A stretch of 64,000 nt of DNA from Bryobacterales bacterium (GCA_963703295.1 OY969810.1:1232001-1296000); one strand, 5' to 3'. Shown: positions 1 to 64,000, counted from the stretch's first letter. Notes: generated from the letters alone by a model not told the origin. Numbers and translations: made by a program.

Positions 1-185
1 CCAGTTTTCAGATGCCACCAGGTGTCGCTGTCGGCCACCTCGGGCGAAAACCAGATGAAAAGCAGCACGACGCCCAACAATATGATGGCCGGTTTGAACC
101 AGTCCGGAACGAGGAGCGGCGGCGCGGCCGGGGCTGCCGGTGCGGTAACGGTCTTGGCCGCGCGATTGGCGGAGCGCTGACGCAT
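1..185 (-). CDS. N-terminal part of a membrane protein (gene runs off the left edge of the window)
   Basis: Reverse-strand ATG (cat at 183-185) opens a frame reading MRQRSANRAAKTVTAPAAPAAPPLLVPDWFKPAIILLGVVLLFIWFSPEVADSDTWWHLKTG. It contains a hydrophobic TM segment and has no stop before position 1. Same strand as the amidohydrolase gene and about 30 nt downstream of its stop. Confidence 0.4.
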   Translation of the reverse strand, partial: MRQRSANRAAKTVTAPAAPAAPPLLVPDWFKPAIILLGVVLLFIWFSPEVADSDTWWHLKT

Positions 186-217
186 GGGAACTACCGATTC
201 TAGCAGTGGCGCAGCGC

Positions 218-1045
218 TTACAGACCGTAGGCTTCGGTCGCGGTCCCGCCCAGGATGCGATCTTGTTCCGTTTGAGACAGCTTTGCAATCGCGGCTCGAA
301 CCGTGCGGTACCAGCGTTCGTAGTCGCTGGCCAGAAGCATCACCGGCCAATCCGACCCATACATCAGGCGGCGCGGTCCGAACGCCCCGAGCGCCACGTC
401 GATATATGGCTGCAGGATTTCAGGCGTCCAATGGGGATCGGCTTCGGTTACCATGCCTGAAAGTTTGCAGTAGACGTTTTGCCGCTTCGCCAGTTCGCGC
501 ATATTGCGGTCCCACGGAGAGATAATCTTGTCCTTAATCCGTGGTTTGGCTACGTGATCGAGGATGAAGGTCTGGTTGGGGTGCCGGTCGACGAACTCGA
601 TCGCCGCCGGAAGATGGCGCTCGAAAATCAAGATGTCGTATCGCAGGCCGAATTCGCGGAGCGCTTTCACGCCGTCATTGAAATCCGGGCGCAAAATGTA
701 GCGCGGGTCTGCTTCGTCTTGCACTACGTGGCGGACGCTGCGAAGCTTCGGGCGCTTGGCATATTGTTCCAGAGTCCGTTTCACACCGGCCCCTTCGGTT
801 AGCGGAAACCAGCCCACCACGCCTCGAATCAGCGGGTGCTTTTCGGCAAGACCCAGCAGCCAATCGGTCTCTTCCACGGTGGAGCGCGCCTGCACGGCCA
901 CGGTTCCCTCAATGCCGAAGTGATGCATGAGCGGTTCCAGGTCCGCCGGCAGGAAATCGCGGCGAATCGCCTTATTCGCGGGCGTGATCCAGCCATACTC
1001 CGCCGCGCTGTATTTCCAAAGGTGATGGTGAGCGTCGATGGTCAT
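218..1045 (-). CDS. Amidohydrolase-2 family metal-dependent hydrolase (L-fuconolactonase-like)
   Basis: 275-aa ORF with the N-terminal IDAHHHLW metal-binding motif, DHVAKP, and a C-terminal GSDWPV motif typical of COG3618/Amidohydro_2 lactonases. Lies 5 nt downstream of the DUF1501 gene on the same strand. Confidence 0.85.
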   Translation of the reverse strand: MTIDAHHHLWKYSAAEYGWITPANKAIRRDFLPADLEPLMHHFGIEGTVAVQARSTVEETDWLLGLAEKHPLIRGVVGWFPLTEGAGVKRTLEQYAKRPKLRSVRHVVQDEADPRYILRPDFNDGVKALREFGLRYDILIFERHLPAAIEFVDRHPNQTFILDHVAKPRIKDKIISPWDRNMRELAKRQNVYCKLSGMVTEADPHWTPEILQPYIDVALGAFGPRRLMYGSDWPVMLLASDYERWYRTVRAAIAKLSQTEQDRILGGTATEAYGL

Positions 1046-1050
1046 GGAAG

Positions 1051-2493
1051 CTATGCGAAGATCCCATCGTGCACGTTGCCGGCGGTGTCAGTCAGCCGGA
1101 AATCGCGCCCTGAATAGCGATAGGTTAGCTTCAGATGATCCAACCCGAGGAGCGCCAGCAGGGTGGCGTGGAAATCGTGAATATGCATGCGGTTTTCCGC
1201 CGCGTGGTAGCCGAACTCGTCCGTCGCTCCATATGCGAAACCGGACTTCACGCCGCCGCCCGCCATGAAAAGCGAGTATCCATAAGGATTGTGGTCCCTG
1301 CCGTTGCCGCTTTCCGATACCGGTGTGCGTCCAAACTCCCCGGACCAGACGACTAAAGTATCTTTCAAGAGACCGCGCGCCTTCAGATCCTTCAATAACC
1401 CGGCGATGGGTTTGTCTACTTCCGCCGCATTTTCGTTGTGCTTTTGGAAAAGGTCGGAATGCTGGTCCCACTTATAACTGTGAGTGCACTGGATGAAGCG
1501 AACGTCCGCCTCCGCAAGGCGGCGCGCCAGCAGACATTGCCAGCCGAAATCGGCAGTCTTTGGTTCGTCGAGGCCGTAAAGCTTCTTGGTCTCGTCCGAT
1601 TCTTTCGACACGTCGAAAACTTTGGCCGCTTCGGCTTGCATGCGAAAACCCATCTCGAACGATTGAATGCGGGTTTCGAGTTCTTCGTCCTGTTTCCAGA
1701 GCTCCTGGTGTTTCCGGTTGATGGCCTGGATCATATCGAGCTCATAGCGCTGTTGTTCGCGCGTGAGCCCCTGATTGACCAGGTATTCGATCGGCTCCTT
1801 CTGAATCTCGGTGACCTGCATGCCGGCGTTGCCGATTGCCGTTCCCTGCACGGCGCCGGGCAGAAAGCCGGAGGCCCAATTCTTCGAGCCGCCATGCGCC
1901 AGCGCGGGCTTTATGGTGATGTATCCGGGAAGGTTCCGATTCTGCGAACCCAGCCCATACAACACCCACGAGCCCATGCTTGGCCGCGTAAAGGTGAACG
2001 TGCCGGTAAAGGTCTGCAGCAGCGCGGCGCCATGGTCCACGCCCTCGCCGACCATAGAGCGCACCACACAGAGGTCGTCCGCACACTCACGGATATTGGG
2101 GAACAGATCGCTAATGGGCAATCCGCTCTGGCCGCAATTCTTGAATTTCCAGGGCGACTTCATCAGGCCGCCGGTCTTGCCCGCGGCAAAGGTCAGCGGC
2201 TGCTTGATCGGCAGGGGCTTACCGTCGTTGGCGTCGAGGTAGGGTTTGGGATCGAACGTATCGATGGACGATGGTCCGCCGTGCATGAAGAGGAAGATCA
2301 CGCGCTTGGCGCGGGCCGGAAACATGGGCGACTTCGGCGCCAGTGGGTCGTCGGAAGGGTTGGCCAGCGCTAAGTCGGAAAGCAACGATTGCAGGCCCAT
2401 ATAGCCAAAGCCGCAGCCGGCAGCGCGCAGCATGCCGCGACGCGAAAGCTGCGAGTTTCTCGGAGCCTTGGTGAGATATGACCGGATATCCAT
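1051..2493 (-). CDS. DUF1501 domain protein (sulfatase-like fold, Tat signal)
   Basis: ORF 1051..2565. Preferred start is ATG at 2493 (MDIRSYL...), preceded by AGGAGGG. It carries the twin-arginine motif SRRGMLRAAG. The body (FMHGGPSSIDTFDPKP ... GRDHNPYGYSLFMAGGG) is typical of DUF1501. Confidence 0.9.
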   Translation of the reverse strand: MDIRSYLTKAPRNSQLSRRGMLRAAGCGFGYMGLQSLLSDLALANPSDDPLAPKSPMFPARAKRVIFLFMHGGPSSIDTFDPKPYLDANDGKPLPIKQPLTFAAGKTGGLMKSPWKFKNCGQSGLPISDLFPNIRECADDLCVVRSMVGEGVDHGAALLQTFTGTFTFTRPSMGSWVLYGLGSQNRNLPGYITIKPALAHGGSKNWASGFLPGAVQGTAIGNAGMQVTEIQKEPIEYLVNQGLTREQQRYELDMIQAINRKHQELWKQDEELETRIQSFEMGFRMQAEAAKVFDVSKESDETKKLYGLDEPKTADFGWQCLLARRLAEADVRFIQCTHSYKWDQHSDLFQKHNENAAEVDKPIAGLLKDLKARGLLKDTLVVWSGEFGRTPVSESGNGRDHNPYGYSLFMAGGGVKSGFAYGATDEFGYHAAENRMHIHDFHATLLALLGLDHLKLTYRYSGRDFRLTDTAGNVHDGIFA

Positions 2494-2507
2494 GGGATGG
2501 GGCCCTC

Positions 2508-5336
2508 CTAATATATAAAGATAAATTCGTTCGAGACCATTAGCGCGTGCGTCAGACTGGTCCACGCCTGTTCTTCACCGATCTGATTCCACTTCCGCCG
2601 GAAATTTGCCATATAGCTCAGCCCCTGATCGATCTCGTTTGCATCGGGACGGCGGTCAAGCACTCGCAAATAGATCTCCTGCATGCGGCGCTTATCCTGT
2701 TTTTCCTGCTTCAAGGCGGCATCCGCCACATTTTTCGCTTCCCGATTCACCATGGGGCTGTTCATCGCGAACAGCGCCTGTGTGGCGACCGTAGTGGAAC
2801 TGCGATGTCCTTCGGGCGTAGCGGCGTCGCCGAAATCAAACAGCGTGTAAAGCGTGGGCAGATTCGAGCGTCGCAAGGGCAGATAAATGCTGCGCCGGTT
2901 GGTCTTTTCCGGATTCATGCTGATGCGGCCGGCGCTGGTTTCGCCATCGGTGCCGACGCCCGGATCGAGCGTACCGCCCATCGTCAGATCGAGCTCACCG
3001 CCCATGGCGAGGTAAGCGTCGCGAATCTCCTCAATGCTGAGGCGTTGCCGAGGGAAATGCGAAAGCAGCCGATCTTCCGGATCTTTGGCTTTCGTCTCCT
3101 CGTCATATACGGCGCTCATCTGGTAGGTTTTGGACAACATAATTAACCGGTGCATCTTTTTGATGGACCAGCCGTCATCCATAAAACTCTTGGCCAAATA
3201 GTCGAGCAATTCGGGATTGCTGGGCCGGTCGCCCAGCCGACCATAGTTCTCAGGTGTGCGGACGATGCCATCGCCGAAGTGCCCCTGCCAGATGCGGTTC
3301 GCCATCACGCGTGAGGGAAGGGGATTGCGGCGGTCGACGATCCATTCCGCTAGTTCCAAACGGCCGCTCTTCGTCTTGACTTCGGGAGCGGGCGCGCTGA
3401 TGCGAAGGATGGAAGGCACGGTGTGATCCACCGGGTCTCCCAGGTTGTGATAGTCGCCGCGCAGGAAGACCTTTTGAGCGACGGAGTCGCCCTCTTTCAC
3501 GGCGCACGCCATGGGAATTTCCTGGGTGGGAAGCGTCTTTTCCATCGCCGCGGCTTGTTCCAGTAACGCGGCAAGATCCTTTGCCTTTTCCGCCGGGATC
3601 GAGGCTATCTGCTCCTCTTTGGAGCGAAAGAACGGACCGCTATCCTGCCATACGGCGACGAAGAACCCGTCTTTGTCGGCGCTCATGCGAGGATGTGGGC
3701 CTGCGATCTTCCCCGCGTTTGGAAAGCTACCCTGCGCCTGTTTCCACCAACTCAGATCCTGATCGTATTGATAGGCGCTGCGATGGAACTCCTCTTGATA
3801 TTGCGCTGCAATCTCTTTGCGGTTGGCATCCGTTGCAGCCCGCCATTTAGCCAGTTCGGGCCGCTTGGCGTCTTTGAGATATTCCACCCAGCGGGCGAGC
3901 AGCTTTTCATCCAGATTTGCGGCGGTCGCGACGCCGGGCGCGGCTTCGCCCTTGCCGTAGACGCGATACGCCGCCAGCATGTCGGCCGCAATGCCCGGCT
4001 CCATTTTGGAGCGATACTTCTGCGCGTCCTTATCGAAGTCGATGATCGCCGCGACCTTTCTCTCAAGCGCGTTATAAGCGCTCCACTTTTTCTTGAAGGC
4101 TTCAAACTCTCCGGCGGCCGCGAGCGGCGTCTGGATCGGGTCTCCGGTTTCCCCTCCTGCGTAGCTAAGCGTGGAGGCGAAAATGCCGGCCAACTGGTAA
4201 TAGTCTTTGGTGGCGATGGGGTCGAATTTATGGTCGTGGCAACGCGCGCAAGCCACCGTCAGACCGAGGAACGCCTTGGATGTAACGTCGATTTGATCGT
4301 CGACCACGTCATAGCGCTTGAGCGGAAGATCCTTCTGGGCTAGCGCCTTTTTACCCAGCGCCAGGAATCCGGTGGCGACGATGCCGCGGTAGCCTACGCC
4401 TGAGTTCGGATCGGCCGCCAGGATATCGCCGGCGAGTTGCTCGCGAACGAACTGGTCGTAGGGCAAATCGTCGTTGAATGCCTGCACGACGTAATCGCGA
4501 TAGCGCCAGGCGTGAGGATAGCGATGGTCTTCATCGCTGCCGGTAGAATCGGCGTAGCGCATGACATCGAGCCAATGCCGTGCCCAGCGCTCGCCGTAGC
4601 GCGGAGAGGCGAGTAAACGATCGACCACCGTTTCAAATGCCTTGGGCGAATTATCCGCCAGGAAATCGCGCAGCTCTTTTTCGGTAGGCGGCAGGCCTGT
4701 GAGATCGAACGTCGCGCGGCGGAGAAGAGTGGTTTTGTCCGCGGGCCGCGCGGGCTTCATTCCATTCTTTTCGAGGTTGGCAAGGATGAACTGGTCGATT
4801 GGATTGGTAGCCCAATCCTTCTGTTTAGGAGCGGGTGGCGCGGCCTGAGAGAGCGGTTTATAGGACCAGAAGTTCTTGTCGAAGTCGGTGATTACGCCGC
4901 GTAGCGCGACGGGGCGAACGCCGGTTCCCGTGAGAGAATCGCCCGCCGTAGGGGTTGCCGCGGGCGCCGGCGCTCCGGCTGCGACCCATTCACGCACCGC
5001 GGCGATGGTCTCAGCCGGCAGTTTGCCCTGGGGCGGCATCTTGATTTGGCTCTCATAACTCAGAGCTTTCAGAATGGGACTCTTTTCCGGTTCGGCGGCG
5101 CTGCCAAAGATGCCCATGGATGCGGCTTCTTTAATGGCGTTGGGAGAACTGAGATCGAAGCCCCCGCTCTTCAGCTTGGCGTTATGGCAACCCTCACACT
5201 TTTCGGCGAACAGCGGACGGGCGTTCTTTTCGAAAAGCTCTAGTTGGGCCGGCGTCTGAGCTAGCCCGGTCTTGCCGGCAACGGCGCTCAACGCCCATAC
5301 GGCAAGGCAAAATCGCAGTGCGGTTCCACAGGTCAT
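2508..5336 (-). CDS. PSCyt1/DUF1549/DUF1553 (PSD) family protein with N-terminal CxxCH
   Basis: 952-aa ORF. Preferred ATG at 5336 gives the signal peptide MTCGTALRFCLAVWALSAVAG. Contains a CEGCH heme-type motif and the ACARCHDHKFDP motif characteristic of DUF1549/DUF1553. It is the classic partner of the downstream DUF1501 gene. Confidence 0.9.
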   Translation of the reverse strand: MTCGTALRFCLAVWALSAVAGKTGLAQTPAQLELFEKNARPLFAEKCEGCHNAKLKSGGFDLSSPNAIKEAASMGIFGSAAEPEKSPILKALSYESQIKMPPQGKLPAETIAAVREWVAAGAPAPAATPTAGDSLTGTGVRPVALRGVITDFDKNFWSYKPLSQAAPPAPKQKDWATNPIDQFILANLEKNGMKPARPADKTTLLRRATFDLTGLPPTEKELRDFLADNSPKAFETVVDRLLASPRYGERWARHWLDVMRYADSTGSDEDHRYPHAWRYRDYVVQAFNDDLPYDQFVREQLAGDILAADPNSGVGYRGIVATGFLALGKKALAQKDLPLKRYDVVDDQIDVTSKAFLGLTVACARCHDHKFDPIATKDYYQLAGIFASTLSYAGGETGDPIQTPLAAAGEFEAFKKKWSAYNALERKVAAIIDFDKDAQKYRSKMEPGIAADMLAAYRVYGKGEAAPGVATAANLDEKLLARWVEYLKDAKRPELAKWRAATDANRKEIAAQYQEEFHRSAYQYDQDLSWWKQAQGSFPNAGKIAGPHPRMSADKDGFFVAVWQDSGPFFRSKEEQIASIPAEKAKDLAALLEQAAAMEKTLPTQEIPMACAVKEGDSVAQKVFLRGDYHNLGDPVDHTVPSILRISAPAPEVKTKSGRLELAEWIVDRRNPLPSRVMANRIWQGHFGDGIVRTPENYGRLGDRPSNPELLDYLAKSFMDDGWSIKKMHRLIMLSKTYQMSAVYDEETKAKDPEDRLLSHFPRQRLSIEEIRDAYLAMGGELDLTMGGTLDPGVGTDGETSAGRISMNPEKTNRRSIYLPLRRSNLPTLYTLFDFGDAATPEGHRSSTTVATQALFAMNSPMVNREAKNVADAALKQEKQDKRRMQEIYLRVLDRRPDANEIDQGLSYMANFRRKWNQIGEEQAWTSLTHALMVSNEFIFIY

Positions 5337-5572
5337 CGATTTCCCGGTAGCGCGTCGGTCAAACAACGTATTAAGAGCATATCATCGTCGAAAAGCGGGT
5401 TGAATAGCCTCGCAATCCAGTAACGCTCGAATGGGCTTTAGCGTGCTATGCAGTCCTTATAGAAGTGCGAAAAGGGGCCGCTGTTTGTGCGCAATATTTA
5501 GCGCGCTAGTCGTATGCGCGTGAGCAGACCGTGGCGGCTACGGCGATATCGGGTTATAGACTGAGAGAGCGC

Positions 5573-6082
5573 ATGAGCCCGAATACCCCACAAACCACGC
5601 TAGATGCGTTGATTTTACGGGCTGGAACATATACTTGCGCGATGGCATCGGACCGAATCGCCGAGCTGATTCTAATTCCGGCGCTGATTCGCGTTCCGGG
5701 GCAGCCATCCATACTGGACGGGTTCCTGAATCTGCGTGGGACGGCGATTCCGGTGGTTTCTTTGCAGCGCCTGTTTCATCACCAGGCGCCGGAGCCGGAT
5801 TTGCACACCCCCTTGTTGGTAATAACGACATCTACCGGGCCGTTGGCGCTGCGCGTGGACCGATTGGAAGAAGTGGTGGCGATAGATGGCAACAGTCTGC
5901 TGCCCTACGCGTCCGTGGATTCGCTAAACGAGTGCGCGACGGCGCAGTTTGAGTGGAACGGGCAAGCGGTTGCGATGCTTTCACCGGAGCGTTTGCTGCT
6001 GACGAAAGAGCGCGAGTGCCTGGCCGATTTGCAGGCGCAGACGCAAGAGCGGCTAGAGAGTCTCGAGGCGACGGCCACATGA
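5573..6082 (+). CDS. cheW: CheW-like coupling protein
   Basis: CheW-domain sequence (ILRAGTYTCAMASDRIAELILIPALIRVPGQPSILDGFLNLRGTAIPVVSLQRLF). ATG at 5573 is preferred over the upstream GTG at 5531. The stop overlaps the cheR start (ATGA at 6079-6082). Confidence 0.85.
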   Translation: MSPNTPQTTLDALILRAGTYTCAMASDRIAELILIPALIRVPGQPSILDGFLNLRGTAIPVVSLQRLFHHQAPEPDLHTPLLVITTSTGPLALRVDRLEEVVAIDGNSLLPYASVDSLNECATAQFEWNGQAVAMLSPERLLLTKERECLADLQAQTQERLESLEATAT

Positions 6083-7479
6083 AAGCCGGCGATGTAAACC
6101 TCGCGACCATACTGGCAGATCCCTGGTTTCCTTCCCTCAAGCGTTACGTTCTTAGCCACACCGGGCTTTCGTATTACGCAGATAAGGACGAGGATCTGGC
6201 GGCGCGTGTGGCGCGGCGGATGAGCGTGCTACCCGCTTCGAATTGCAAACTCTATCTTGCGCTGCTTGAAGGTGGCGAGGCGGGCGCACGCGAGATGGCG
6301 TCGCTGGTAGAGGCGCTGACCATTGGGGAGACCTATTTCTTCCGGCAGGTTGAGCATTTCGATGTGTTGCGCAGCATGATCATTCCTTCGTTGATCGAGC
6401 GGAACGCGGAGAGCCGCCGCATCCGTATCTGGAGCGCGGGGTGCGCCACGGGAGAGGAGCCCTACTCCATTGCAATTTTGCTGGAACAGTTCTTTGGGGC
6501 CGAATTGAAGGACTGGGATGTTTCCATTCTGGCCAGCGACATCAATAGCAGTTTTCTGGCGCGCGCGAAAGATGCGCAATACACGGAATGGGCCTTCCGC
6601 GCGACGCCACATGAAATCCGCGAGCAGTGCTTCGATCGCCACGGCGCCCTATGGACGCTGCGGCCGGCATACCGGAAGCGGGTGATGTTTCAGCGGCTCA
6701 ATCTGGCCGCTGCCCCGTCGATATTTTCCCTGGACGTCTTCGATCTGATTTTCTGCCGCAACGTGATGATCTATTTCTCGGCCGATTTGATTGAGGAAAC
6801 AGTGAAGGGATTTTGGGAGGGGTTGAATCCAGGTGGTTGGCTGGTTGTTGGACATGCCGAGTTCAACCCCGCGGTGTTCACGAAATTCGCCCGGGTGTGC
6901 GTGCGCGATGTGAGCGTTTATCAGAAGCCTGCATCGAGCATTGCGCGGCTAAACAGGGTTTGTACAATTCCGTCCGTTCCCCCCGAAGCTGAACCAATCC
7001 CAACCGGAAAGCGGAAGGAGTTATTGCCAGCGGTTGAGGCGCCAACAACGGCGACTTCTCCCTCAGGGGCGGGAATTCTCCAAGAGGTTCGCGATCTGGC
7101 GGACCGTGGATCGTGGCAAGCGGCGGCGTCCTTAGGTAAGCACTTGAGCGAGCGTGAGCCCCTGAGCGCGGCGGCGCACTTCACTCTCGGACTGATCCTC
7201 GAGAGCATCGCATCGCCCGCGGAGGCGGAACGGTCGCTGCGGCGAGCGGTATATCTCGACCGGAACTTTGCGCTGGCGCACTATCACCTGGCGAGTTGCC
7301 TGCAGAACGGAGGCAAAGAGGCGCAGGCCCGGAAGTCCTTTCAAAACGTAATTCAGCTTTTGAAGGATCGACCTGCCGACGAACGAGTGGAACATGGCGA
7401 CGGCATGACCGGGGCCGATTTGAGCGAGTTGGCGAAGCTTCACCTTGAGATTCTGGAGGCGCGTGAAAGATCGGCATAA
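6079..7479 (+). CDS. cheR: Chemotaxis protein methyltransferase CheR with C-terminal TPR region
   Basis: CheR SAM-methyltransferase motifs (TIGETYFFR, IRIWSAGCATGEEPYSIAI, IFCRNVMIYF) followed by a helical repeat tail (AAAHFTLGLILES...AVYLDRNFALAHYHLASCLQ). The start at 6079 overlaps the cheW stop. Confidence 0.9.
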   Translation: MKAGDVNLATILADPWFPSLKRYVLSHTGLSYYADKDEDLAARVARRMSVLPASNCKLYLALLEGGEAGAREMASLVEALTIGETYFFRQVEHFDVLRSMIIPSLIERNAESRRIRIWSAGCATGEEPYSIAILLEQFFGAELKDWDVSILASDINSSFLARAKDAQYTEWAFRATPHEIREQCFDRHGALWTLRPAYRKRVMFQRLNLAAAPSIFSLDVFDLIFCRNVMIYFSADLIEETVKGFWEGLNPGGWLVVGHAEFNPAVFTKFARVCVRDVSVYQKPASSIARLNRVCTIPSVPPEAEPIPTGKRKELLPAVEAPTTATSPSGAGILQEVRDLADRGSWQAAASLGKHLSEREPLSAAAHFTLGLILESIASPAEAERSLRRAVYLDRNFALAHYHLASCLQNGGKEAQARKSFQNVIQLLKDRPADERVEHGDGMTGADLSELAKLHLEILEARERSA

Positions 7480-8041
7480 GATCGATTGGGATGCCGCCCG
7501 GTCAGCCATTGAACGGACACGCGACCGTGTGGGACGGAAAGTGGCGTCGGCCGATTACCGGGAACAGATCTTTCGTCAGCGCGCGGAGATTCTGGCGCGT
7601 CCGCTGACGGCGCCCACCGACACGCGGCAACAGCACAGCCTGCTGGTGTTCTGGGTGGAGGCCGACCGTTTCGCGCTGCCACTTTCCATTGTGACGGAGG
7701 TGCTTGCGGGCCTGCCAATCGCAGCCGTGCCGGGAGCGCCGCCGAATGTGGCGGGCGTCATTCAGGTACGCGGCGAGATCCGGCCCGTGTTTCATCTGAA
7801 CCGGCTATTGGAAACTGCAAGTGCGGAGCAACAGGATACGGTACTGTTAGTGCGACATCGAAACCGTGAAGTGGGACTGCGCATTGGACGCGTGGAAGAC
7901 ATTCGCTCGGTGAGCCAGGACGATCTGCGGGAGGGTCCGGAAGACAACCCCCGTGTGGCGCAAATGACTGCCGATTTCGTTCAGATTTTGGATTTGGACA
8001 TCCTTCTCGATGAGAAGTGGGAAGCAGGGGAGCCGGGATGA
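7463..8041 (+). CDS. cheW: Second CheW-like coupling protein
   Basis: CheW-domain sequence (LLVFWVEADRFALPLSIVTEVL...APPNVAGVIQVRGEIRPVFHLNRLL). GTG at 7463 overlaps the cheR stop; the exact start is uncertain (the ORF opens at 7445). Confidence 0.8.
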   Translation: MKDRHKIDWDAARSAIERTRDRVGRKVASADYREQIFRQRAEILARPLTAPTDTRQQHSLLVFWVEADRFALPLSIVTEVLAGLPIAAVPGAPPNVAGVIQVRGEIRPVFHLNRLLETASAEQQDTVLLVRHRNREVGLRIGRVEDIRSVSQDDLREGPEDNPRVAQMTADFVQILDLDILLDEKWEAGEPG

Positions 8042-8062
8042 GGTTTGGGGGGTGATACGCAG

Positions 8063-9670
8063 ATGAAGATGAAGATTGGCACGCGAATTCTGGTGGGATA
8101 CCTGATAGGCCTCTTGGTCTTCGGCGTAGTGGGGATGGTCGCCTATCGGAGCACGAACGCCTTGGTTGCCAGCGCCGATTCGGTAACGCACACACATCAG
8201 GTAAAAGAGGCCCTGAACGCGGTGCGGTCGAGCCTGATTAACGCAGAAACAGGCCAGCGGGGCTTCATACTTACCGGCGAGGATCGATATCTCGACGCCT
8301 ATCGCACCGGCACGCGAGACGTAGATGGAAACATGACGCGGCTGCGCGAACTCACGTCCGATAACCCGTCGCAGCAGCAGCGGCTTGACCAACTGCAGCA
8401 GTTGGCGGCCGCGAAGTTAAGCGAACTGGCCGAGACGATCGACCTGCGGCGGCAGAAGGGCGAGGCCGCCGCGGTGGCGGTGGTTTTGACGGACCGCGGC
8501 AAGAACGCCATGGACGAAATCCGCAAGCTAATCACCGAGATGGACAGTGAGGAGAGCGCACTACTTCGCGAGCGTGACCGGGAAACGAAGGCGACGTCGC
8601 AGTTCACCAATGGCTCAATTGTTTTGGGGGGGCTGATTGCGGCGGTACTCGCAGTGATTGTTGGGGTGGTTGTACAGCGGTCCATTACAGTGCCGCTATC
8701 CTCATTCATGGAGTTTGCGCGCCGCGTAGGCGGGGGCGACCTGACGCAGAGAGCGAGCGTTGCGGCAGGCGATGAACTGGCCGACCTGGCATCCTATTTG
8801 AATCAGATGGTAGAAGGCTTGCGATCGGTGACGAAAGAAACAGGGCTGGTCACGGAGAACTTGAACGCGGCCATCACGGAGATTTCGGCGACGACGCAAC
8901 AGCAAGCGGCGAGTACGGCGGAGCAAGCCGCGGCAGTGCAGCAGGCAAGCGCGACAATGTCCGAGATTCGTCAATCGGGCGCGCAAATTTCGGATCGCGC
9001 CAAGCAGGTGGCGGCGGCGGCCGAGGCGACCTCGACCACCAGCGCGGCGGGGCTGGCATCCGTGCAGAACACGGCGGCGACAATGGAAAGCATCCGCGAA
9101 CAAGCGGAGGCGGTCGCCGAGAATGTAATCGCGCTGAGCGAGAAGACGCAGGCTGTAGGCGAAATCATTGCCAGCGTGAACGACATCGCGGAGCAATCCC
9201 ACCTGCTGGCGCTGAACGCGGCGATTCAGGCGGCGGCGGCAGGCGAACACGGACGAAGCTTTTCCGTGGTGGCAAGCGAGATGAAAAATCTGGCAGGGCA
9301 ATCGAAGCAGGCGACCGTGCAAGTGCGCTCGATTCTGGGAGATATTCAACGCTCGATTACGAGTTCGGTGATGCTTACGGAAGAAGCGGTTAAGCGCGTG
9401 GAATCGGGACGGCAGCAGGCGAATGTAGCGGACCGCACCATACGACAACTGACGGAAAACATCGAGGAGAGCGTGCGTGCGTTTCAGCAGATTGTGGGGG
9501 GCAGCAGCCAACAACAGATTGGCTTTGAGCAGGTGACGGAGGCGTTCCGCAACATCAGTATGGCGAGCCAGGAGACGGCGACGGGCACGAAACAGTCGGA
9601 AAAGGCCGCGGCGAATCTGGCGGTGCTTTCGCAGCAACTGCGGGGCGCTATGGAGAGATACCGTCTTTGA
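8063..9670 (+). CDS. Methyl-accepting chemotaxis protein with CHASE3-like sensor and HAMP
   Basis: Domain order is TM1, a CHASE3-like periplasmic region (THTHQVKEALNAVRSSLINAETGQRGFILTGEDRYLDAY), TM2, HAMP, then the MCP signalling hairpin (EQSHLLALNAAIQAAAAGEHGRSFSVVASEMKNLAGQS). ATG at 8063. Confidence 0.9.
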   Translation: MKMKIGTRILVGYLIGLLVFGVVGMVAYRSTNALVASADSVTHTHQVKEALNAVRSSLINAETGQRGFILTGEDRYLDAYRTGTRDVDGNMTRLRELTSDNPSQQQRLDQLQQLAAAKLSELAETIDLRRQKGEAAAVAVVLTDRGKNAMDEIRKLITEMDSEESALLRERDRETKATSQFTNGSIVLGGLIAAVLAVIVGVVVQRSITVPLSSFMEFARRVGGGDLTQRASVAAGDELADLASYLNQMVEGLRSVTKETGLVTENLNAAITEISATTQQQAASTAEQAAAVQQASATMSEIRQSGAQISDRAKQVAAAAEATSTTSAAGLASVQNTAATMESIREQAEAVAENVIALSEKTQAVGEIIASVNDIAEQSHLLALNAAIQAAAAGEHGRSFSVVASEMKNLAGQSKQATVQVRSILGDIQRSITSSVMLTEEAVKRVESGRQQANVADRTIRQLTENIEESVRAFQQIVGGSSQQQIGFEQVTEAFRNISMASQETATGTKQSEKAAANLAVLSQQLRGAMERYRL

Positions 9671-11883
9671 AGCCTTACGATCCGAGTCTGCTTGAGATCT
9701 TTTCGGCGGAGCAGGCGGAGCACATCCAACGCATCCGTGCGATCACGAATGGGCTGCCTGCCATGCCGCTGGAAGCGCGGGCGGGCGCGCTGGAGGAGAT
9801 CCTGCGCCGTGCGCACACCCTGAAAGGCGCGGCGCGGGCGGTGGGCCTGGAAACGACGGAGCAACTGGCGCATCGGCTGGAGGCGCTTTTCGGGCGCACG
9901 CGAGAGGCGGGCAGTTCGCTGGGAGAGGCGTCGCTGCCGGCCGTGCATCGCGGCCTCGATGCGATGGAGGATGTGCTGGCGGCGGCGATTGCGGATCGCC
10001 CCGAACCGGATTGCTCGGCAGCGCTGTATGGCTTGGGGGAAGGTCCCATTGGGCCGGCGCCTGCCGCGCCTACCGCCAAGGAAGAGCCGGAAACGGCAGC
10101 CGCGCCTGCCGTTCCGGCCCCGGCCACATCGGAGTTCGTGCGGGTAAATGCGACGACCGTAGACGGACTGATACGGGCCTCGTCACAGCTTCTAGGATCG
10201 TTGAGCGCGCAAGCGGTGGGGCAACAACGGGCGGACGATTCGGCGCGGCGGATTGCGCATACGCTGACTGAGTTTGAAAGGCTGCGGCGGCCCTGCAATT
10301 CCTACCTGCGCGCGCATGAAGACGATGTGGCTACGGCGCCGCTCAAAGAGTGCCTTGAGTATGTAGAGCGCGAGTTGCGCGCGCTCTTGGGCGAGGCGCG
10401 ATCTTCGGCGGCAGAGCAGCACCATCGCGGGTGGGAACTGCGGCAGCGGGTTACGGACTTGCACCAGAATGCCATTCAGGTGCGCATGATCCCCGCGGAA
10501 TCGGTATTCGGCGCGTTTGGGGCGATGGCGCGACAGATCGCGCAAGATGAAGGAAAGGAGATTGAGTTTCGCGCGGAAGGGTTAGAGACGCAGGCAGACC
10601 GTCTGGTGCTGCAGGCTCTCAAGGACCCCGTGATGCATCTTCTGCGCAATGCGGTATCGCACGGTATCGAAGCGCCAGAGGGACGCGCGGCGGCGGGGAA
10701 GCCGCTAACGGGCAGCGTGCGGCTGCGGATCGATGGGCGGGGCAACCGATTGAATGTCATTGTAGAAGATGATGGGCGCGGGTTGAACCTGGCGGCGGTG
10801 AGGAATCGAGCGGTTGCGATCGGCGTGCTTGCAGAAAACGAGGCGATGGCGGCCGATCCGCAACAGTTGGCCGGTCTTATTTTCCGGCCGGGCTTTTCGA
10901 CGTCGGAAAGCGTCACAAGCGTTTCCGGCCGCGGGTTCGGTCTGTCGGTGGTGCAAGAGTCGGTCGACCGATTGCAAGGCCAAGTCGACATTCACTCGCG
11001 TCACCCTAGCGGTTTAAGGGTAACGATTGCGGTGGGTCTCTCGATTTCTACGCATCAGTTGCTGCTTTTTGAGAGCGGCGGCTACGTATTTGGCATGCAG
11101 ACCAGGTTCGTGGAACAGCTTGCGCGCGTGCGGCTTTCCGAGATCAAGACGATGAATGGCCGAGATGTTTTGGCGGTGGACGGAAAAACGATCACCTTGG
11201 CGCGCCTATCCGACCTTTTGGGCTTGCCCCCAAGCACGGGACCAGAGAAGGCGGAGGCCGTTATGGACCCTTGGGTTTCAATTGTCACGTTGGTCTTAGG
11301 CGAGCAAACGATCGGTGTGATAGTGGACCGGTTGATGGATGCGCGGGAGTCTGTAATCAAAGATCTGGGACTTCCCAGCCGAATGACAGGAATGACAGCC
11401 GGGGGGATTCCTTTGGAAGATGGACGCGTGGCGTTGCTCTTGAACCCGATAGCCATTTTCGACCGCTTCCGCGGCGCCGTAAGGCGGCCCGCATTGCGTA
11501 AGGCAGCCGAGCAAGAGCGCAAGCGGCGGATTCTTGTGGTGGACGATTCGCTGACGACGCGATCCCTGGAGAGAAGCATTCTGGAGGCGAACGGCTTCGA
11601 GGTCAGCGTGGCGGTGGATGGGATTGAGGCGTTGGAAAAACTGAGCGCGGAAGCGTTTGATCTGATAATTACCGATGTAATGATGCCACGTATGGATGGA
11701 ATGCAACTGCTGGATCAAATTAAGCGACAGAAATCCACGGAGCACATCCCGGTAATTATGGTCACATCGATGGAGAGTAAGCAGGACCAGGAACGCGGAA
11801 TGTCGCTGGGCGCGGATGCCTACATTGTGAAGCGAAAGTTCGATCAGCAGGAGTTATTGCGTACGGTGCGCCAGATTTTATGA
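9667..11883 (+). CDS. cheA: CheA histidine kinase fused to a C-terminal receiver domain (CheA-CheY hybrid)
   Basis: Domains in order: Hpt (RRAHTLKGAARAVG), HATPase (DDGRGL, GRGFGLSVV), a CheW-like regulatory domain, and a REC domain (ILVVDDSLTTR...DLIITDVMMPRMDG...AYIVK). TTG at 9667 overlaps the mcp stop. Confidence 0.9.
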   Translation: MKPYDPSLLEIFSAEQAEHIQRIRAITNGLPAMPLEARAGALEEILRRAHTLKGAARAVGLETTEQLAHRLEALFGRTREAGSSLGEASLPAVHRGLDAMEDVLAAAIADRPEPDCSAALYGLGEGPIGPAPAAPTAKEEPETAAAPAVPAPATSEFVRVNATTVDGLIRASSQLLGSLSAQAVGQQRADDSARRIAHTLTEFERLRRPCNSYLRAHEDDVATAPLKECLEYVERELRALLGEARSSAAEQHHRGWELRQRVTDLHQNAIQVRMIPAESVFGAFGAMARQIAQDEGKEIEFRAEGLETQADRLVLQALKDPVMHLLRNAVSHGIEAPEGRAAAGKPLTGSVRLRIDGRGNRLNVIVEDDGRGLNLAAVRNRAVAIGVLAENEAMAADPQQLAGLIFRPGFSTSESVTSVSGRGFGLSVVQESVDRLQGQVDIHSRHPSGLRVTIAVGLSISTHQLLLFESGGYVFGMQTRFVEQLARVRLSEIKTMNGRDVLAVDGKTITLARLSDLLGLPPSTGPEKAEAVMDPWVSIVTLVLGEQTIGVIVDRLMDARESVIKDLGLPSRMTGMTAGGIPLEDGRVALLLNPIAIFDRFRGAVRRPALRKAAEQERKRRILVVDDSLTTRSLERSILEANGFEVSVAVDGIEALEKLSAEAFDLIITDVMMPRMDGMQLLDQIKRQKSTEHIPVIMVTSMESKQDQERGMSLGADAYIVKRKFDQQELLRTVRQIL

Positions 11884-12923
11884 GGCCGATCCGGGTATTA
11901 ATCGTGGAAGACTCTCCCGTGGTACGGGAGCATCTGCGAAGGATTATTTCTGCGGATTCGCGGCTTCAGGTGGCTGCAATGGCGGCCAGCGGCGAAGAGG
12001 CGCTGGCCGTGATCGACCAGGTTTCCCCGGACATAATTACTATGGATATCCACCTTCCGGGTATTCAAGGTTTAGAAGCCACCCGACGCATCATGTCGTA
12101 CCGTCCCACGCCGATCGTAGTGGTCTCCGGGGTGGGGTCGGAAGAGGTAAGCCTCACGATGCAGGCGTTGAAGGCCGGCGCGCTCTCGGTGGTAGAAAAA
12201 CCGGCCGCCACGACTCACAAGGACTACGAAGGCATGGCAAGCCGCCTATGCATGCAGCTTGCGATCATGAGCGATGTTAAGGTAGTGCGGCAGCGGCCGA
12301 CGCCCTTCCCACGGTTGGTGAACGAACGATTCGCCACAGGGCCGAGCGCATACCGTGTGTTGGGCGTGGCAACTTCGACCGGCGGACCGGGCGCCCTTCT
12401 GGAACTGTTTACCGGCTTCGGTGCGGGATTCCCGTTGCCGGTCGCGGTGGTGCAGCACATGACGCCAAGCTTCATGGAAGGATTTGCTTCCTGGCTGGCC
12501 AGCGTTACACCCATGCCAGTAGAAGTGATGCGTGAGCGGACCAGGCTGACGCCGGGACATGTTTATCTGGCGCCTTGCAACCGGCACTTGGTCGTTGAGG
12601 GAGGCTTCGCAGATCTGGACGATGGTCCGCCGGTTGGAAGCCATCGGCCCGCGGCGGACATGCTGTTCTCAAGTATGGCGAAAACCGTAGGCCCTTCGGG
12701 TATCGGCGTGTTGCTGACGGGCATGGGCGAAGATGGCGCGGCAGGTTTACGCGAGTTGCGCATTGCGGGCGGCTATACCGTGGCGGAGGACGCAACGACG
12801 GCGGTGGTGTATGGGATGCCGGCGGCGGCGGTGCGCCTGGGAGGCGCGAGCGAATCGCTGCCGCTCGGCGAGATCGCACCGCGCATCCGCGAGTTGATCG
12901 CCGCGCGAGTCGAGGCTTATTGA
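11880..12923 (+). CDS. cheB: Protein-glutamate methylesterase CheB (REC + methylesterase)
   Basis: REC domain (IRVLIVEDSPVVRE...DIITMDIHLPGIQG) plus the CheB catalytic domain (GVATSTGGPGAL, VVQHM, LLTGMGEDGA). The start overlaps the cheA stop (ATGA). Confidence 0.92.
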   Translation: MRPIRVLIVEDSPVVREHLRRIISADSRLQVAAMAASGEEALAVIDQVSPDIITMDIHLPGIQGLEATRRIMSYRPTPIVVVSGVGSEEVSLTMQALKAGALSVVEKPAATTHKDYEGMASRLCMQLAIMSDVKVVRQRPTPFPRLVNERFATGPSAYRVLGVATSTGGPGALLELFTGFGAGFPLPVAVVQHMTPSFMEGFASWLASVTPMPVEVMRERTRLTPGHVYLAPCNRHLVVEGGFADLDDGPPVGSHRPAADMLFSSMAKTVGPSGIGVLLTGMGEDGAAGLRELRIAGGYTVAEDATTAVVYGMPAAAVRLGGASESLPLGEIAPRIRELIAARVEAY

Positions 12924-15443
12924 ATGGCGCTGCATCGACGCGTAATGGTGGTGGAGGATTCGCCGACGCAAGCGTGGCGATTGCGGACGCTGTTGGAGGC
13001 GGCGGGCTTAGATGTGGTCACGGCTAGCAGCGCGGAGGCGGCGCTCGAGTCGCTGCACACGTCCAGGCCGGACGCGATTGTACTCGACTATCATCTGCCC
13101 GGCATGAACGGCGACGCGTTCTGTCGCGAGATTAAGCAGAACGTAAACAGCCGCGCCATCCCTGTTCTGATGTTGACGGTGGAAGGCAGCGACATAGCCC
13201 AATTGCGGGGCCTCGAAAGCGGCGCCGACGACTATCTACCCAAATCCGCCGACCCCGATATTCTGCTCATGCGCGTGCGCAATCTGTTGCGGCGAGCCGA
13301 GGGCGCCGAAGAGATAGCCGATCTCAACATGCGGTTCAGCCGGGCGCGCGTACTGGCGATCGACGATAGCCCGACCTATCTCCACTTCCTTAGACAGGAA
13401 CTCGAGGCGGAACGTTATGAGGTGGAAGAAGCGTTAAGCGGCGAAGCGGGAATCGAGCGGCTCCGGACACACGCATTCGATTGTGTTCTGGTGGATTTCG
13501 AGATGCCGGGGATAGACGGCGCGGAAGTGTGCAGACGCATTCTGCAAATGCGCCGGGAACCCGACTCGGCGCTGGTGGTGGTGATGCTCACTGCCCATGA
13601 AGACAAGGAGCATCTGACGCTGGCGCTCGAAAGCGGCGCCGACGACTACATCACCAAATCGGCGGATATCGCGGTTATCAAGGCGCGCATCCGCGCCTTG
13701 CTGCGGCGCAAGTTCTTTATCGAAGAGAACCGGCGTATTCTCGACGAACTCCGCGAGAAGGACCTTCTGGCGGAGGTGGCGCGGTCGGAAAAAGAGGCGG
13801 CGGAACTGCGCGCGACTATGGCCGACAAGCTCTCGTCGGCGAATCGCGAGTTAGAGAATGCCAATCGCAAACTCAAGGAAGCGCTGGATGTGACGCGAGC
13901 GATCACGGCGAATGCGGCCGAAGCTCTGTTGATGGTCGATGAGCGCGGAATTGTGAGCTTCGTCAATCCGGCGGCGGAAGCGATGTTCGGATTCAGCAGC
14001 GAAGAGCTGCTGGGAAAGACTCTTGCGGGCAAGTTGATACAGCCGGAACTTGAAGGCAGGCCGGCGACGATCGACGAGGATCCGCTGGCGCGGTGTCTGC
14101 GAACCGCGGCCACTATCAGGGGCGTCGATGCTGTGTTTGTCGCGAGGAATGGCGCCCGCGTGGATGTGGCGTCTTCCTATGCGCCGATTTTGAACGACGG
14201 TCAAGTGACGGCCGCTGTGCTGGTGCTGCACGATGTTTCGGAGCGCAAGCGCGCCGAGGAACGGCTCCGCGAGGCCCAAAAGCTGGAAAGCATCGGAGTG
14301 CTGGCCGGCGGAATCGCGCACGATTTCAATAATCTACTGACCGGAATTCTGGGCAACGCGAGCTTGGCGAAGGAGCTTTTGGCGCCCGATAGCCGTGTCG
14401 GTCCGATTCTCGACGATGTGGTAACGGCCGGTGAGCGCGCGGCCGATCTGACGCGGCAGATGCTCGCCTATTCGGGTAAGGGACGGTTCGTGGTGGAGCC
14501 GGTCGATTTATCCAAGCTGTCGCGCGAGATGATCAAACTGCTGCAGGCATCGATTCCCAAGCGTGTGACGTTAAAGCTGGAACTGCCGGAAAAGTTGCCT
14601 CTGGTTGAGGCCGATGCGGGACAGATGCAGCAGGTGGTCATGAACCTAGTGCTCAACGCGGCCGAGGCGATTGGGGATCAACAGGGCACGGTATGGGTAC
14701 AGACCAGCGCCCAATGGGTGGACGAGAAATTCCGTTCCGGGGAAGTGGACTGCGCAGACATGGTGATGGGCCAATATGTGCGGCTGCAGGTGCGCGATTC
14801 GGGGTGCGGGATGGATAAGGCCACAAGGGAGCGCATCTTCGACCCGTTCTTTTCGACAAAGTTTGCGGGCCGCGGTTTGGGTCTGGCGGCAGTGGCGGGT
14901 ATTGTGCGTAGCCACTCGGGCATGATCAGTCTGACGACGGCCCCAGGTGAGGGCAGCACTTTCGTAGTGTTGTTCCCGGCAAAGCCAATGGCGAGGGCGG
15001 AGGCCGGTCCGGTTGCCGCGCGCATTGCAGAGAAGAATGAGGAAGGCTCAGAGCTCATCTTAATCATTGACGACGAAGACGTGGTGCGGCGCGTGGCCAC
15101 TTCGGCGCTTACATCCCATGGATATCGCGTTCGGGTGGTCTCCAGTGGACGGGAAGGCATCGAGGTTCTGAGAGAAGAGAAGGGCGCCATTTCCATGGTG
15201 CTGCTCGATCTCAACATGCCCGGCTTAAATGGGCTGGAGACTCTTTATGAACTACGCAAGATCGCGCCGGATCTTGAAGTCGTGGTATCCAGCGGGTACG
15301 GCGAGGAGCAGGCCATGAACTTGTTCTCGGGCCAACAAGTTTCAGGCTTCATCCAGAAGCCGTACACTTCGGCGCGACTTTTGGAGAAAGTGGCGAGTGC
15401 GCTACGCGCCATGCGGCAACGGGCGACGATTACGGGTCTGTAA
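12924..15443 (+). CDS. Hybrid sensor kinase: REC-REC-coiled coil-PAS-HisKA-HATPase-REC
   Basis: Two N-terminal receivers (VMVVEDSPTQ...VLDYHLPGMNG; VLAIDDSPTY...VLVDFEMPGIDG) come first. They are followed by a PAS region, the HisKA H-box (GIAHDFNNLLTGILG), HATPase (DSGCGM, GRGLGLAAV) and a C-terminal receiver (ILIIDDEDVV...VLLDLNMPGLNG). The ATG sits directly after the cheB stop. Confidence 0.9.
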   Translation: MALHRRVMVVEDSPTQAWRLRTLLEAAGLDVVTASSAEAALESLHTSRPDAIVLDYHLPGMNGDAFCREIKQNVNSRAIPVLMLTVEGSDIAQLRGLESGADDYLPKSADPDILLMRVRNLLRRAEGAEEIADLNMRFSRARVLAIDDSPTYLHFLRQELEAERYEVEEALSGEAGIERLRTHAFDCVLVDFEMPGIDGAEVCRRILQMRREPDSALVVVMLTAHEDKEHLTLALESGADDYITKSADIAVIKARIRALLRRKFFIEENRRILDELREKDLLAEVARSEKEAAELRATMADKLSSANRELENANRKLKEALDVTRAITANAAEALLMVDERGIVSFVNPAAEAMFGFSSEELLGKTLAGKLIQPELEGRPATIDEDPLARCLRTAATIRGVDAVFVARNGARVDVASSYAPILNDGQVTAAVLVLHDVSERKRAEERLREAQKLESIGVLAGGIAHDFNNLLTGILGNASLAKELLAPDSRVGPILDDVVTAGERAADLTRQMLAYSGKGRFVVEPVDLSKLSREMIKLLQASIPKRVTLKLELPEKLPLVEADAGQMQQVVMNLVLNAAEAIGDQQGTVWVQTSAQWVDEKFRSGEVDCADMVMGQYVRLQVRDSGCGMDKATRERIFDPFFSTKFAGRGLGLAAVAGIVRSHSGMISLTTAPGEGSTFVVLFPAKPMARAEAGPVAARIAEKNEEGSELILIIDDEDVVRRVATSALTSHGYRVRVVSSGREGIEVLREEKGAISMVLLDLNMPGLNGLETLYELRKIAPDLEVVVSSGYGEEQAMNLFSGQQVSGFIQKPYTSARLLEKVASALRAMRQRATITGL

Positions 15444-15774
15444 CTGTACTGCGCGCGTGGCGACATTGAAAACCGGATCAAGGAACAGTCCAGTCTGTTC
15501 GCGGATCGGGCGAGTGCGGAGGCGATGCGGGCCAACCAACTGCGGATGTATCTCTCGGCAATGGCTTACGTGCTGATGAGCGGGTTGCGTCGGCTGGGCC
15601 TCCATGCGACCGAGTTGGCTACTGCACAAGCAGCCACGATTGGCACACGGCTTTGAAGATCGGCGCGTTGGTGCGAGTGAGCGTGAGACGATCGTGCTGT
15701 CGATGGCGGCAGGCCATCCATGGGCTGGAGCATTCGCGCAGGCGCACGCACGCTTGAGCGCCGCGGGTAGTTGA
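15444..15774 (+). pseudogene. C-terminal remnant of an IS1380-family transposase (5' truncated, two frameshifts)
   Basis: Translation gives LYCARGDIENRIKEQSSLFADRASAEAMRANQLRMYLSAMAYVLMSGLRRLGLHATELATAQAATIGTRL, then after frame changes LKIGALVRVSV and RRIVLSMAAGHPWAGAFAQAHARLSAAGS*. This matches the conserved C-terminus of IS1380 transposases as I recall it. It begins immediately after the kinase stop codon. Confidence 0.6.
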
Positions 15775-16200
15775 GAAACGCGCCTCAACCATACTTGAAA
15801 GTATCGATCTTGGCAAGGGGGTCGACGGTGAGTTTCCGGCCGCGATTCGAACGCAGTGACCCACAGATTCCCTGACGAGGCTTCCAAATAACCCCTTGGC
15901 TAAGAGTGACGGCCAATCTGCAGGTGCTCCGTCCGAACCGGCCGATAGCGCAGACCGCTATTGCTTCCCGGCGCGCGACCGGAACTGATTTTCGGAGAGC
16001 CGGTGGTCCTTTGAACGCGGCTGGATCACGTGCCACGCCGGATTTGGCTGCACGGGACGTTAAATTCTGGCCGCTTTTCATAAGAGTGCGATTCCGATTA
16101 CGAGCCGGCGTCGACAGGGCGGCAAGGGGTGCGGAGGGGCCGATGGGGCGATGTCCCTGAGTACGCGAAACACATCGATGGTTTAAGCCGGTTGCGCCGA

Positions 16201-16638
16201 TTACTCGGGAATCAGAAGTTCCTGGCCGGCGCGGATCGTATTCGGGTCCTGAAGAACGCTCCGGTTGGCGTTGAAGATCTTCATGTATTGATTGGCGTCG
16301 CCGTAATACTCGCGGCTGATTTTGGAAAGGGTATCGCCCGCCCGAACGGTGTAGCGCCGCTGGCCTTGGCCTGACCCGACGGATGCGCCGGCAACCATCG
16401 TGGGAGCCTGTTGGGATGCGCTGATATCGCAGATCAAGTCTGAATAAGAGCTGTCGATGAGCTTGATTTGATCCCATATCTTATTCTTGGCTTCCGCCGA
16501 AGGCGCCACGCCACGGATCAATAGCTGGCTGCCTTGCATGTTCAGATTCTGGAGTTGTACCTGGAGTTGCTGCATCAGGTTCAACACTGGTTGATATTTC
16601 TGCTTCAGTCGGTCGAAAGCCTGCGTCTCTTGCGCCAT
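16201..16638 (-). CDS. BON + LysM domain protein (Kbp/YgaU-like)
   Basis: 145 aa. The N-terminal half is BON-like (LLIRGVAPSAEAKNKIWDQIKLID). The C-terminal LysM domain reads YTVRAGDTLSKISREYYGDANQYMKIFNANRSVLQDPNTIRAGQELLIP. Confidence 0.8.
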   Translation of the reverse strand: MAQETQAFDRLKQKYQPVLNLMQQLQVQLQNLNMQGSQLLIRGVAPSAEAKNKIWDQIKLIDSSYSDLICDISASQQAPTMVAGASVGSGQGQRRYTVRAGDTLSKISREYYGDANQYMKIFNANRSVLQDPNTIRAGQELLIPE

Positions 16639-16806
16639 GTAGTGCTCTCCTTTAGATGGCCGCCGTCTTTCACGGCCTCTTCATCCGAAGACGCGTATTC
16701 CGGGCGCGGGATTCAAAAGTTCGCTGCGAAGATGGAACTCGGGGAGTCGCGGACGCGGCAACTCCCTGAGTTTGGCTGACGACTGTAGCGGTACCAGTTC
16801 GGGCGA

Positions 16807-17886
16807 TTAGCGCTCGCCGAGCGCCACAGAGACCCTGCGGTTGGTTTTGCGACCTTCGGCCGTGTCATTGTCGGCTAACGGGTTCTCTTCGCCAAAACCC
16901 TTGGCGAAGAGCCGGTCGGCGGGGATGCCCATTCCAACGAGATCGGCCTTCACTGCACTGGCGCGTTTCTGAGAGAGCCGCAGATTGGCCGCGGCGCTTC
17001 CGGTGTTGTCGGTATAGCCGTTCACCAGCACACTTGCGGCAGGATCTGACGCGAAAGCCCTCGCCAACTCCTTCAGTTGTGCTTCCGAATCGGGCAGCAA
17101 GGTCGAAGAGCCAGTTTCGAAGTCGAGGTCGACACTCCTGGTGAGGCTTGGTTGCGGAATATCGACGGCGGGTTCGGGGATGGCGCGGTTCGCTGTTCCG
17201 ACCCCCACCGAGGCCGTTGCGACGGATGGTTTATGCCCTTGACGGCCAAGCCACAAGAGAGCCGGAATGAGCGCGAGCAACAGCAGCGCTGGAAGCAGCC
17301 AGCTTCTTGATGGACTCGCAGCGGCCGCTTGCGCCACCGCGGGTGAGCCAACGGTCGCTCTCTCCCGGGGCCAGAGCAAATCGGTTACTCCCTGAGGCAG
17401 GGCGGACCGGATGGCGGGAACTTCGTGCTGGAGCTCATTTTCGAGACCTGTCATGCTCAGCCCTGCATCCCGTACGTGCCTACCCAGGAAGCTGATGACC
17501 AGGGGAGCGGCCATTGCCAACAACGATGTCATTTTGCCAATCGGCATGCCCGTACCGGCTCCCAGCGCGTTTGTCACCAGGCCCGCCGAGCCCCCAAAGA
17601 GGGTCGAGAGGATCCGCTTGCCTAGGGATATAGCAGGAGAATTGGGATCCGCAATCGCGCTGGCAGCGTTCGACCACGACACACCTTCAGTGACTGGAGG
17701 CGCCAATTGCAGTACCTGCCGGAGCAGGTTGGGGTTACTGGACTTGCTCGCCATCCCTCCCAGCAGAGTAGCGATGGCTGATCGCACACCCTCCGACACC
17801 GATTTGTCGGATTCTCCCAACGCGCTAGACATTTCACCCAGGCTGCGCGAGTCAAGTGTGCTAAACAGATCGGTAATTAAAGACAT
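16807..17886 (-). CDS. DUF937 / OmpA-family protein
   Basis: The N-terminus (MSLITDLFSTLDSRSLGEMSSALGESDKSVSEGVRSAIATLLGGMA) is typical of DUF937. A TM segment (WLLPALLLLALIPALLWL) follows, then a C-terminal OmpA-like peptidoglycan-binding domain (VNGYTDNTGSAAANLRLSQKRASAV...NRRVSVAL). Confidence 0.85.
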   Translation of the reverse strand: MSLITDLFSTLDSRSLGEMSSALGESDKSVSEGVRSAIATLLGGMASKSSNPNLLRQVLQLAPPVTEGVSWSNAASAIADPNSPAISLGKRILSTLFGGSAGLVTNALGAGTGMPIGKMTSLLAMAAPLVISFLGRHVRDAGLSMTGLENELQHEVPAIRSALPQGVTDLLWPRERATVGSPAVAQAAAASPSRSWLLPALLLLALIPALLWLGRQGHKPSVATASVGVGTANRAIPEPAVDIPQPSLTRSVDLDFETGSSTLLPDSEAQLKELARAFASDPAASVLVNGYTDNTGSAAANLRLSQKRASAVKADLVGMGIPADRLFAKGFGEENPLADNDTAEGRKTNRRVSVALGER

Positions 17887-19127
17887 ATATTCCCTCCCTT
17901 CTTATTCAGCTATTGACAGCGCTTACTGACCTTCATGATGAAATGGCCGGAGATAGGATAGAGTTTCACTCGTGCAGAGACGTTTTTGAGGCGCTTTCCG
18001 GTGGATCGTACCGGTAGGAGCGTGGCGAGTATCTTCCGTAGAGCCTGCCCGATACCCCGGCCAGCGCATTACAGAAGCAGCCAGTGAGTTTCTGAGAGGC
18101 AGTTATGACATTCAGAAGTGCCTTTGGTTTTGTGCAATCGTATTGGTGGCCATTCCGGTGCTACCTGCTTTGCAAGAACGGGCAGGCAGTGGGTAACACA
18201 GTAACGGCGGAGAAGAGTCACAGCGAAAGCGAAGAGGGCGGAACAAAGTGGCGACGCAGCCGATATTACGGCGAAACGCGGCGCCGCACGGGGTCCATGG
18301 ACGACAGCATTTCACACCGACTATTGGGGCTTGGGGGCGTGTACGAATAAACGAACCCGTCACGTGCGCCGGAGTAATTACGGCCGAAATTGAGAAAAGC
18401 AGGGGAGCCAAAGCTCTGCGTCAAGCGGGAGCCCCAATGCCATTCGCGGGGGCGCAGTCATCCGACCGATGCGGTGGTACTGGAGCTGATGTGGCCCTCG
18501 ATACCCGTTTTCGACGCCATTCTTTTGCTGTGTTCGCAAGATCGATTATCGGAAGCACTGCTGCGGAGCCGCAGACTTTACCCCGACTGTCCTCGGCTAC
18601 AGTCTCACTACGGTCCTTTGTGCAACGTACGGACCGCCCAATGGAGATACTCTGAGGAGGGATGCCAACACTCAACTGGTCATTGGGTGCACTAGCTGCC
18701 GTTAAGAGCAAGAGCCAACGGGAGGCGGTGACACGCCTGTTTGAGGCGTACTTTCGGGTGGTCGGAAAAGAGAACTATGGGGCGCTCACCGGCGCAATGC
18801 TCCATCTCGACCTACCAACAGACAATAAAAGTCGGTATCACCTCCGCGCGAAGTTCACGAGGAATACCGGATGGATTGTGCAGGCGGAACTGAAACACGA
18901 GCACCGGAAAGTTCTTTTCAAACTATCGAGCTTCTCTCCTTAACGCTCCGTCTCTCAAAATAGCTAACCGCCCAGCCCTGTTTCCGATTGACACATCCGC
19001 ATCTTGAAGCTCGGCGATAAAAGGGGTCCGTTGTACGTCTCAAAGGGTCCTTTGCGAAGCAAGCTGGCCGTCCGCGGAACTTTGCCGTATGCTTGCAAAT
19101 AGGGTGCTGGCGCGCCATGGAGGACGT

Positions 19128-19508
19128 ATGGCAAACACACAAGCATTAATGGCTCAGGCCTACTCGGCCTTCAACCGACGGGATATCGATGGAGTGCTTG
19201 CGCTGATGAGTGAAGACGTCGATTGGCCCAGAGCTTCGGAGGGAGGTCGAGCAATCGGGAAAGAAGAGATTCGTGCGTACTGGATTCGGCAATGGGCAGA
19301 GTTTAATCCGATCGTGGAACCGATTGAAGTGACAGACCGTGAGGCCGGCAGAACTGATGTCAAGGTTCACCAACTCGTCAAGAATCGGAACGGCGAGATC
19401 ATTTCAGATCAAACGCTGTTACATGTTTTTACCATCGCAAACGGGCTTATTGAACGCATGGATATCGGCGATAGCAAATCTGCTTTTGGATATGATCCCG
19501 CAAGCTAA
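19128..19508 (+). CDS. NTF2/SnoaL-like domain protein
   Basis: ATG at 19128 is preceded by GGAGGA. The sequence MANTQALMAQAYSAFNRRDIDGVLALMSEDVDW... is typical of SnoaL-like folds. Confidence 0.7.
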   Translation: MANTQALMAQAYSAFNRRDIDGVLALMSEDVDWPRASEGGRAIGKEEIRAYWIRQWAEFNPIVEPIEVTDREAGRTDVKVHQLVKNRNGEIISDQTLLHVFTIANGLIERMDIGDSKSAFGYDPAS

Positions 19509-19585
19509 CTTGGCCCTTCTGTCTCTTAAGGTTCCTTTGTGAAACTGCGCCTATCGGACACTAATCGAAGGAGGAGCATCTGATC

Positions 19586-20041
19586 ATGAAGAACCTGTTC
19601 GATGCGACGCTGGCGAATCAGGTAAAGACCCGGCTAGGACAATTGGCGCCGCAGAGTGAGAGGCGCTGGGGCAAGATGACCGCGGCGCAGATGCTGGCGC
19701 ATTGCTCGGTGAGTATGCAGTGGGCGGTGGGAGACGTGGCGCCCGAAAAGGAAGCGCTAGCCGCACGTCTGATGGGGCGACTGGTGAAACCGATGGTCTT
19801 TCGGAACGAAGACCCGCTACGCAAGAATTCGCCGACGGCAAGAAGCCTCATTGTGGCGGACCAACGAGATTTGGGCAAGGAACGGGAGCGGTTATCGGGA
19901 CTGATTGACAGGTTTGCGGCGGGAGGGGCGGCGGGGTGTACCAGGAATCCACATACTTTCTTTGGGAGAATGACGCCGGAGGAGTGGGCGATCTTAATGT
20001 ACAAACACCTTGACCATCATCTGCGGCAGTTCGGGGTGTGA
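19586..20041 (+). CDS. DUF1569 (DinB-like) protein
   Basis: 151 aa, preceded by AAGGAGGA. Contains RRWGKMTAAQMLAHC ... HHLRQFGV, characteristic of DUF1569. Confidence 0.7.
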   Translation: MKNLFDATLANQVKTRLGQLAPQSERRWGKMTAAQMLAHCSVSMQWAVGDVAPEKEALAARLMGRLVKPMVFRNEDPLRKNSPTARSLIVADQRDLGKERERLSGLIDRFAAGGAAGCTRNPHTFFGRMTPEEWAILMYKHLDHHLRQFGV

Positions 20042-20254
20042 CGCCTCGAAACCGTAGGTTGTGAGACTAACGGTGCTCGCGCAAAGCGCCGCGCTGCAGC
20101 AGCAGGTTGACAGAACCGGACTCGGCGCGCGACACTGCGAATTGCTCCGTGCGGGTCGCCTGGGCGAGCCGTAATCATTCCAACCTACAGGCGCACCTGC
20201 AATTCGGGCGCTGAATCAACTGACGGCCATGCGAGGCCGTTGAGGATTTAGCCA

Positions 20255-21161
20255 GTGCGCGGCATTGAAACCAAAAAAGACGAAGCGGAAGAATTAGCGA
20301 GCATGTCCGTGCTGGGACACCTGGAAGAATTACGGTCTCGCCTGCTGAGATGCCTCGCGGGGATCGCGGTTGCGGTGGTGTTGAGTTTTACTTTCACGGA
20401 CGCGTTTTGGGAGTTTGTGAAGCAACCGGCGAAGGCGGCGCTGATCGCCGCCGGACAGCCACCGCTACTGATGCAGACGCAATCCATGGAAGTGGTGACG
20501 GTGATCTGGTTCAAACTGCCGCTGGTTTGCGCAGTATTTCTGGCATCGCCATGGGTGCTGTATCAATTGTGGGCGTTTATTTCGCCGGGACTCTACCTTC
20601 ATGAGAGGCGATGGGCGGCGCCGTTCATCGTGGGCTCGGCCGGGCTATTCATCGCTGGCGGCGTGTTCAGTTACTTCATGGTGTTCCGCTACGGGCTCAC
20701 ATTTCTTTTAAGCGTTGGGAGGGGGCGCGATGTGACTCCGGGCATCACGGTGACCGACTATTTCGATAAATTTGTCAATGTCATTTTGGGCGTAGGCGTG
20801 TCGTTTGAGTTGCCGGTGCTGGATCCTGCTGCTGGTAATGTTGGGGATTGCGACGCCTGGATTTCTGCTGCGCCACAGCAGGTATGCCATTCTTGCCATC
20901 GTGACCGTTGCGGCAGTAATTACTCCCACCACGGACCCGTTCAACCTGATGCTAGTGGCGGGGCCGTTGTGCGCACTCTTCTTCGTGGGCATCGGTGCGG
21001 GATATCTGGTGACGCTGCGGCGCGAAGGACGCGCGGTTTCGAAGAAGGCACCGATAGGAATCGGCGTTGGGTGTCTTGCGGCTGCGGTGTATTGGTGGTG
21101 CGCGCGGTCTGGCCGGCAATTGACCTGGCATTGGCCTTTCCTGGTCCGCGAAAGCCGGTAG
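20255..21161 (+). pseudogene. tatC: Sec-independent translocase TatC, interrupted by a 1-nt frameshift near 20822
   Basis: Frame 1 reads the TatC N-terminal two thirds (HLEELRSRLL...SPWVLYQLWAFISPGLY...VSFELPVL). The conserved continuation (ILLLVMLGIATPGFLLRHSRYAILAIVTVAAVITPTTDPFNLMLVAGPL...) is in the frame of ORF 20805..21161. The switch falls between ctg (20819-20821) and atc (20823-20825). Confidence 0.8.
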
Positions 21162-21242
21162 CGTCGTCGCAGGCGGTTCGAATCGGTCCTTGCGCGTTCG
21201 CGCCCGGCCAACTCGCGCGGGCTAGCGGTATCATTTCGACAG

Positions 21243-23912
21243 ATGATTTCCCCGGGTACGCAGCTTGGTCCTTATGAGGTGCAGACGCTTGTCGGCGCGG
21301 GTGGAATGGGTGAGGTGTATCGCGCGCGCGACGGGCGGCTGAATCGCACGGTTGCCCTGAAGATTTTGCCCGCGCAGGTGGCATTCGACCCGGGACGGAG
21401 GCAGCGTTTCGAACAAGAAGCGCGCGCGGCGAGCGCTCTTAATCATCCGAATATAGTTTCTGTTTACGATATCGGGGAGCAGGACGGGCTGGCTTACATC
21501 GTTTCCGAACTGATCGATGGCGAGTCCCTGCGCGATGCGATACGGCGCGGTCCAATGGCCCTGAGCCGGTTGCTGGACCTTGCCGGGCAGATTGCCGCGG
21601 CCCTTGCTGCGGCGCACGCAACAGGCATTGTTCATCGCGATCTGAAGCCGGAAAATATTATGGTCACGCGCGACGGGCGCGCGAAGATTCTCGATTTCGG
21701 ACTGGCAAAACAGATCTCGGCAGCTGTCGGAAGCGAGGCGCGAACGGCAACCCAGACTTCGGCCGGCGCGGTGATCGGCACGGCGGCATACATGTCGCCC
21801 GAGCAGATCCGCGGCGAGCCTGTGGACCACCGGTCGGATATCTTCAGCTTCGGGCTGGTGCTCTATGAATGCATCACGGGCAAGATGCCTTTCGAGCGGT
21901 CGACTTCGGTTGAGATCATGACCGCGATTCTGCGCGAGGACCCGGCGGAACTACCGGAATCGGTCTCGCCCGCGCTGCGGCAGATTGTCTGGCATTGCCT
22001 TGAAAAGGAACCGGAACAGCGCTTCCATTCGGCCGGCGATTTGGGGTTCGCGTTGCGAACGGTTAGTGTAACTTCCACCCGGCCGACGGGAAGCGTCCCG
22101 GTAGTTCAGAAGGCGCGCACGCCTTCGTGGATATGGCGCGGGGGAGTCGCCGTCCTGGCGGCGCTATTGGTTGGTCTCGCGATCCCACGCATGCTGCAGC
22201 CGGCGCCGATTGACCTGGCAAACTACCGGCTAACGCCTTTCGCGACGGATCAAGAGCCGGAATTCGAAGCGACGTGGTCGCCGGACGGCAAAAGCATCGC
22301 TTACCTGAAGACGACCGCGGGCATTTCGCAATTGATGGTGCGCGCGCTGGACGCGCCGACGCCCGTTCAATTGACGCATTCGCAGGCGGACGTTACGCAT
22401 GCCTTTTGGGCGCCCGATTCCAGTCTGCTCTATTTCACATCGCGCGCCGGGGAGAGGAACGAGGGTGGATCGGTCTGGGTGATCAGTCCCGCCGGCGGCC
22501 AGGCCAAACGAATCGTTACTGGCTTATATACGGCGGCCATTTCACCGGACGGCAAGACTCTCGCCATCTGGCAGGGCCACTCTGAGGACGGGCTACACTT
22601 GCGCGGATCAGTGATGATCGCTACGCCGCCCGACACCGCGCCCAAACCGTATCTTCCCGAGCCGTTTGCGAACGTGGAACTATCGGATGCCAATCGGCTC
22701 TTATTTTCGCCGGACGGAAAATCGATTCTGTTGCTGGCCGGGGACAACACCACCGAAGTTTGGCTGTTGCCGTTTCCGGGCGGAGACAGGACGCCTCGCC
22801 GGTTATTCGCCAAGACCGATTTAGGCATTGCGGGGCGTGCCAGTTGGATGCCGGACAGCCGCCACGGCGTGATTTCCTTCGGGGCTGGACTGGGCGCTAC
22901 GCATTCTCTGTGGATGGCGGATTTTAAGGACGAAACGCTGCGCCGGATTACGGCTTCGACGCTGGGAAACGATGAGCCATCGCTCGCGCCCGAAGGGAAT
23001 CGGCTGGCATTCACCACGGTGGCGGATGACTACGATCTGTTGACGCTACCATTGAATGGCGGCGCGCCGGGTACCCTGGCGGCGAACAGCCGCAACGAGC
23101 TATCGCCATCATGGTCGCCGGACGGAGAGCAGATCATCTATTCGACGGACCGTAGGGGAGCGCGCGAGATTTGGATGAGGAACCTGAAGGCGGGAATCGA
23201 CCGCCCAGTGGTCACGGCGCACGATTTCCCACCCGGTACGACAACTGCGCTGGCCGACCCGGCATTTTCGCCAGACGGCAGCCGTTTCTCCTTCGTTCGT
23301 TACGCGACGGATGAGCCGGTAGGAGTGTGGTTCGAGCCTTCGGTGGGGGGAGCGCCCATCCGACTGGCGCCGGAGCAGATTCAAGGACAGGTCTGGGCGC
23401 CGGACGGAAATTCGATCGCGGGACTGGTGCGCCGCGACAGTCCGTGGCAACCTGCGATCGTAGGCGTGGGAGCGAATATGTCGGCGCATTTGATCCCAAA
23501 CGCGCCCTTTTGCTGGACCCCGCTCGATTGGTCGCCCACCGGGGAGTGGCTGGCGTGCGAAACCGCAGACCGCATCGCGCTATTTAGTCCGGACGGAAGT
23601 AAGTCGAAGGCGCTGCCCAAGATAGGCGCCGTGACGTTAGCGTTTTCACGCGACGGCAAGACAGTGTACGCGGTGGGGAAGCAGAACGGCGGCTCTTTCC
23701 TGAAGGCGATCGACGTTGCCACGGGCGCGGTGCAAACGGTGGCGAATTATGGTTCGGCTCTGACCATCAGCGGGGGGCTGCAATTCCAGACGCGCTTGAG
23801 CCGGGCGGCAGATGGAAAGAGCCTGGCGACCTCGGGGGTGACCATCAAATCCGATCTATGGCTTTTAGAAGGGTTCCCGCTACCCCATGCTTGGTGGCGC
23901 ATCTGGAATTAA
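21243..23912 (+). CDS. Ser/Thr protein kinase fused to TolB-like (PD40/WD40-like) beta-propeller repeats
   Basis: Hanks kinase motifs (GAGGMGEVYRA, ALK, HRDLKPENIM, DFGLA, YMSPEQ), then a TM segment, then repeated SPDGK/APDG beta-propeller blades. Confidence 0.9.
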   Translation: MISPGTQLGPYEVQTLVGAGGMGEVYRARDGRLNRTVALKILPAQVAFDPGRRQRFEQEARAASALNHPNIVSVYDIGEQDGLAYIVSELIDGESLRDAIRRGPMALSRLLDLAGQIAAALAAAHATGIVHRDLKPENIMVTRDGRAKILDFGLAKQISAAVGSEARTATQTSAGAVIGTAAYMSPEQIRGEPVDHRSDIFSFGLVLYECITGKMPFERSTSVEIMTAILREDPAELPESVSPALRQIVWHCLEKEPEQRFHSAGDLGFALRTVSVTSTRPTGSVPVVQKARTPSWIWRGGVAVLAALLVGLAIPRMLQPAPIDLANYRLTPFATDQEPEFEATWSPDGKSIAYLKTTAGISQLMVRALDAPTPVQLTHSQADVTHAFWAPDSSLLYFTSRAGERNEGGSVWVISPAGGQAKRIVTGLYTAAISPDGKTLAIWQGHSEDGLHLRGSVMIATPPDTAPKPYLPEPFANVELSDANRLLFSPDGKSILLLAGDNTTEVWLLPFPGGDRTPRRLFAKTDLGIAGRASWMPDSRHGVISFGAGLGATHSLWMADFKDETLRRITASTLGNDEPSLAPEGNRLAFTTVADDYDLLTLPLNGGAPGTLAANSRNELSPSWSPDGEQIIYSTDRRGAREIWMRNLKAGIDRPVVTAHDFPPGTTTALADPAFSPDGSRFSFVRYATDEPVGVWFEPSVGGAPIRLAPEQIQGQVWAPDGNSIAGLVRRDSPWQPAIVGVGANMSAHLIPNAPFCWTPLDWSPTGEWLACETADRIALFSPDGSKSKALPKIGAVTLAFSRDGKTVYAVGKQNGGSFLKAIDVATGAVQTVANYGSALTISGGLQFQTRLSRAADGKSLATSGVTIKSDLWLLEGFPLPHAWWRIWN

Positions 23913-24004
23913 GTGATGTAAAGACAATGTTTTCTTTGTTTCCGACCACAGTCATGTAACGCATTCGGAGCAGCACGCATCTTCATATCCGTAGCGCAAA
24001 GGAT

Positions 24005-25234
24005 ATGAACATCACAAGGCGAAGCCTGCTTTCCACTCTGCCCCTGCTCTCGGCGGCAAGCTTTTTGCGGGCCCAACCGCAAGGGGCGCAACAAACAACT
24101 GGATCGACCCAGACCACGGCCCCACCAGCTGACGGGAAGCCTCAGGCAGCTTTCTCTACCGACGTAAAGCTGGTGAACGTCTACGTAACGGTACGCGACA
24201 AGAAGGGCGCGATTGTCACCAATCTGAATCAGGCCGATTTCGCGCTTAGCGAAGACGAGCATCCGCAAGTAATCAAATATTTCTCGCGCGAGAGCAATCT
24301 GCCTCTCTCATTGGGCATGCTGGTGGATACCAGCGGCAGTCAGCGCAACGTGCTCGACAGCGAACGCACGGCCAGCATGCAATTTTTGCGGCAGGTGATG
24401 CGCCCAGACCGCGATCTGGCGTTCGTGATCCACTTCGATACCGAAATCGAGTTATTACAGGATTTAACTGCGGACAAGGTCAAATTGGCCAAAGCCATCG
24501 AGCTATGCGCACCCAGCGCCAGGCCGCAATTCCAGCAGCAGGGCGGGCAGCAGGGAGGCCAGTCTCCCAATGGCGGTGGCTACCCGAATGGTGGCGGCTA
24601 CCCGAATGGTGGCGGTTACCCCAACGGCGGAGGCTATCCGAACGGGGGCCAGCGGCGTGGCGGCGGCGGACAAATGGGTACGGCGCTCTATGACTCCATC
24701 TATCTTGCCTGCGACGAAGTAATCAAAAAGCAGCAGGGACGGAAAGCGCTGATTTTGCTGACGGATGGCGTGGACCATGGGAGCAAATATACGCTCTCGA
24801 TGGCGGTTGAGTCGGCGCAGCGCGCGGATACCATGGTCTATTCCGTGCTGTTCTCGGATCCTCACGGCAATGGGAATGGTCCGGTCGGTTTCGGCCCGCC
24901 GATGGGCCGGCGCCGCATGGGCTATCCCGGCGGTGGTTATCCCGGTGGAGGCGGGTACCCGGGGGGCGGCGGCAATGGCGGAGGAGCTAACGGCAAGAAG
25001 GTTTTGCAACAAATAGCCGACGAGACCGGCGGCCGCTTTTTCGAGGTTTCGAAGAAATTGCCGCTCGACAAGGTGTACGACGAGATCGAAGAGGAACTTC
25101 GCAGCCAGTACAGCATCGGATATACCTCGGATACTTCGCCTGAGACGGGAAGAATGTACCGCAAAATCGCCGTGACCGTGCCGAAGCAGAAGACCTATGT
25201 GGTGCGGGCTCGCGAAGGGTATTACGCCAGTTGA
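24005..25234 (+). CDS. VWA-domain secreted protein (Acidobacterial VWFA-related type) with Gly/Tyr/Pro-rich inserts
   Basis: Signal peptide (MNITRRSLLSTLPLLSAASFLRAQ). VWA MIDAS-type motif (LVDTSGS) and ALILLTDGVDHGS. Two low-complexity GGGYP tracts. Confidence 0.85.
   Translation: MNITRRSLLSTLPLLSAASFLRAQPQGAQQTTGSTQTTAPPADGKPQAAFSTDVKLVNVYVTVRDKKGAIVTNLNQADFALSEDEHPQVIKYFSRESNLPLSLGMLVDTSGSQRNVLDSERTASMQFLRQVMRPDRDLAFVIHFDTEIELLQDLTADKVKLAKAIELCAPSARPQFQQQGGQQGGQSPNGGGYPNGGGYPNGGGYPNGGGYPNGGQRRGGGGQMGTALYDSIYLACDEVIKKQQGRKALILLTDGVDHGSKYTLSMAVESAQRADTMVYSVLFSDPHGNGNGPVGFGPPMGRRRMGYPGGGYPGGGGYPGGGGNGGGANGKKVLQQIADETGGRFFEVSKKLPLDKVYDEIEEELRSQYSIGYTSDTSPETGRMYRKIAVTVPKQKTYVVRAREGYYAS
24569..24649 (+). 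repeat. Coding tandem repeat: four 18-bp units plus a partial one, encoding (NGGGYP)4
   Basis: The units are aatggcggtggctacccg / aatggtggcggctacccg / aatggtggcggttacccc / aacggcggaggctatccg, followed by aacggggg. They differ mainly at synonymous positions. Confidence 0.85.
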
Positions 25235-25265
25235 GAGAGCGTGCCGGCTACCCCATAATGGTGGT

Positions 25266-25601
25266 GTGCTGCATCTCTACCTCAAGCCAACTTGAACCAC
25301 CTGCCGCAAAGCGAAGAGTTTGCTTCGCGAAAAAGGCGTTGCGTTCGAAGAGATCGACCTCAACAAGAAGCTCTCAGTTGCCCAACTCGACAGCTTGATC
25401 GGCCCGCGCGATTACAAAATGTTTCTAAATTCGCGCAATGAGCTATATCGAGAGCGCGCGATGAAAGATAATCCGCCACCGCGCGCGGAAGCTTTGCGTC
25501 TGATGGCGGAGCATCCGAATCTGATCAAGAGGCCGATTTTCGTGCGTGGGGACAAGATCGTTCTTGGCTTCGACGAGTCAGCAATCCACGGGTTGATTTG
25601 A
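25266..25601 (+). CDS. ArsC/Spx-family thiol oxidoreductase-like protein with an in-frame UGA (25293-25295) at the first Cys of the CxxC motif; candidate selenoprotein (or nonsense pseudogene)
   Basis: Reading through the TGA gives (V/M)LHLYLKPT-U-TTCRKAKSLLREKGVAFEEIDLNKKLS...LIKRPIFVRGDKIVLGF. This is the canonical ArsC/Spx N-terminus (Y..P.C.TCRKA) with TGA where the first Cys sits. The ORF track only reports the part from 25320. Start codon (GTG 25266) is uncertain. Confidence 0.6.
25311..25328 (+). other. Candidate bacterial SECIS-like hairpin
   Basis: Stem GCGAAG (25311-25316), loop AGUUUG, stem CUUCGC (25323-25328). It starts 15 nt after the UGA and has a G/U-containing apical loop. 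The stem is only 6 bp. Confidence 0.35.
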
Positions 25602-25622
25602 CGACAAAGCGCCCGCGCTCTA

Positions 25623-28076
25623 CTACCGCAGCGTCCCCTCGGTTTCTCTTAGCCAATCGGGCCGCTTCAAAACATCGCGCGGCTTGCTGCCATCGGGCGG
25701 CCCGATGATTCCGTCGCGCTGCATCATGTCGAGAATGCGCGCGGCGCGGCCGTATCCCAGCCGCAGGTGGCGTTGTAACGTGGAGGTGGAAGCTTTCCCC
25801 ATCTGCAGCACCAAACGCACCGCCTCTTCGTACATCGGGTCCTGATCTTCGTTGGCGGGTTCGTCGGCTGAACCTGACTCCTCGTCGCTGGGCGGCGCGA
25901 TCAGATAGGATTGGTCGTACTCGGGCTTAGCCTGGTTCTTCCAGAAATCCACCACGCGGCCGATCTCGGTTTCGGTGACGAATGCGCCGTGCACGCGCGT
26001 GAGGCGCGAGGAGCCGGGTGGCAGAAACAACATGTCGCCCTTGCCCAACAGGTGTTCGGCGCCCATCACGTCGAGAATGGTGCGGGAATCGACGCGCGTT
26101 GCCACGCGGAAGCTGATACGGGCGGGGAAGTTCGCTTTGATCAGCCCGGTAATTACGTCGACGCTGGGGCGCTGCGTCGCCAACACCAGGTGCATGCCGA
26201 CGGCGCGGGCCATCTGCGCCAGGCGCGTGACGCTCTCTTCCACGTTCTTGCCTTCGAGCATCATCAGGTCGGCCAATTCGTCGATCAGAATCAAAATATA
26301 AGGCAGGGGTTTGGGATCTTCCTGTGTCTCCTCGCCCTCCGGGAAGAGATTGCGGGGTTCCTCCTGCAATTTCTGAATCTTCTTGTTGAACTGCTCGATG
26401 TTCCGCACGCCGGCTTCGGCCAGCAGACGCAGACGCCGCTCCATCTCCAGCACGGCATTGCGCAGTGCGTTGGTGGCCTTCTTGGGATCGACAATCACGG
26501 GCGTGAGCAGGTGCGGAATGTTCTCGTACATGCCGAGCTCGACGCGCTTGGGGTCCACCATGATGAAGCGGACATCGTCGGGCGTCGCTTTATACAGAAT
26601 CGACATAATCATCGAATTGATCATGACGCTCTTACCCGATCCGGTTGAGCCTGCGATCAACAAATGCGGCATGGCATCCAGCGCGGCCACGCGGATGCGG
26701 CCGTTGATATCTTTGCCTAGCGCGATGGTCAAATGGGAACGCGACTGGTTGAACTCGTCCGATTCGAGCATCTGCCGCAGCGAAATCAGTTCGCGCTTGG
26801 TGTTCGGAACCTCGATGCCCACAGTTGGCTTGCCCGGAATGCGCTCGATGAGAATCGATTCGGCCTGCAGCCCCAAACACAGATCTTCCATGAGATTCGT
26901 GATCCGGCTGTATTTGATGCCGGCTTCGGGTTTGAACTCGAATGTCGTGACCACCGGGCCAGGGTTGATCTGCGTCACGTTGCCGAGTACATTGAACTCT
27001 TCGAACTTAGATTTAATGCGCACGGCTACATCTTTGAGTTCCTGTTCGTCGTAGGCGCTCCGGCCCGGCGCCAGGTTGAGCAGTTCCGTGGGCGGCATCG
27101 CGAACATCAGGGGCTTACGCTCGGCAGGCACGGGCGCCAGGTGATGTTCGGGAACCAATGCCGGCAAAGGATCTGGCGGAAGATCTTCAATGGGACAGAT
27201 TGGGATTTCGTGGATGGAAGCGTATTCAGACGCTTCTGGCGTATCCGCGGCGGTTGCTGTGCCGGTCTCATGCGCCGTCTCCCACGGAGGCGTGTCGGGG
27301 CCGGCTACCGTTTGATTCACCGCGGCTGCTTTACCGCGGACGCGGCGCGTCTCCGATTTGACTAAGCGAGCCTCCACCTTAGCGGCTGCTTTAGCTTCCA
27401 ACTCCGCTGTTTTTGAGGCAGCGGCTTCGGCCTTGGCGTGACGCTTGGCCTCGCGCGCTTTCGCCTGCTCAAGCGATCTCAGTTGCAGGCGTTCGCGCCA
27501 GGCATAGAAGGCCTCCCGACGCCGCTCGATGAAGGCCAATGGACGCGCGAACCAAACTGCCAGCTTGGCAATGGTGAAGGTGGACACCAGGTAAACGGAA
27601 ATGATCACCGCGGTGGCGGTGAACAGAATGGCGCCGGCAAGGTTGAGCGAATCCACCAGATAACCAGCCAGCGCATAACCGAGCGTGCCGCCGATGCGAA
27701 TGTTGCCGCTGAAAAGGCGCAGGGGTACGAACGAAAACGCCGCGCAGGCGCTCAAGATCAGCGTCAACGTGCCACCGAGCTTAATCGCTCCGGCTTCGAT
27801 CTCTTCCGAGCGGATCCATCGCCACGCCAGCAGGAATGTCAGTAGCGGGAATAGAAATGCCGCGGCGCCGAAGACCTGCAGAAACAAGTCGGAAAGATAG
27901 GCGCCGGGATAGCCTATCAGGTTGAGGGGTCGCGTGGAGGATGCGGTATCCCAGGACGGGTCCTGAGTATGGTACGAGATAAGGCTCAAGAGCAACACCA
28001 GGCCCCCTGCAAGCAGCAGGAACCCGGCGGCTTCATTTAGCCTTTTGTGAGGCGTCGGAGATAGTAGCTTCATCAC
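25623..28076 (-). CDS. ftsK: DNA translocase FtsK/SpoIIIE
   Basis: N-terminal TM helices, a linker, a Walker A motor ([12 protein letters not shown]) with the DELADL Walker B, and a C-terminal gamma winged-helix domain ([24 protein letters not shown]). Confidence 0.95.
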
Positions 28077-28897
28077 GCTGGCCGGCGGATGAAAGCCAGA
28101 GCAAGAACTATTATGCCAAAAGCGATGCGGTAATAAACGAACGGTCGCAAAGTGCTGCGATGTAAGTAGTTAAGAAACCAAGCGATGACCGCGCATCCGG
28201 TGAGCGCGCTGACTGTTACTCCTACAATAAATGTCGAACTGAACAGATCATGAAGGCCGTGCTGTTTATGAATGTTATACAACGCCTTCGCGGCCGCCGC
28301 GGCGATGGCGGGCGTCGAGAGCAGAAAGGAGAACCGCGCGGCCGTTTCCCGGTCAAGATTGCGGAATAGCCCGGCGGTGATCGTGATTCCGCTACGGGAC
28401 GTACCGGGAATTACGGCCAAGGCCTGAGCCAGTCCGATGCTCAGCGAATCCGTCAACGTTACCATGCCCAGATCGCGCACCAGCCTGCCGCTGTTTTCTC
28501 CCATCCACATCACGATTCCGACTAGGATCAGCATAATGCCCATTACAGTAGGGTTACGCAGCGTGGTATCCGCCTGCTTTTCAAACAGCAGCCCCGCGAT
28601 GCCGACCGGAATCGAGCCCACCGCAAGCAGCCACAACAAGTTGGGGTTGTTACTTATCGCCTCATCCTGTCCGATGCGCATGCCGAAACCCTGCCCGATA
28701 ATCTGCACCCAGTCTCGGGCGAAATAGACCACGACGGCTATTAAGGTGCCGAGATGCAGCATAATATCGAAATCGAGAGCCTCCGTGTTCCAGCCGAGTA
28801 GCCACGAAGTGAGGTAGAGATGGGCGCTGCTGCTGATGGGAAGGAATTCAGTTAGGCCCTGAACAATGCCCAAAACGACAACCTGGTAAATCGGCAT
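28073..28897 (-). CDS. uppP: Undecaprenyl-diphosphate phosphatase
   Basis: 274-aa polytopic protein with the BacA/UppP motifs ([24 protein letters not shown]). Its stop overlaps the ftsK start. Confidence 0.95.
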
Positions 28898-29009
28898 AAA
28901 GGTTCAGAGTGAGGGATAGGACTGGTTATGTCAAGCACAGTTCTTCCGGCGGATGGGATTTGTCTGTTAACGGGTTAAGCCCTTTTTCCGTCTTGGTTTT
29001 GTCATTATC

Positions 29010-29579
29010 ATGACTCCAGCCATGTTGGCGCCGGTGGAAATACGGGACGACGACAATCTGGTTCGCGCGGCGGCCGCAGGCGATCGGGCGGCATTCGGCG
29101 AAATCTATGTTCGCTATGCGCGCATGGTACACGCTATCCTGCTGTCTCGCGTGCCGCCCCGGGAGGCAGAGGATTTGGTGCAGGACGTCTTTCTTTCGGC
29201 CATGAAACAGCTCGGCGGATTGCGGACGGCAGCGGCTTTTCGGGGTTGGCTGGGCGCCATCGCGCGCAACCGGGCGAGCGATTACTTTCGCGGCGCGCGC
29301 GCGGAGATGCCGCTCGACGACGCCGATCTTGACCGGATAACGGCGGCCAACGGGCAGAATAACGGGACGTCCACGGGGGCGGAATCGCATGCGGCGCTGG
29401 CCGCTATACGCGGCTTACCCGAGGCCTATCGCGAAACACTATTTATGCGGCTGGTGGAAGGTATGACAGGTCCGGAAATCGCACGGCAGACAGGGTTGAC
29501 GCCGGAATCGGTAAGGGTCAACCTGTGCCGCGGCATGAAACTGCTGCGGGAGGCATTGGAACACGGAAAAGCAAAATGA
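29010..29579 (+). CDS. ECF-type RNA polymerase sigma factor
   Basis: Sigma70 region 2 (FGEIYVRYARMVHAILLSRV...AEDLVQDVFL) and region 4 (LPEAYRETLFMRLVEGMTGPEIARQTGLTPESVRVNLCRGMKLL). The stop overlaps the next start (ATGA). Confidence 0.9.
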   Translation: MTPAMLAPVEIRDDDNLVRAAAAGDRAAFGEIYVRYARMVHAILLSRVPPREAEDLVQDVFLSAMKQLGGLRTAAAFRGWLGAIARNRASDYFRGARAEMPLDDADLDRITAANGQNNGTSTGAESHAALAAIRGLPEAYRETLFMRLVEGMTGPEIARQTGLTPESVRVNLCRGMKLLREALEHGKAK

Positions 29580-30534
29580 ACGAAGACTACTTGTGGGATG
29601 GCAGCGGACCTCCCGACCCGGAAATCGCGCGACTGGAAGAGACGCTGGCGCCATTTCGTTATAGCGTCCGGCCCTTGGCGCCCCGGCGGCGTCCGCGCGC
29701 CTACTGGCGTTGGGCCGCGGCGGCCGCGGCTCTGCTAGCAGGATTGGTCGCAGTTCGCCTGCTCACGCCCCCGCCCCAGCCGACAGCCTGGCAGGTGGAT
29801 CGCGCCGCGGGTCCGGCCCAGATCGGCCGCAAGAATGCCGCGGCTTCGATGCGTATCGATCGCGGCGACGTGCTGCGCACCGGCGCAGGGGCGCAAGTCG
29901 AGCTTCTGGCGGACGAAGTTGGCCGCGTCGAACTGGGGCCGCAATCGGAGCTGCGCGCCTCGTCCGGCAAAGGCCTTTCGCTTGCGCGAGGCGTTCTGCA
30001 CGCCTTCATCTGGGCGCCCCGCGCGAATTCGTGGTGGAAACGCCATCCTCCCGCACCGTCGACCTGGGTTGCGAATATACGCTGAATGTCGATGCGTCCG
30101 GCAATGGAATCGTGCGTGTGCAAATGGGTTGGGTGGCGTTTCAATTCCACGACCGCGAGTCGTTTATCCCGGCCGGGGCGCAGTGCGCTACGCGTAAGGC
30201 TGCGGGTCCCGGTATTCCGTTTTACGAAGATGCGCCGCAAGCGTTGCGGACATCGCTTGCGCGATTGGAACGGGGCGATCCGAATGCATTGAGTGGAATT
30301 CTTGCGTCGGCGCGCGCGCAAGATGGCTTGACGCTCTGGCACCTGTTGACGCGAACCCGGCCTTCCGACCGCGCCGCGGTGTTTTCCCGATTCGCCGAGC
30401 TGGTCGCTCTGCCGCCGGAGGTAACGGCTTCTAATGTCGAGCGACTTGACCCTCACACGCTGGACCTCTGCTGGGACGCCCTGAAGCTCGAAGACACCGA
30501 ATGGTGGCGCGGGTGGGAACGGCGCTGGAATTAA
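29576..30534 (+). pseudogene. FecR-like anti-sigma factor, frameshifted in a C4 run (30017-30020)
   Basis: Frame A: MNEDYLWDGSGPPDPEIARLE..., a TM segment (WRWAAAAAALLAGLVAV), then a FecR-type domain up to GVLHAFIWAP. The conserved continuation REFVVETPSSRTVDLGCEYTL... to the stop at 30534 is in the frame of ORF 29710..30534. One extra C would restore W-A-P-P-R-E-F. Confidence 0.75.
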
Positions 30535-30566
30535 GACCGAAGCGCCATCCGAAGCTGGCATACTGA

Positions 30567-32371
30567 ATGCCAATGGCCGCCGATCAAATCGTCCGCAGGG
30601 ATTTTCTCAATCGCACGCTTTTGGGGGCTGGCGCAGCTTTGCTCAATATGCCCGCGCCGGCATTCGCGTCGGATACCTACACTGGGTTCGCCGGCACAGG
30701 CGATTACGCCCGGTCGAACGGCGATCCGTGGCCTGTTGTGGAGGCGGGGCACAAGATTCGCGACGGGCGCTATAAATCCGCGGATGGCCACGCATCCGAC
30801 ACCGGCGAACAGTTCGATCTGATTGTGATTGGCGGCGGATTGAGCGGACTCGGTGGCGCCTATTACTATCACAAGGCGACGGGCGGAAACCGCCGCTGCC
30901 TGATTCTCGAAAACCATGCCATGTTCGGCGGCCATTGCAAGCAGAATGAATTCCTCGTGAACGGCCAGCGTCTCATCGGTCCGCAAGCTTCGAACGATTT
31001 TGGCGTCCCGCGCCAAGGCTCGGGGGGACAGATGGACGAACTCTTCAGCGACCTGAAGATTCCGCGCCAATTTCAATGGGCCGAGTGGGACCCAGCGCTA
31101 GACCGCCTGCGCATTCCGCGCGACAACTATTCCCACATGGACGGCATCAACGACACGCAGGTAGACGTCGCGTATTACCTCGACGGCAAGTGGGCGAATA
31201 ACATTTTTGCCAATGACCTGGCCGGGACGCCATTTTCAGAGAAGATCAAGCGCGACCTCTTGAAATGGAGAACCACGACCGGCGGTTCGGAACAGACGCA
31301 GCGCCATCTCGACTCGATCACCTACAAACAGTACATCGAAGAGGAGCTGGGATTGAGTCCCGAAGTGACCAAGTTCGCGACGCCGGTGGTCGGCTTGATC
31401 TGCGGAGCCAGTCCCGATGCGGTGTGTGCGCGAGCGGCGCATACTCTGGTTCGTCCGCCGAACTCGCAACCGGCATCTCTTTTCCTGGTGGAAACACCAC
31501 CTTCGCGCGACGTCTGGTGAAGGCGTTGATTCCGGCGTCGATGCCCGGCAACTTGAGCTTCGACGACGTTCTTGACCACTCCGTCAATTTCAAGGCTCTC
31601 GACGTGAAGGGCCAGGCCACGCGCATCCGGCTCGGCGCCACGGTTGTCCGGGTGGAACATGCGGCCGGTGGGGTGACGGTAACTTATGAACATGCCGGAA
31701 AGTTGTATCGCACGCGCGGCGGCGCCGTGCTGGCGGCGTCGGCGGGATGGGCGAATCGACAGGTGATTGCGGATCTCCCCGAAGCAGTGCGCTCGGCATA
31801 CGACGCGTTTTCGTACGCGCCCGCCTTGAGCGTGAACGTGGCGCTGCGCAACTGGCGATTCTTGTATAAACGCCGCGCGGGGGCAGTCCGCTATTTCGAT
31901 GGCGATTTTGGGTGGTCGTGCAACATCCGGCAATCGATGAAGGCAGGCGCCTTCGACCCGCCCCTGCATCCCGACAAACCGGTAGTTCTAACGTTTTACA
32001 CGGGACTTTACGATCCGGGGCGGTCCGCCAAAGAACAAGGCGACGAAGGCCGCAAGAAGTTACTCGCGACCAGCTATGCAGATTATGAGCGCGCGATCCG
32101 GAGGCAACTGACCACGCTGTTTGCAGCAACAGGCTTTGACCCTTCAGCCGATATCGCGGGTATTGTGCTCAACCGCTGGGGCCATGCGCGGGTAATCCAG
32201 CCACCGGGCTTCTATTACGGCGCGAATGGGAAACCATCGCCCCGCCAAGTTGTGGAGCGCGGATTCGGAAAAATCGTCATCGCTCATTCCGAGTTGAACG
32301 GTCACCAAAGCGCCACCGGGGCCCTTGCTCAGGCCAAACGCGGCGCCGAGCAAATCCCTTCGCTGAGGTGA
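30567..32371 (+). pseudogene. FAD/NAD(P)-binding oxidoreductase (amine oxidase / spermidine dehydrogenase-like), Tat signal, one frameshift near 31435-31445
   Basis: Twin-arginine leader (VRRDFLNRTLLGAGAALL) and Rossmann motif (DLIVIGGGLSGLGGAYYY). Frame 1 runs to ...SPDAVCARAA. The rest (AYSGSSAELATGISFPGGNTTFARRLV... to 32371) lies in the frame of ORF 31265..32371. Confidence 0.75.
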
Positions 32372-32380
32372 CTCAGCCTC

Positions 32381-35300
32381 TTACTTCGTAGCCAGCGAAA
32401 CCGTTTGCGACCATTGATGGCCTGAAGCATCGACGCCGTTGAACACGAACACGAGCGTTGCAGGCAGCGGCGACCACTGGACATTCATGGTGGAAGTGAG
32501 CGTTGCGTGTGCGGCAATCTGTGATGCCCCGAAGAAGGGCGCGATGGCCGAGGTGAAGTTTGTGCCATTAATGGAGAATCCCGTCAATGTTGTAGCGACT
32601 CCCGCGGTTTCCTGAAGCTGCACTTTTACAGCGAATCCCGGCTGAGAATTCGTGGTCTTGATAGCGGTGATCACTATGTTCGATGCCACCGCGCTCACTA
32701 CGACGCTTGCCGAACCGGTAGACGGCGCAAATGTGCTCGTGCCGGCATAGCTCGCCGTGATGGTGTTAGTCCCCGCCGCGAGACTGCTGCCTTTGACCGA
32801 CAAGATTGCAGTACCTGTCGCTCCTACGGCGCTTAACGTGACCGATCCGAGCGACACACTGCCGCTCGTAAAGGACACGGTTCCGGATGGCGCGGCGCTG
32901 CCGCTTGCCGCCTTCACAGTGACGGTTAATTGCGTAGTCGCGCTTTGGGCGATGCTGGCGGCGCTAGCCGTCAGCGTTACGGTGGTTGCTACCTGAGGAG
33001 CAGTGGCTACGATAACTAACGTTCCCGATGACGCGGCAAAACCATTGGCGCCCGGGTAACTGGCCGTCACCGTGTTATTCCCGAGGTTTAATTTGCTTCC
33101 CGAAAGGCTCAGGACTGCTGCTGCCGAACCGGCCGAGGATGTTAGCGACGCACTGCCCAGTGAGACGCTGCCTAGCGTGAAATTTACGGCGCCCGTAGGA
33201 AGCGTAGAGCCGCTGGCGGCTTTCACCAAGGCGGTAATTGTCGTGGCCCCGTTTTGGGCTACGGTGGGTGGATTGGCGGCGGCTGTCGTCGTTGTTCCGA
33301 TCGCCGGGACCGTTATCGTTACGGAGCCGGATGCCGTCGAACCGCTGAACTTACTGTCTCCGCCATAGCTGGCGGAAATCGAATTACTGCCTGATGCGAG
33401 GTTCGTACCTTTGACTGTGAGAGAGGCCGTAGCGGTCCCGCCCGAACCTGCGAGGGCTGCGGCGCCCAGTGTGACAGGTCCAGCCGTCAGGGTTATGGCT
33501 CCGGTTGGCGACGTGGTTCCGCTGGCGGCTTTTACGGTTACAGTGACAACAGCCGAAGCGCTCTGGGCGATGCTGGTGGGGCTCGCGGCGAGTGAAGCGG
33601 TGGTGGCAATCATCGGAGCAGTTACAGTCACTGGAATAATCGCCGAAACCGAACCCGTGAAGTTCGTCGTACCCGCGTAGCTCGCGGTGATGCTATTCGA
33701 GCCCACGGCTAATTTGCTCGCGCTCACGCTCAGCACGGCAGTCACCGTTGTTGCGCTGCCGGACGCGGCGCCTAGCGTGGTCGTTCCCAACGACGTAGTT
33801 CCCGCGAGGAATGTGACCGTGCCTGTAGGCGCGGCGGTTCCACTGGCCGGCGTTACCGTCGCCGTCAATTGTTCGGTTCCGTTGGATGCGATACTGGCCG
33901 AGCCGGCGGTGACTACGGTCTTCGTTCCCAATGGCGTGCCGATGACAGTAACGGTAGCGGTTGCCGTTGAGCCGCCGAAGCTTCCCGAAGGGACATAGGT
34001 TGCTGTAATCGTATTGGCGCCCGCGATCAGACTTGTACCTTTTACCGTCAGCACAGCACTGGAGGTGGCGCCCGATGGCGTCAGAGCGGCCGAGCCGAGC
34101 GATGTTCCGCCGACGGCAAAGGTGACGCTTCCGGTGGGTGGATTCGAGCCTGTAACCGCCGTAACCTTGGCCGTAAGCTGCGCGCTGGCGCTTTGCGCCA
34201 TGCTCGCGGGGCTAGCCGTGAGAGCCATCGTCGTGCCTACGCCAGCGGGCAGACTGGACCACTTGGTAACCAGGTTGTAGGCATCTACCGATCCGAGGCC
34301 AGTTACCATGTCATAACCCACTCCGGCTTTATAACCGAAAGAGCCGGTGCTGCAACCGGCGCTCTTACTCACGCAGGGGACGATGTTATCGCCCACCGTA
34401 ATATCGTGAATCACGCCTGTGCTGCTCTGCGCCAAACTGTAGAGATTCGGATTAATGTTACCCAGACCGGGCTTCGCCTGCAGACCCTTACTGGTTACGT
34501 ATTGATTGATAAGCGCGATAAGACCCGCGAAGGCAGGCGAGGAGGCGGAGGTTCCGCCCACCGAGAAAAGCTGGCCCGAGGCGTAAACAATATAGCCATC
34601 GTGATCGCCCGATGCGGTAAGTGAAATATCCGGAACGTCACGCCCGTTATCGCTGGGCACGCCGGGTCCTGTCTGCCACCAAGGCTTGGGAAACAATGTG
34701 CTGACGCCGCCGCCCGAAGCCCAAATGCCTCCCCCGAGAGAGGTATCGTTCCAGCCCTTCTCAGGCATGTATCCTGTCGCCGATTGCCACGTGCCACTGT
34801 TCGTACCGGTCCACCCAGCGCTGCCCGATTCGTTCAATTCTGTTCCACCGACCGCGGTTATCTCTGGGATGTCCGCGGGAAAAGTAACCATCGGACCGTA
34901 TTGAGCCGCCGCGGGGCCGCCCCAATCGCAACCGGCCGCTCCTGAATCGCCGGAAGAATTCATCCAGGTAATGCCTTCCGCGTTGGCCTGCTGGGCCACA
35001 GTGCGGCTCGCAGCTGAATTTCCCTGCTCGCATCCGCCGTAACTCATGCTGATTACCGGAGCCAGGTTTTGATCGATGGCATACTGCACGGATTCGAATA
35101 CATCTTGCGAGTAGACGAAAAGGATTGTGGCGTTGCGCGCTACGGCGCCCGCCCATTCGAGATCGAGATCCGACTCAACCTGGTCGTTCGAACTTGCTCC
35201 GGGATCGCGGCCGTAAAGCACCAGTTGCGGATCTTTAGCGGCTAAACCGAACTGACTGCGAAAACCGCGGATATCAGCCAGGCTGATGTCGGTCTGCCCA

Positions 35301-36043
35301 ACGATAACTAACTTCTGCCCAGTGCCGTCATAGCCGGCTTTATACAGCGGCGAAATGTCATAGATCGCGGCGAGGTCGTCGGGCGACAAATAGTGTACGC
35401 CGCCGCTGGTGGTGTAGTCCGGCCCGATCTTTTTTACCCGGGGAGGTTTCAGACGGAAGTCGTTCAGACCATGCAATTCACTGACGAGCCCCGCAAGAGC
35501 CCTCGGCAGCGCCGGTTCGGTGGCATTGGCGAAGTGCGTCTCACCATCGGAAGCATACCTCCGCATCTCCGTGCGAAAAGTCTTTGCCACCTGACCCGCA
35601 GTGCCGCTAAAAGCGATCCAATTCCGCGCGCGGGCCTTCTGCTCTACAGTGAACCCCTCCGATTCGAGCCAGGATGCGACTCTTTCCATATCTTCCTGGC
35701 TTACTCCAAAACGTTCACCATATTCCTCCGGCGTGAGCCAGCGATGGTAGTCGCTCGACGAAGGATCGCGCTGGGATTCCAGCAACTGTTCCAGCTCGGC
35801 CGTTTGCGCCTCGGTCGGTTTCAGCGACAGCCTCATAAAAGAGATAAGTGTCGATGGGGCGAGCGCCCCCCGATCATTCGCGGGCAACGCCTTGGGCTGG
35901 ACATTGCCTCCCAGTACGAAGGTACGGTTGCCTTCTATAGGGCCGTTAATCCGGCTCTGTTGGGAGAATCCCGCGGCGGGGAGCAAAAACAAACAGACAG
36001 CACAACGCGACAAACCATTCTTACTGATGGCTCTCAAGAACAT
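32381..36043 (-). CDS. Secreted S53 (sedolisin/kumamolisin-like) peptidase with five Ig-like repeats and a distinct C-terminal domain
   Basis: Signal peptide, a pro-kumamolisin activation domain (RWLTPEEYGERFGVSQEDMERVASWLESEGFTV), then the S53 catalytic region (ESDLDLEWAG, SGDSGAAGC, GGTSASSPAFAGLIALI). Five repeats of about 100 aa (T/S/A/G-rich) follow, then a final domain of about 110 aa. Confidence 0.9.
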   Translation of the reverse strand: MFLRAISKNGLSRCAVCLFLLPAAGFSQQSRINGPIEGNRTFVLGGNVQPKALPANDRGALAPSTLISFMRLSLKPTEAQTAELEQLLESQRDPSSSDYHRWLTPEEYGERFGVSQEDMERVASWLESEGFTVEQKARARNWIAFSGTAGQVAKTFRTEMRRYASDGETHFANATEPALPRALAGLVSELHGLNDFRLKPPRVKKIGPDYTTSGGVHYLSPDDLAAIYDISPLYKAGYDGTGQKLVIVGQTDISLADIRGFRSQFGLAAKDPQLVLYGRDPGASSNDQVESDLDLEWAGAVARNATILFVYSQDVFESVQYAIDQNLAPVISMSYGGCEQGNSAASRTVAQQANAEGITWMNSSGDSGAAGCDWGGPAAAQYGPMVTFPADIPEITAVGGTELNESGSAGWTGTNSGTWQSATGYMPEKGWNDTSLGGGIWASGGGVSTLFPKPWWQTGPGVPSDNGRDVPDISLTASGDHDGYIVYASGQLFSVGGTSASSPAFAGLIALINQYVTSKGLQAKPGLGNINPNLYSLAQSSTGVIHDITVGDNIVPCVSKSAGCSTGSFGYKAGVGYDMVTGLGSVDAYNLVTKWSSLPAGVGTTMALTASPASMAQSASAQLTAKVTAVTGSNPPTGSVTFAVGGTSLGSAALTPSGATSSAVLTVKGTSLIAGANTITATYVPSGSFGGSTATATVTVIGTPLGTKTVVTAGSASIASNGTEQLTATVTPASGTAAPTGTVTFLAGTTSLGTTTLGAASGSATTVTAVLSVSASKLAVGSNSITASYAGTTNFTGSVSAIIPVTVTAPMIATTASLAASPTSIAQSASAVVTVTVKAASGTTSPTGAITLTAGPVTLGAAALAGSGGTATASLTVKGTNLASGSNSISASYGGDSKFSGSTASGSVTITVPAIGTTTTAAANPPTVAQNGATTITALVKAASGSTLPTGAVNFTLGSVSLGSASLTSSAGSAAAVLSLSGSKLNLGNNTVTASYPGANGFAASSGTLVIVATAPQVATTVTLTASAASIAQSATTQLTVTVKAASGSAAPSGTVSFTSGSVSLGSVTLSAVGATGTAILSVKGSSLAAGTNTITASYAGTSTFAPSTGSASVVVSAVASNIVITAIKTTNSQPGFAVKVQLQETAGVATTLTGFSINGTNFTSAIAPFFGASQIAAHATLTSTMNVQWSPLPATLVFVFNGVDASGHQWSQTVSLATK
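32716..34246 (-). repeat. Five tandem coding repeats of about 300 bp (bacterial Ig-like domains)
   Basis: Repeat units share the pattern ...SIAQSA..LT.TVKAASGS..PTG.V.F..G...LGS..L...G.A...L.V.GS.L..G.N.ITASY.G...F..S... . Boundaries were estimated from protein coordinates of about aa 600-1110. Confidence 0.7.
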
Positions 36044-36078
36044 TCCTCCGGTCGAAGTTCACTTATCGGCCGGAGGAA
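36043..36078 (-). other. 9-bp-stem hairpin between the ADOP permease stop and the peptidase start; it pairs the peptidase Shine-Dalgarno sequence
   Basis: ttcctccgg (36043-36051) is the exact reverse complement of ccggaggaa (36070-36078). On the minus-strand mRNA the downstream arm is CCGGAGGAA, immediately followed by UG of the AUG (36041-36043). Confidence 0.4.
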
Positions 36079-36095
36079 CGGATTTTTGATTAGAG

Positions 36096-38558
36096 CTATT
36101 CCCGCCGCAAAGCCGTCATAGGATCCACACGCGCGCCGCGCCGAGCGGGAATCAGCGCGGCGATCAGCGCGACGGCGGTCAATAGCGCTACCGCGGCGGC
36201 GTAAGCTCGCCAATCGGTCGTCTTCACCTGGAAGAGCAAGTCCTGCAGGAAGCTGGTAAGGACGAAGGACCCGGCGAGTCCTAACAGAATCCCGGTAGTA
36301 ATCAGCAGGCCTGCCTGACGCAGAACGAGCCCCAGGATCACGCTTGGGGCGGCCCCCAGCGCCACGCGGATGCCGAATTCGGGGGTGCGCTGTGCAACCG
36401 AATAGGTCAGCACTCCATAGATTCCGATGATTGCCAGCGCCACAGCGACCAGGGCAAAGATTGTCAGCAGCAGCGTCTGAAAGCGGCGTTGGGCCACTGC
36501 GAGATCGATAATTTCATCCATGGTGCGCACACTGCCAATGGGCTGATTTTTGTCGAGGGCCCAAACTTCGCGGGAAATCGCGTTGACCAATGTCCCTGGA
36601 TCGCCGGCCGTACGGACGGCGAAATCGGCGAGCGGCACCGGGTATAGCGAAGTCTGCGCGGCGCCGAGGTAGACTTGGGGCTTAATTTCTGCCTCTTTCC
36701 CCGCACGGCGTATGTCGTTGACAACGCCGACGATCGTGATTTTAGGCGCGCCTTGACCGCGCTGTATCGTATGACCGATGGGGTCGCGTCCATCGAGCAA
36801 CTGACGCGCGAAGGCGTGGTTCACAACCGCGACGGGCGAGCCGGCCGCATCCTGTGCGTCGAGCCAACGCCCGCGCAGCAGCGGGATGCCGAGCGTCTGG
36901 AAATAACCGGGACTGACGGCTTGAAAATCCGGGACCGCGAATTTGGCCGCGTCGCCATCCACGAAGATGCCCGAAGACCAGCCGCCACGCAGTGGCATTC
37001 GATTGGCGTAGGCGGCATCCTGCACTCCGGGCACGGCGCGCACGCGTTCCTCCAACTGTTGAAAGAACCGCAGGCGCGCGGCGGCATCGGGATATTGCAG
37101 TTTCGGCAGGTTAATGTTCAAAGCAATGACGTGATCGGGCTGAAATCCGAGTTCTACGCCCATGAGGGTGCTGAAACTGCGCAGAAGCAGGCCGGCCCCC
37201 ACAATCAAGATGAGCGAGAGCGCCACTTCGGCGACGGTCAGCGACATCCGCCAACGGGCCTGCGAGAAGCCCCCGCTACCGCGCGCAGCGCTCTTCATCG
37301 CCTCTACCGGCTTAGCTTGCGAAGCCTGCCAAGCTGGAGCCATGCCGAAGATCAGTCCGGTCAAGACTGCAATTACAGCCGCAACCAGGAATACCCGCCA
37401 ATCCATGGCGGCGCTTTCGATGCGCGGAATGCCAGGTGGGGCGAGGGCTGTCAATCCCACCATCAAGAGCCTGCCCAAAGCGATTCCAAGCGCGCAGCCG
37501 GCCGCGGCGATCAATAGACTCTCGGTCATGAATTGCCGCATCATGCGCCAGCGGCCGGCGCCCAGCGCCATACGTACGCTCGACTCGCGGCGCCGGCCCG
37601 CGGCCCGCACCATCAGGAGATTGGCTACGTTCACGCACGCGATTAGGACAATGAGGCCGGATGCGCCGAGCAGCGACCATAGCGACTGTTTCGCGCTGCC
37701 CGCAAGGTCGTCGCGCAAGGGCGCAAGCTCTGCGTGAATATTTTGGTTCGAATTGGGAAATTGCCGGCCAAGGTTCGCGGAGACCGTGTTGAGCGCGGCC
37801 TGCGCCGCGGAGAACGTAATACCCGGTCTCAACCGCGCCACTACGTTTACTTCGTGATCGGACCGGCTGGTGAGAAGGTCTTTCGGATATGAGGCGGCCA
37901 GGTAAATTTCAATCGGCGTTTTTAAGCCGATCTGAAGCGGCGACCGGAAGCCCTCAGGCAAGATTCCCACGATGCGGTAGGGCTTGGCGTCCAGTAGAAG
38001 GGAGCGTCCGAGCGCGTCAGCCGCGCCGCCTAATCGCCGTTGCCAGAATCCGTAAGTGACGATTACGGCCGAGGCAGCATCCGGCCTGTCTTCTTCTGGC
38101 AAGAACGCGCGCCCTTGGACCGGCGAAATGCGGAGGACCGAGAAGAAATTCCACGTTACCGCTTCGCACGAGATTCGCTCCGGCACGCCGATTCCGCTGA
38201 GATTAATTACCCACAAATCGTATGATGCCGCGTCTTCGAATACTCCGGACCCAAGGTAATCCGCGATATTGGCGATGGAAACCGTCGTCCGCCGACTGCC
38301 GCCCGCCCCGCCAGCCTGAGCGCCTGTGCTGCTGAAATGCCGATCGTCCGGTTTGGTGTTAACCTCCCACAGCGAAGCCAATCGCTCCGCCGCCGGGTAG
38401 GGCAGCGCACGCAGCATCACGGCGTTTACGGCGCTGAAAATTGCGGTGTTTATACCCAAGCCGAGAGCCAGCGTCAAGACAGCTACCGCTGTGAACCCAG
38501 GCGATCTCGCGAGCGTGCGCGCTCCTTGCCGTACATCTTGAATGAAGCTTTCCCACAT
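36096..38558 (-). CDS. ADOP-type duplicated ABC permease (MacB/FtsX-like, no adjacent ATPase)
   Basis: 820 aa. Two MacB_PCD + FtsX modules with the N-terminal motif DVRQGARTLARSPGFTAVAVLTLALGLGINTAIFS, typical of the Acidobacterial duplicated orphan permease family. Confidence 0.9.
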   Translation of the reverse strand: MWESFIQDVRQGARTLARSPGFTAVAVLTLALGLGINTAIFSAVNAVMLRALPYPAAERLASLWEVNTKPDDRHFSSTGAQAGGAGGSRRTTVSIANIADYLGSGVFEDAASYDLWVINLSGIGVPERISCEAVTWNFFSVLRISPVQGRAFLPEEDRPDAASAVIVTYGFWQRRLGGAADALGRSLLLDAKPYRIVGILPEGFRSPLQIGLKTPIEIYLAASYPKDLLTSRSDHEVNVVARLRPGITFSAAQAALNTVSANLGRQFPNSNQNIHAELAPLRDDLAGSAKQSLWSLLGASGLIVLIACVNVANLLMVRAAGRRRESSVRMALGAGRWRMMRQFMTESLLIAAAGCALGIALGRLLMVGLTALAPPGIPRIESAAMDWRVFLVAAVIAVLTGLIFGMAPAWQASQAKPVEAMKSAARGSGGFSQARWRMSLTVAEVALSLILIVGAGLLLRSFSTLMGVELGFQPDHVIALNINLPKLQYPDAAARLRFFQQLEERVRAVPGVQDAAYANRMPLRGGWSSGIFVDGDAAKFAVPDFQAVSPGYFQTLGIPLLRGRWLDAQDAAGSPVAVVNHAFARQLLDGRDPIGHTIQRGQGAPKITIVGVVNDIRRAGKEAEIKPQVYLGAAQTSLYPVPLADFAVRTAGDPGTLVNAISREVWALDKNQPIGSVRTMDEIIDLAVAQRRFQTLLLTIFALVAVALAIIGIYGVLTYSVAQRTPEFGIRVALGAAPSVILGLVLRQAGLLITTGILLGLAGSFVLTSFLQDLLFQVKTTDWRAYAAAVALLTAVALIAALIPARRGARVDPMTALRRE

Positions 38559-38645
38559 GGTCCATCCCCACAGATCTGAGATTTGATCCTGATAAATGGC
38601 CGCATTACCGAACGGCGAAGAAATCGTTTCATTGGATTTTCGATG

Positions 38646-38987
38646 TTAGACAGGTTGCAGGATGCAAGCGATGGCGTGGCTCACGCGCGCATAGCGTTCC
38701 AGTTCGAGCGCGAGTTGCCGTCTGCCTTCGGGCGTCAGGTTGTAATAGCGCGCCCGGCGGCCTTCTTCGGTCTTCCCCCATTCGCCGGCAACCCAGCCTT
38801 TAAGCAACAGGCGTTGCAGAGCGGGATAAAGCGACCCTTCTTCAACCTGTAAAATGCCGGATGAGGTCTCCTGAATAAAATCAGCGATTTCGAAGCCGTG
38901 CATCTTCCGGCCACGCGCGAGAGTACGCAGAATCAGCATCTCCAGGGTTCCGGGCGGGATCTCTTCACGCTGCAACGCGATTGACAT
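38646..38987 (-). CDS. PadR-family transcriptional regulator
   Basis: 113 aa. Contains [28 protein letters not shown]...[16 protein letters not shown]...YYNLTPEGR. It lies immediately upstream of the ADOP permease on the same strand. Confidence 0.9.
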
Positions 38988-39001
38988 AGATTATCTATGT
39001 C
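38983..39001. promoter_or_regulatory. Perfect 9-1-9 palindrome overlapping the PadR start codon; candidate PadR operator
   Basis: GACATAGAT-T-ATCTATGTC. It contains the ACAT...ATGT half-site pair reminiscent of PadR-family operators (ATGT-N8-ACAT type). Confidence 0.45.
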
Positions 39002-39069
39002 ATAGACGACCGAACCTGCGAAAAGTTTGGTCATTGGTTTGCACTATTTCGCGGTGGGAGGGAAAAGCA

Positions 39070-39231
39070 ATGCTGCACTGGTCGTTGATTTTTCTAGTGA
39101 TTGCCATTATCGCGGCAATCTTGGGCTTTGGCGGAATCGCGGGAACCGCAGTAGGAGTCGCGAAGATTCTGTTCTTTGTCTTTTTGGTAATTTGGCTGAT
39201 CGCATTTATCGCGGGTCGCCGGGCCGTCTGA
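39070..39231 (+). CDS. UPF0391/DUF1328 small membrane protein
   Basis: [51 protein letters not shown]. The GFGGIAG motif is typical of DUF1328. GGGAGGG lies upstream of ATG 39070. Confidence 0.8.
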
Positions 39232-39311
39232 GGCCTACGTCCATCGAAGTGAAAACAGGCTTTTTGTTAATTTCCGCGCAAAAAGCCTGTTAAGCGGTAT
39301 AGAATCAGCGA

Positions 39312-39674
39312 ATGCGTAAAGTGCTACCGGTGGTGCTTATGGCACTGCCACTTTTTTTACTAACCGGGGCGTCGCAGGACCCACCGCAGAAGAAGGGGCC
39401 GCCTGCTCCTAAGAACTTGAAGGTTCTCCCTCCGGATACGAACCTGTTTCAGACCATGGGGGCGTACCGGACAGCCCTTGGGCAACAGTGCACTTTCTGC
39501 CATGTGCAGGGGGACTTTGCCAGCGACGAGAACCCGAAAAAAATTACGGCGCGGCACATGATCCAAATGGTGAATGAAATTAATGCCAAGTTCCCTGACG
39601 GAAAGGCCCATGTTTCCTGCTACACCTGCCATCGTGGGGCTACCGTTCCGCTGACCGCGCCGCCGGCGCAGTAG
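39312..39674 (+). CDS. Small secreted c-type cytochrome (reaction-centre cytochrome c subunit-like), two CxxCH motifs
   Basis: Signal peptide, plus the CTFCH and CYTCH heme-binding motifs. Confidence 0.8.
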   Translation: MRKVLPVVLMALPLFLLTGASQDPPQKKGPPAPKNLKVLPPDTNLFQTMGAYRTALGQQCTFCHVQGDFASDENPKKITARHMIQMVNEINAKFPDGKAHVSCYTCHRGATVPLTAPPAQ

Positions 39675-39699
39675 GAAGGCGTTGGAATTTTGTATTTTA

Positions 39700-39734
39700 A
39701 GGGCGGGCGCTCTGAGCGCCTGCCCTTTTGCTTT
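39700..39734 (+). terminator. Rho-independent terminator after the cytochrome gene
   Basis: Stem gggcgggcgc / gcgcctgccc (10 bp with one G-U pair), loop tctga, followed by ttttgctttg. Confidence 0.6.
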
Positions 39735-39821
39735 GTGAAAGAGGACTATTGTTCCTCTTATCGCCCCATTTCCCCATTTCGCTAACCCATTACCGTTTTA
39801 AATCCCTCCGAGAACTCACGC

Positions 39822-39848
39822 TAAGGTTTTCCCCGAAATGTCCGATAC
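39822..39848 (+). promoter_or_regulatory. Sigma28 (FliA)-type promoter upstream of flbD-motA-motB
   Basis: TAAGGTTT - 11 nt - TCCGATAC, compared with the enterobacterial consensus TAAAGTTT-N11-GCCGATAA (7/8 and 6/8 matches). It ends 33 nt upstream of the flbD ATG. Confidence 0.45.
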
Positions 39849-39880
39849 GTTGCCATAGGCATAGGAGCGGCCGTATTTAC

Positions 39881-40102
39881 ATGATTCGCGTAACGCGACT
39901 CAATTCTTCTTCCCTGATTCTCAATTCCGATCTAATCGAACATATTGAGGTCATACCCGATACAGTGATCACGCTTACCACCGGGCAGAGCTTGCGGGTA
40001 CGCGAATCGGCGGACGAATTGGTTCAGCGCATCGTGGAATTTCGCCGGAGCATCTATGCCCTGAACGGTCTCGATTCGTCGCTTCAGATCGGCCTGACTT
40101 AA
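39881..40102 (+). CDS. flbD: Flagellar protein FlbD
   Basis: MIRVTRLNSSSLILNSDLIEHIEVIPDTVITLTTGQSLRVRESADELVQRIVEFRR matches the FlbD family. Confidence 0.8.
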   Translation: MIRVTRLNSSSLILNSDLIEHIEVIPDTVITLTTGQSLRVRESADELVQRIVEFRRSIYALNGLDSSLQIGLT

Positions 40103-40106
40103 ACAA

Positions 40107-40982
40107 ATGGCTCCTACCACAAAAATCAACAGTAAAGCCGGCAAGCCGCTGGGCAAGATGCGCCTGGATTTTTCTACGCTGGTCGGAATCCTTCTAGCCT
40201 TAGGGGGCGTGCTTGGCGGATTGTTGCTTGAAAATGGCGACATAGCGGATATCGCGCAAATGACAGCCGCCCTGATCGTTTTAGGCGGAACATGCGGCGC
40301 CGTGCTCGTCACCACCCCTCTGCCTGTGGCGCTGCGCGCGCTGCGCGCGCTGCGCGAAGTTCTCTTCGAGCGGACCGGAAGCGGCGCGGAAGTAGTGACG
40401 AAAGTGATTCAGTTCTCTACCGAGGCGCGCAAAAACGGAATCGTGAGCCTGGAACAGCAAGCCGCCGCAATCGGCGATCCGTTTCTGCGCAAGGCCATGA
40501 TGCTCGCCATAGACGGCGCCGAATTGCACGACCTGCGCCGCATGATGGAAGTCGATATCGAAGTGATGGAATTGCATGCGGAAGCGGAAGCCAAGGTTTG
40601 GGAAGCGGCCGGCGGCTACGCGCCCACTGTGGGTATTATCGGCGCGGTGATGGGCCTGATTCAAGTAATGAAGCACCTTGAAGATATCCGTGTAGTAGGC
40701 CACGGAATCGCGGTGGCCTTCGTGGCGACGGTCTACGGGGTCGGCTCGGCGAACTTCTTCTTCCTGCCCGTTGCGGCAAAGTTGCGCGCGCGGCTGCGGG
40801 ACGCGGTACTGATGAAGGAAATGGTTCTCGAGGGCGTCTCCGGCATCGCGCAAGGTCTGAATCCGACGCTGATCCGCGTCAAATTGGAGTCCTTCTGTCC
40901 GCCTTCCGGATCGAAGAAAGGCAAACAGGCGGAACTTTCCGAGGCGGCGCCGGTGAAAGGGCGCTCGAAAGAGGCTGCCTAA
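40107..40982 (+). CDS. motA: Flagellar motor stator protein MotA (MotA/TolQ/ExbB channel family)
   Basis: 291 aa. Four TM segments, a cytoplasmic loop, and the C-terminal channel region (PTVGIIGAVMGLIQVM...GIAVAFVATVYGVGSANFFFLPVAAKL). Confidence 0.9.
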   Translation: MAPTTKINSKAGKPLGKMRLDFSTLVGILLALGGVLGGLLLENGDIADIAQMTAALIVLGGTCGAVLVTTPLPVALRALRALREVLFERTGSGAEVVTKVIQFSTEARKNGIVSLEQQAAAIGDPFLRKAMMLAIDGAELHDLRRMMEVDIEVMELHAEAEAKVWEAAGGYAPTVGIIGAVMGLIQVMKHLEDIRVVGHGIAVAFVATVYGVGSANFFFLPVAAKLRARLRDAVLMKEMVLEGVSGIAQGLNPTLIRVKLESFCPPSGSKKGKQAELSEAAPVKGRSKEAA

Positions 40983-41858
40983 GTGCGGCGAAGCCGCGCG
41001 CATGCGCATGAGAACCACGAGCGATGGCTTGTCTCTTATGCGGATTTCATTACGTTGCTATTCGCATTTTTCGTGGTGATGTTCGCATCGTCCCAAGGGA
41101 ATAAGGCGAGCCAGGTATCGGCATCGGTGCGGTCGGCGCTGGAAGAGGGAAAATTCTCTTCCGCCATTTCTACCGCCTTGGGGCGAGGCAAACACGAGGC
41201 CGACAAGACTCCGGTGCGGCCAGACCCAAACTTCACCCGTGAAGGTTCGCCTCCGCCCACACCCGCCGAATCGCCCGGGGCGAAGGCCGATCTGACCAAA
41301 TCTTTGGCCAAACTAAAGATCAATCTTGCGGGCGAGCTAAAAAGCGGCAAAGTGCAATTGCGCCTGGATGACCGCGGGCTTACGATCAGCCTGCGCGAGG
41401 CCGGATTTTTCGCCTCAGGAGATTCCGCCGTTCAAGCCTCAAGCCTTCCGGCTCTAGAGAAGATCGCGGCCGTAGTCGCCGACTTGCCGAACTCAATACG
41501 CCTCGAGGGGCACACCGACGCGCGTCCAATTCACAATTCACGCTTCCGCAGCAATTGGGAGCTTTCCACCGCGCGCGCCATCGCGATGCTCGAGCTTCTG
41601 CAGAGCCGATTCCGCATACAGACAGCCAGAATGGCAGTGGCAGGCTATGCGGAAAACGCGCCCTCCGATACGAATGACACGGAGGAGGGGCGAGGACGCA
41701 ACCGCCGTGTGGATATGGTTGTGCTTTCGGCGCAAGGCATGAAGTCGGAACCGCTTGCGGCGGCGGCAAGCAGCGCTCAGGCCTTGTCGAAATCAACGGC
41801 GTCCGTGTTGCCGCCGCAAACCACCACGCCGACCCGCTCTCCCGCCTCCGGAAAATAA
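40983..41858 (+). CDS. motB: Flagellar motor protein MotB (OmpA-like C-terminal domain)
   Basis: N-terminal ERWLVSYADFITLLFAFFVVMFA (contains the conserved Asp) and a C-terminal OmpA-like domain (RLEGHTDARPI...WELSTARAIAM...NRRVDMVV). The GTG start directly follows the motA stop. Confidence 0.85.
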   Translation: MRRSRAHAHENHERWLVSYADFITLLFAFFVVMFASSQGNKASQVSASVRSALEEGKFSSAISTALGRGKHEADKTPVRPDPNFTREGSPPPTPAESPGAKADLTKSLAKLKINLAGELKSGKVQLRLDDRGLTISLREAGFFASGDSAVQASSLPALEKIAAVVADLPNSIRLEGHTDARPIHNSRFRSNWELSTARAIAMLELLQSRFRIQTARMAVAGYAENAPSDTNDTEEGRGRNRRVDMVVLSAQGMKSEPLAAAASSAQALSKSTASVLPPQTTTPTRSPASGK

Positions 41859-42715
41859 CGTTTCGAAAGTAGCGCACCAAAGGTGGCGGCGCCCCCCGGT
41901 TCCGTAGCTATGCGGAGCGACTGCCAGAGTGCGCGCTGCGAATCGACGATGGCTTCATCGGGAACCAATACGACGGAGTCTACGAAGCTTTGGGCCAGCG
42001 GAAACATAAGTTCGCCGACGCGTTTGGGCGCGAGGGAATCGGCGGCTATACCACCAGCCGCGGAATCCACGGGTTTGCCCGCGCGCAGCGCATTCCACAA
42101 AGTTGGCGCGGCTTCGGGTTCGACGCCGACGACCTTGACTTTGCCCGCATACCAGGCCGCGATGCCGCCAATTAATCCGCCGCCGCCGACGGCGACCAGA
42201 AGGGTGTCTAATTCCGGCGCTTGTTCGTCCATTTCTAAACCGACAGTTCCCTGGCCCAGCAGGGTTTCCGCCTGGTCGTAGGCGTGTACCGGTAGCGCGC
42301 CCGATTCGGCGATCCACTGTTCACTTGCGGCCAGGGCATCGGCATAACGCTCGCCGGCAATTACGAGATCCGCGCCGTATTCGCGGATGCGTGCAATTTT
42401 GGTTGCGGACGCGACTGCAGGTACGAAAATGCGCGCCGGTTTGCCAAGTTCCCGGGCGGCATATGCCGTGGCTACGCCATGGTTTCCACCTGACGCCGCG
42501 GCCACGCCGACCGCGGGGACATGGCGCATCAGCAGGTTGGTGAACGCACCCCGCGTCTTGAAGGAGCCGGTGTGTTGCAGCAATTCAAGCTTTAGCCAAA
42601 GCGACGCGCACTGGACGCCAAATTCGCTCCCCTTAACATCGATTACGGGCGTGCGGCGAATGTAGGGGCGGATCAGTTTTTCGGCGGCGCGAATAGCCGT
42701 GGCGTCGATTGTCAT
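41777..42715 (-). CDS. PLP-dependent serine/threonine dehydratase family enzyme
   Basis: 312 aa. Contains the Lys motif HTGSFKTRGA and the glycine-rich PLP loop VAVGGGGLIGG. Confidence 0.85.
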   Translation of the reverse strand: MTIDATAIRAAEKLIRPYIRRTPVIDVKGSEFGVQCASLWLKLELLQHTGSFKTRGAFTNLLMRHVPAVGVAAASGGNHGVATAYAARELGKPARIFVPAVASATKIARIREYGADLVIAGERYADALAASEQWIAESGALPVHAYDQAETLLGQGTVGLEMDEQAPELDTLLVAVGGGGLIGGIAAWYAGKVKVVGVEPEAAPTLWNALRAGKPVDSAAGGIAADSLAPKRVGELMFPLAQSFVDSVVLVPDEAIVDSQRALWQSLRIATEPGGAATFGALLSKRYFPEAGERVGVVVCGGNTDAVDFDKA

Positions 42716-42809
42716 TTCTAGTCATTGTAGGGTAGCGTCTACCACTGCAAGCAGTTTTTGCGCAGGCCCCCGGACCTCTTGATAAGATGAGGCAAGAAAG
42801 AGAGTATCC

Positions 42810-43946
42810 TTGTCAATTACTCGCAGACGCGTGTTTGAGAGCATGGCGCTAGCAGGGATGGCCGTGAACGCGGCTGGAGCCGCGCAGGAACGCCAGGAAA
42901 AAGAGGATGGCGAGCACGCGGCTGGACGCCTGCCAAATTTTAAGTACGATTTGGAAGCGCAGACTCATTGGACCGGTGAAGGTGGGTCGGCCAAAGAAGT
43001 TACTGTCGCGGAATTTCCCATTTCGCAAAGCATCGCGGGCGTCTCTATGCGTCTTAAGCCCGGAGCCATGAGGGAACTGCATTGGCATTCTTTGGCGGCC
43101 GAATGGGCTTACATGTTGGCGGGCCGTTGCCGCGTTACCGTGATTACGCCGGAAGGCCAGGCCGAGGTAGCGGATTTCGAGGTGGGCGACACCTGGTATT
43201 TTCCTCGCGGTCACGGCCATTCGCTGCAATGTTTGGGTCCAGACGAGTGCCACTTCCTGCTGGGGTTCGACAACGGGCATTTCTCCGAGTTCGGCACCTT
43301 CAGCGTGACCGATTGGATCGCCAGCACGCCGCCCAATATCATCGCGCGCAACCTGAATCTTTCAGTCGAAGAAGTGGCGAAGTTTCCACGCAAGGAAGTG
43401 TATATCGGCACAGGCCGTATCCCGCCCGCGGTCTTGCCGACATTTCGAAACGGCGATTTGCAACCGGCGCAATTCTCACACAAGTACCGTCTGTTGGACC
43501 AGGCGCCCATAAAGTTCGATGGCGGAATGGAACGTGTTGTATCCTCGCACGAGTTTCCCATTCAGACCACGCTGACCGCGGCGCGCCTCGACCTGGAGCC
43601 AGGGGCCCTGCGCGAACTGCACTGGCATCCACATGCAGACGAATGGCAATACTACATTCGCGGCCGCGCGCGCGTCGGAGTCTTCGGCTCGCATGGGCGC
43701 GCGCGTACGGAGGAATTCGGTCCAGGGAATATCGCATTCATTCCGCAAGGCCAGGGGCACTACGTCGAGTCAGTGGGGCGCGAACCGGTAGAGGTGTTGA
43801 TCCTATTCAATAGCGGCACATACCAGGAAATCTCGCTTGCGAGCTGGCTTGGCGGCAATCCAGCGCAATTGCTGGAAGACAATTTTTCGCAGAGTCCGGG
43901 GATTGTGAGCAAGTTGCCGACGAAAACGCGCGGGATTCAACGGTAA
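42810..43946 (+). CDS. Bicupin oxalate decarboxylase/oxidase family protein with Tat-type leader
   Basis: Two cupin modules, each with the RELHWH ... EW.Y motif (AMRELHWHSLAAEWAYML; ALRELHWHPHADEWQYYI). It appears collinear with Bacillus OxdC as I recall that sequence. The N-terminal SITRRRVFESMALAG is Tat-like. Confidence 0.88.
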   Translation: MSITRRRVFESMALAGMAVNAAGAAQERQEKEDGEHAAGRLPNFKYDLEAQTHWTGEGGSAKEVTVAEFPISQSIAGVSMRLKPGAMRELHWHSLAAEWAYMLAGRCRVTVITPEGQAEVADFEVGDTWYFPRGHGHSLQCLGPDECHFLLGFDNGHFSEFGTFSVTDWIASTPPNIIARNLNLSVEEVAKFPRKEVYIGTGRIPPAVLPTFRNGDLQPAQFSHKYRLLDQAPIKFDGGMERVVSSHEFPIQTTLTAARLDLEPGALRELHWHPHADEWQYYIRGRARVGVFGSHGRARTEEFGPGNIAFIPQGQGHYVESVGREPVEVLILFNSGTYQEISLASWLGGNPAQLLEDNFSQSPGIVSKLPTKTRGIQR

Positions 43947-43983
43947 CGCGAACAGCAACGGGTGCGCGACATTAAAATGCAGA

Positions 43984-45348
43984 TCAGGCAGCGCGTCGGC
44001 CCTCCCAATAGTCCTCGAAGCGAACATTGAGGTGGGAGCATCGGAGGGCGAGGATGGAGTTGGCGCCGCGGACAGTCCAGAACATCCCGGATTGTTTGAG
44101 GCGGGAACCGATGACGGATTTGCAGCCAGCTTCGATAACGCCCGAGCCGACGAAGAGATGTTGTTCGCGGAAGCTGGGGTAACGCATACGGGCCGCGTGG
44201 GTTTCGAAGTAGTCGGCCTCGATGCGGAGCATTTCGGCAAGCTCCGGATTGGGAGGGTCGATGGCGCGCAGCGAGGACACAAGCTTTTCGATTTTGCCCT
44301 TGTCGAGCCAGCGTTTCTGGTGAAGGCCCAGCCATTTCTTCTGAGCAGGGGCATCGTTGGGATACAGCTTCCGGGCAATGTCCCATAAGTGCTGACGAGC
44401 GTGGTAGAGATCGACGATCTGAATGGCGCCGGGGAAGTGCTGGTCGGCCAGATTCCAGATCCATTCGGATCCGTCACCGATGACAACTTTCTTCACCGCG
44501 CGGCCCCATCCGCGATTCCAGGCCTCGAGATAGATCCGCTTGCCGAACTCCTCCGCCGTTTCGATGGCTCCCGTATAGGTGGTGGTATCGGGATCGCGAA
44601 TGGCAAAGCCTTCTGCGTCCCACCTGGTCTGGGTGAATACGCAGCCCAGCTTCGCCTCGCGGGTATGCGCCGGCTGACCCTTGGTTTTGCCTTTGCGTCC
44701 CTCCGTCTCTTTCTTCACCACTGGCACGCCGGTCCCGTCCATTTGCACATACAGAATTGAAATCGGCTCGCTGGCGATGACGGGCAGGTCCAGTTGGATG
44801 GCCTTACCGATGGCGCGCTGTTCGCCCTCAGCGATGTCGGCGCCAATCGCCTCAGCCGTGCGCTCTACAGACTTGGCCGTCACCTCCAGACCGGCCAGAA
44901 CTTTCATTTGCTCGCGTCCCTGCTCGAAAGGCGCCGACTGGCCCACCAGGGCGTGCATACGCCGCACGCCGGGCGAGAACTCGGTGTTCTCGATATCCAG
45001 TTGGGCGTCAGTGGGGAACTGCCCGGTATGGCAGTGCGGGCAGAGATAGTAAGGGCGGGTGACTTCGGCCCACCCCACGGCCGTCAGGATCGGTTTGGTG
45101 CGGAGTCCGCGGTAGCTGGCCCGTTGACCGCAACCACAAGCAATACGGCGCCGCTCGGGCAGCGGCTCGGCGAAGCATAATAATTGCTGGAGAGCCGAAG
45201 CTCCGGCCTGATGCATGGCTGCGCGCACCGCCATTTCGACGGCCTCCAGATCCAGGCATCCTTCCCGCCGGCGCTGGCAGAAGATCACGCGCAGCAATTG
45301 ATCTACTTCCTGCTCGATTTCGTGCCGGATCGAGTCTGCCGTTTTTTT
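43984..45348 (-). CDS. IS transposase catalytic frame (orfB, ISKra4-type DDE); open from the A8 run, reached from orfA by a -1 shift
   Basis: The ORF track gives 43984..45297. The same frame stays open upstream to the A8 run (TADSIRHEIEQEVDQLLRVIFCQRRREG...). The sequence is typical of ISKra4-like transposases (YYLCPHCH..., DGTGVP, IGDGSEWIWN, VDLYHARQHLW). Confidence 0.8.
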   Translation of the reverse strand, partial: KKTADSIRHEIEQEVDQLLRVIFCQRRREGCLDLEAVEMAVRAAMHQAGASALQQLLCFAEPLPERRRIACGCGQRASYRGLRTKPILTAVGWAEVTRPYYLCPHCHTGQFPTDAQLDIENTEFSPGVRRMHALVGQSAPFEQGREQMKVLAGLEVTAKSVERTAEAIGADIAEGEQRAIGKAIQLDLPVIASEPISILYVQMDGTGVPVVKKETEGRKGKTKGQPAHTREAKLGCVFTQTRWDAEGFAIRDPDTTTYTGAIETAEEFGKRIYLEAWNRGWGRAVKKVVIGDGSEWIWNLADQHFPGAIQIVDLYHARQHLWDIARKLYPNDAPAQKKWLGLHQKRWLDKGKIEKLVSSLRAIDPPNPELAEMLRIEADYFETHAARMRYPSFREQHLFVGSGVIEAGCKSVIGSRLKQSGMFWTVRGANSILALRCSHLNVRFEDYWEGRRAA

Positions 45349-45701
45349 TCCTCCGCCGTCAGGCTCTCTTCCAGCGGCCGCAGACGACAGATCTTTTCAT
45401 TGACTTCCACAAAGGCGCGGTTCAGTTCCTGATACTTGCGAAACTCAGCGATTTCCTTCTCTGCCTTTTTCACCGCCGCCGGCGTAGGCAGAGCCTCGCT
45501 GATGGTCTTGCCTTGCACTTTGTAAGTCAAGCGCAGGGTCGGGCCGTGACCCGGATCGTCCGGTTGAGAACAATGACAGGTTGGCTTGCCGCAGCGACGC
45601 ACCATTTCCGTGACCGAGCCGGGCCGGAGGTCGCCGAGTCGTGAGATTTGCATTCCGAGTTGGGAACGTTGCTTTTCCAGATCGGCCAGAGATGTGGACA
45701 T
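45303..45701 (-). CDS. IS transposase upstream frame (orfA, zinc-ribbon/DUF6788-like N-terminal part)
   Basis: 132 aa containing CGKPTCHC. It ends 45 nt after an A8 run (T8 on the plus strand, 45342-45349). Confidence 0.8.
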   Translation of the reverse strand: MSTSLADLEKQRSQLGMQISRLGDLRPGSVTEMVRRCGKPTCHCSQPDDPGHGPTLRLTYKVQGKTISEALPTPAAVKKAEKEIAEFRKYQELNRAFVEVNEKICRLRPLEESLTAEEKKRQTRSGTKSSRK

Positions 45702-45848
45702 AAGGCTCTTTTCCTCTGTGCGTATTATATACGTTCAGAACATGACCACAAAAAAAGAAACCCCTCCAAACCTCACTTTCATGTCGCGCACCCAACAGCA
45801 ACCGTTCAGCACACAAAATGCCTGGCGTGTTAAACTAGTTTTTCCCTC

Positions 45849-45924
45849 GGCCAGGTAGCTCAGCTGGTAGAGCGCAGCCCTGAAAAGGCTGGCGTCGGCG
45901 GTTCGATTCCGTCCCTGGCCACCA
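45849..45924 (+). tRNA. tRNA-Phe: tRNA-Phe (anticodon GAA), CCA encoded
   Basis: GGCCAGGTAGCTCAGCTGGTAGAGCGCAGCCCTGAAAAGGCTGGCGTCGGCGGTTCGATTCCGTCCCTGGCCACCA. It has a 7-bp acceptor stem, the anticodon loop CUGAAAA, and a T-loop GGTTCGATTCC. Confidence 0.95.
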
Positions 45925-45991
45925 CATTCCAAACGACTTTGCAGTAATCAAGAACGTGCGGTTAATGTCAAGGGGAACAATACGGGAACGT

Positions 45992-46430
45992 TTACGAACC
46001 CGTCTTTGTTTTGTTCCCCGCCTCTGGTTCCATCAATTTCCACATCTCACGAGCGCTGCCGCCGGTGGTGGCGATATGCTGCTTTTCCAATTTCGCGTAC
46101 CTCTCGGTCATCTTGATGAGAAGGCCGGAATCGCAGCTTCAAACGCGACACGCCGGACAGCAGCCAAGCGGAGATTAATGGTTATGGCTGCGTACTGCTT
46201 CTGTTCGAGAAAGATCCTGTATCGCAGAACCACTGTACGGTTGAATGCGAGGCGGATTCTGAACAGGACCAATCGACGAAATCAGTTATGGCGCGATCAT
46301 AGCTGAGCTGACCCCTCCTTGACGCGAGGTTTGAGTACCACCGCTTTGGACTGTCGAGGTCGGGAAGCGCTAGGACGCGCTTGGGTGGGCGCTCTTCTTG
46401 CGCGGTTTTGACATCCGAGACGGTCTCCTT
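45992..46430 (-). pseudogene. Tyrosine-recombinase (phage-type integrase) remnant with frameshift and large internal deletion
   Basis: Minus-strand fragments: LPDLDSPKRWYSNLASRRGQLSYDRAITDFVDW, then after a frame change RLAFNRTVVLRYRIFLEQKQYAAITINLRLAAVRRVAFEAA (SAM-like N-terminal domain). This is joined almost directly to a C-terminal tail, KMTERYAKLEKQHI...*. The catalytic core is missing. Confidence 0.5.
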
Positions 46431-46589
46431 TGGACCGTCTTCTGTCTGGATGTTCCCGCAACTCGCCCCTGCGCCGTTACTGCGGGTTAGGCGATTGCAC
46501 CCGGCGATCGCAACGTATAGCTGGGGGTTCATGACCGGCCGATGCTGCCTTCCTTTCTTATAATCGCCACCGGATTCGCATTCTGGTCT

Positions 46590-47333
46590 CAGCCCAGCAG
46601 CCCTGCGTTCGACGTTGCAGATATCAAGCCACACGATCCGTCGACGCTTGTGAACGGCAAGGGACGCATCACGGGCGGTAGGTTGATCTGCCTGCTGCGA
46701 CGCTGAACAAGCTCATTGCCTTTGCGTACGGAGTGCAGGAAAACATGATTGTGGGAGCGCCAAAATAGGCGACGACGGAACGGTACGACATCGTCGCCAA
46801 ATCGCCCATCCCGGACCCATCGCCTGACGTAATCCGCCAGATGGCACAGGCTCTTCTGGCAGATCGATTCAAGTTGGTGATCCGCCGGGAGACCAGGGAC
46901 GCACCGGCTTACGTCCTCGCGCGCGGCAAGGCCCCTTTGCAGATGCAAAAGGGCAACGGTGGACGGCAGCAGTGTAGTTGGAGTTCCACAGACGATGGAC
47001 TGCAACGGCGCGACTGCCACAACATGACAATGGCCGAATTCGCACGTCAGATGCCCGGCTGGGCATTTGCAGGAATCGACCTGCCTGTCGTTGATGAAAC
47101 GAATCTCGATGGGGTCTGGGATTTCCACTTTGAAGTCGGCGCGCCGCGAAAAGTTGGAGGCGAAGAGAAAAGCGGCGATTGGGCGCGGAATGTCGAGCCG
47201 GTCGACACCGCCGGTCTAGATGCGGGCCCAGCATCTTTGCCGCGCTCGATCTTTCGGGCTACAACTGGAAAAGAGAAAGATGCCTTTGCCGGTGCTCGTG
47301 ATAGAACAAGTTGAACCGCCCAGCGGGAATTGA
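46590..47333 (+). pseudogene. Decayed TIGR03435-like (Solibacter paralogous family) gene with several frameshifts and an in-frame stop
   Basis: Pieces lie in three frames. They read PAFDVADIKPHDPST...; TLNKLIAFAYGVQENMIVGAPK*; RYDIVAKSPIPDPSPDVIRQMAQALLADRFKLVIRRETRDAPAYVLA...; and SIFAALD../LQLEKRKMPLPVLVIEQVEPPSGN*. Confidence 0.55.
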
Positions 47334-47559
47334 GGGCCTGCGCGGAAGCTCTCGGCCATGATATGGCGCGTCCCAAACGTATCAGTAATGATAGGGCCCG
47401 CATATATGCGACTCGGAAGCGCGCGCTAACATAATTGCTCGTCCCTTCGGGTTGCATAAAGGAACCCTTTTGCAACGTTCCCCCAAAGCCGAGCGCCCGT
47501 TGGGTTCGCGGGTGCGGCTCACGAGTCTGGAGCCGTTTATGGTTGAAGTTCGCCGCCAC

Positions 47560-47952
47560 CCGCTTCCGCGCCATGGAACTGATCACGATTCTAACCGCTG
47601 CCATCGTTTCCGAGGTTTGTCTACCACCACGTCCAGTTCAGTGCCGACAAGAAGAGTATCGAAGTGGCCGTGCGACCGCGCAACGGTTCGGCTGCGCGCG
47701 CTGCCATTTGCCAACTCCCGGTTACGACCAGCTCGCCGAACGGCGCTTTGAGTTCATTCCCCTGTGGGGGTTTCTCGATTTTCTTCTGTACACCATGCGT
47801 CGCCTCAACCGTCGCCGCTGTGGCATTGTGGCTGTCGAAGAAGTTCCCTGGGGCGACGGCAAACGCACACTGACCAAAGCCTACATGCTCTTCTTAGCCC
47901 GTTGGGCGCAGCGACTGTCATGGAAAGGGACGGCTGAGGCCTTTCGCACGAA
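47560..47952 (+). pseudogene. N-terminal remnant of an ISL3-family transposase (frameshifted, 3' truncated)
   Basis: FVYHHVQFSADKKSIEVAVRPRNGSAAR, then after a frame change CARCHLPTPGYDQLAERRFEFIPLWGFLDFLLYTMRRLNRRRCGIVAVEEVPWGDGKRTLTKAYMLFLARWAQRLSWKGTAEAFRT. Similarity then stops. Confidence 0.6.
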
Positions 47953-48057
47953 CTTGCTCTATCACTCACTTGGCAAGTTGCCCGAGCCGTCTGCTTTCGG
48001 CAAGTCTGCGTACTTCGGTATCGGCCACAAGATTTGAGTTAAGCTTAAACGAGTCTG

Positions 48058-48498
48058 ATGAAATCGCTGCTGATCGCGCTCGCAAGCGTGGGCATTGTTC
48101 TTGCAGCTCCCGTCACCAAGACGTGGGAGAACCTTGGCAAGCTTGATCCTGGCACCCCGATTGAGGTCGCCACCAGCGACCGCGCTGAAAAGGGAGAATT
48201 CGTCTCGAGTTCCACCGAGAGCCTGACCATCCACACGCGTAGCGGTGAACAGAGATTTCTCCGGAAGGAAGTCGTGCGAGTCGTTTCCCGCAGGCAATCC
48301 CGCCGAATGCGCAATGTTCTAATCGGAGTGGGTGTGGGCGCTGCTATTGGCCTGGTCACTGACCAGACCCTCGGGGCGTATCTGCGCAACGAGTCGAACC
48401 CGGCCAGCGCACGTCCTCTGATCTGGACCCTTCCGATGGCCCTCTGCGGCGGAATCGGCGCTGCGTTTCCGAGCCATCGCGTGATCTACCGGAAATAG
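48058..48498 (+). CDS. Hypothetical secreted/membrane protein with a C-terminal glycine-zipper segment
   Basis: Signal peptide MKSLLIALASVGIVLAAP and a glycine zipper (LIGVGVGAAIGLVTD). No family recognised. Confidence 0.5.
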   Translation: MKSLLIALASVGIVLAAPVTKTWENLGKLDPGTPIEVATSDRAEKGEFVSSSTESLTIHTRSGEQRFLRKEVVRVVSRRQSRRMRNVLIGVGVGAAIGLVTDQTLGAYLRNESNPASARPLIWTLPMALCGGIGAAFPSHRVIYRK

Positions 48499-48813
48499 GC
48501 GTTCAGAAGTAGTAGCCTTGAGGCCGACTCGGAACATTTCGGCTGCTTCGCTCAGCCTTGTTGGTATCTCATACTGCGCCCGTGCGTCCATCGTCGGCCG
48601 CCTCGCCGTCTCCGGCGTTCCCGACGTTATCAACTATGCGCAAGAGAAATCACACATCTCTACCGAAGGCTCACCTTACTGGCCTGCTCATAAGCGAATC
48701 CCGGAAAGCGGTTTAGCGTGATGAGCTGCAGCATGAAGGGGAAACCGGCAAAAGCACTGCACTATCGGTAGCAGATCGAGGGAAACGGGCGATTCGCATT
48801 TGGGAGTCAGTAG

Positions 48814-49746
48814 CTAGTTCTTCGCGATCGTAGAGACGGCGCGGATCGCATCGGCGACTACATCGGGCGCGTCGAATGGGATGGCGTGCCCGCTGTTCTC
48901 AAAGACGATCTGCTTGCCCCGAGTCGAGAGGCTCGCGAGTTCGGCCTGCATTCCATTCACCCATATGGCGCGCCACTTCGGGTCGGCGTCGCGGGCGCCG
49001 GTTAACACGATGAGGGGCTTGTCTCCGAAGTTACAGGCCCGCACCTGCGCAAAACTCTGATGCCAGGCTTCGCCCTCACGCAACATCGCCTTGAAAGAAT
49101 TGACCGTGTCGCGAAGGAAAAGGTATTCGTCCCAATCCGCGACCGAGAAGGATGCAGGGCGCTTCTCTTGTTGGCGGAGGCGCGTGCGGGTAATGCCGAA
49201 GCGGTGCAGGATCGGCAGAAACGGCTCCCACTTCTCGATGTCGGCGTTGGGATTGTCGTTGACGTGAAGGCGCGCGGTGACGTCGGGATGCGAGGATTCG
49301 ACGAGCACGACGGCCGCGACGTCTCCCGGGAACTTGCCGGCGAAGACACGAACGGGGAATCCGCCCGCCGACCATCCGACGAGTACATAGGGCGGCTTCA
49401 CGTCCGCGATCCGCAGCGCTTCGTGCAACTCGAGAGCAAGCTGCTCGCTGGTCCGCGGCAACGGGCCGGGCTCGCTCCAACCGAAACCGGCGCGGTCATA
49501 GGAGCAAACGCGTGTGAAGTGGGATACGGCTTGCTGGACGGGCGTCCAGATTTTGAAGATACCGGCCAGTGGCGCTTCGAGGATGGCTGTGGGCGCGCTT
49601 GCGCCCGTGCAGTATAGGTGAATCTTGTGTCCGTTGACCGGAACGAGGGAGCCGCGGACGGGAAAGTTTGCGCCGGAAGCAGCCAGAGCGGCGGAGATGG
49701 AGAGAGCCGCGAGCGGGAAAGCGCGCCGGAATCTGACGTGTCGCAT
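48814..49746 (-). CDS. Alpha/beta hydrolase (secreted)
   Basis: 310 aa. Signal peptide, the nucleophile elbow GWSAGG, and a C-terminal SGHAIPFD His motif. Confidence 0.85.
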   Translation of the reverse strand: MRHVRFRRAFPLAALSISAALAASGANFPVRGSLVPVNGHKIHLYCTGASAPTAILEAPLAGIFKIWTPVQQAVSHFTRVCSYDRAGFGWSEPGPLPRTSEQLALELHEALRIADVKPPYVLVGWSAGGFPVRVFAGKFPGDVAAVVLVESSHPDVTARLHVNDNPNADIEKWEPFLPILHRFGITRTRLRQQEKRPASFSVADWDEYLFLRDTVNSFKAMLREGEAWHQSFAQVRACNFGDKPLIVLTGARDADPKWRAIWVNGMQAELASLSTRGKQIVFENSGHAIPFDAPDVVADAIRAVSTIAKN

Positions 49747-49897
49747 CTTATCGGCTAGTCTAACGAAATCGCGCGGGGGTGTAGCGCGGCTATTCGCTCC
49801 GCGCTGGGAACGGAAAGGTGCTGGATCAAGCCACGCGGCGATCCACCGAGGAGCAGCCCTTCGAACTACCTTTTCAGTGAATCACTCACAAATTTCC

Positions 49898-49927
49898 CCG
49901 GCGAGGCAAACAATTTTGCCTCGTCGG
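49898..49927 (-). terminator. Possible terminator hairpin downstream of the NHL-repeat gene
   Basis: 13-bp stem ccggcgaggcaaa / tttgcctcgtcgg (one G-U pair), 4-nt loop. It lies 22 nt past the stop at 49949. The U-tract on the minus strand is weak (GGAAAUUUGUG). Confidence 0.35.
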
Positions 49928-49948
49928 TAAATCTGTTTGTGCTTGTCA

Positions 49949-52702
49949 CTATCTGGAGATGGTTATTAGGGGCGCGTTTCCGGCAATCCCACCGATTTTT
50001 ACAACCACCGGCTGGTCTCCGGCGGCCACGTCCGGCACACGAATGGTGGCTTGGCCGAATCCAGCGAAACCGGGCGTCATGCCCAGGAAAAGAATTTCGG
50101 CGCTCTGCCCGCCGACCGTGACGGTGTAAGGTAAGGCCGGTCGGGATAGCGGCGTCGCGGGAGTCTGTGCGCCGCTTGCGATGGCATTGTCCAAGGCGCC
50201 TTCGCCGGTCAGGTAGATTGTCATTATGCTTCCCACTTTTGCCGCGTTCGCCGCCGTGTTGAGTGAGTTGTCCTCATTTTGCGCGACAGCTCGATTCGCG
50301 CCAAACGTGAAGACGCCGGGGCCAGCCGCCGCCACATTGAAATTGAGGGTGCTGGTTTGGCCGTGTCCGGTAATTGTCAGCGCCGCCGGTCCCTGCGCGG
50401 CCTCGAACGGGAGTTGGGCGTTGATCTGATTCGCATTGGCGAAGATTAGCGGCACAGGAACTCCATTTATAGTTCCCGCCAGGTCGCCGAACGCAACGGG
50501 GAGCGGGAATCCGGCGGCGTCGAACTCGGTTGCCGCGAAATTGACGCCGAAGATTGAGATCAGCGATCCTGGCGCCACGACCTTGCTAAATGTAGCCGCA
50601 TTCACGAGCGCGGTCACTAACGATCCAGTTGGCGCCGACATCTTAAAAACACGCTGTCCGTCGGAAAACAAGAGATTTCCTTGTGCGTCTCGCGCTAGTC
50701 CAATCGGGAAATCGAGTAAGGTATTCGCCGCGGTTCCGCCCTCCGCGCCGGGCGCCGCAGCGCCGCCGCCGATGGTGTGCAGCATGCCGTCCGTCGAGAT
50801 CTCCTGGATGAGTCCGGTAGCATCGTCCGCAAAAAACACATTGCCGGCCACGTCCACTGCGACCGAGTTAGGATCGCCCAAAGAAACGCCTGACGCCAAT
50901 ACCCCATCGCCGCTGTTTCCAGCCTTGCCGTTGCCCGCGATGGTGGTGATCACGCCGGCCGAAGTTACTTTGCGCACCGCGCTGTTGCCGCTGTCGGCGA
51001 TGAATACGTTATTCTGAGCGTCCACCGCGAGCCCATAAGGGGCCGAAAGCATCGCGCTCTTTGCCGATCCGCCATCGCCGGTGTATCCGGCCTTCCGGTT
51101 GCCCGCGATGGTGGTGATTACTCCTTGAGCTACCCGGCGGACGAGATTGTTGCCCGTATCGGCGATTAGAAGATTGCCAGCGGAATCGATCGCCACGCCG
51201 GCCGGCGAATTCAGTTGAGCGGAAGTAGCAGCCCCGCCGTCGCCACTCGAGCCGGCTGTGCCAGTCCCCGCGACAGTACTGATGATTCCCGCCGCAGTCA
51301 CTTTCCGCACACGATGATTCACCGTATCGGCGATATAGACGTTGCCCGCGGAATCCACGGCCGCGCCGCTGGGCTGATTGAGCGAGGCCGCCGTGGCGGC
51401 GCCGTTGTCGCCCGCGAAGCCCGCTACGCCGTTGCCGGCAATGGTCGAGACAATTCCGCTGGGCGTGATCTTCCGGACTCGGTAGTTTCCGAGGTCGCAC
51501 ACATAGGTGTTGCCCGCCGCATCGACCGCCACGCCGGACGGAAAGTAGAAAGTCGCGGCCAAGGCCTGCCCGCCGTCCCCGGAGAATCGCCGCACCCCGG
51601 CGAAGGTCGATATCACGCCGCTGGGGACAATTTTTCGAATTACGCCGGAATTAAACTCTACGACATAGAAGTTTCCCGAAGCGTCGAATGTGATGGCGGC
51701 GGGACTGTTCAGAGTAGCGGCCGAAGCCTGGCCGCCATCGCCGTCCGAGCCGGCTTGGCCGCTGCCCGCGAAGGCGTTTATCTTGCCGTCCGCCGTAACC
51801 TTGCGAATCCGGTTCGCAGTATTGTCGCTCAGATAAAGCGAGCCCGATTGGTCAAACGCGATGTCGATTGCGTTCACCGAAGCCGAGGTCGCCAAACCCC
51901 CATCGCCGGCGCTGCCCGAAACGCCGTTTCCCGCGAATGTCGAAATCTTGCCGTCGGTCCCGATTTTTCTCACGCCTTGGACTGTAGCGACATAGAGATT
52001 GCCCGCCGCGTCGAAGGCCAAACCCCGTGGAGCGTACAAGCGAGCGCTCGTCGCCGGTCCGCCATCTCCGGTCGTCCCCGCAACTCCCGTGCCTGCGATG
52101 GTAGATATGACGCCGCCGGCCGTAACTCTGCGAACCACGTGATTGACGAAATCGGAAAAGTAGAGATTGCCTTGCGAATCGAAGATCATGCCCCGGCTGC
52201 GGCCTAACTTGGCGGCGGTAGCGGGCCCGCCGTCTGCTGAGGTGGCGGAACCTCCGCCCGCGACCCGCGCGATGGAACCATCCTGATTGATGCGAAAGAT
52301 GGTCGCAATCTGGGGCGCAACGGTCGTCTCCGATACAAAGTAGAGCAAGCCGGCGGGACTAACAGCGATCGCGCGTACCGCTCCAATGCCGGTTTCGAGC
52401 GCCGGTGAACCTTCCGCGGGCGGGCTGGGAGCGCCGTTTCCCGCGAACGTCGCAATCGTCCCGTCCGGCGAGATTTTTCTGATCCGAAAATTCGACAGAT
52501 CCGAGACATACATATTTCCGGCGCTGTCAAATCGCGCGAACTCAGGTTGCACGAGACCGGCCGATGTGGCGGGCCCGCCATCGCCGAGCGTATAAGCTCC
52601 CACGAGGGCGTCAATACGATAGACCGGAATGGCATCTGCTCGAAGAAAGTAAGAAGGCGCCCCCAAAGCCAGGGCGTAGGTCAAAAGACGCAGGGGTTGC
52701 AT
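49949..52702 (-). CDS. NHL-repeat surface protein with Solibacter-type C-terminal domain (TIGR03437-like)
   Basis: 917 aa. Signal peptide, then about a dozen repeats of the form GDGGPATSA.L..P.G.A.D..GNLY.AD..N..IRK, then a C-terminal domain (VNAATF...APGSLISIFG...LNFNVAAAGPGVFTF...QATIRVP). Confidence 0.9.
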   Translation of the reverse strand: MQPLRLLTYALALGAPSYFLRADAIPVYRIDALVGAYTLGDGGPATSAGLVQPEFARFDSAGNMYVSDLSNFRIRKISPDGTIATFAGNGAPSPPAEGSPALETGIGAVRAIAVSPAGLLYFVSETTVAPQIATIFRINQDGSIARVAGGGSATSADGGPATAAKLGRSRGMIFDSQGNLYFSDFVNHVVRRVTAGGVISTIAGTGVAGTTGDGGPATSARLYAPRGLAFDAAGNLYVATVQGVRKIGTDGKISTFAGNGVSGSAGDGGLATSASVNAIDIAFDQSGSLYLSDNTANRIRKVTADGKINAFAGSGQAGSDGDGGQASAATLNSPAAITFDASGNFYVVEFNSGVIRKIVPSGVISTFAGVRRFSGDGGQALAATFYFPSGVAVDAAGNTYVCDLGNYRVRKITPSGIVSTIAGNGVAGFAGDNGAATAASLNQPSGAAVDSAGNVYIADTVNHRVRKVTAAGIISTVAGTGTAGSSGDGGAATSAQLNSPAGVAIDSAGNLLIADTGNNLVRRVAQGVITTIAGNRKAGYTGDGGSAKSAMLSAPYGLAVDAQNNVFIADSGNSAVRKVTSAGVITTIAGNGKAGNSGDGVLASGVSLGDPNSVAVDVAGNVFFADDATGLIQEISTDGMLHTIGGGAAAPGAEGGTAANTLLDFPIGLARDAQGNLLFSDGQRVFKMSAPTGSLVTALVNAATFSKVVAPGSLISIFGVNFAATEFDAAGFPLPVAFGDLAGTINGVPVPLIFANANQINAQLPFEAAQGPAALTITGHGQTSTLNFNVAAAGPGVFTFGANRAVAQNEDNSLNTAANAAKVGSIMTIYLTGEGALDNAIASGAQTPATPLSRPALPYTVTVGGQSAEILFLGMTPGFAGFGQATIRVPDVAAGDQPVVVKIGGIAGNAPLITISR

Positions 52703-52729
52703 TTCGATCTCGATCTCCTCTTTTGTCTC

Positions 52730-55528
52730 TTACTTAATTGCGATGGTGATGCCGGACTGACTCGACGCGCCGCCGATTAAAAGCGCCAGCGGCACCGCAT
52801 CTCCTGTGGGTGCGTCACCGGGTATTTGAAAATTCACCTGCATCACACCGGCCACGAAACCGGGCGCGGCGCCCGCATAGGCAGGAGGAACGGTTGTTGC
52901 GCCCAGTTGGATTGACGCGGCCTGTACCGGGGCCGGAAAGGGAGCAGCGGCGATTCTTCCATCTATGCCCGCGGGGTTTGTCTGGCCTTCTCCGGTCGCG
53001 TAGAAGTAAACGAAGCTGCCGCGCGCCGCGGGATTCGCAGGCGTGTTTAATGTCGCGTCCTCATTCACCAGAACGGCCTGTCCTTTGCCGCTGGAGTTAT
53101 AGCTGAAGATTCCGGGGACGGCGGACGCCACCGGCATGGTCACGCTGTTCGTCGTCTTTCCAAGATATTCAACCTGCACCTGAGTGCTGGTCTTGCCGGC
53201 GAGCGCATAAGGCGCGATGACGTTGACTTGATTGGCTATGGTGAAAGCGATCGGCCCCGGCTGGCCGTCAAACAGCACTCGCGTATCTCCAACGGCCGTA
53301 TCGACCCTTCCATCCGCCGTCAGATGCGAGGAGACGCCGGCGGCCGGACCGAAATCTTTGCCGTAGATCGTGATTATTTCGCCCGGCGCTATGGCCCCGC
53401 TGAGATTGGTCGCGCTGTTGACGATGCCCGCGGCGGTGATTTGCGCGGGTGTCAGCACGCGAACCCGGTTGTTCAGGCTGTCGCCGACATAGATCAATCC
53501 CGACGAATCGACGGCGACGCCTTCGGGCTGATTGAGCTGCGCAGATGCAGCGGGTCCTCCGTCTCCCGCGAAACCAGCGACGCCTGTTCCCGCGATGGTG
53601 GCAATTGTGCCATCGACCGCAACCTTTCGAATGCGCCCCCCTCCGGTTTCCGCGATGAACATATTGCCGGACGAATCGAAGCAGACGGATTCGGGTTTGT
53701 TGAGTTGGGCTTTGGTGGCGGGTCCGCCGTCTCCGGAAAAGCCCCCGGAATTATTCGGCGTATCCGAGCCGGCGACTGTCGTTATGACTCCAGCGGAGTC
53801 CACCTTCCTAACACGATGATTGCCGGTGTCCGCGATATAGAGATTGCCTGATGTATCGAAAGCAATGCCGGAAGGCGTGTGTAGCTGGGCTTGGACAGCT
53901 GTGCCGCCATCCCCGGTGAACCCGCCGGCGTTATTCGTGGTAGATGCTCCGGCAATAGTCGTTATCACGCCGGCGGTGATTTTCCGAATGCGATGGTTAT
54001 TGGAATCGGCGATATAGATGTTGCCGGCGGCGTCGAGTTGGACGCCGGTGGGGAAGCTGAGAGTCGCGGCCGTTGCCGGTCCGCCGTCTCCGGCCGCGCC
54101 GCTGACGCCGGTGCCCGCCACCGTCGTGATGATGCCGGTACCCGCGGAGACCTTCCGGATTCGATTGTTTGCTGGGTCGGCAATATAGAGGTTGCCGGCA
54201 GCGTCGAACGCGGCGGTTAGCGTGTATCGGCCAAGGCGCGCCTTGGCCGCGGGTCCCCCGTCCCCGCTGGCCCCGGCCGCGCCATTACCGGCAAAGGTCG
54301 AGATGACGCCCGAGTTCGGGTCCATCACCCGGAGACGCGTGTCTTCCGGAATGTAGACCCGATGGGAACTGTCGATCGTTACCTGGCCGGTAAAATTGAA
54401 CTGCGCATCGCGGGCTTGCCCGCCGTCTCCGCCGGAACCTCCGCCCGCGACGGTAGTAATAACTCCTGCCGGAGTAATCTTGCGGATATCTCCGTTATTG
54501 AGATCGGCAACGTAAAGAGCGCCCGCACTGTCAAAGGCAAGTCCTACCGGGTCGCTCAGCGAGGCGGATGTCGCCAGACCGTTGTCACCGGAAAAATCGG
54601 CTGTGCCATTCCCAGCAAAGGTCGTAATGATCCCGGTCGATGCCGCCACTTTGCGGACGCGAGAATTGCCCGAATCAGCGATGTAGAGGTTACCCGCCTG
54701 GTCGAGCGCCACCGCAAATGGTGCGGCGAGTGCTGCGGCCGTAGCGGAGCCGTTATCCCCGGAATATCCGAATTGCCCGTTTCCGGCCACGGTGCTGATC
54801 ACGCCGCTGGGCAGTATCTTGCGAATCCTGTTGTGACTCCGGTCGGTGACATAGAGGGCGTCAGCGGAATCGAAAACCATCGCCCCCGGATTCTGGAACT
54901 GGGCGCTGGCAGCCTGGCCGCCGTCGCCATTGGCGGCGGTGGGCGAGCCGGTGGCGCCGGTACCCGCGAAAGTCGTAATGACACCGGTCGCGGCGGCGAT
55001 CTTGCGAATTCGATTATTGCTTTGGTCGGCGACGTAGAGATTGCTGGCGCTATCGACCGCGAGGCCGGATGGGCCGTTCAGCAGGGCGGCGCTGGCTGGA
55101 CCGTTATCGCCGCTGAATCCGGACGCGTCGGAACCCGCAATGGTGCTGATGGCGCCGGTTGCCGCAGTAACCTTGCGGATCTGGTTCCCCTGCGCCATAA
55201 ACAGGTTTCCGCCGGCGTCGAAGGCGAGGCCATTCGGGGAAACGATGGCAGCCGCGGTAGCGGCGCCGCCATCGCCGCTCGAAAGTTCGATACCAGACCC
55301 GGCCACTACGGCAAGAGTCCCGTTAGCGGAAATTTTGTAGATGCGGGTATAGTCCGGGAAATAAATCGAGCCGGATGCATCGCGGGCGACGGTGCGCGGA
55401 AAGACCGCGGCGCTGGTCGCCTGAATCCCGTCAGGCGCGGGCGCGCCCGCAAGGGTGCTGATGACATACTGTTGCGCGGATGCGGCCGCGCACAGACCGT
55501 ACGCAAGGAACAGCAACCGTCCCAACAT
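52730..55528 (-). CDS. NHL-repeat surface protein with Solibacter-type C-terminal domain (paralog of the downstream gene)
   Basis: The ORF extends to 55597. ATG at 55528 gives the signal peptide MLGRLLFLAYGLCAAASAQQ. It has the same repeat architecture and the same type of C-terminal domain (IVNSATNLSGAIAPGEIITIYG...PGIFSYN...MQVNFQIP). A 27-nt gap separates it from the next gene. Confidence 0.9.
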   Translation of the reverse strand: MLGRLLFLAYGLCAAASAQQYVISTLAGAPAPDGIQATSAAVFPRTVARDASGSIYFPDYTRIYKISANGTLAVVAGSGIELSSGDGGAATAAAIVSPNGLAFDAGGNLFMAQGNQIRKVTAATGAISTIAGSDASGFSGDNGPASAALLNGPSGLAVDSASNLYVADQSNNRIRKIAAATGVITTFAGTGATGSPTAANGDGGQAASAQFQNPGAMVFDSADALYVTDRSHNRIRKILPSGVISTVAGNGQFGYSGDNGSATAAALAAPFAVALDQAGNLYIADSGNSRVRKVAASTGIITTFAGNGTADFSGDNGLATSASLSDPVGLAFDSAGALYVADLNNGDIRKITPAGVITTVAGGGSGGDGGQARDAQFNFTGQVTIDSSHRVYIPEDTRLRVMDPNSGVISTFAGNGAAGASGDGGPAAKARLGRYTLTAAFDAAGNLYIADPANNRIRKVSAGTGIITTVAGTGVSGAAGDGGPATAATLSFPTGVQLDAAGNIYIADSNNHRIRKITAGVITTIAGASTTNNAGGFTGDGGTAVQAQLHTPSGIAFDTSGNLYIADTGNHRVRKVDSAGVITTVAGSDTPNNSGGFSGDGGPATKAQLNKPESVCFDSSGNMFIAETGGGRIRKVAVDGTIATIAGTGVAGFAGDGGPAASAQLNQPEGVAVDSSGLIYVGDSLNNRVRVLTPAQITAAGIVNSATNLSGAIAPGEIITIYGKDFGPAAGVSSHLTADGRVDTAVGDTRVLFDGQPGPIAFTIANQVNVIAPYALAGKTSTQVQVEYLGKTTNSVTMPVASAVPGIFSYNSSGKGQAVLVNEDATLNTPANPAARGSFVYFYATGEGQTNPAGIDGRIAAAPFPAPVQAASIQLGATTVPPAYAGAAPGFVAGVMQVNFQIPGDAPTGDAVPLALLIGGASSQSGITIAIK

Positions 55529-55735
55529 TCCGGCCTGGATTCGATTCCATGGAAAGAAGCCAAACACGTTATCCGTCAAATCTGTCTCCCGGGCCAATCG
55601 GCCGCGCGCCGGTTGCCGCTTCGTTCGCCGATCAGCCCTACAAAGCTAAAGCGAGATTGGAAAGCAAATACCCAAGGAATTTTTTTTGCGGCGGTGGAAA
55701 GAGTTTTGCGAGCGGAATGCGATACACTGACGCCC

Positions 55736-56287
55736 ATGCCCGTGGCCTGCGCTCGATTTGAAAGTCTTCTCCGCGAGGTCTATCCCGAACTCCGCAGCAT
55801 GGCTGGATCTCTGGTGCGCAGGGAGCGGCCGGGGTACTCGCTGCAGAGAACCGAACTGGTACACGAGGCATTTCTGCGGCTGTTCGATACCGTTGACTTG
55901 CTTTCCGAGATGCCGCGCGAGGCCTTTCTGGCTATGGCCGCGCGGAAAATGCGCCATATTCTGATTGATTATTCCCGCCGTCAGAATGCTGAGCGGCACG
56001 GAGGCCGATTGGTTCGTGTGCCGCTGTTTGAGAGCGACCACATGTGCGAAGGCGGCAGCGACGAACTCATCGCGCTCGATTGCGCGATCGAACGTCTGCT
56101 GGAATCCGACGAACGGGCGGCCGCGGTAGTCGAGCTGAAGTTTTTTGCCGGTTTTACGACCGAGGAAATCGCCGCGATTCTCGGAGTCAGTGATGGGACC
56201 GTGGAATCGGACTGGGCTCACGCCAGGGCATGGCTCTATCGCGAGTTGACCAAGAAACGTCCCCTTCACAATTTGTCCGGCTTATGA
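55736..56287 (+). CDS. ECF sigma factor of the PF07638/TIGR02999 type (kinase-associated ECF group)
   Basis: Contains RRERPGYSLQRTELVHEAFLRLFD, AARKMRHILIDYSRRQNAERHGG and a region 4 HTH (VVELKFFAGFTTEEIAAILGVSDGTVESDWAHARAWL). It occupies the 3' end of long ORF 54362..56287; first in-frame ATG with sigma similarity is 55736. Confidence 0.85.
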   Translation: MPVACARFESLLREVYPELRSMAGSLVRRERPGYSLQRTELVHEAFLRLFDTVDLLSEMPREAFLAMAARKMRHILIDYSRRQNAERHGGRLVRVPLFESDHMCEGGSDELIALDCAIERLLESDERAAAVVELKFFAGFTTEEIAAILGVSDGTVESDWAHARAWLYRELTKKRPLHNLSGL

Positions 56288-58452
56288 CCCCTGAGGAGCT
56301 TGCGCGAGTAAAATCGGCTCACTCGGAAGCGCTGTCGCTCCCCGGCGCCGACCGCGCCGGATTTCTTCAAGCTCGATTCGCCGGTGAACCGCATCTGCTG
56401 GACGAGGTGTCGGAGTTAATCCGATGCTCGGAGGGCGCGGGCGCGTTTCTGCAGACTCCGCTGATCGCGCGGCTCATTGAGCCGGATTCGCGCGATCACA
56501 GGCCGTCGCGCATCGGGCCGTACGCGTTGATCCGGGATCTGGGACATGGGGGCGCATCGTCGGTATATCTGGCTCGCCGGGATGACGATCTTTTCGAGCG
56601 CCAGGTCGCGATCAAGATACTGAACCGCTTCTCACACTCGGAAGATGCTTTCGCGCGCTTCCGGCGGGAAATTCAAACGCTCGCGCGAGTGGAGCATCCG
56701 TACATCGTACGTTTACTGGATGCGGGGACCACGGAGGTGGGCGTCGCGTATATCGTGACTGAATTCATCGATGGGAAGGATGTAGACCAGTTCACGGCGC
56801 CTTTGCCGCTCGAAGAGATGCTTCGCGTATTCCTGAAGATTTGCGAGGGGGTTTCGGCGGCGCACCAGCGCCTGATTGTGCATCGCGATATTAAGCCGTC
56901 TAACATTCTCGTGACAGAGGAGGGCGTTCCGAAGCTGCTCGACTTTGGGATCGCGCTGCTGCTCGATTCCGATACCCGCCTCACCGATACCGGTCTAAGG
57001 CGCATGACCGCTCATTACGCAAGCCCCGAACAACTTCGCGGCGACAAAAATATCTCGACCCTGAGCGACGTGTTCTCGTTGGGAGTCCTCCTCGATCAGT
57101 TGGTTTTGACCCGCGCGCGCACATTGCCTTTCGATTTGCGGGCGATTATTCAGAAGGCCCGATCGGAAGAGCCGGACCGGCGTTATGCCTCCGTAGACCA
57201 TCTGTGGGACGACGTGACCCGGTTCCTGGCGCGGGAGCCGGTAGTCGCTCAGGGGCACGATGTCCGCTATCGAGCTCGGAAATTTCTGCGGAAACATTGG
57301 ATTGCCGTGACCGCGGTTGGCGCGGGACTTTGTCTTCTTGCGGGATTGGCAGTCTTCTCGACAGTCGCGGCACACATGGCGCGTAAGCAATCTCTTCGGG
57401 TGAAGGATCTGCTAACGAATGCGTTTGAGGTAACGGATGCACATAATCATCGGTGGACCGGTCTGCCGGTTCGGCGGTCGCTCGAGACGGTGAAGTTGTT
57501 CTATCTGGAACCGGTGAGTGCGGAATACCCGGATGACCGTGAACTACAGACACAGCGCTTCGACAGTTGGCGCGAGCTCGCTCACGTTCAGGGTCTGCCA
57601 TTCGAATTGAACTTGGGGGAAACGGCCCAGGCCAGGACGAGCATGGCGAAGGCGGTAGCGATTGGCGAGAACCTGATCCGCCGCTGGCCGGGAGGCCCTA
57701 GAAGCCGGCGGGACGTGGCGCTCGCGCGTCTGGAGCTGGGTGCGATCCTGATCGAGATGAACCTTCAGCCGGAAGCGAATGCGGAGTTCCAGCGGGCCGA
57801 TGAGCTGTCTGGGAGCGCGAGCGACCCGGATCTGCGGGTCCACCTGGAGTTCATGGCGCAGCGGTCGCGCATCCTGCGGCTGCGGGGACAGCCATCTGAG
57901 GCGCTGGAGTTGCGACGCCAGGTAGCGGAACAGAGAGAGGCCATCTTTCGTGGGGCGCCCAAATCGATTCTTTGGGAGTACGCGGGCTCGCTCTGCTCTT
58001 ACGGCGAGCTGCTCCGGGAAATGGGCAAGTTTCGCGAAGCTGCGCAAGCGTATGCCAAAGCCCTGCCCTTGATCGAAGAGTGGGCTGCCGTAGGGCCGGA
58101 GGAACTGAACCGGGCGTGGCACCAGGCGCGCGAGAACGAAGAGTATGCGAAGGCGCTCGCCGGGATGGGTGAAACCGAACCGGCGATAGCCCGGCTGGAT
58201 CGCGCGATTGCCTTTTATCGAAACATCCTATTGAGAGAACCGGACGCGATGTCGGATCAACGCGCGTTAGCGATGTGTCTGACCAATTGCGCGCAATTGG
58301 AAGCAAGGCGTGGCGGGTCGAGCCGCGCGCTCGGTTTGATCCGTGAAGCCGAGAGGCTGAGTGAGGAGGCGGTGAATCGTGATGCCGCCAGTTGGCGGGC
58401 GCAAACGGAATTCGCCGGGATTCGCAAGGCTGCGGCGGAAATCCGACGATAG
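56284..58452 (+). CDS. Ser/Thr protein kinase with TM segment and C-terminal TPR-like region
   Basis: ATG 56284 overlaps the sigma stop (ATGA). Hanks motifs are present (GHGGASSVYLA, AIK, HRDIKPSNIL, DFGIA, YASPEQ), followed by a TM segment (WIAVTAVGAGLCLLAGLAVFSTV) and a helical repeat tail. Confidence 0.9.
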   Translation: MTPEELARVKSAHSEALSLPGADRAGFLQARFAGEPHLLDEVSELIRCSEGAGAFLQTPLIARLIEPDSRDHRPSRIGPYALIRDLGHGGASSVYLARRDDDLFERQVAIKILNRFSHSEDAFARFRREIQTLARVEHPYIVRLLDAGTTEVGVAYIVTEFIDGKDVDQFTAPLPLEEMLRVFLKICEGVSAAHQRLIVHRDIKPSNILVTEEGVPKLLDFGIALLLDSDTRLTDTGLRRMTAHYASPEQLRGDKNISTLSDVFSLGVLLDQLVLTRARTLPFDLRAIIQKARSEEPDRRYASVDHLWDDVTRFLAREPVVAQGHDVRYRARKFLRKHWIAVTAVGAGLCLLAGLAVFSTVAAHMARKQSLRVKDLLTNAFEVTDAHNHRWTGLPVRRSLETVKLFYLEPVSAEYPDDRELQTQRFDSWRELAHVQGLPFELNLGETAQARTSMAKAVAIGENLIRRWPGGPRSRRDVALARLELGAILIEMNLQPEANAEFQRADELSGSASDPDLRVHLEFMAQRSRILRLRGQPSEALELRRQVAEQREAIFRGAPKSILWEYAGSLCSYGELLREMGKFREAAQAYAKALPLIEEWAAVGPEELNRAWHQARENEEYAKALAGMGETEPAIARLDRAIAFYRNILLREPDAMSDQRALAMCLTNCAQLEARRGGSSRALGLIREAERLSEEAVNRDAASWRAQTEFAGIRKAAAEIRR

Positions 58453-58621
58453 CCTGCCGCTCACGTCGCAGTCGAGGATCTTGATTTCACCCATAGAGAC
58501 CCAGGGCCAGCTATAGAAGCCGCCTCGTTCGCGAATACCGAAGATGATTGTCTCGGGTTTGCCTGTTGTGGCTTTGGTCGCCGGACAGCCGGCTGCGGGC
58601 GGCCTGTCGAATACCTGCATA

Positions 58622-59656
58622 CTAGAACGACAATCGCGCGCTTAACTGAAACTCCCGCCCGGGCGTGGTGGCTTCCGTGATACTCCCGAACTGGGGGGTG
58701 TTCACGAAACGGTTCGGCGTACCCCAGTTGGAATGGTTGAGTGCGTTATAGGCTTCGGCGCGCATCTCCAGACGGGCTCGTTCCACCAGGACAAAGGATC
58801 GCGTTATGGCGATGTCCATGGTTTGCATTCCGGGTCCGTAGACGGTATTACGGCCAAGGTCGCCGAAGGTATATGCCGCGGGCGTTGCGAATGCGGCGGG
58901 GTTGAACCAGGCGTTGGTGTTGCCGGTGCCGGGCCCGAATACCGGCTGGCCAGTGTAGTTGGCGCGAATTGGATTTTCGCCCACCACGGTGCCGGCATTC
59001 GCGGTGTCACCGTATACCGAGATGGTGAAAGGAAAGCCGCTCTGCACTTGGTACAGAGTGGAAATTCTCCAGTTGCGCGTGAGCGCCTGAGCGGCGTGGC
59101 TTGCGCCCAACGCGGGAATATCATATACCGCACTCACAACAAAGCGATGCCGCACGTCGCATGCCGGGCCTTTTTCCGCGTCCAGATCGCGGCTGTTCTG
59201 CGGAACGGCCGATTCGAACATGGGCGAGCGGAAATCCGGCGCATTGCTCAGGTTCTTTGAATAGGTGTAATTCGCCAGCAAGGTCAGGCCCTTGGAATAC
59301 CGCCGCCGGAGGTTGACGTATCCCGCGTCATACCAGCTCCTCGCGGTGTCTTCGAGCATGTTCACGGTGCTTACCGGAAAGGTGAGACCGGTTGACGCTA
59401 CGCTGGCTGGTATCACGGTGCCTGGCAGAAAGGTGGCGGTTGGATACGGCCGCCGTGGCTGCAGGGTACCTGGGCCAGGCAAGTCGTTGTTGATCAGGTC
59501 CGACCGCTGCAGGTGGAAGCCGCGTTCGCCGTGGTATCCAATCTCGAGGGTGGTGTCGTGCCCCAAGCTCTTCTGGACGGATGCGCTCCACTGCTGGATA
59601 TACTGCGGCGACGCATGGGGATCGAATGCGGTGAAGCTCACGACCGTGCTGCCCAA
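58622..59656 (-). pseudogene. C-terminal segment of a TonB-dependent-receptor-like outer membrane protein split by an IS
   Basis: GSTVVSFTAFDPHASPQYIQQWSASVQK ... GREFQLSARLSF* (beta-barrel C-terminus ending in F). It continues the reading frame of 61033..63361 once the IS and one copy of CCAA are removed. Confidence 0.85.
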
Positions 59657-61032
59657 TATTACTTCGTTAAGTAAATTGAGGTATTATTAGGGAGCCCGCA
59701 CGACGCAACCGCAGTAGCAGCATGATCCGGTCCAGGTACATAACAGTCGCTGAATTTCACGACGCGTCCTCGGCAGGGTCCACCCAGAAGTTTTTTTTAT
59801 TGCGGAGCGTCTCTAAAGTCAGAAAACTGTGGGCGAGCATGACCAGCGTCACATGGTGGTGCCATCCGCTCCAACTGCGCCCTTCATAGTGATCCAGCCC
59901 GAGTTCCTCCTTGAGTTGTTGATAGTCTTGCTCGATCTTCCAGCGTGCTTTGGCGACCTGCACTAATCGTCGAAGGCTGTAATCGGCAGACAGATCGCAG
60001 AAGAAATACCTGGTGGGTTCTGCGGCTTCCTCCGGCCATTCGACTAGCAGCCAGACCGCTTTACCTGGATTGCGGCCCTCGTGAAAGCCGTGGGACGGCT
60101 GCACGCGGGCCGCCCAGAAACGGGACTCTAATCGACCTTTGCTGCCTTCCCGCCAGCGAACTTTCTTCCAACCCTGGGCCTGTTGCGCAGCGTCTTTGAC
60201 CGCAACGGGACGCTGCTTACCATAGTGGGACGCCGTGGGCGGCCGCCCGGTCTGCTTCGGTTTCAACTTGCGTGGCCGCGGCGGTTCCACCCAAACTCCG
60301 GTGTTGGATTGCACTCCCACCGCATAACTCAGTTGGCGCTTCTCCAACTCCTCACGGAACGCCGTCACGTCTCCATAGCCCGCATCCGCCACAACAATCC
60401 GATCGGCCAATTTCCACCCGCGCGCCTGATCGATCATCTCCAAAGCCAATTCCCACTTCTTCTGAAATTTCACATCTTCCGGGATGCCGGCCTCTGCGCG
60501 GCGATGTGCATCTTCGGCCCAACTCTCGGGTAGATAGAGCCGCCAGTTCAGCACCGCCGCTCCCTCCGTGCACACTTCATGCAAACTTACCGCGACCTGA
60601 CAGTTCGCCGTCTTGCCCAGAGTCCCGGAGTACTGCCGCGCCACTCCCACCGAATGCTCACCCTGTTTGGGAAAACCCGTGTCGTCGATCACCCACACCG
60701 TGTCCGGTTCCAACTCCCGGACCATTCGTTGCGACAGTCGCTCCCATACCGGCTTCCAGTCCCAGGGACTCTGCCCTACAAACTGCTGCATCGCCTGCTC
60801 ATTGCCGTCCGGTAACCGCTTGGCCATGGGTTCAACGGACTTGCGCTCGCCATCTAGCAGCAGGCCGCGCACGTAGACTGATCCCCAGTGCCGCCGCTCA
60901 CTGCGTCCGACCGGTTCCAATAGATCGACCAAGAACTGCTCCAGGCGTTTTCGGCATCGCTCCAGTTGGGCGTCCGTCATGCCCAAACATTACGCCTATT
61001 TTATGTCTCTGTCAATACTTAACGAAGTAATA
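59657..61032 (-). mobile_element. IS701-family insertion sequence (1376 bp), perfect 17-bp terminal inverted repeats, 4-bp (CCAA) target duplication
   Basis: TATTACTTCGTTAAGTA (59657-59673) and TACTTAACGAAGTAATA (61016-61032) are exact reverse complements. CCAA flanks both ends (59653-59656 and 61033-61036). The duplication can alternatively be read as 6-bp CCAATA because the element ends in TA. Confidence 0.88.
59757..60986 (-). CDS. IS701-family DDE transposase
   Basis: 409 aa, uninterrupted. Contains RSERRHWGSVYVRGLLLDGERKSVEPMAKRL, VWVIDDTGFPKQGEHSVGVARQYSGTLGKTANCQV and IVVADAGYG. Confidence 0.9.
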   Translation of the reverse strand: MGMTDAQLERCRKRLEQFLVDLLEPVGRSERRHWGSVYVRGLLLDGERKSVEPMAKRLPDGNEQAMQQFVGQSPWDWKPVWERLSQRMVRELEPDTVWVIDDTGFPKQGEHSVGVARQYSGTLGKTANCQVAVSLHEVCTEGAAVLNWRLYLPESWAEDAHRRAEAGIPEDVKFQKKWELALEMIDQARGWKLADRIVVADAGYGDVTAFREELEKRQLSYAVGVQSNTGVWVEPPRPRKLKPKQTGRPPTASHYGKQRPVAVKDAAQQAQGWKKVRWREGSKGRLESRFWAARVQPSHGFHEGRNPGKAVWLLVEWPEEAAEPTRYFFCDLSADYSLRRLVQVAKARWKIEQDYQQLKEELGLDHYEGRSWSGWHHHVTLVMLAHSFLTLETLRNKKNFWVDPAEDAS

Positions 61033-63361
61033 CCAATACGGGCTGGGGAAAGTTGAAGCCGTTGATGGATGGCGTGAAGTTATCGCTCTGTTGGGTGATG
61101 GGAAAAACCAGGGGAACGTTGTGCAACTGGTTGCACCAGGTATTCAGATCGACCGGCGTATAGAAAATTCCGTAGGCTGCCCGCACCACCAGGCCCGCGC
61201 TCTCGACGTGGTGGGCAATGCCGAACCGCGGAGCGAAGCGCAGTTTGCTCGGGTACATCAGCCCGCGCGGCATACCGCTTTCGCCGCCGATGAACGCCAC
61301 CAGGCCCGTGCCGGTCTGATACAAATTGCTCCAATGGCGCGAGGTGTCCACCAGCGGCGCCATGAATTCATAGCGGACGCCCATATCGATCGTGGTGTGC
61401 GGCGTGATGCGCCAGGTGTCCTGCACGAACGCGTCGGCCGACCACTGTCGCAGGTCCATGGTGGGCACTCCGTTCTGCACCTGCCGCGTTGCGGGAAGAC
61501 CGAGCAAGAAGCTCGCCAGTGCATCGCCCGTTCCGTCATTGGTCGCGGTCTGCGTGGTAAATCCGTTGGTGAATGTGTAGTAACCGCGGCTCTGCACCAA
61601 TGCCCACATGGGCCAGATGTACCAGCGATAACTTCCGCCGAACTTGAGGCTGTGCGCGCCACGTTGCCAACTCAGGGTTTCGCGACCTTCGATGGTGGTG
61701 TCCCACATATGCATGGGCGTGGCCAGCCAGGCGTCGCCTAGGGGCGAGTAGCCCTGCACGTTGAAGGACGGAGCGCCCCAAGCCCCCTGGCCGCCAAAGT
61801 TGACGCCGGTGATTCCCAGCGCGTCAACGATGTCGTTGGTCCCGTTATTTTCCGTGTAGTGAAACATGGCAAGGCGAGACAGGGTAACGGATGCTGTGTT
61901 TACCATTGTGGGCGACACGATGTGCGTCCACATGATGGAACCGTTCTGGCCCATGTTGTCGTGATTGAAGCCATAGCCCGGCAAGTTCTGAGGATAGAAC
62001 CCGTATTCGCCGCTGACCGAGTAACGCCCATACAGAAAATCGCCTCCATTGAAAACCCGGTCGATACGGATGGTTCCCTGATTGGTAGTCAATCGCGAGT
62101 CACGCAGATCCAGAAGGTTATTCGAATCCTGTCCGCCACTGTTGCCAAGAACGGTTGGCGTACCCATCATAGTCATGGCGCCCATCATGCCGTTGTCCAT
62201 ATTGGGCAATGGGGTGTATTGCTGCAACATTTTTACAGACGCCGGATATAGCCGGTTGGCCGGAATCACATTGCCGGGAAATGCGCTGCGAAGCGACTGG
62301 GGATTCGAGGTGCTCACCGGGAGCGCCGGATTGTAGGCCGGGTTTGCGACGGAGCTCGAAGGATCGAAAATATTCGTTCCGCTTTGACTGAAATCGCCGC
62401 CGCCTTCCCCGGCGGTGGGAACCGTATCGATGGAGGTCTGCGCCTGTGTCTGGCGGTACCCCTCATAATTGGCGAAGAAAAACGTCTTCTTGCCGTAAAC
62501 CGGACCGCCCAGCGAGGCGCCGAAATTGTGCTGCACAAGGAATGTGGTCCCGGGCATCTCATTCCATGTGCGCGCATCGAACGCGCTGTTGCGAAGGTAT
62601 TCGTATGCCGTGCCATGGAACTGACTGGCGCCCGCTTTGGTGATGATGTTTATCTGCCCGCCGCCTGCGCCGCCCATCTCGGCGCGATAACTGCCGGTCT
62701 GCACCTGGAATTCCTGAACCGCATCGGGCGAGGGGCTGAAGTTCTGCGTGTTGAAGGTTGGATCGGTATTGATGGCCCCATCGAGCAGGAAGTAGTTGGC
62801 ATTCGGACGATTGCCACCAATGGTGATCGCCGATGCCTGTCCCGGACGCCAGTACAGAGGGTTCATCGTACCGGTCTGCGCTCCATGTCCCTGATGCGCG
62901 CCGGGCACCGTGAGGGCGAGGTCGAGCAGCATGCGGCCGTTGAGCGGCAGGTCCTGAATCGACCGGGGTTCGACCACTTCGCCGAGGCTGGCGTCTTGCG
63001 TCTTGAGCGTTTCTGCTGCGGCTGTAACGGCTACAGACTCTTTCCGCTCGCCCAGTTCCATCGCGAAATCAATCCCCATCCGCTGGTTCACTTCGAGGAT
63101 CACGTGGCGCGCAAGCGTCATGAAACCGGGAGCACTGACCTCAACGGAAAATTCTCCTGGAAGCAGGTTCACTGCCTCGAACAGCCCGTCACTGTTCGAG
63201 AGGAGCGCGCGAACCACGCCGGTATCCCTTGCTGTAATCGTCACTCGCGCATGGTCCAGGGGACGGTGAGAAGGGTCTTCAATCCTGCCGCTAATCGTGG
63301 CGAAGTTGCTCTGCGCCAAAGCGGCTACAGAGACAAAAAACAGAGCGAGTGCGGACCACAT
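61033..63361 (-). pseudogene. N-terminal segment of the same TonB-dependent-receptor-like protein (CarboxypepD_reg + plug + barrel)
   Basis: Signal peptide MWSALALFFVSVAALAQS and a carboxypeptidase-regulatory-like domain (ISGRIEDPSHRPLDHARVTITARDTGVVRALLSNSDGLFEAVNLLPGEFSV), then plug and barrel. The host sequence ends ...FNFPQPVL at the IS junction, and the frame terminates inside the IS. Confidence 0.85.
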
Positions 63362-63506
63362 TGCCTTGAATTGTATGGCGTCTCCCAGACCCGGGCAATA
63401 ATATGAAACCACTACACCGGGTCCGGCTGGACAGCAGGCGATTTGGCGTTGCGGCGGAATCCGAACCTTCTTTTATCGCGTCTTTGGTATTACTATTAGG
63501 TTTAAA

Positions 63507-63869
63507 GTGCGCAGGGCTTTCGCCAGTTCGGTTCTTTCCTTGCTTCTGCTCATCACGCTTCTGGGAGGCGGCTGCATCTCCTGCGAACAGTACTTTATGT
63601 TCGGCGGGGCGAAGAGCTGCTGCTCTTCTGACGGCCACTGCAAAACGAAGACCCCGCCGACAAAAAAGAATCCGGGACGCGCGTGCTCTCAGATTGCTTT
63701 CGACCATCACAAATCGATCGATCAGCACATCGATCTGCCGATCATTGCGGTGGCGAAAATGGATGCTCCTCCTTCCGCAATCGAGAGCGTGGAACGCTGG
63801 CACGGCCTCAGGACGGCTGAGCCATCTCCACCTGATCTGCAGGTACTCTACTCGATTTTCTTGATCTAG
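63507..63869 (+). CDS. Hypothetical Cys-rich lipoprotein/secreted protein
   Basis: Signal peptide with a lipobox-like LLGGGC, followed by C-x2-C ... CC ... C. No family recognised. Confidence 0.45.
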   Translation: MRRAFASSVLSLLLLITLLGGGCISCEQYFMFGGAKSCCSSDGHCKTKTPPTKKNPGRACSQIAFDHHKSIDQHIDLPIIAVAKMDAPPSAIESVERWHGLRTAEPSPPDLQVLYSIFLI

Positions 63870-63957
63870 TTCCCTTTCATTCGCGAGTTTCCCACTGGTG
63901 CGTTGGCGCGTCTACGCGCGCTGGCACCGTTGATGAATTGACGAAAGGAGAACTGGA

Positions 63958-64000
63958 ATGCATCATCCACGAATACGCCAGCGGGCTTTGGCATTCGCCT
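63958..64000 (+). CDS. 5' end of an unidentified gene (runs off the right edge)
   Basis: ATG at 63958 preceded by AGGAG; reads MHHPRIRQRALAFA. Too short to classify. Confidence 0.3.
   Translation, partial: MHHPRIRQRALAFA

Follow-up and report, generated by a model that had tools for sequence, protein, structure and literature searches.

Selenocysteine in the ArsC/Spx superfamily and an acidobacterial candidate

Selenoproteins of the ArsC/Spx fold that carry selenocysteine (Sec, U) in a U-x-x-C motif were predicted in surveys of 2006 and 2008 and form an accepted predicted class (PMC1794560, PMC2398784), as the original prediction for the gene described here had correctly stated. The "ArsC-like" selenoproteins of the earlier survey came from Desulfuromonas and Desulfotalea (PMC1794560), and the GOS class "Arsenate reductase 2 (UxxC)" comprised 42 Sec sequences alongside 238 Cys homologues (Zhang & Gladyshev 2008, PMC2398784). 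This GOS class is heterogeneous, mixing sequences of the NF041106 type with sequences of the Spx/TIGR01617 type. The catalogue in a 2026 review (PMC13188914) lists for the ArsC/Spx fold only TIGR00014 (UxxS) and NF041106 (UxxC), and because that review maps the GOS class to NF041106 only, UxxC selenoproteins of the Spx type seem to be no longer represented in the current catalogue. For the Acidobacteria, the 2006 survey reported only three selenoprotein families (PMC1794560).

We analysed a 64-kb stretch of DNA (64,000 nucleotides, the whole of which is called the window) assigned to a Bryobacterales bacterium. We put at about 0.88 the probability that positions 25266-25601 encode an ArsC/Spx superfamily protein with a thioredoxin fold and 111 residues, of which residue 10 is selenocysteine. 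The features on which this reading is built, and the basis for each, are as follows.

25266-25601, plus strand: full predicted selenoprotein coding sequence (translation; Pfam ArsC match, E = 3.8e-17; codon conservation upstream of the internal TGA)
25293-25295, plus strand: UGA predicted to be read as selenocysteine, residue 10, the attacking residue of U-x-x-C (TGA in 71 of 80 relatives and in the window)
25302-25304, plus strand: TGC for Cys13, the predicted resolving residue of U-x-x-C (Cys in all 71 Sec-type and all 9 Cys-type sequences)
25311-25328, plus strand: predicted SECIS apical hairpin GCGAAG-AGUUUG-CUUCGC, codons 16-21 (Ala-Lys-Ser-Leu-Leu-Arg) (pairing and third-position constraint)
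25317-25320, plus strand: loop nucleotides AGUU, with the presumed SelB contact G/U at +26/+27 (invariant in 71/71)
25292-25348, plus strand: possible extended lower SECIS stem, 25292-25305 with 25335-25348, enclosing the UGA (minimum free energy (MFE) fold; unproven)
25599-25601, plus strand: true stop codon, also TGA (ORF list and translation)
25320-25601, plus strand: 93-aa ORF of gene callers and databases, a truncation artefact in our reading (TTG start in 37/71 orthologues)

Just as the original prediction had described, 25320..25601 (93 aa, TTG start) is all that the ORF list reports here, and the same frame upstream reads VLHLYLKPT*TTCRKAKSLL (the asterisk being the stop) from the GTG at 25266. 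Followed from this GTG, the frame runs V/M-LHLYLKPT-TGA-TTCRKAKSLLREKG... and is open to the TGA at 25599-25601, with the TGA at 25293-25295 as its sole internal stop. GTG start, internal TGA and second TGA stop together delimit 111 codons plus stop, and the product reads MLHLYLKPT-U-TTCRKAKSLL...HGLI. The choice of start codon is supported by two related loci (L001 and L002) that have ATG aligned to the GTG of the window. With the TGA at 25293 read as Sec and the TGA at 25599 as stop, the same codon would have two meanings within one 336-nt gene. A genome-wide reassignment of UGA was excluded, because TGA is the ordinary stop of 10 of the 30 long ORFs in the window, this gene included. When the window was scanned for other TGA-split ORFs with U/C motifs, the result was noisy, with 80 candidates mostly in non-coding frames, of which only the one at 25293 was convincing. 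The gene converges with an FtsK-family gene on the minus strand (25623-28076), with 21 nt between the two stop codons.

Fold and relation to the curated subfamilies

With Cys substituted for U, the 111-aa protein matched Pfam ArsC PF03960 at 62.8 bits (gathering threshold 24; E = 3.8e-17), which bears out the ArsC/Spx family assignment originally made from the sequence alone, and it also matched the glutaredoxin N-terminus in Pfam. The best sequence match in the PDB was Bacillus subtilis Spx (E = 2.5e-12). In these alignments U10 falls on Cys10 of Spx and Cys12 of ArsC, and C13 falls on Cys13 of Spx, such that the single stop coincides with the first of the two CxxC cysteines, where the original prediction had placed it. 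An AlphaFold model of P0005, a Cys homologue 75% identical to the window protein, had a pLDDT of 96.3, and its top Foldseek matches were Spx, ArsC and YffB with TM scores of 0.74-0.87, the Spx structure 1z3e scoring 0.87.

Spx, an RNA polymerase-binding regulator with a CxxC redox switch (PDB 1Z3E, 7F75), is thus the best match in sequence as well as in fold. The likeness extends to the context of the motif at residues 10-13, which is SPSCTSCRKA in Spx and KPTUTTCRKA in the window protein, where U10 and C13 occupy the place of the Spx CxxC switch. The window protein differs from Spx in having Sec for Cys10, in its shorter chain of 111 against 131 residues, which lacks the C-terminal tail, and in its origin from Acidobacteriota rather than Firmicutes. 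The position of Spx Gly52, a residue that we take to be critical for the contact with the α-CTD, is also missing, as it lies within an alignment gap of two residues. The glutaredoxin-coupled ArsC of R773 (PDB 1I9D; TIGR00014) has the same fold, with its Cys12 on U10 and an equivalent of its Arg94 (R89, in NLIKRPI) clearly present in the window protein. However, the motif is UxxC rather than the CxxS of ArsC or the UxxS of its selenoprotein form, and of the Arg60/Arg94/Arg107 triad that accompanies Cys12 in ArsC only the Arg94 equivalent is clearly there; BLAST puts Arg60 on Asn55, and extension of the alignment would place the Phe of LGFDE at the Arg107 position.

The curated models gave the same picture. 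Against TIGR01617 (Spx/MgsR) the window protein scored 67.2 bits, below the cut-off of 75.05 that P0005 just exceeds with 76.3; against TIGR00014 (ArsC) it scored 47.7 (cut-off 106.05), and against NF041106 ("ArsC family (seleno)protein") 29.7 (cut-off 85), a model on which the positive controls, a Desulfuromonas protein and a GOS read, reached 132 and 116 bits. The NF041106 family (ArsC_rel_Se_1, from Desulfuromonas and Desulfotalea) resembles the window protein in its length of about 110 aa, in belonging to the ArsC superfamily and in being a predicted selenoprotein with a UxxC motif, of the G-U-T-S-C type. The Desulfuromonas protein is nevertheless only 22% identical to the window protein and belongs to a different subfamily.

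A kinship in kind is also found in the GOS class "Arsenate reductase 2 (UxxC)", which likewise has the ArsC/Spx fold with Sec first in a U-x-x-C near the N-terminus. One of its marine reads has the identical UTTCRKA motif, and another scores best on TIGR01617 (70.6 bits), as does the window protein. Yet the Spx-type marine read that we compared is only 23% identical to the window protein, the class consists of marine metagenome reads whereas the window clade is one of soil Acidobacteria, and the balance of the two amino acids is reversed, Cys outnumbering Sec 238 to 42 in the GOS class and Sec outnumbering Cys 71 to 9 in the family of the window (80 genomes). The motifs NLIKRP and RNELYRE were absent from the supplementary sequence sets of 2006 and 2008, and UTTCRK occurred there in distant marine reads only. 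Judged by its sequence, the protein is predicted to work like a UxxC thioredoxin-fold selenoprotein of the ArsC/Spx superfamily and is a member of none of the three curated subfamilies. The acidobacterial clade in which Sec dominates matches no curated selenoprotein model, the NCBIfam models among them, although selenoproteins of this kind have been known since 2006-2008, and the selenoproteome of soil Acidobacteria would gain with it a family in which Sec is the prevailing state.

Conservation of the UGA codon and of the hairpin behind it

A genome scan with one genome per GTDB species yielded 438 related loci, of which the best 80 were analysed. All but one of these 80 are from MAGs labelled Bryobacterales, Bryobacteraceae, Solibacteraceae, Terriglobia or Acidobacteria (Acidobacteriota), in keeping with the acidobacterial origin that the original prediction had presumed. 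The exception in label, L023 (CAWGSC010000003.1), is named as an uncultured Nitrospiraceae and holds a Sec-type gene with 70% identity to that of the window; mis-binning, an error in the taxonomic label or horizontal transfer could each account for it.

The codon aligned with 25293-25295 is TGA in 71 of the 80 relatives (L068 counted) and TGT or TGC in the other nine, and two further contigs identical to the window also carry the TGA. The original prediction had named relatives that all have TGC or TGT here, with no conserved hairpin, as the outcome that would speak against it, and the alignment shows the opposite. Codon statistics were computed on 71 TGA-type sequences, namely 70 genomes and the window, with L068 set aside. 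In all 71 the stretch before the TGA has the same Tyr(-5), Lys(-3) and Pro(-2), while their synonymous codons are free (TAC/TAT 36/35 for Tyr, AAA/AAG 36/35 for Lys); the nine codons before the TGA are thus conserved at the level of the protein. Downstream, the frame is intact in every TGA-type sequence except L068.

These observations bear directly on the possibility that the TGA is a nonsense mutation, or an error of sequencing or assembly, and that the gene is dead or mis-read in the genome of the window. One change from TGC or TGT to TGA would suffice for this, and among the 71 TGA-type genomes there is a sole case, L068 719-811 (JAIQFJ010000419.1), with an extra in-frame TAG 30 codons past the TGA, for which a pseudogene or faulty assembly is the probable explanation. 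Against such an origin of the TGA in the window, the same codon recurs in about 70 species-level genomes that were assembled independently, as well as in the two identical contigs, it is flanked on both sides by a frame that is intact and under purifying selection, and it is followed by a hairpin that is conserved together with it. Because of this recurrence between constrained frames we consider a mutation or error to be excluded for practical purposes, and the nonsense alternative raised in the original prediction falls away.

A second possibility is that the TGA is the true stop of a tiny upstream ORF and that the real product is the 93-aa protein starting at the TTG at 25320. Gene callers report this product in dozens of assemblies, and in a protein search the commoner public relatives, with 92-98 aa and 72-92% identity, all start at (M/L)LREKG.... 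The TTG, which is codon 19 of the long frame, is nonetheless present in just 37 of 71 orthologues, with TGG in 18, TTC in 11 and other codons in the rest. By the P0005 model, the short protein would also be left without strand β1 and without the start of the CxxC helix, that is, without the redox motif of the thioredoxin fold. Neither the protein-level conservation of the nine codons before the TGA nor the full length of the Cys-type homologues (110-112 aa) fits a product that begins behind it. The full-length public homologues found in the protein search have 110-114 aa and 62-77% identity and read ...YLKP(T/N)C(T/S)(T/S)CRKA..., with Cys at the position of Sec, as in ...YLKPTCTTCRKA... and ...KPTCTTCRKA.... 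We therefore regard the 93-aa product as very improbable and prefer, with high probability as far as comparative sequence data can tell, a genuine selenoprotein gene that public annotation has truncated. The annotation error would then be systematic, dozens of database entries being N-terminally truncated "arsenate reductase" fragments of 93 aa that lack the active site.

To place the Cys forms, we consider the neighbor-joining tree of 80 sequences (the window and 79 related genomes, without L068), on which Sec is the majority state and the nine Cys forms are scattered among the Sec forms; the protein is short and the resolution of the tree is low. The Cys-type gene of L003 4352-4417 (JASIAM010000209.1), with TGT at the codon, stands next to the group of the window, L001 and L002, and two other Cys-type genes, L005 and L018, are nested elsewhere. 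In L003 the hairpin is near-intact (GCAAAGAGAUUGCUUCGC), but its loop is AGAU instead of AGUU. Its nesting by the window/L001/L002 group and the retention of most of the hairpin suggest that L003 may be a recent switch from Sec to Cys in which the SECIS is starting to decay. The scattered Cys forms, L003 with most of its hairpin among them, would provide a clean natural series on the exchange of Sec and Cys.

Bacterial SECIS elements are stem-loops located 16-37 nt 3' of the UGA, with a conserved G/U in the apical loop. The hairpin of the window, made of GCGAAG (25311-16), AGTTTG (25317-22) and CTTCGC (25323-28), has a 6-bp stem and begins 15 nt past the TGA, as originally described, and is present in the MFE fold; it spans +19 to +36 and its loop G/U is at +26/+27 (U of UGA = 1), so that 25311-25328 is a stem-loop at short distance with G/U in the apical loop. 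The SECIS of Escherichia coli fdhF, for which the sequence used in the comparison matched fdhF of 5,419 E. coli genomes at 100%, is likewise a hairpin within the coding sequence just past the UGA, with G-U in its apical loop (G23/U24), at a distance comparable to that in the window. It differs in that the window hairpin starts 15 nt past the UGA with G/U at +26/+27, has the loop AGUUUG, and in its commonest form has no bulged U. In the single-sequence fold the window hairpin gave z = -1.76, and 14 of 200 shuffles folded equally well; since the hairpin is by itself statistically unremarkable, the case for it rests on the comparative data.

Across the 71 sequences, 96% of the cells of the fixed-register helix are paired, a share that drops to 21-59% on shifting the partner strand by 1-3 columns, and the loop AGUU occupies columns 31-34 without variation. 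The third positions of codons +6 to +11 (GCG AAG AGT TKG CTT CGC) carry 1.58, 1.81, 2.00, 1.03, 1.23 and 1.89 bits of information, compared with about 0.3-1.0 bit over most of the gene elsewhere in TGA-type sequences. Among the codons frozen in this way are Ser+8 (AGT in 71/71), Ala (GCG in 66/71), Arg (CGC in 68/71) and Leu+10 (CTT in 61/71); at Ser+8 only AGT is used of the six Ser codons possible, and elsewhere in the gene Leu is mostly encoded by CTC or CTG. Across the nine Cys-type genes, information at the hairpin positions amounts to only 0.25-1.0 bit, and the encoded amino acids vary too. The synonymous freezing is therefore limited to codons +6 to +11 and to genes of the TGA type, a restriction that lends support to the selenoprotein with U-x-x-C and SECIS hairpin as first proposed.

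Folding of each distinct sequence gave five stem variants, GCGAAG/CUUCGC, GCGCGG/CUGCGC, GCGAGG/CCUC-CGC, GCCAGG/CCUG-CGC and GCAAGA/UCUUGC, each with AGUU in its loop and with energies from -5.3 to -11.9 kcal/mol. Most Cys-type genes have lost the hairpin; their folds are of another shape or weak, the weakest at -1.4 kcal/mol. Covariation is thin, with a double change in 2 of 6 pairs in fixed register, and RNAalifold retains just 4 pairs (-0.89 kcal/mol); a stem that hardly varies leaves little room for strict covariation. Both strands of 975 kb (about 2 Mb in all) were searched for a composite signature that combines an in-frame TGA, a spacer of 9-26 nt, a stem of 6 bp or more capped by an AGUU loop and an open frame on either side. 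Of the 65 matches, 64 belong to this gene family and one lies elsewhere. This compact and conserved acidobacterial element, a stem with an AGUU loop, could seed searches for selenoproteins in these genomes. An extended lower stem enclosing the UGA is part of the MFE fold of the window; we do not claim it, as it is 75% paired across species and its covariation in the across-species alignment was not above that of shuffles. As a whole, the gene has a UGA aligned with the Cys of its homologues and kept across species, with coding conservation on both sides.

Selenocysteine decoding in the lineage and the predicted role of the protein

In the 64-kb window, ARAGORN, Rfam and motif scans for SelD, SelA and SelB found no selA, selB, selD or tRNA-Sec, and no sel gene or tRNA-Sec was found with ARAGORN and the same motif scans in the 975 kb of the 82 related loci. 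A tRNA-Phe (GAA) at 45849-45924 on the plus strand is the sole tRNA and the sole Rfam match in the window. Evidence for the pathway comes from the lineage. The supplement of Zhang et al. 2006 holds SelA and SelB sequences of Solibacter usitatus (PMC1794560), a species for which two FdhA selenoproteins with U in NQAR(I/V)UH are also given (PMC1794560). With S. usitatus SelA as the query, the best 120 of at least 8000 matches are 71-100% identical to it, and those at 71-90% include entries for L-seryl-tRNA(Sec) selenium transferase from Bryobacteraceae and Acidobacteriia MAGs. None of these best 120 matches lies on the 8.76-Mb (8,764,536-bp) contig of the window, and among the matches listed no contig is common to the SelA and the ArsC-like searches. 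At the level of the lineage, the SelA, SelB and FdhA sequences give good support to predicted Sec decoding.

They also bear on a third possibility, that the UGA is recoded to a residue other than Sec, either to Cys through SelB and a tRNA(Cys) resembling tRNA(Sec), or by read-through with a near-cognate or suppressor tRNA. Some anaerobes have selC* tRNA(Cys) species that mimic tRNA(Sec), and unusual allo-tRNAs of Acidobacteria are possible nonsense suppressors (Mukai et al., PMC5389517); the selC* genes came, however, from Firmicutes, Thermodesulfobacteria, Nitrospirae and Proteobacteria, with no case in Acidobacteria (PMC5389517). The lineage has SelA, the Sec synthase, and with a third of the genes in the window terminating at TGA, general suppression of this codon is improbable. 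Repeated switching between TGA and TGT/TGC is the usual pattern of Sec/Cys pairs, and the switches seen among these genes fit it. We accordingly give recoding to another residue a slim chance and retain selenocysteine as the preferred reading of the codon.

By the established bacterial Sec pathway, a ribosome at the UGA at 25293-25295 would encounter the hairpin at 25311-25328 bound at its apical loop by SelB-GTP-Sec-tRNA(Sec), and Sec would be inserted where translation would otherwise end. No such element accompanies the second TGA, at 25599, which would act as the stop. In the resulting protein U10-T-T-C13 would lie at the start of helix 1, at the site occupied in Spx by the redox switch and in ArsC by the catalytic Cys, and the product would most likely cycle between selenol/thiol and selenenylsulfide, as other UxxC thioredoxin-fold selenoproteins do. 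By analogy with these, its biochemical role is most likely that of a small thiol-disulfide oxidoreductase or redox sensor. That the protein might be a putative functional counterpart of Spx, a redox sensor binding RNA polymerase in which a selenenylsulfide switch replaces the disulfide, we consider unlikely. If true, it would be the first selenocysteine-containing transcription regulator, and the strong preference for Sec over Cys in a large clade of soil Acidobacteria, many of which are probably aerobic, would point to selection for a faster or lower-potential switch.

The gene neighbourhood is not conserved, the upstream genes being common to just 3-4 loci and FtsK and BacA standing beside the ArsC-like gene in none of the related loci; it therefore gives no clue to function. 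Directly upstream in the window is an ORF of 409 aa (24005-25234, plus strand) with a twin-arginine-like N-terminus (MNITRRSLLSTLPLL...) and an apparent core of the vWA type. It has no Pfam match on record and contains low-complexity runs of GGGYPN (four times) and GGYPGGG, and it is kept beside the ArsC-like gene in only 3 of the 80 related loci.
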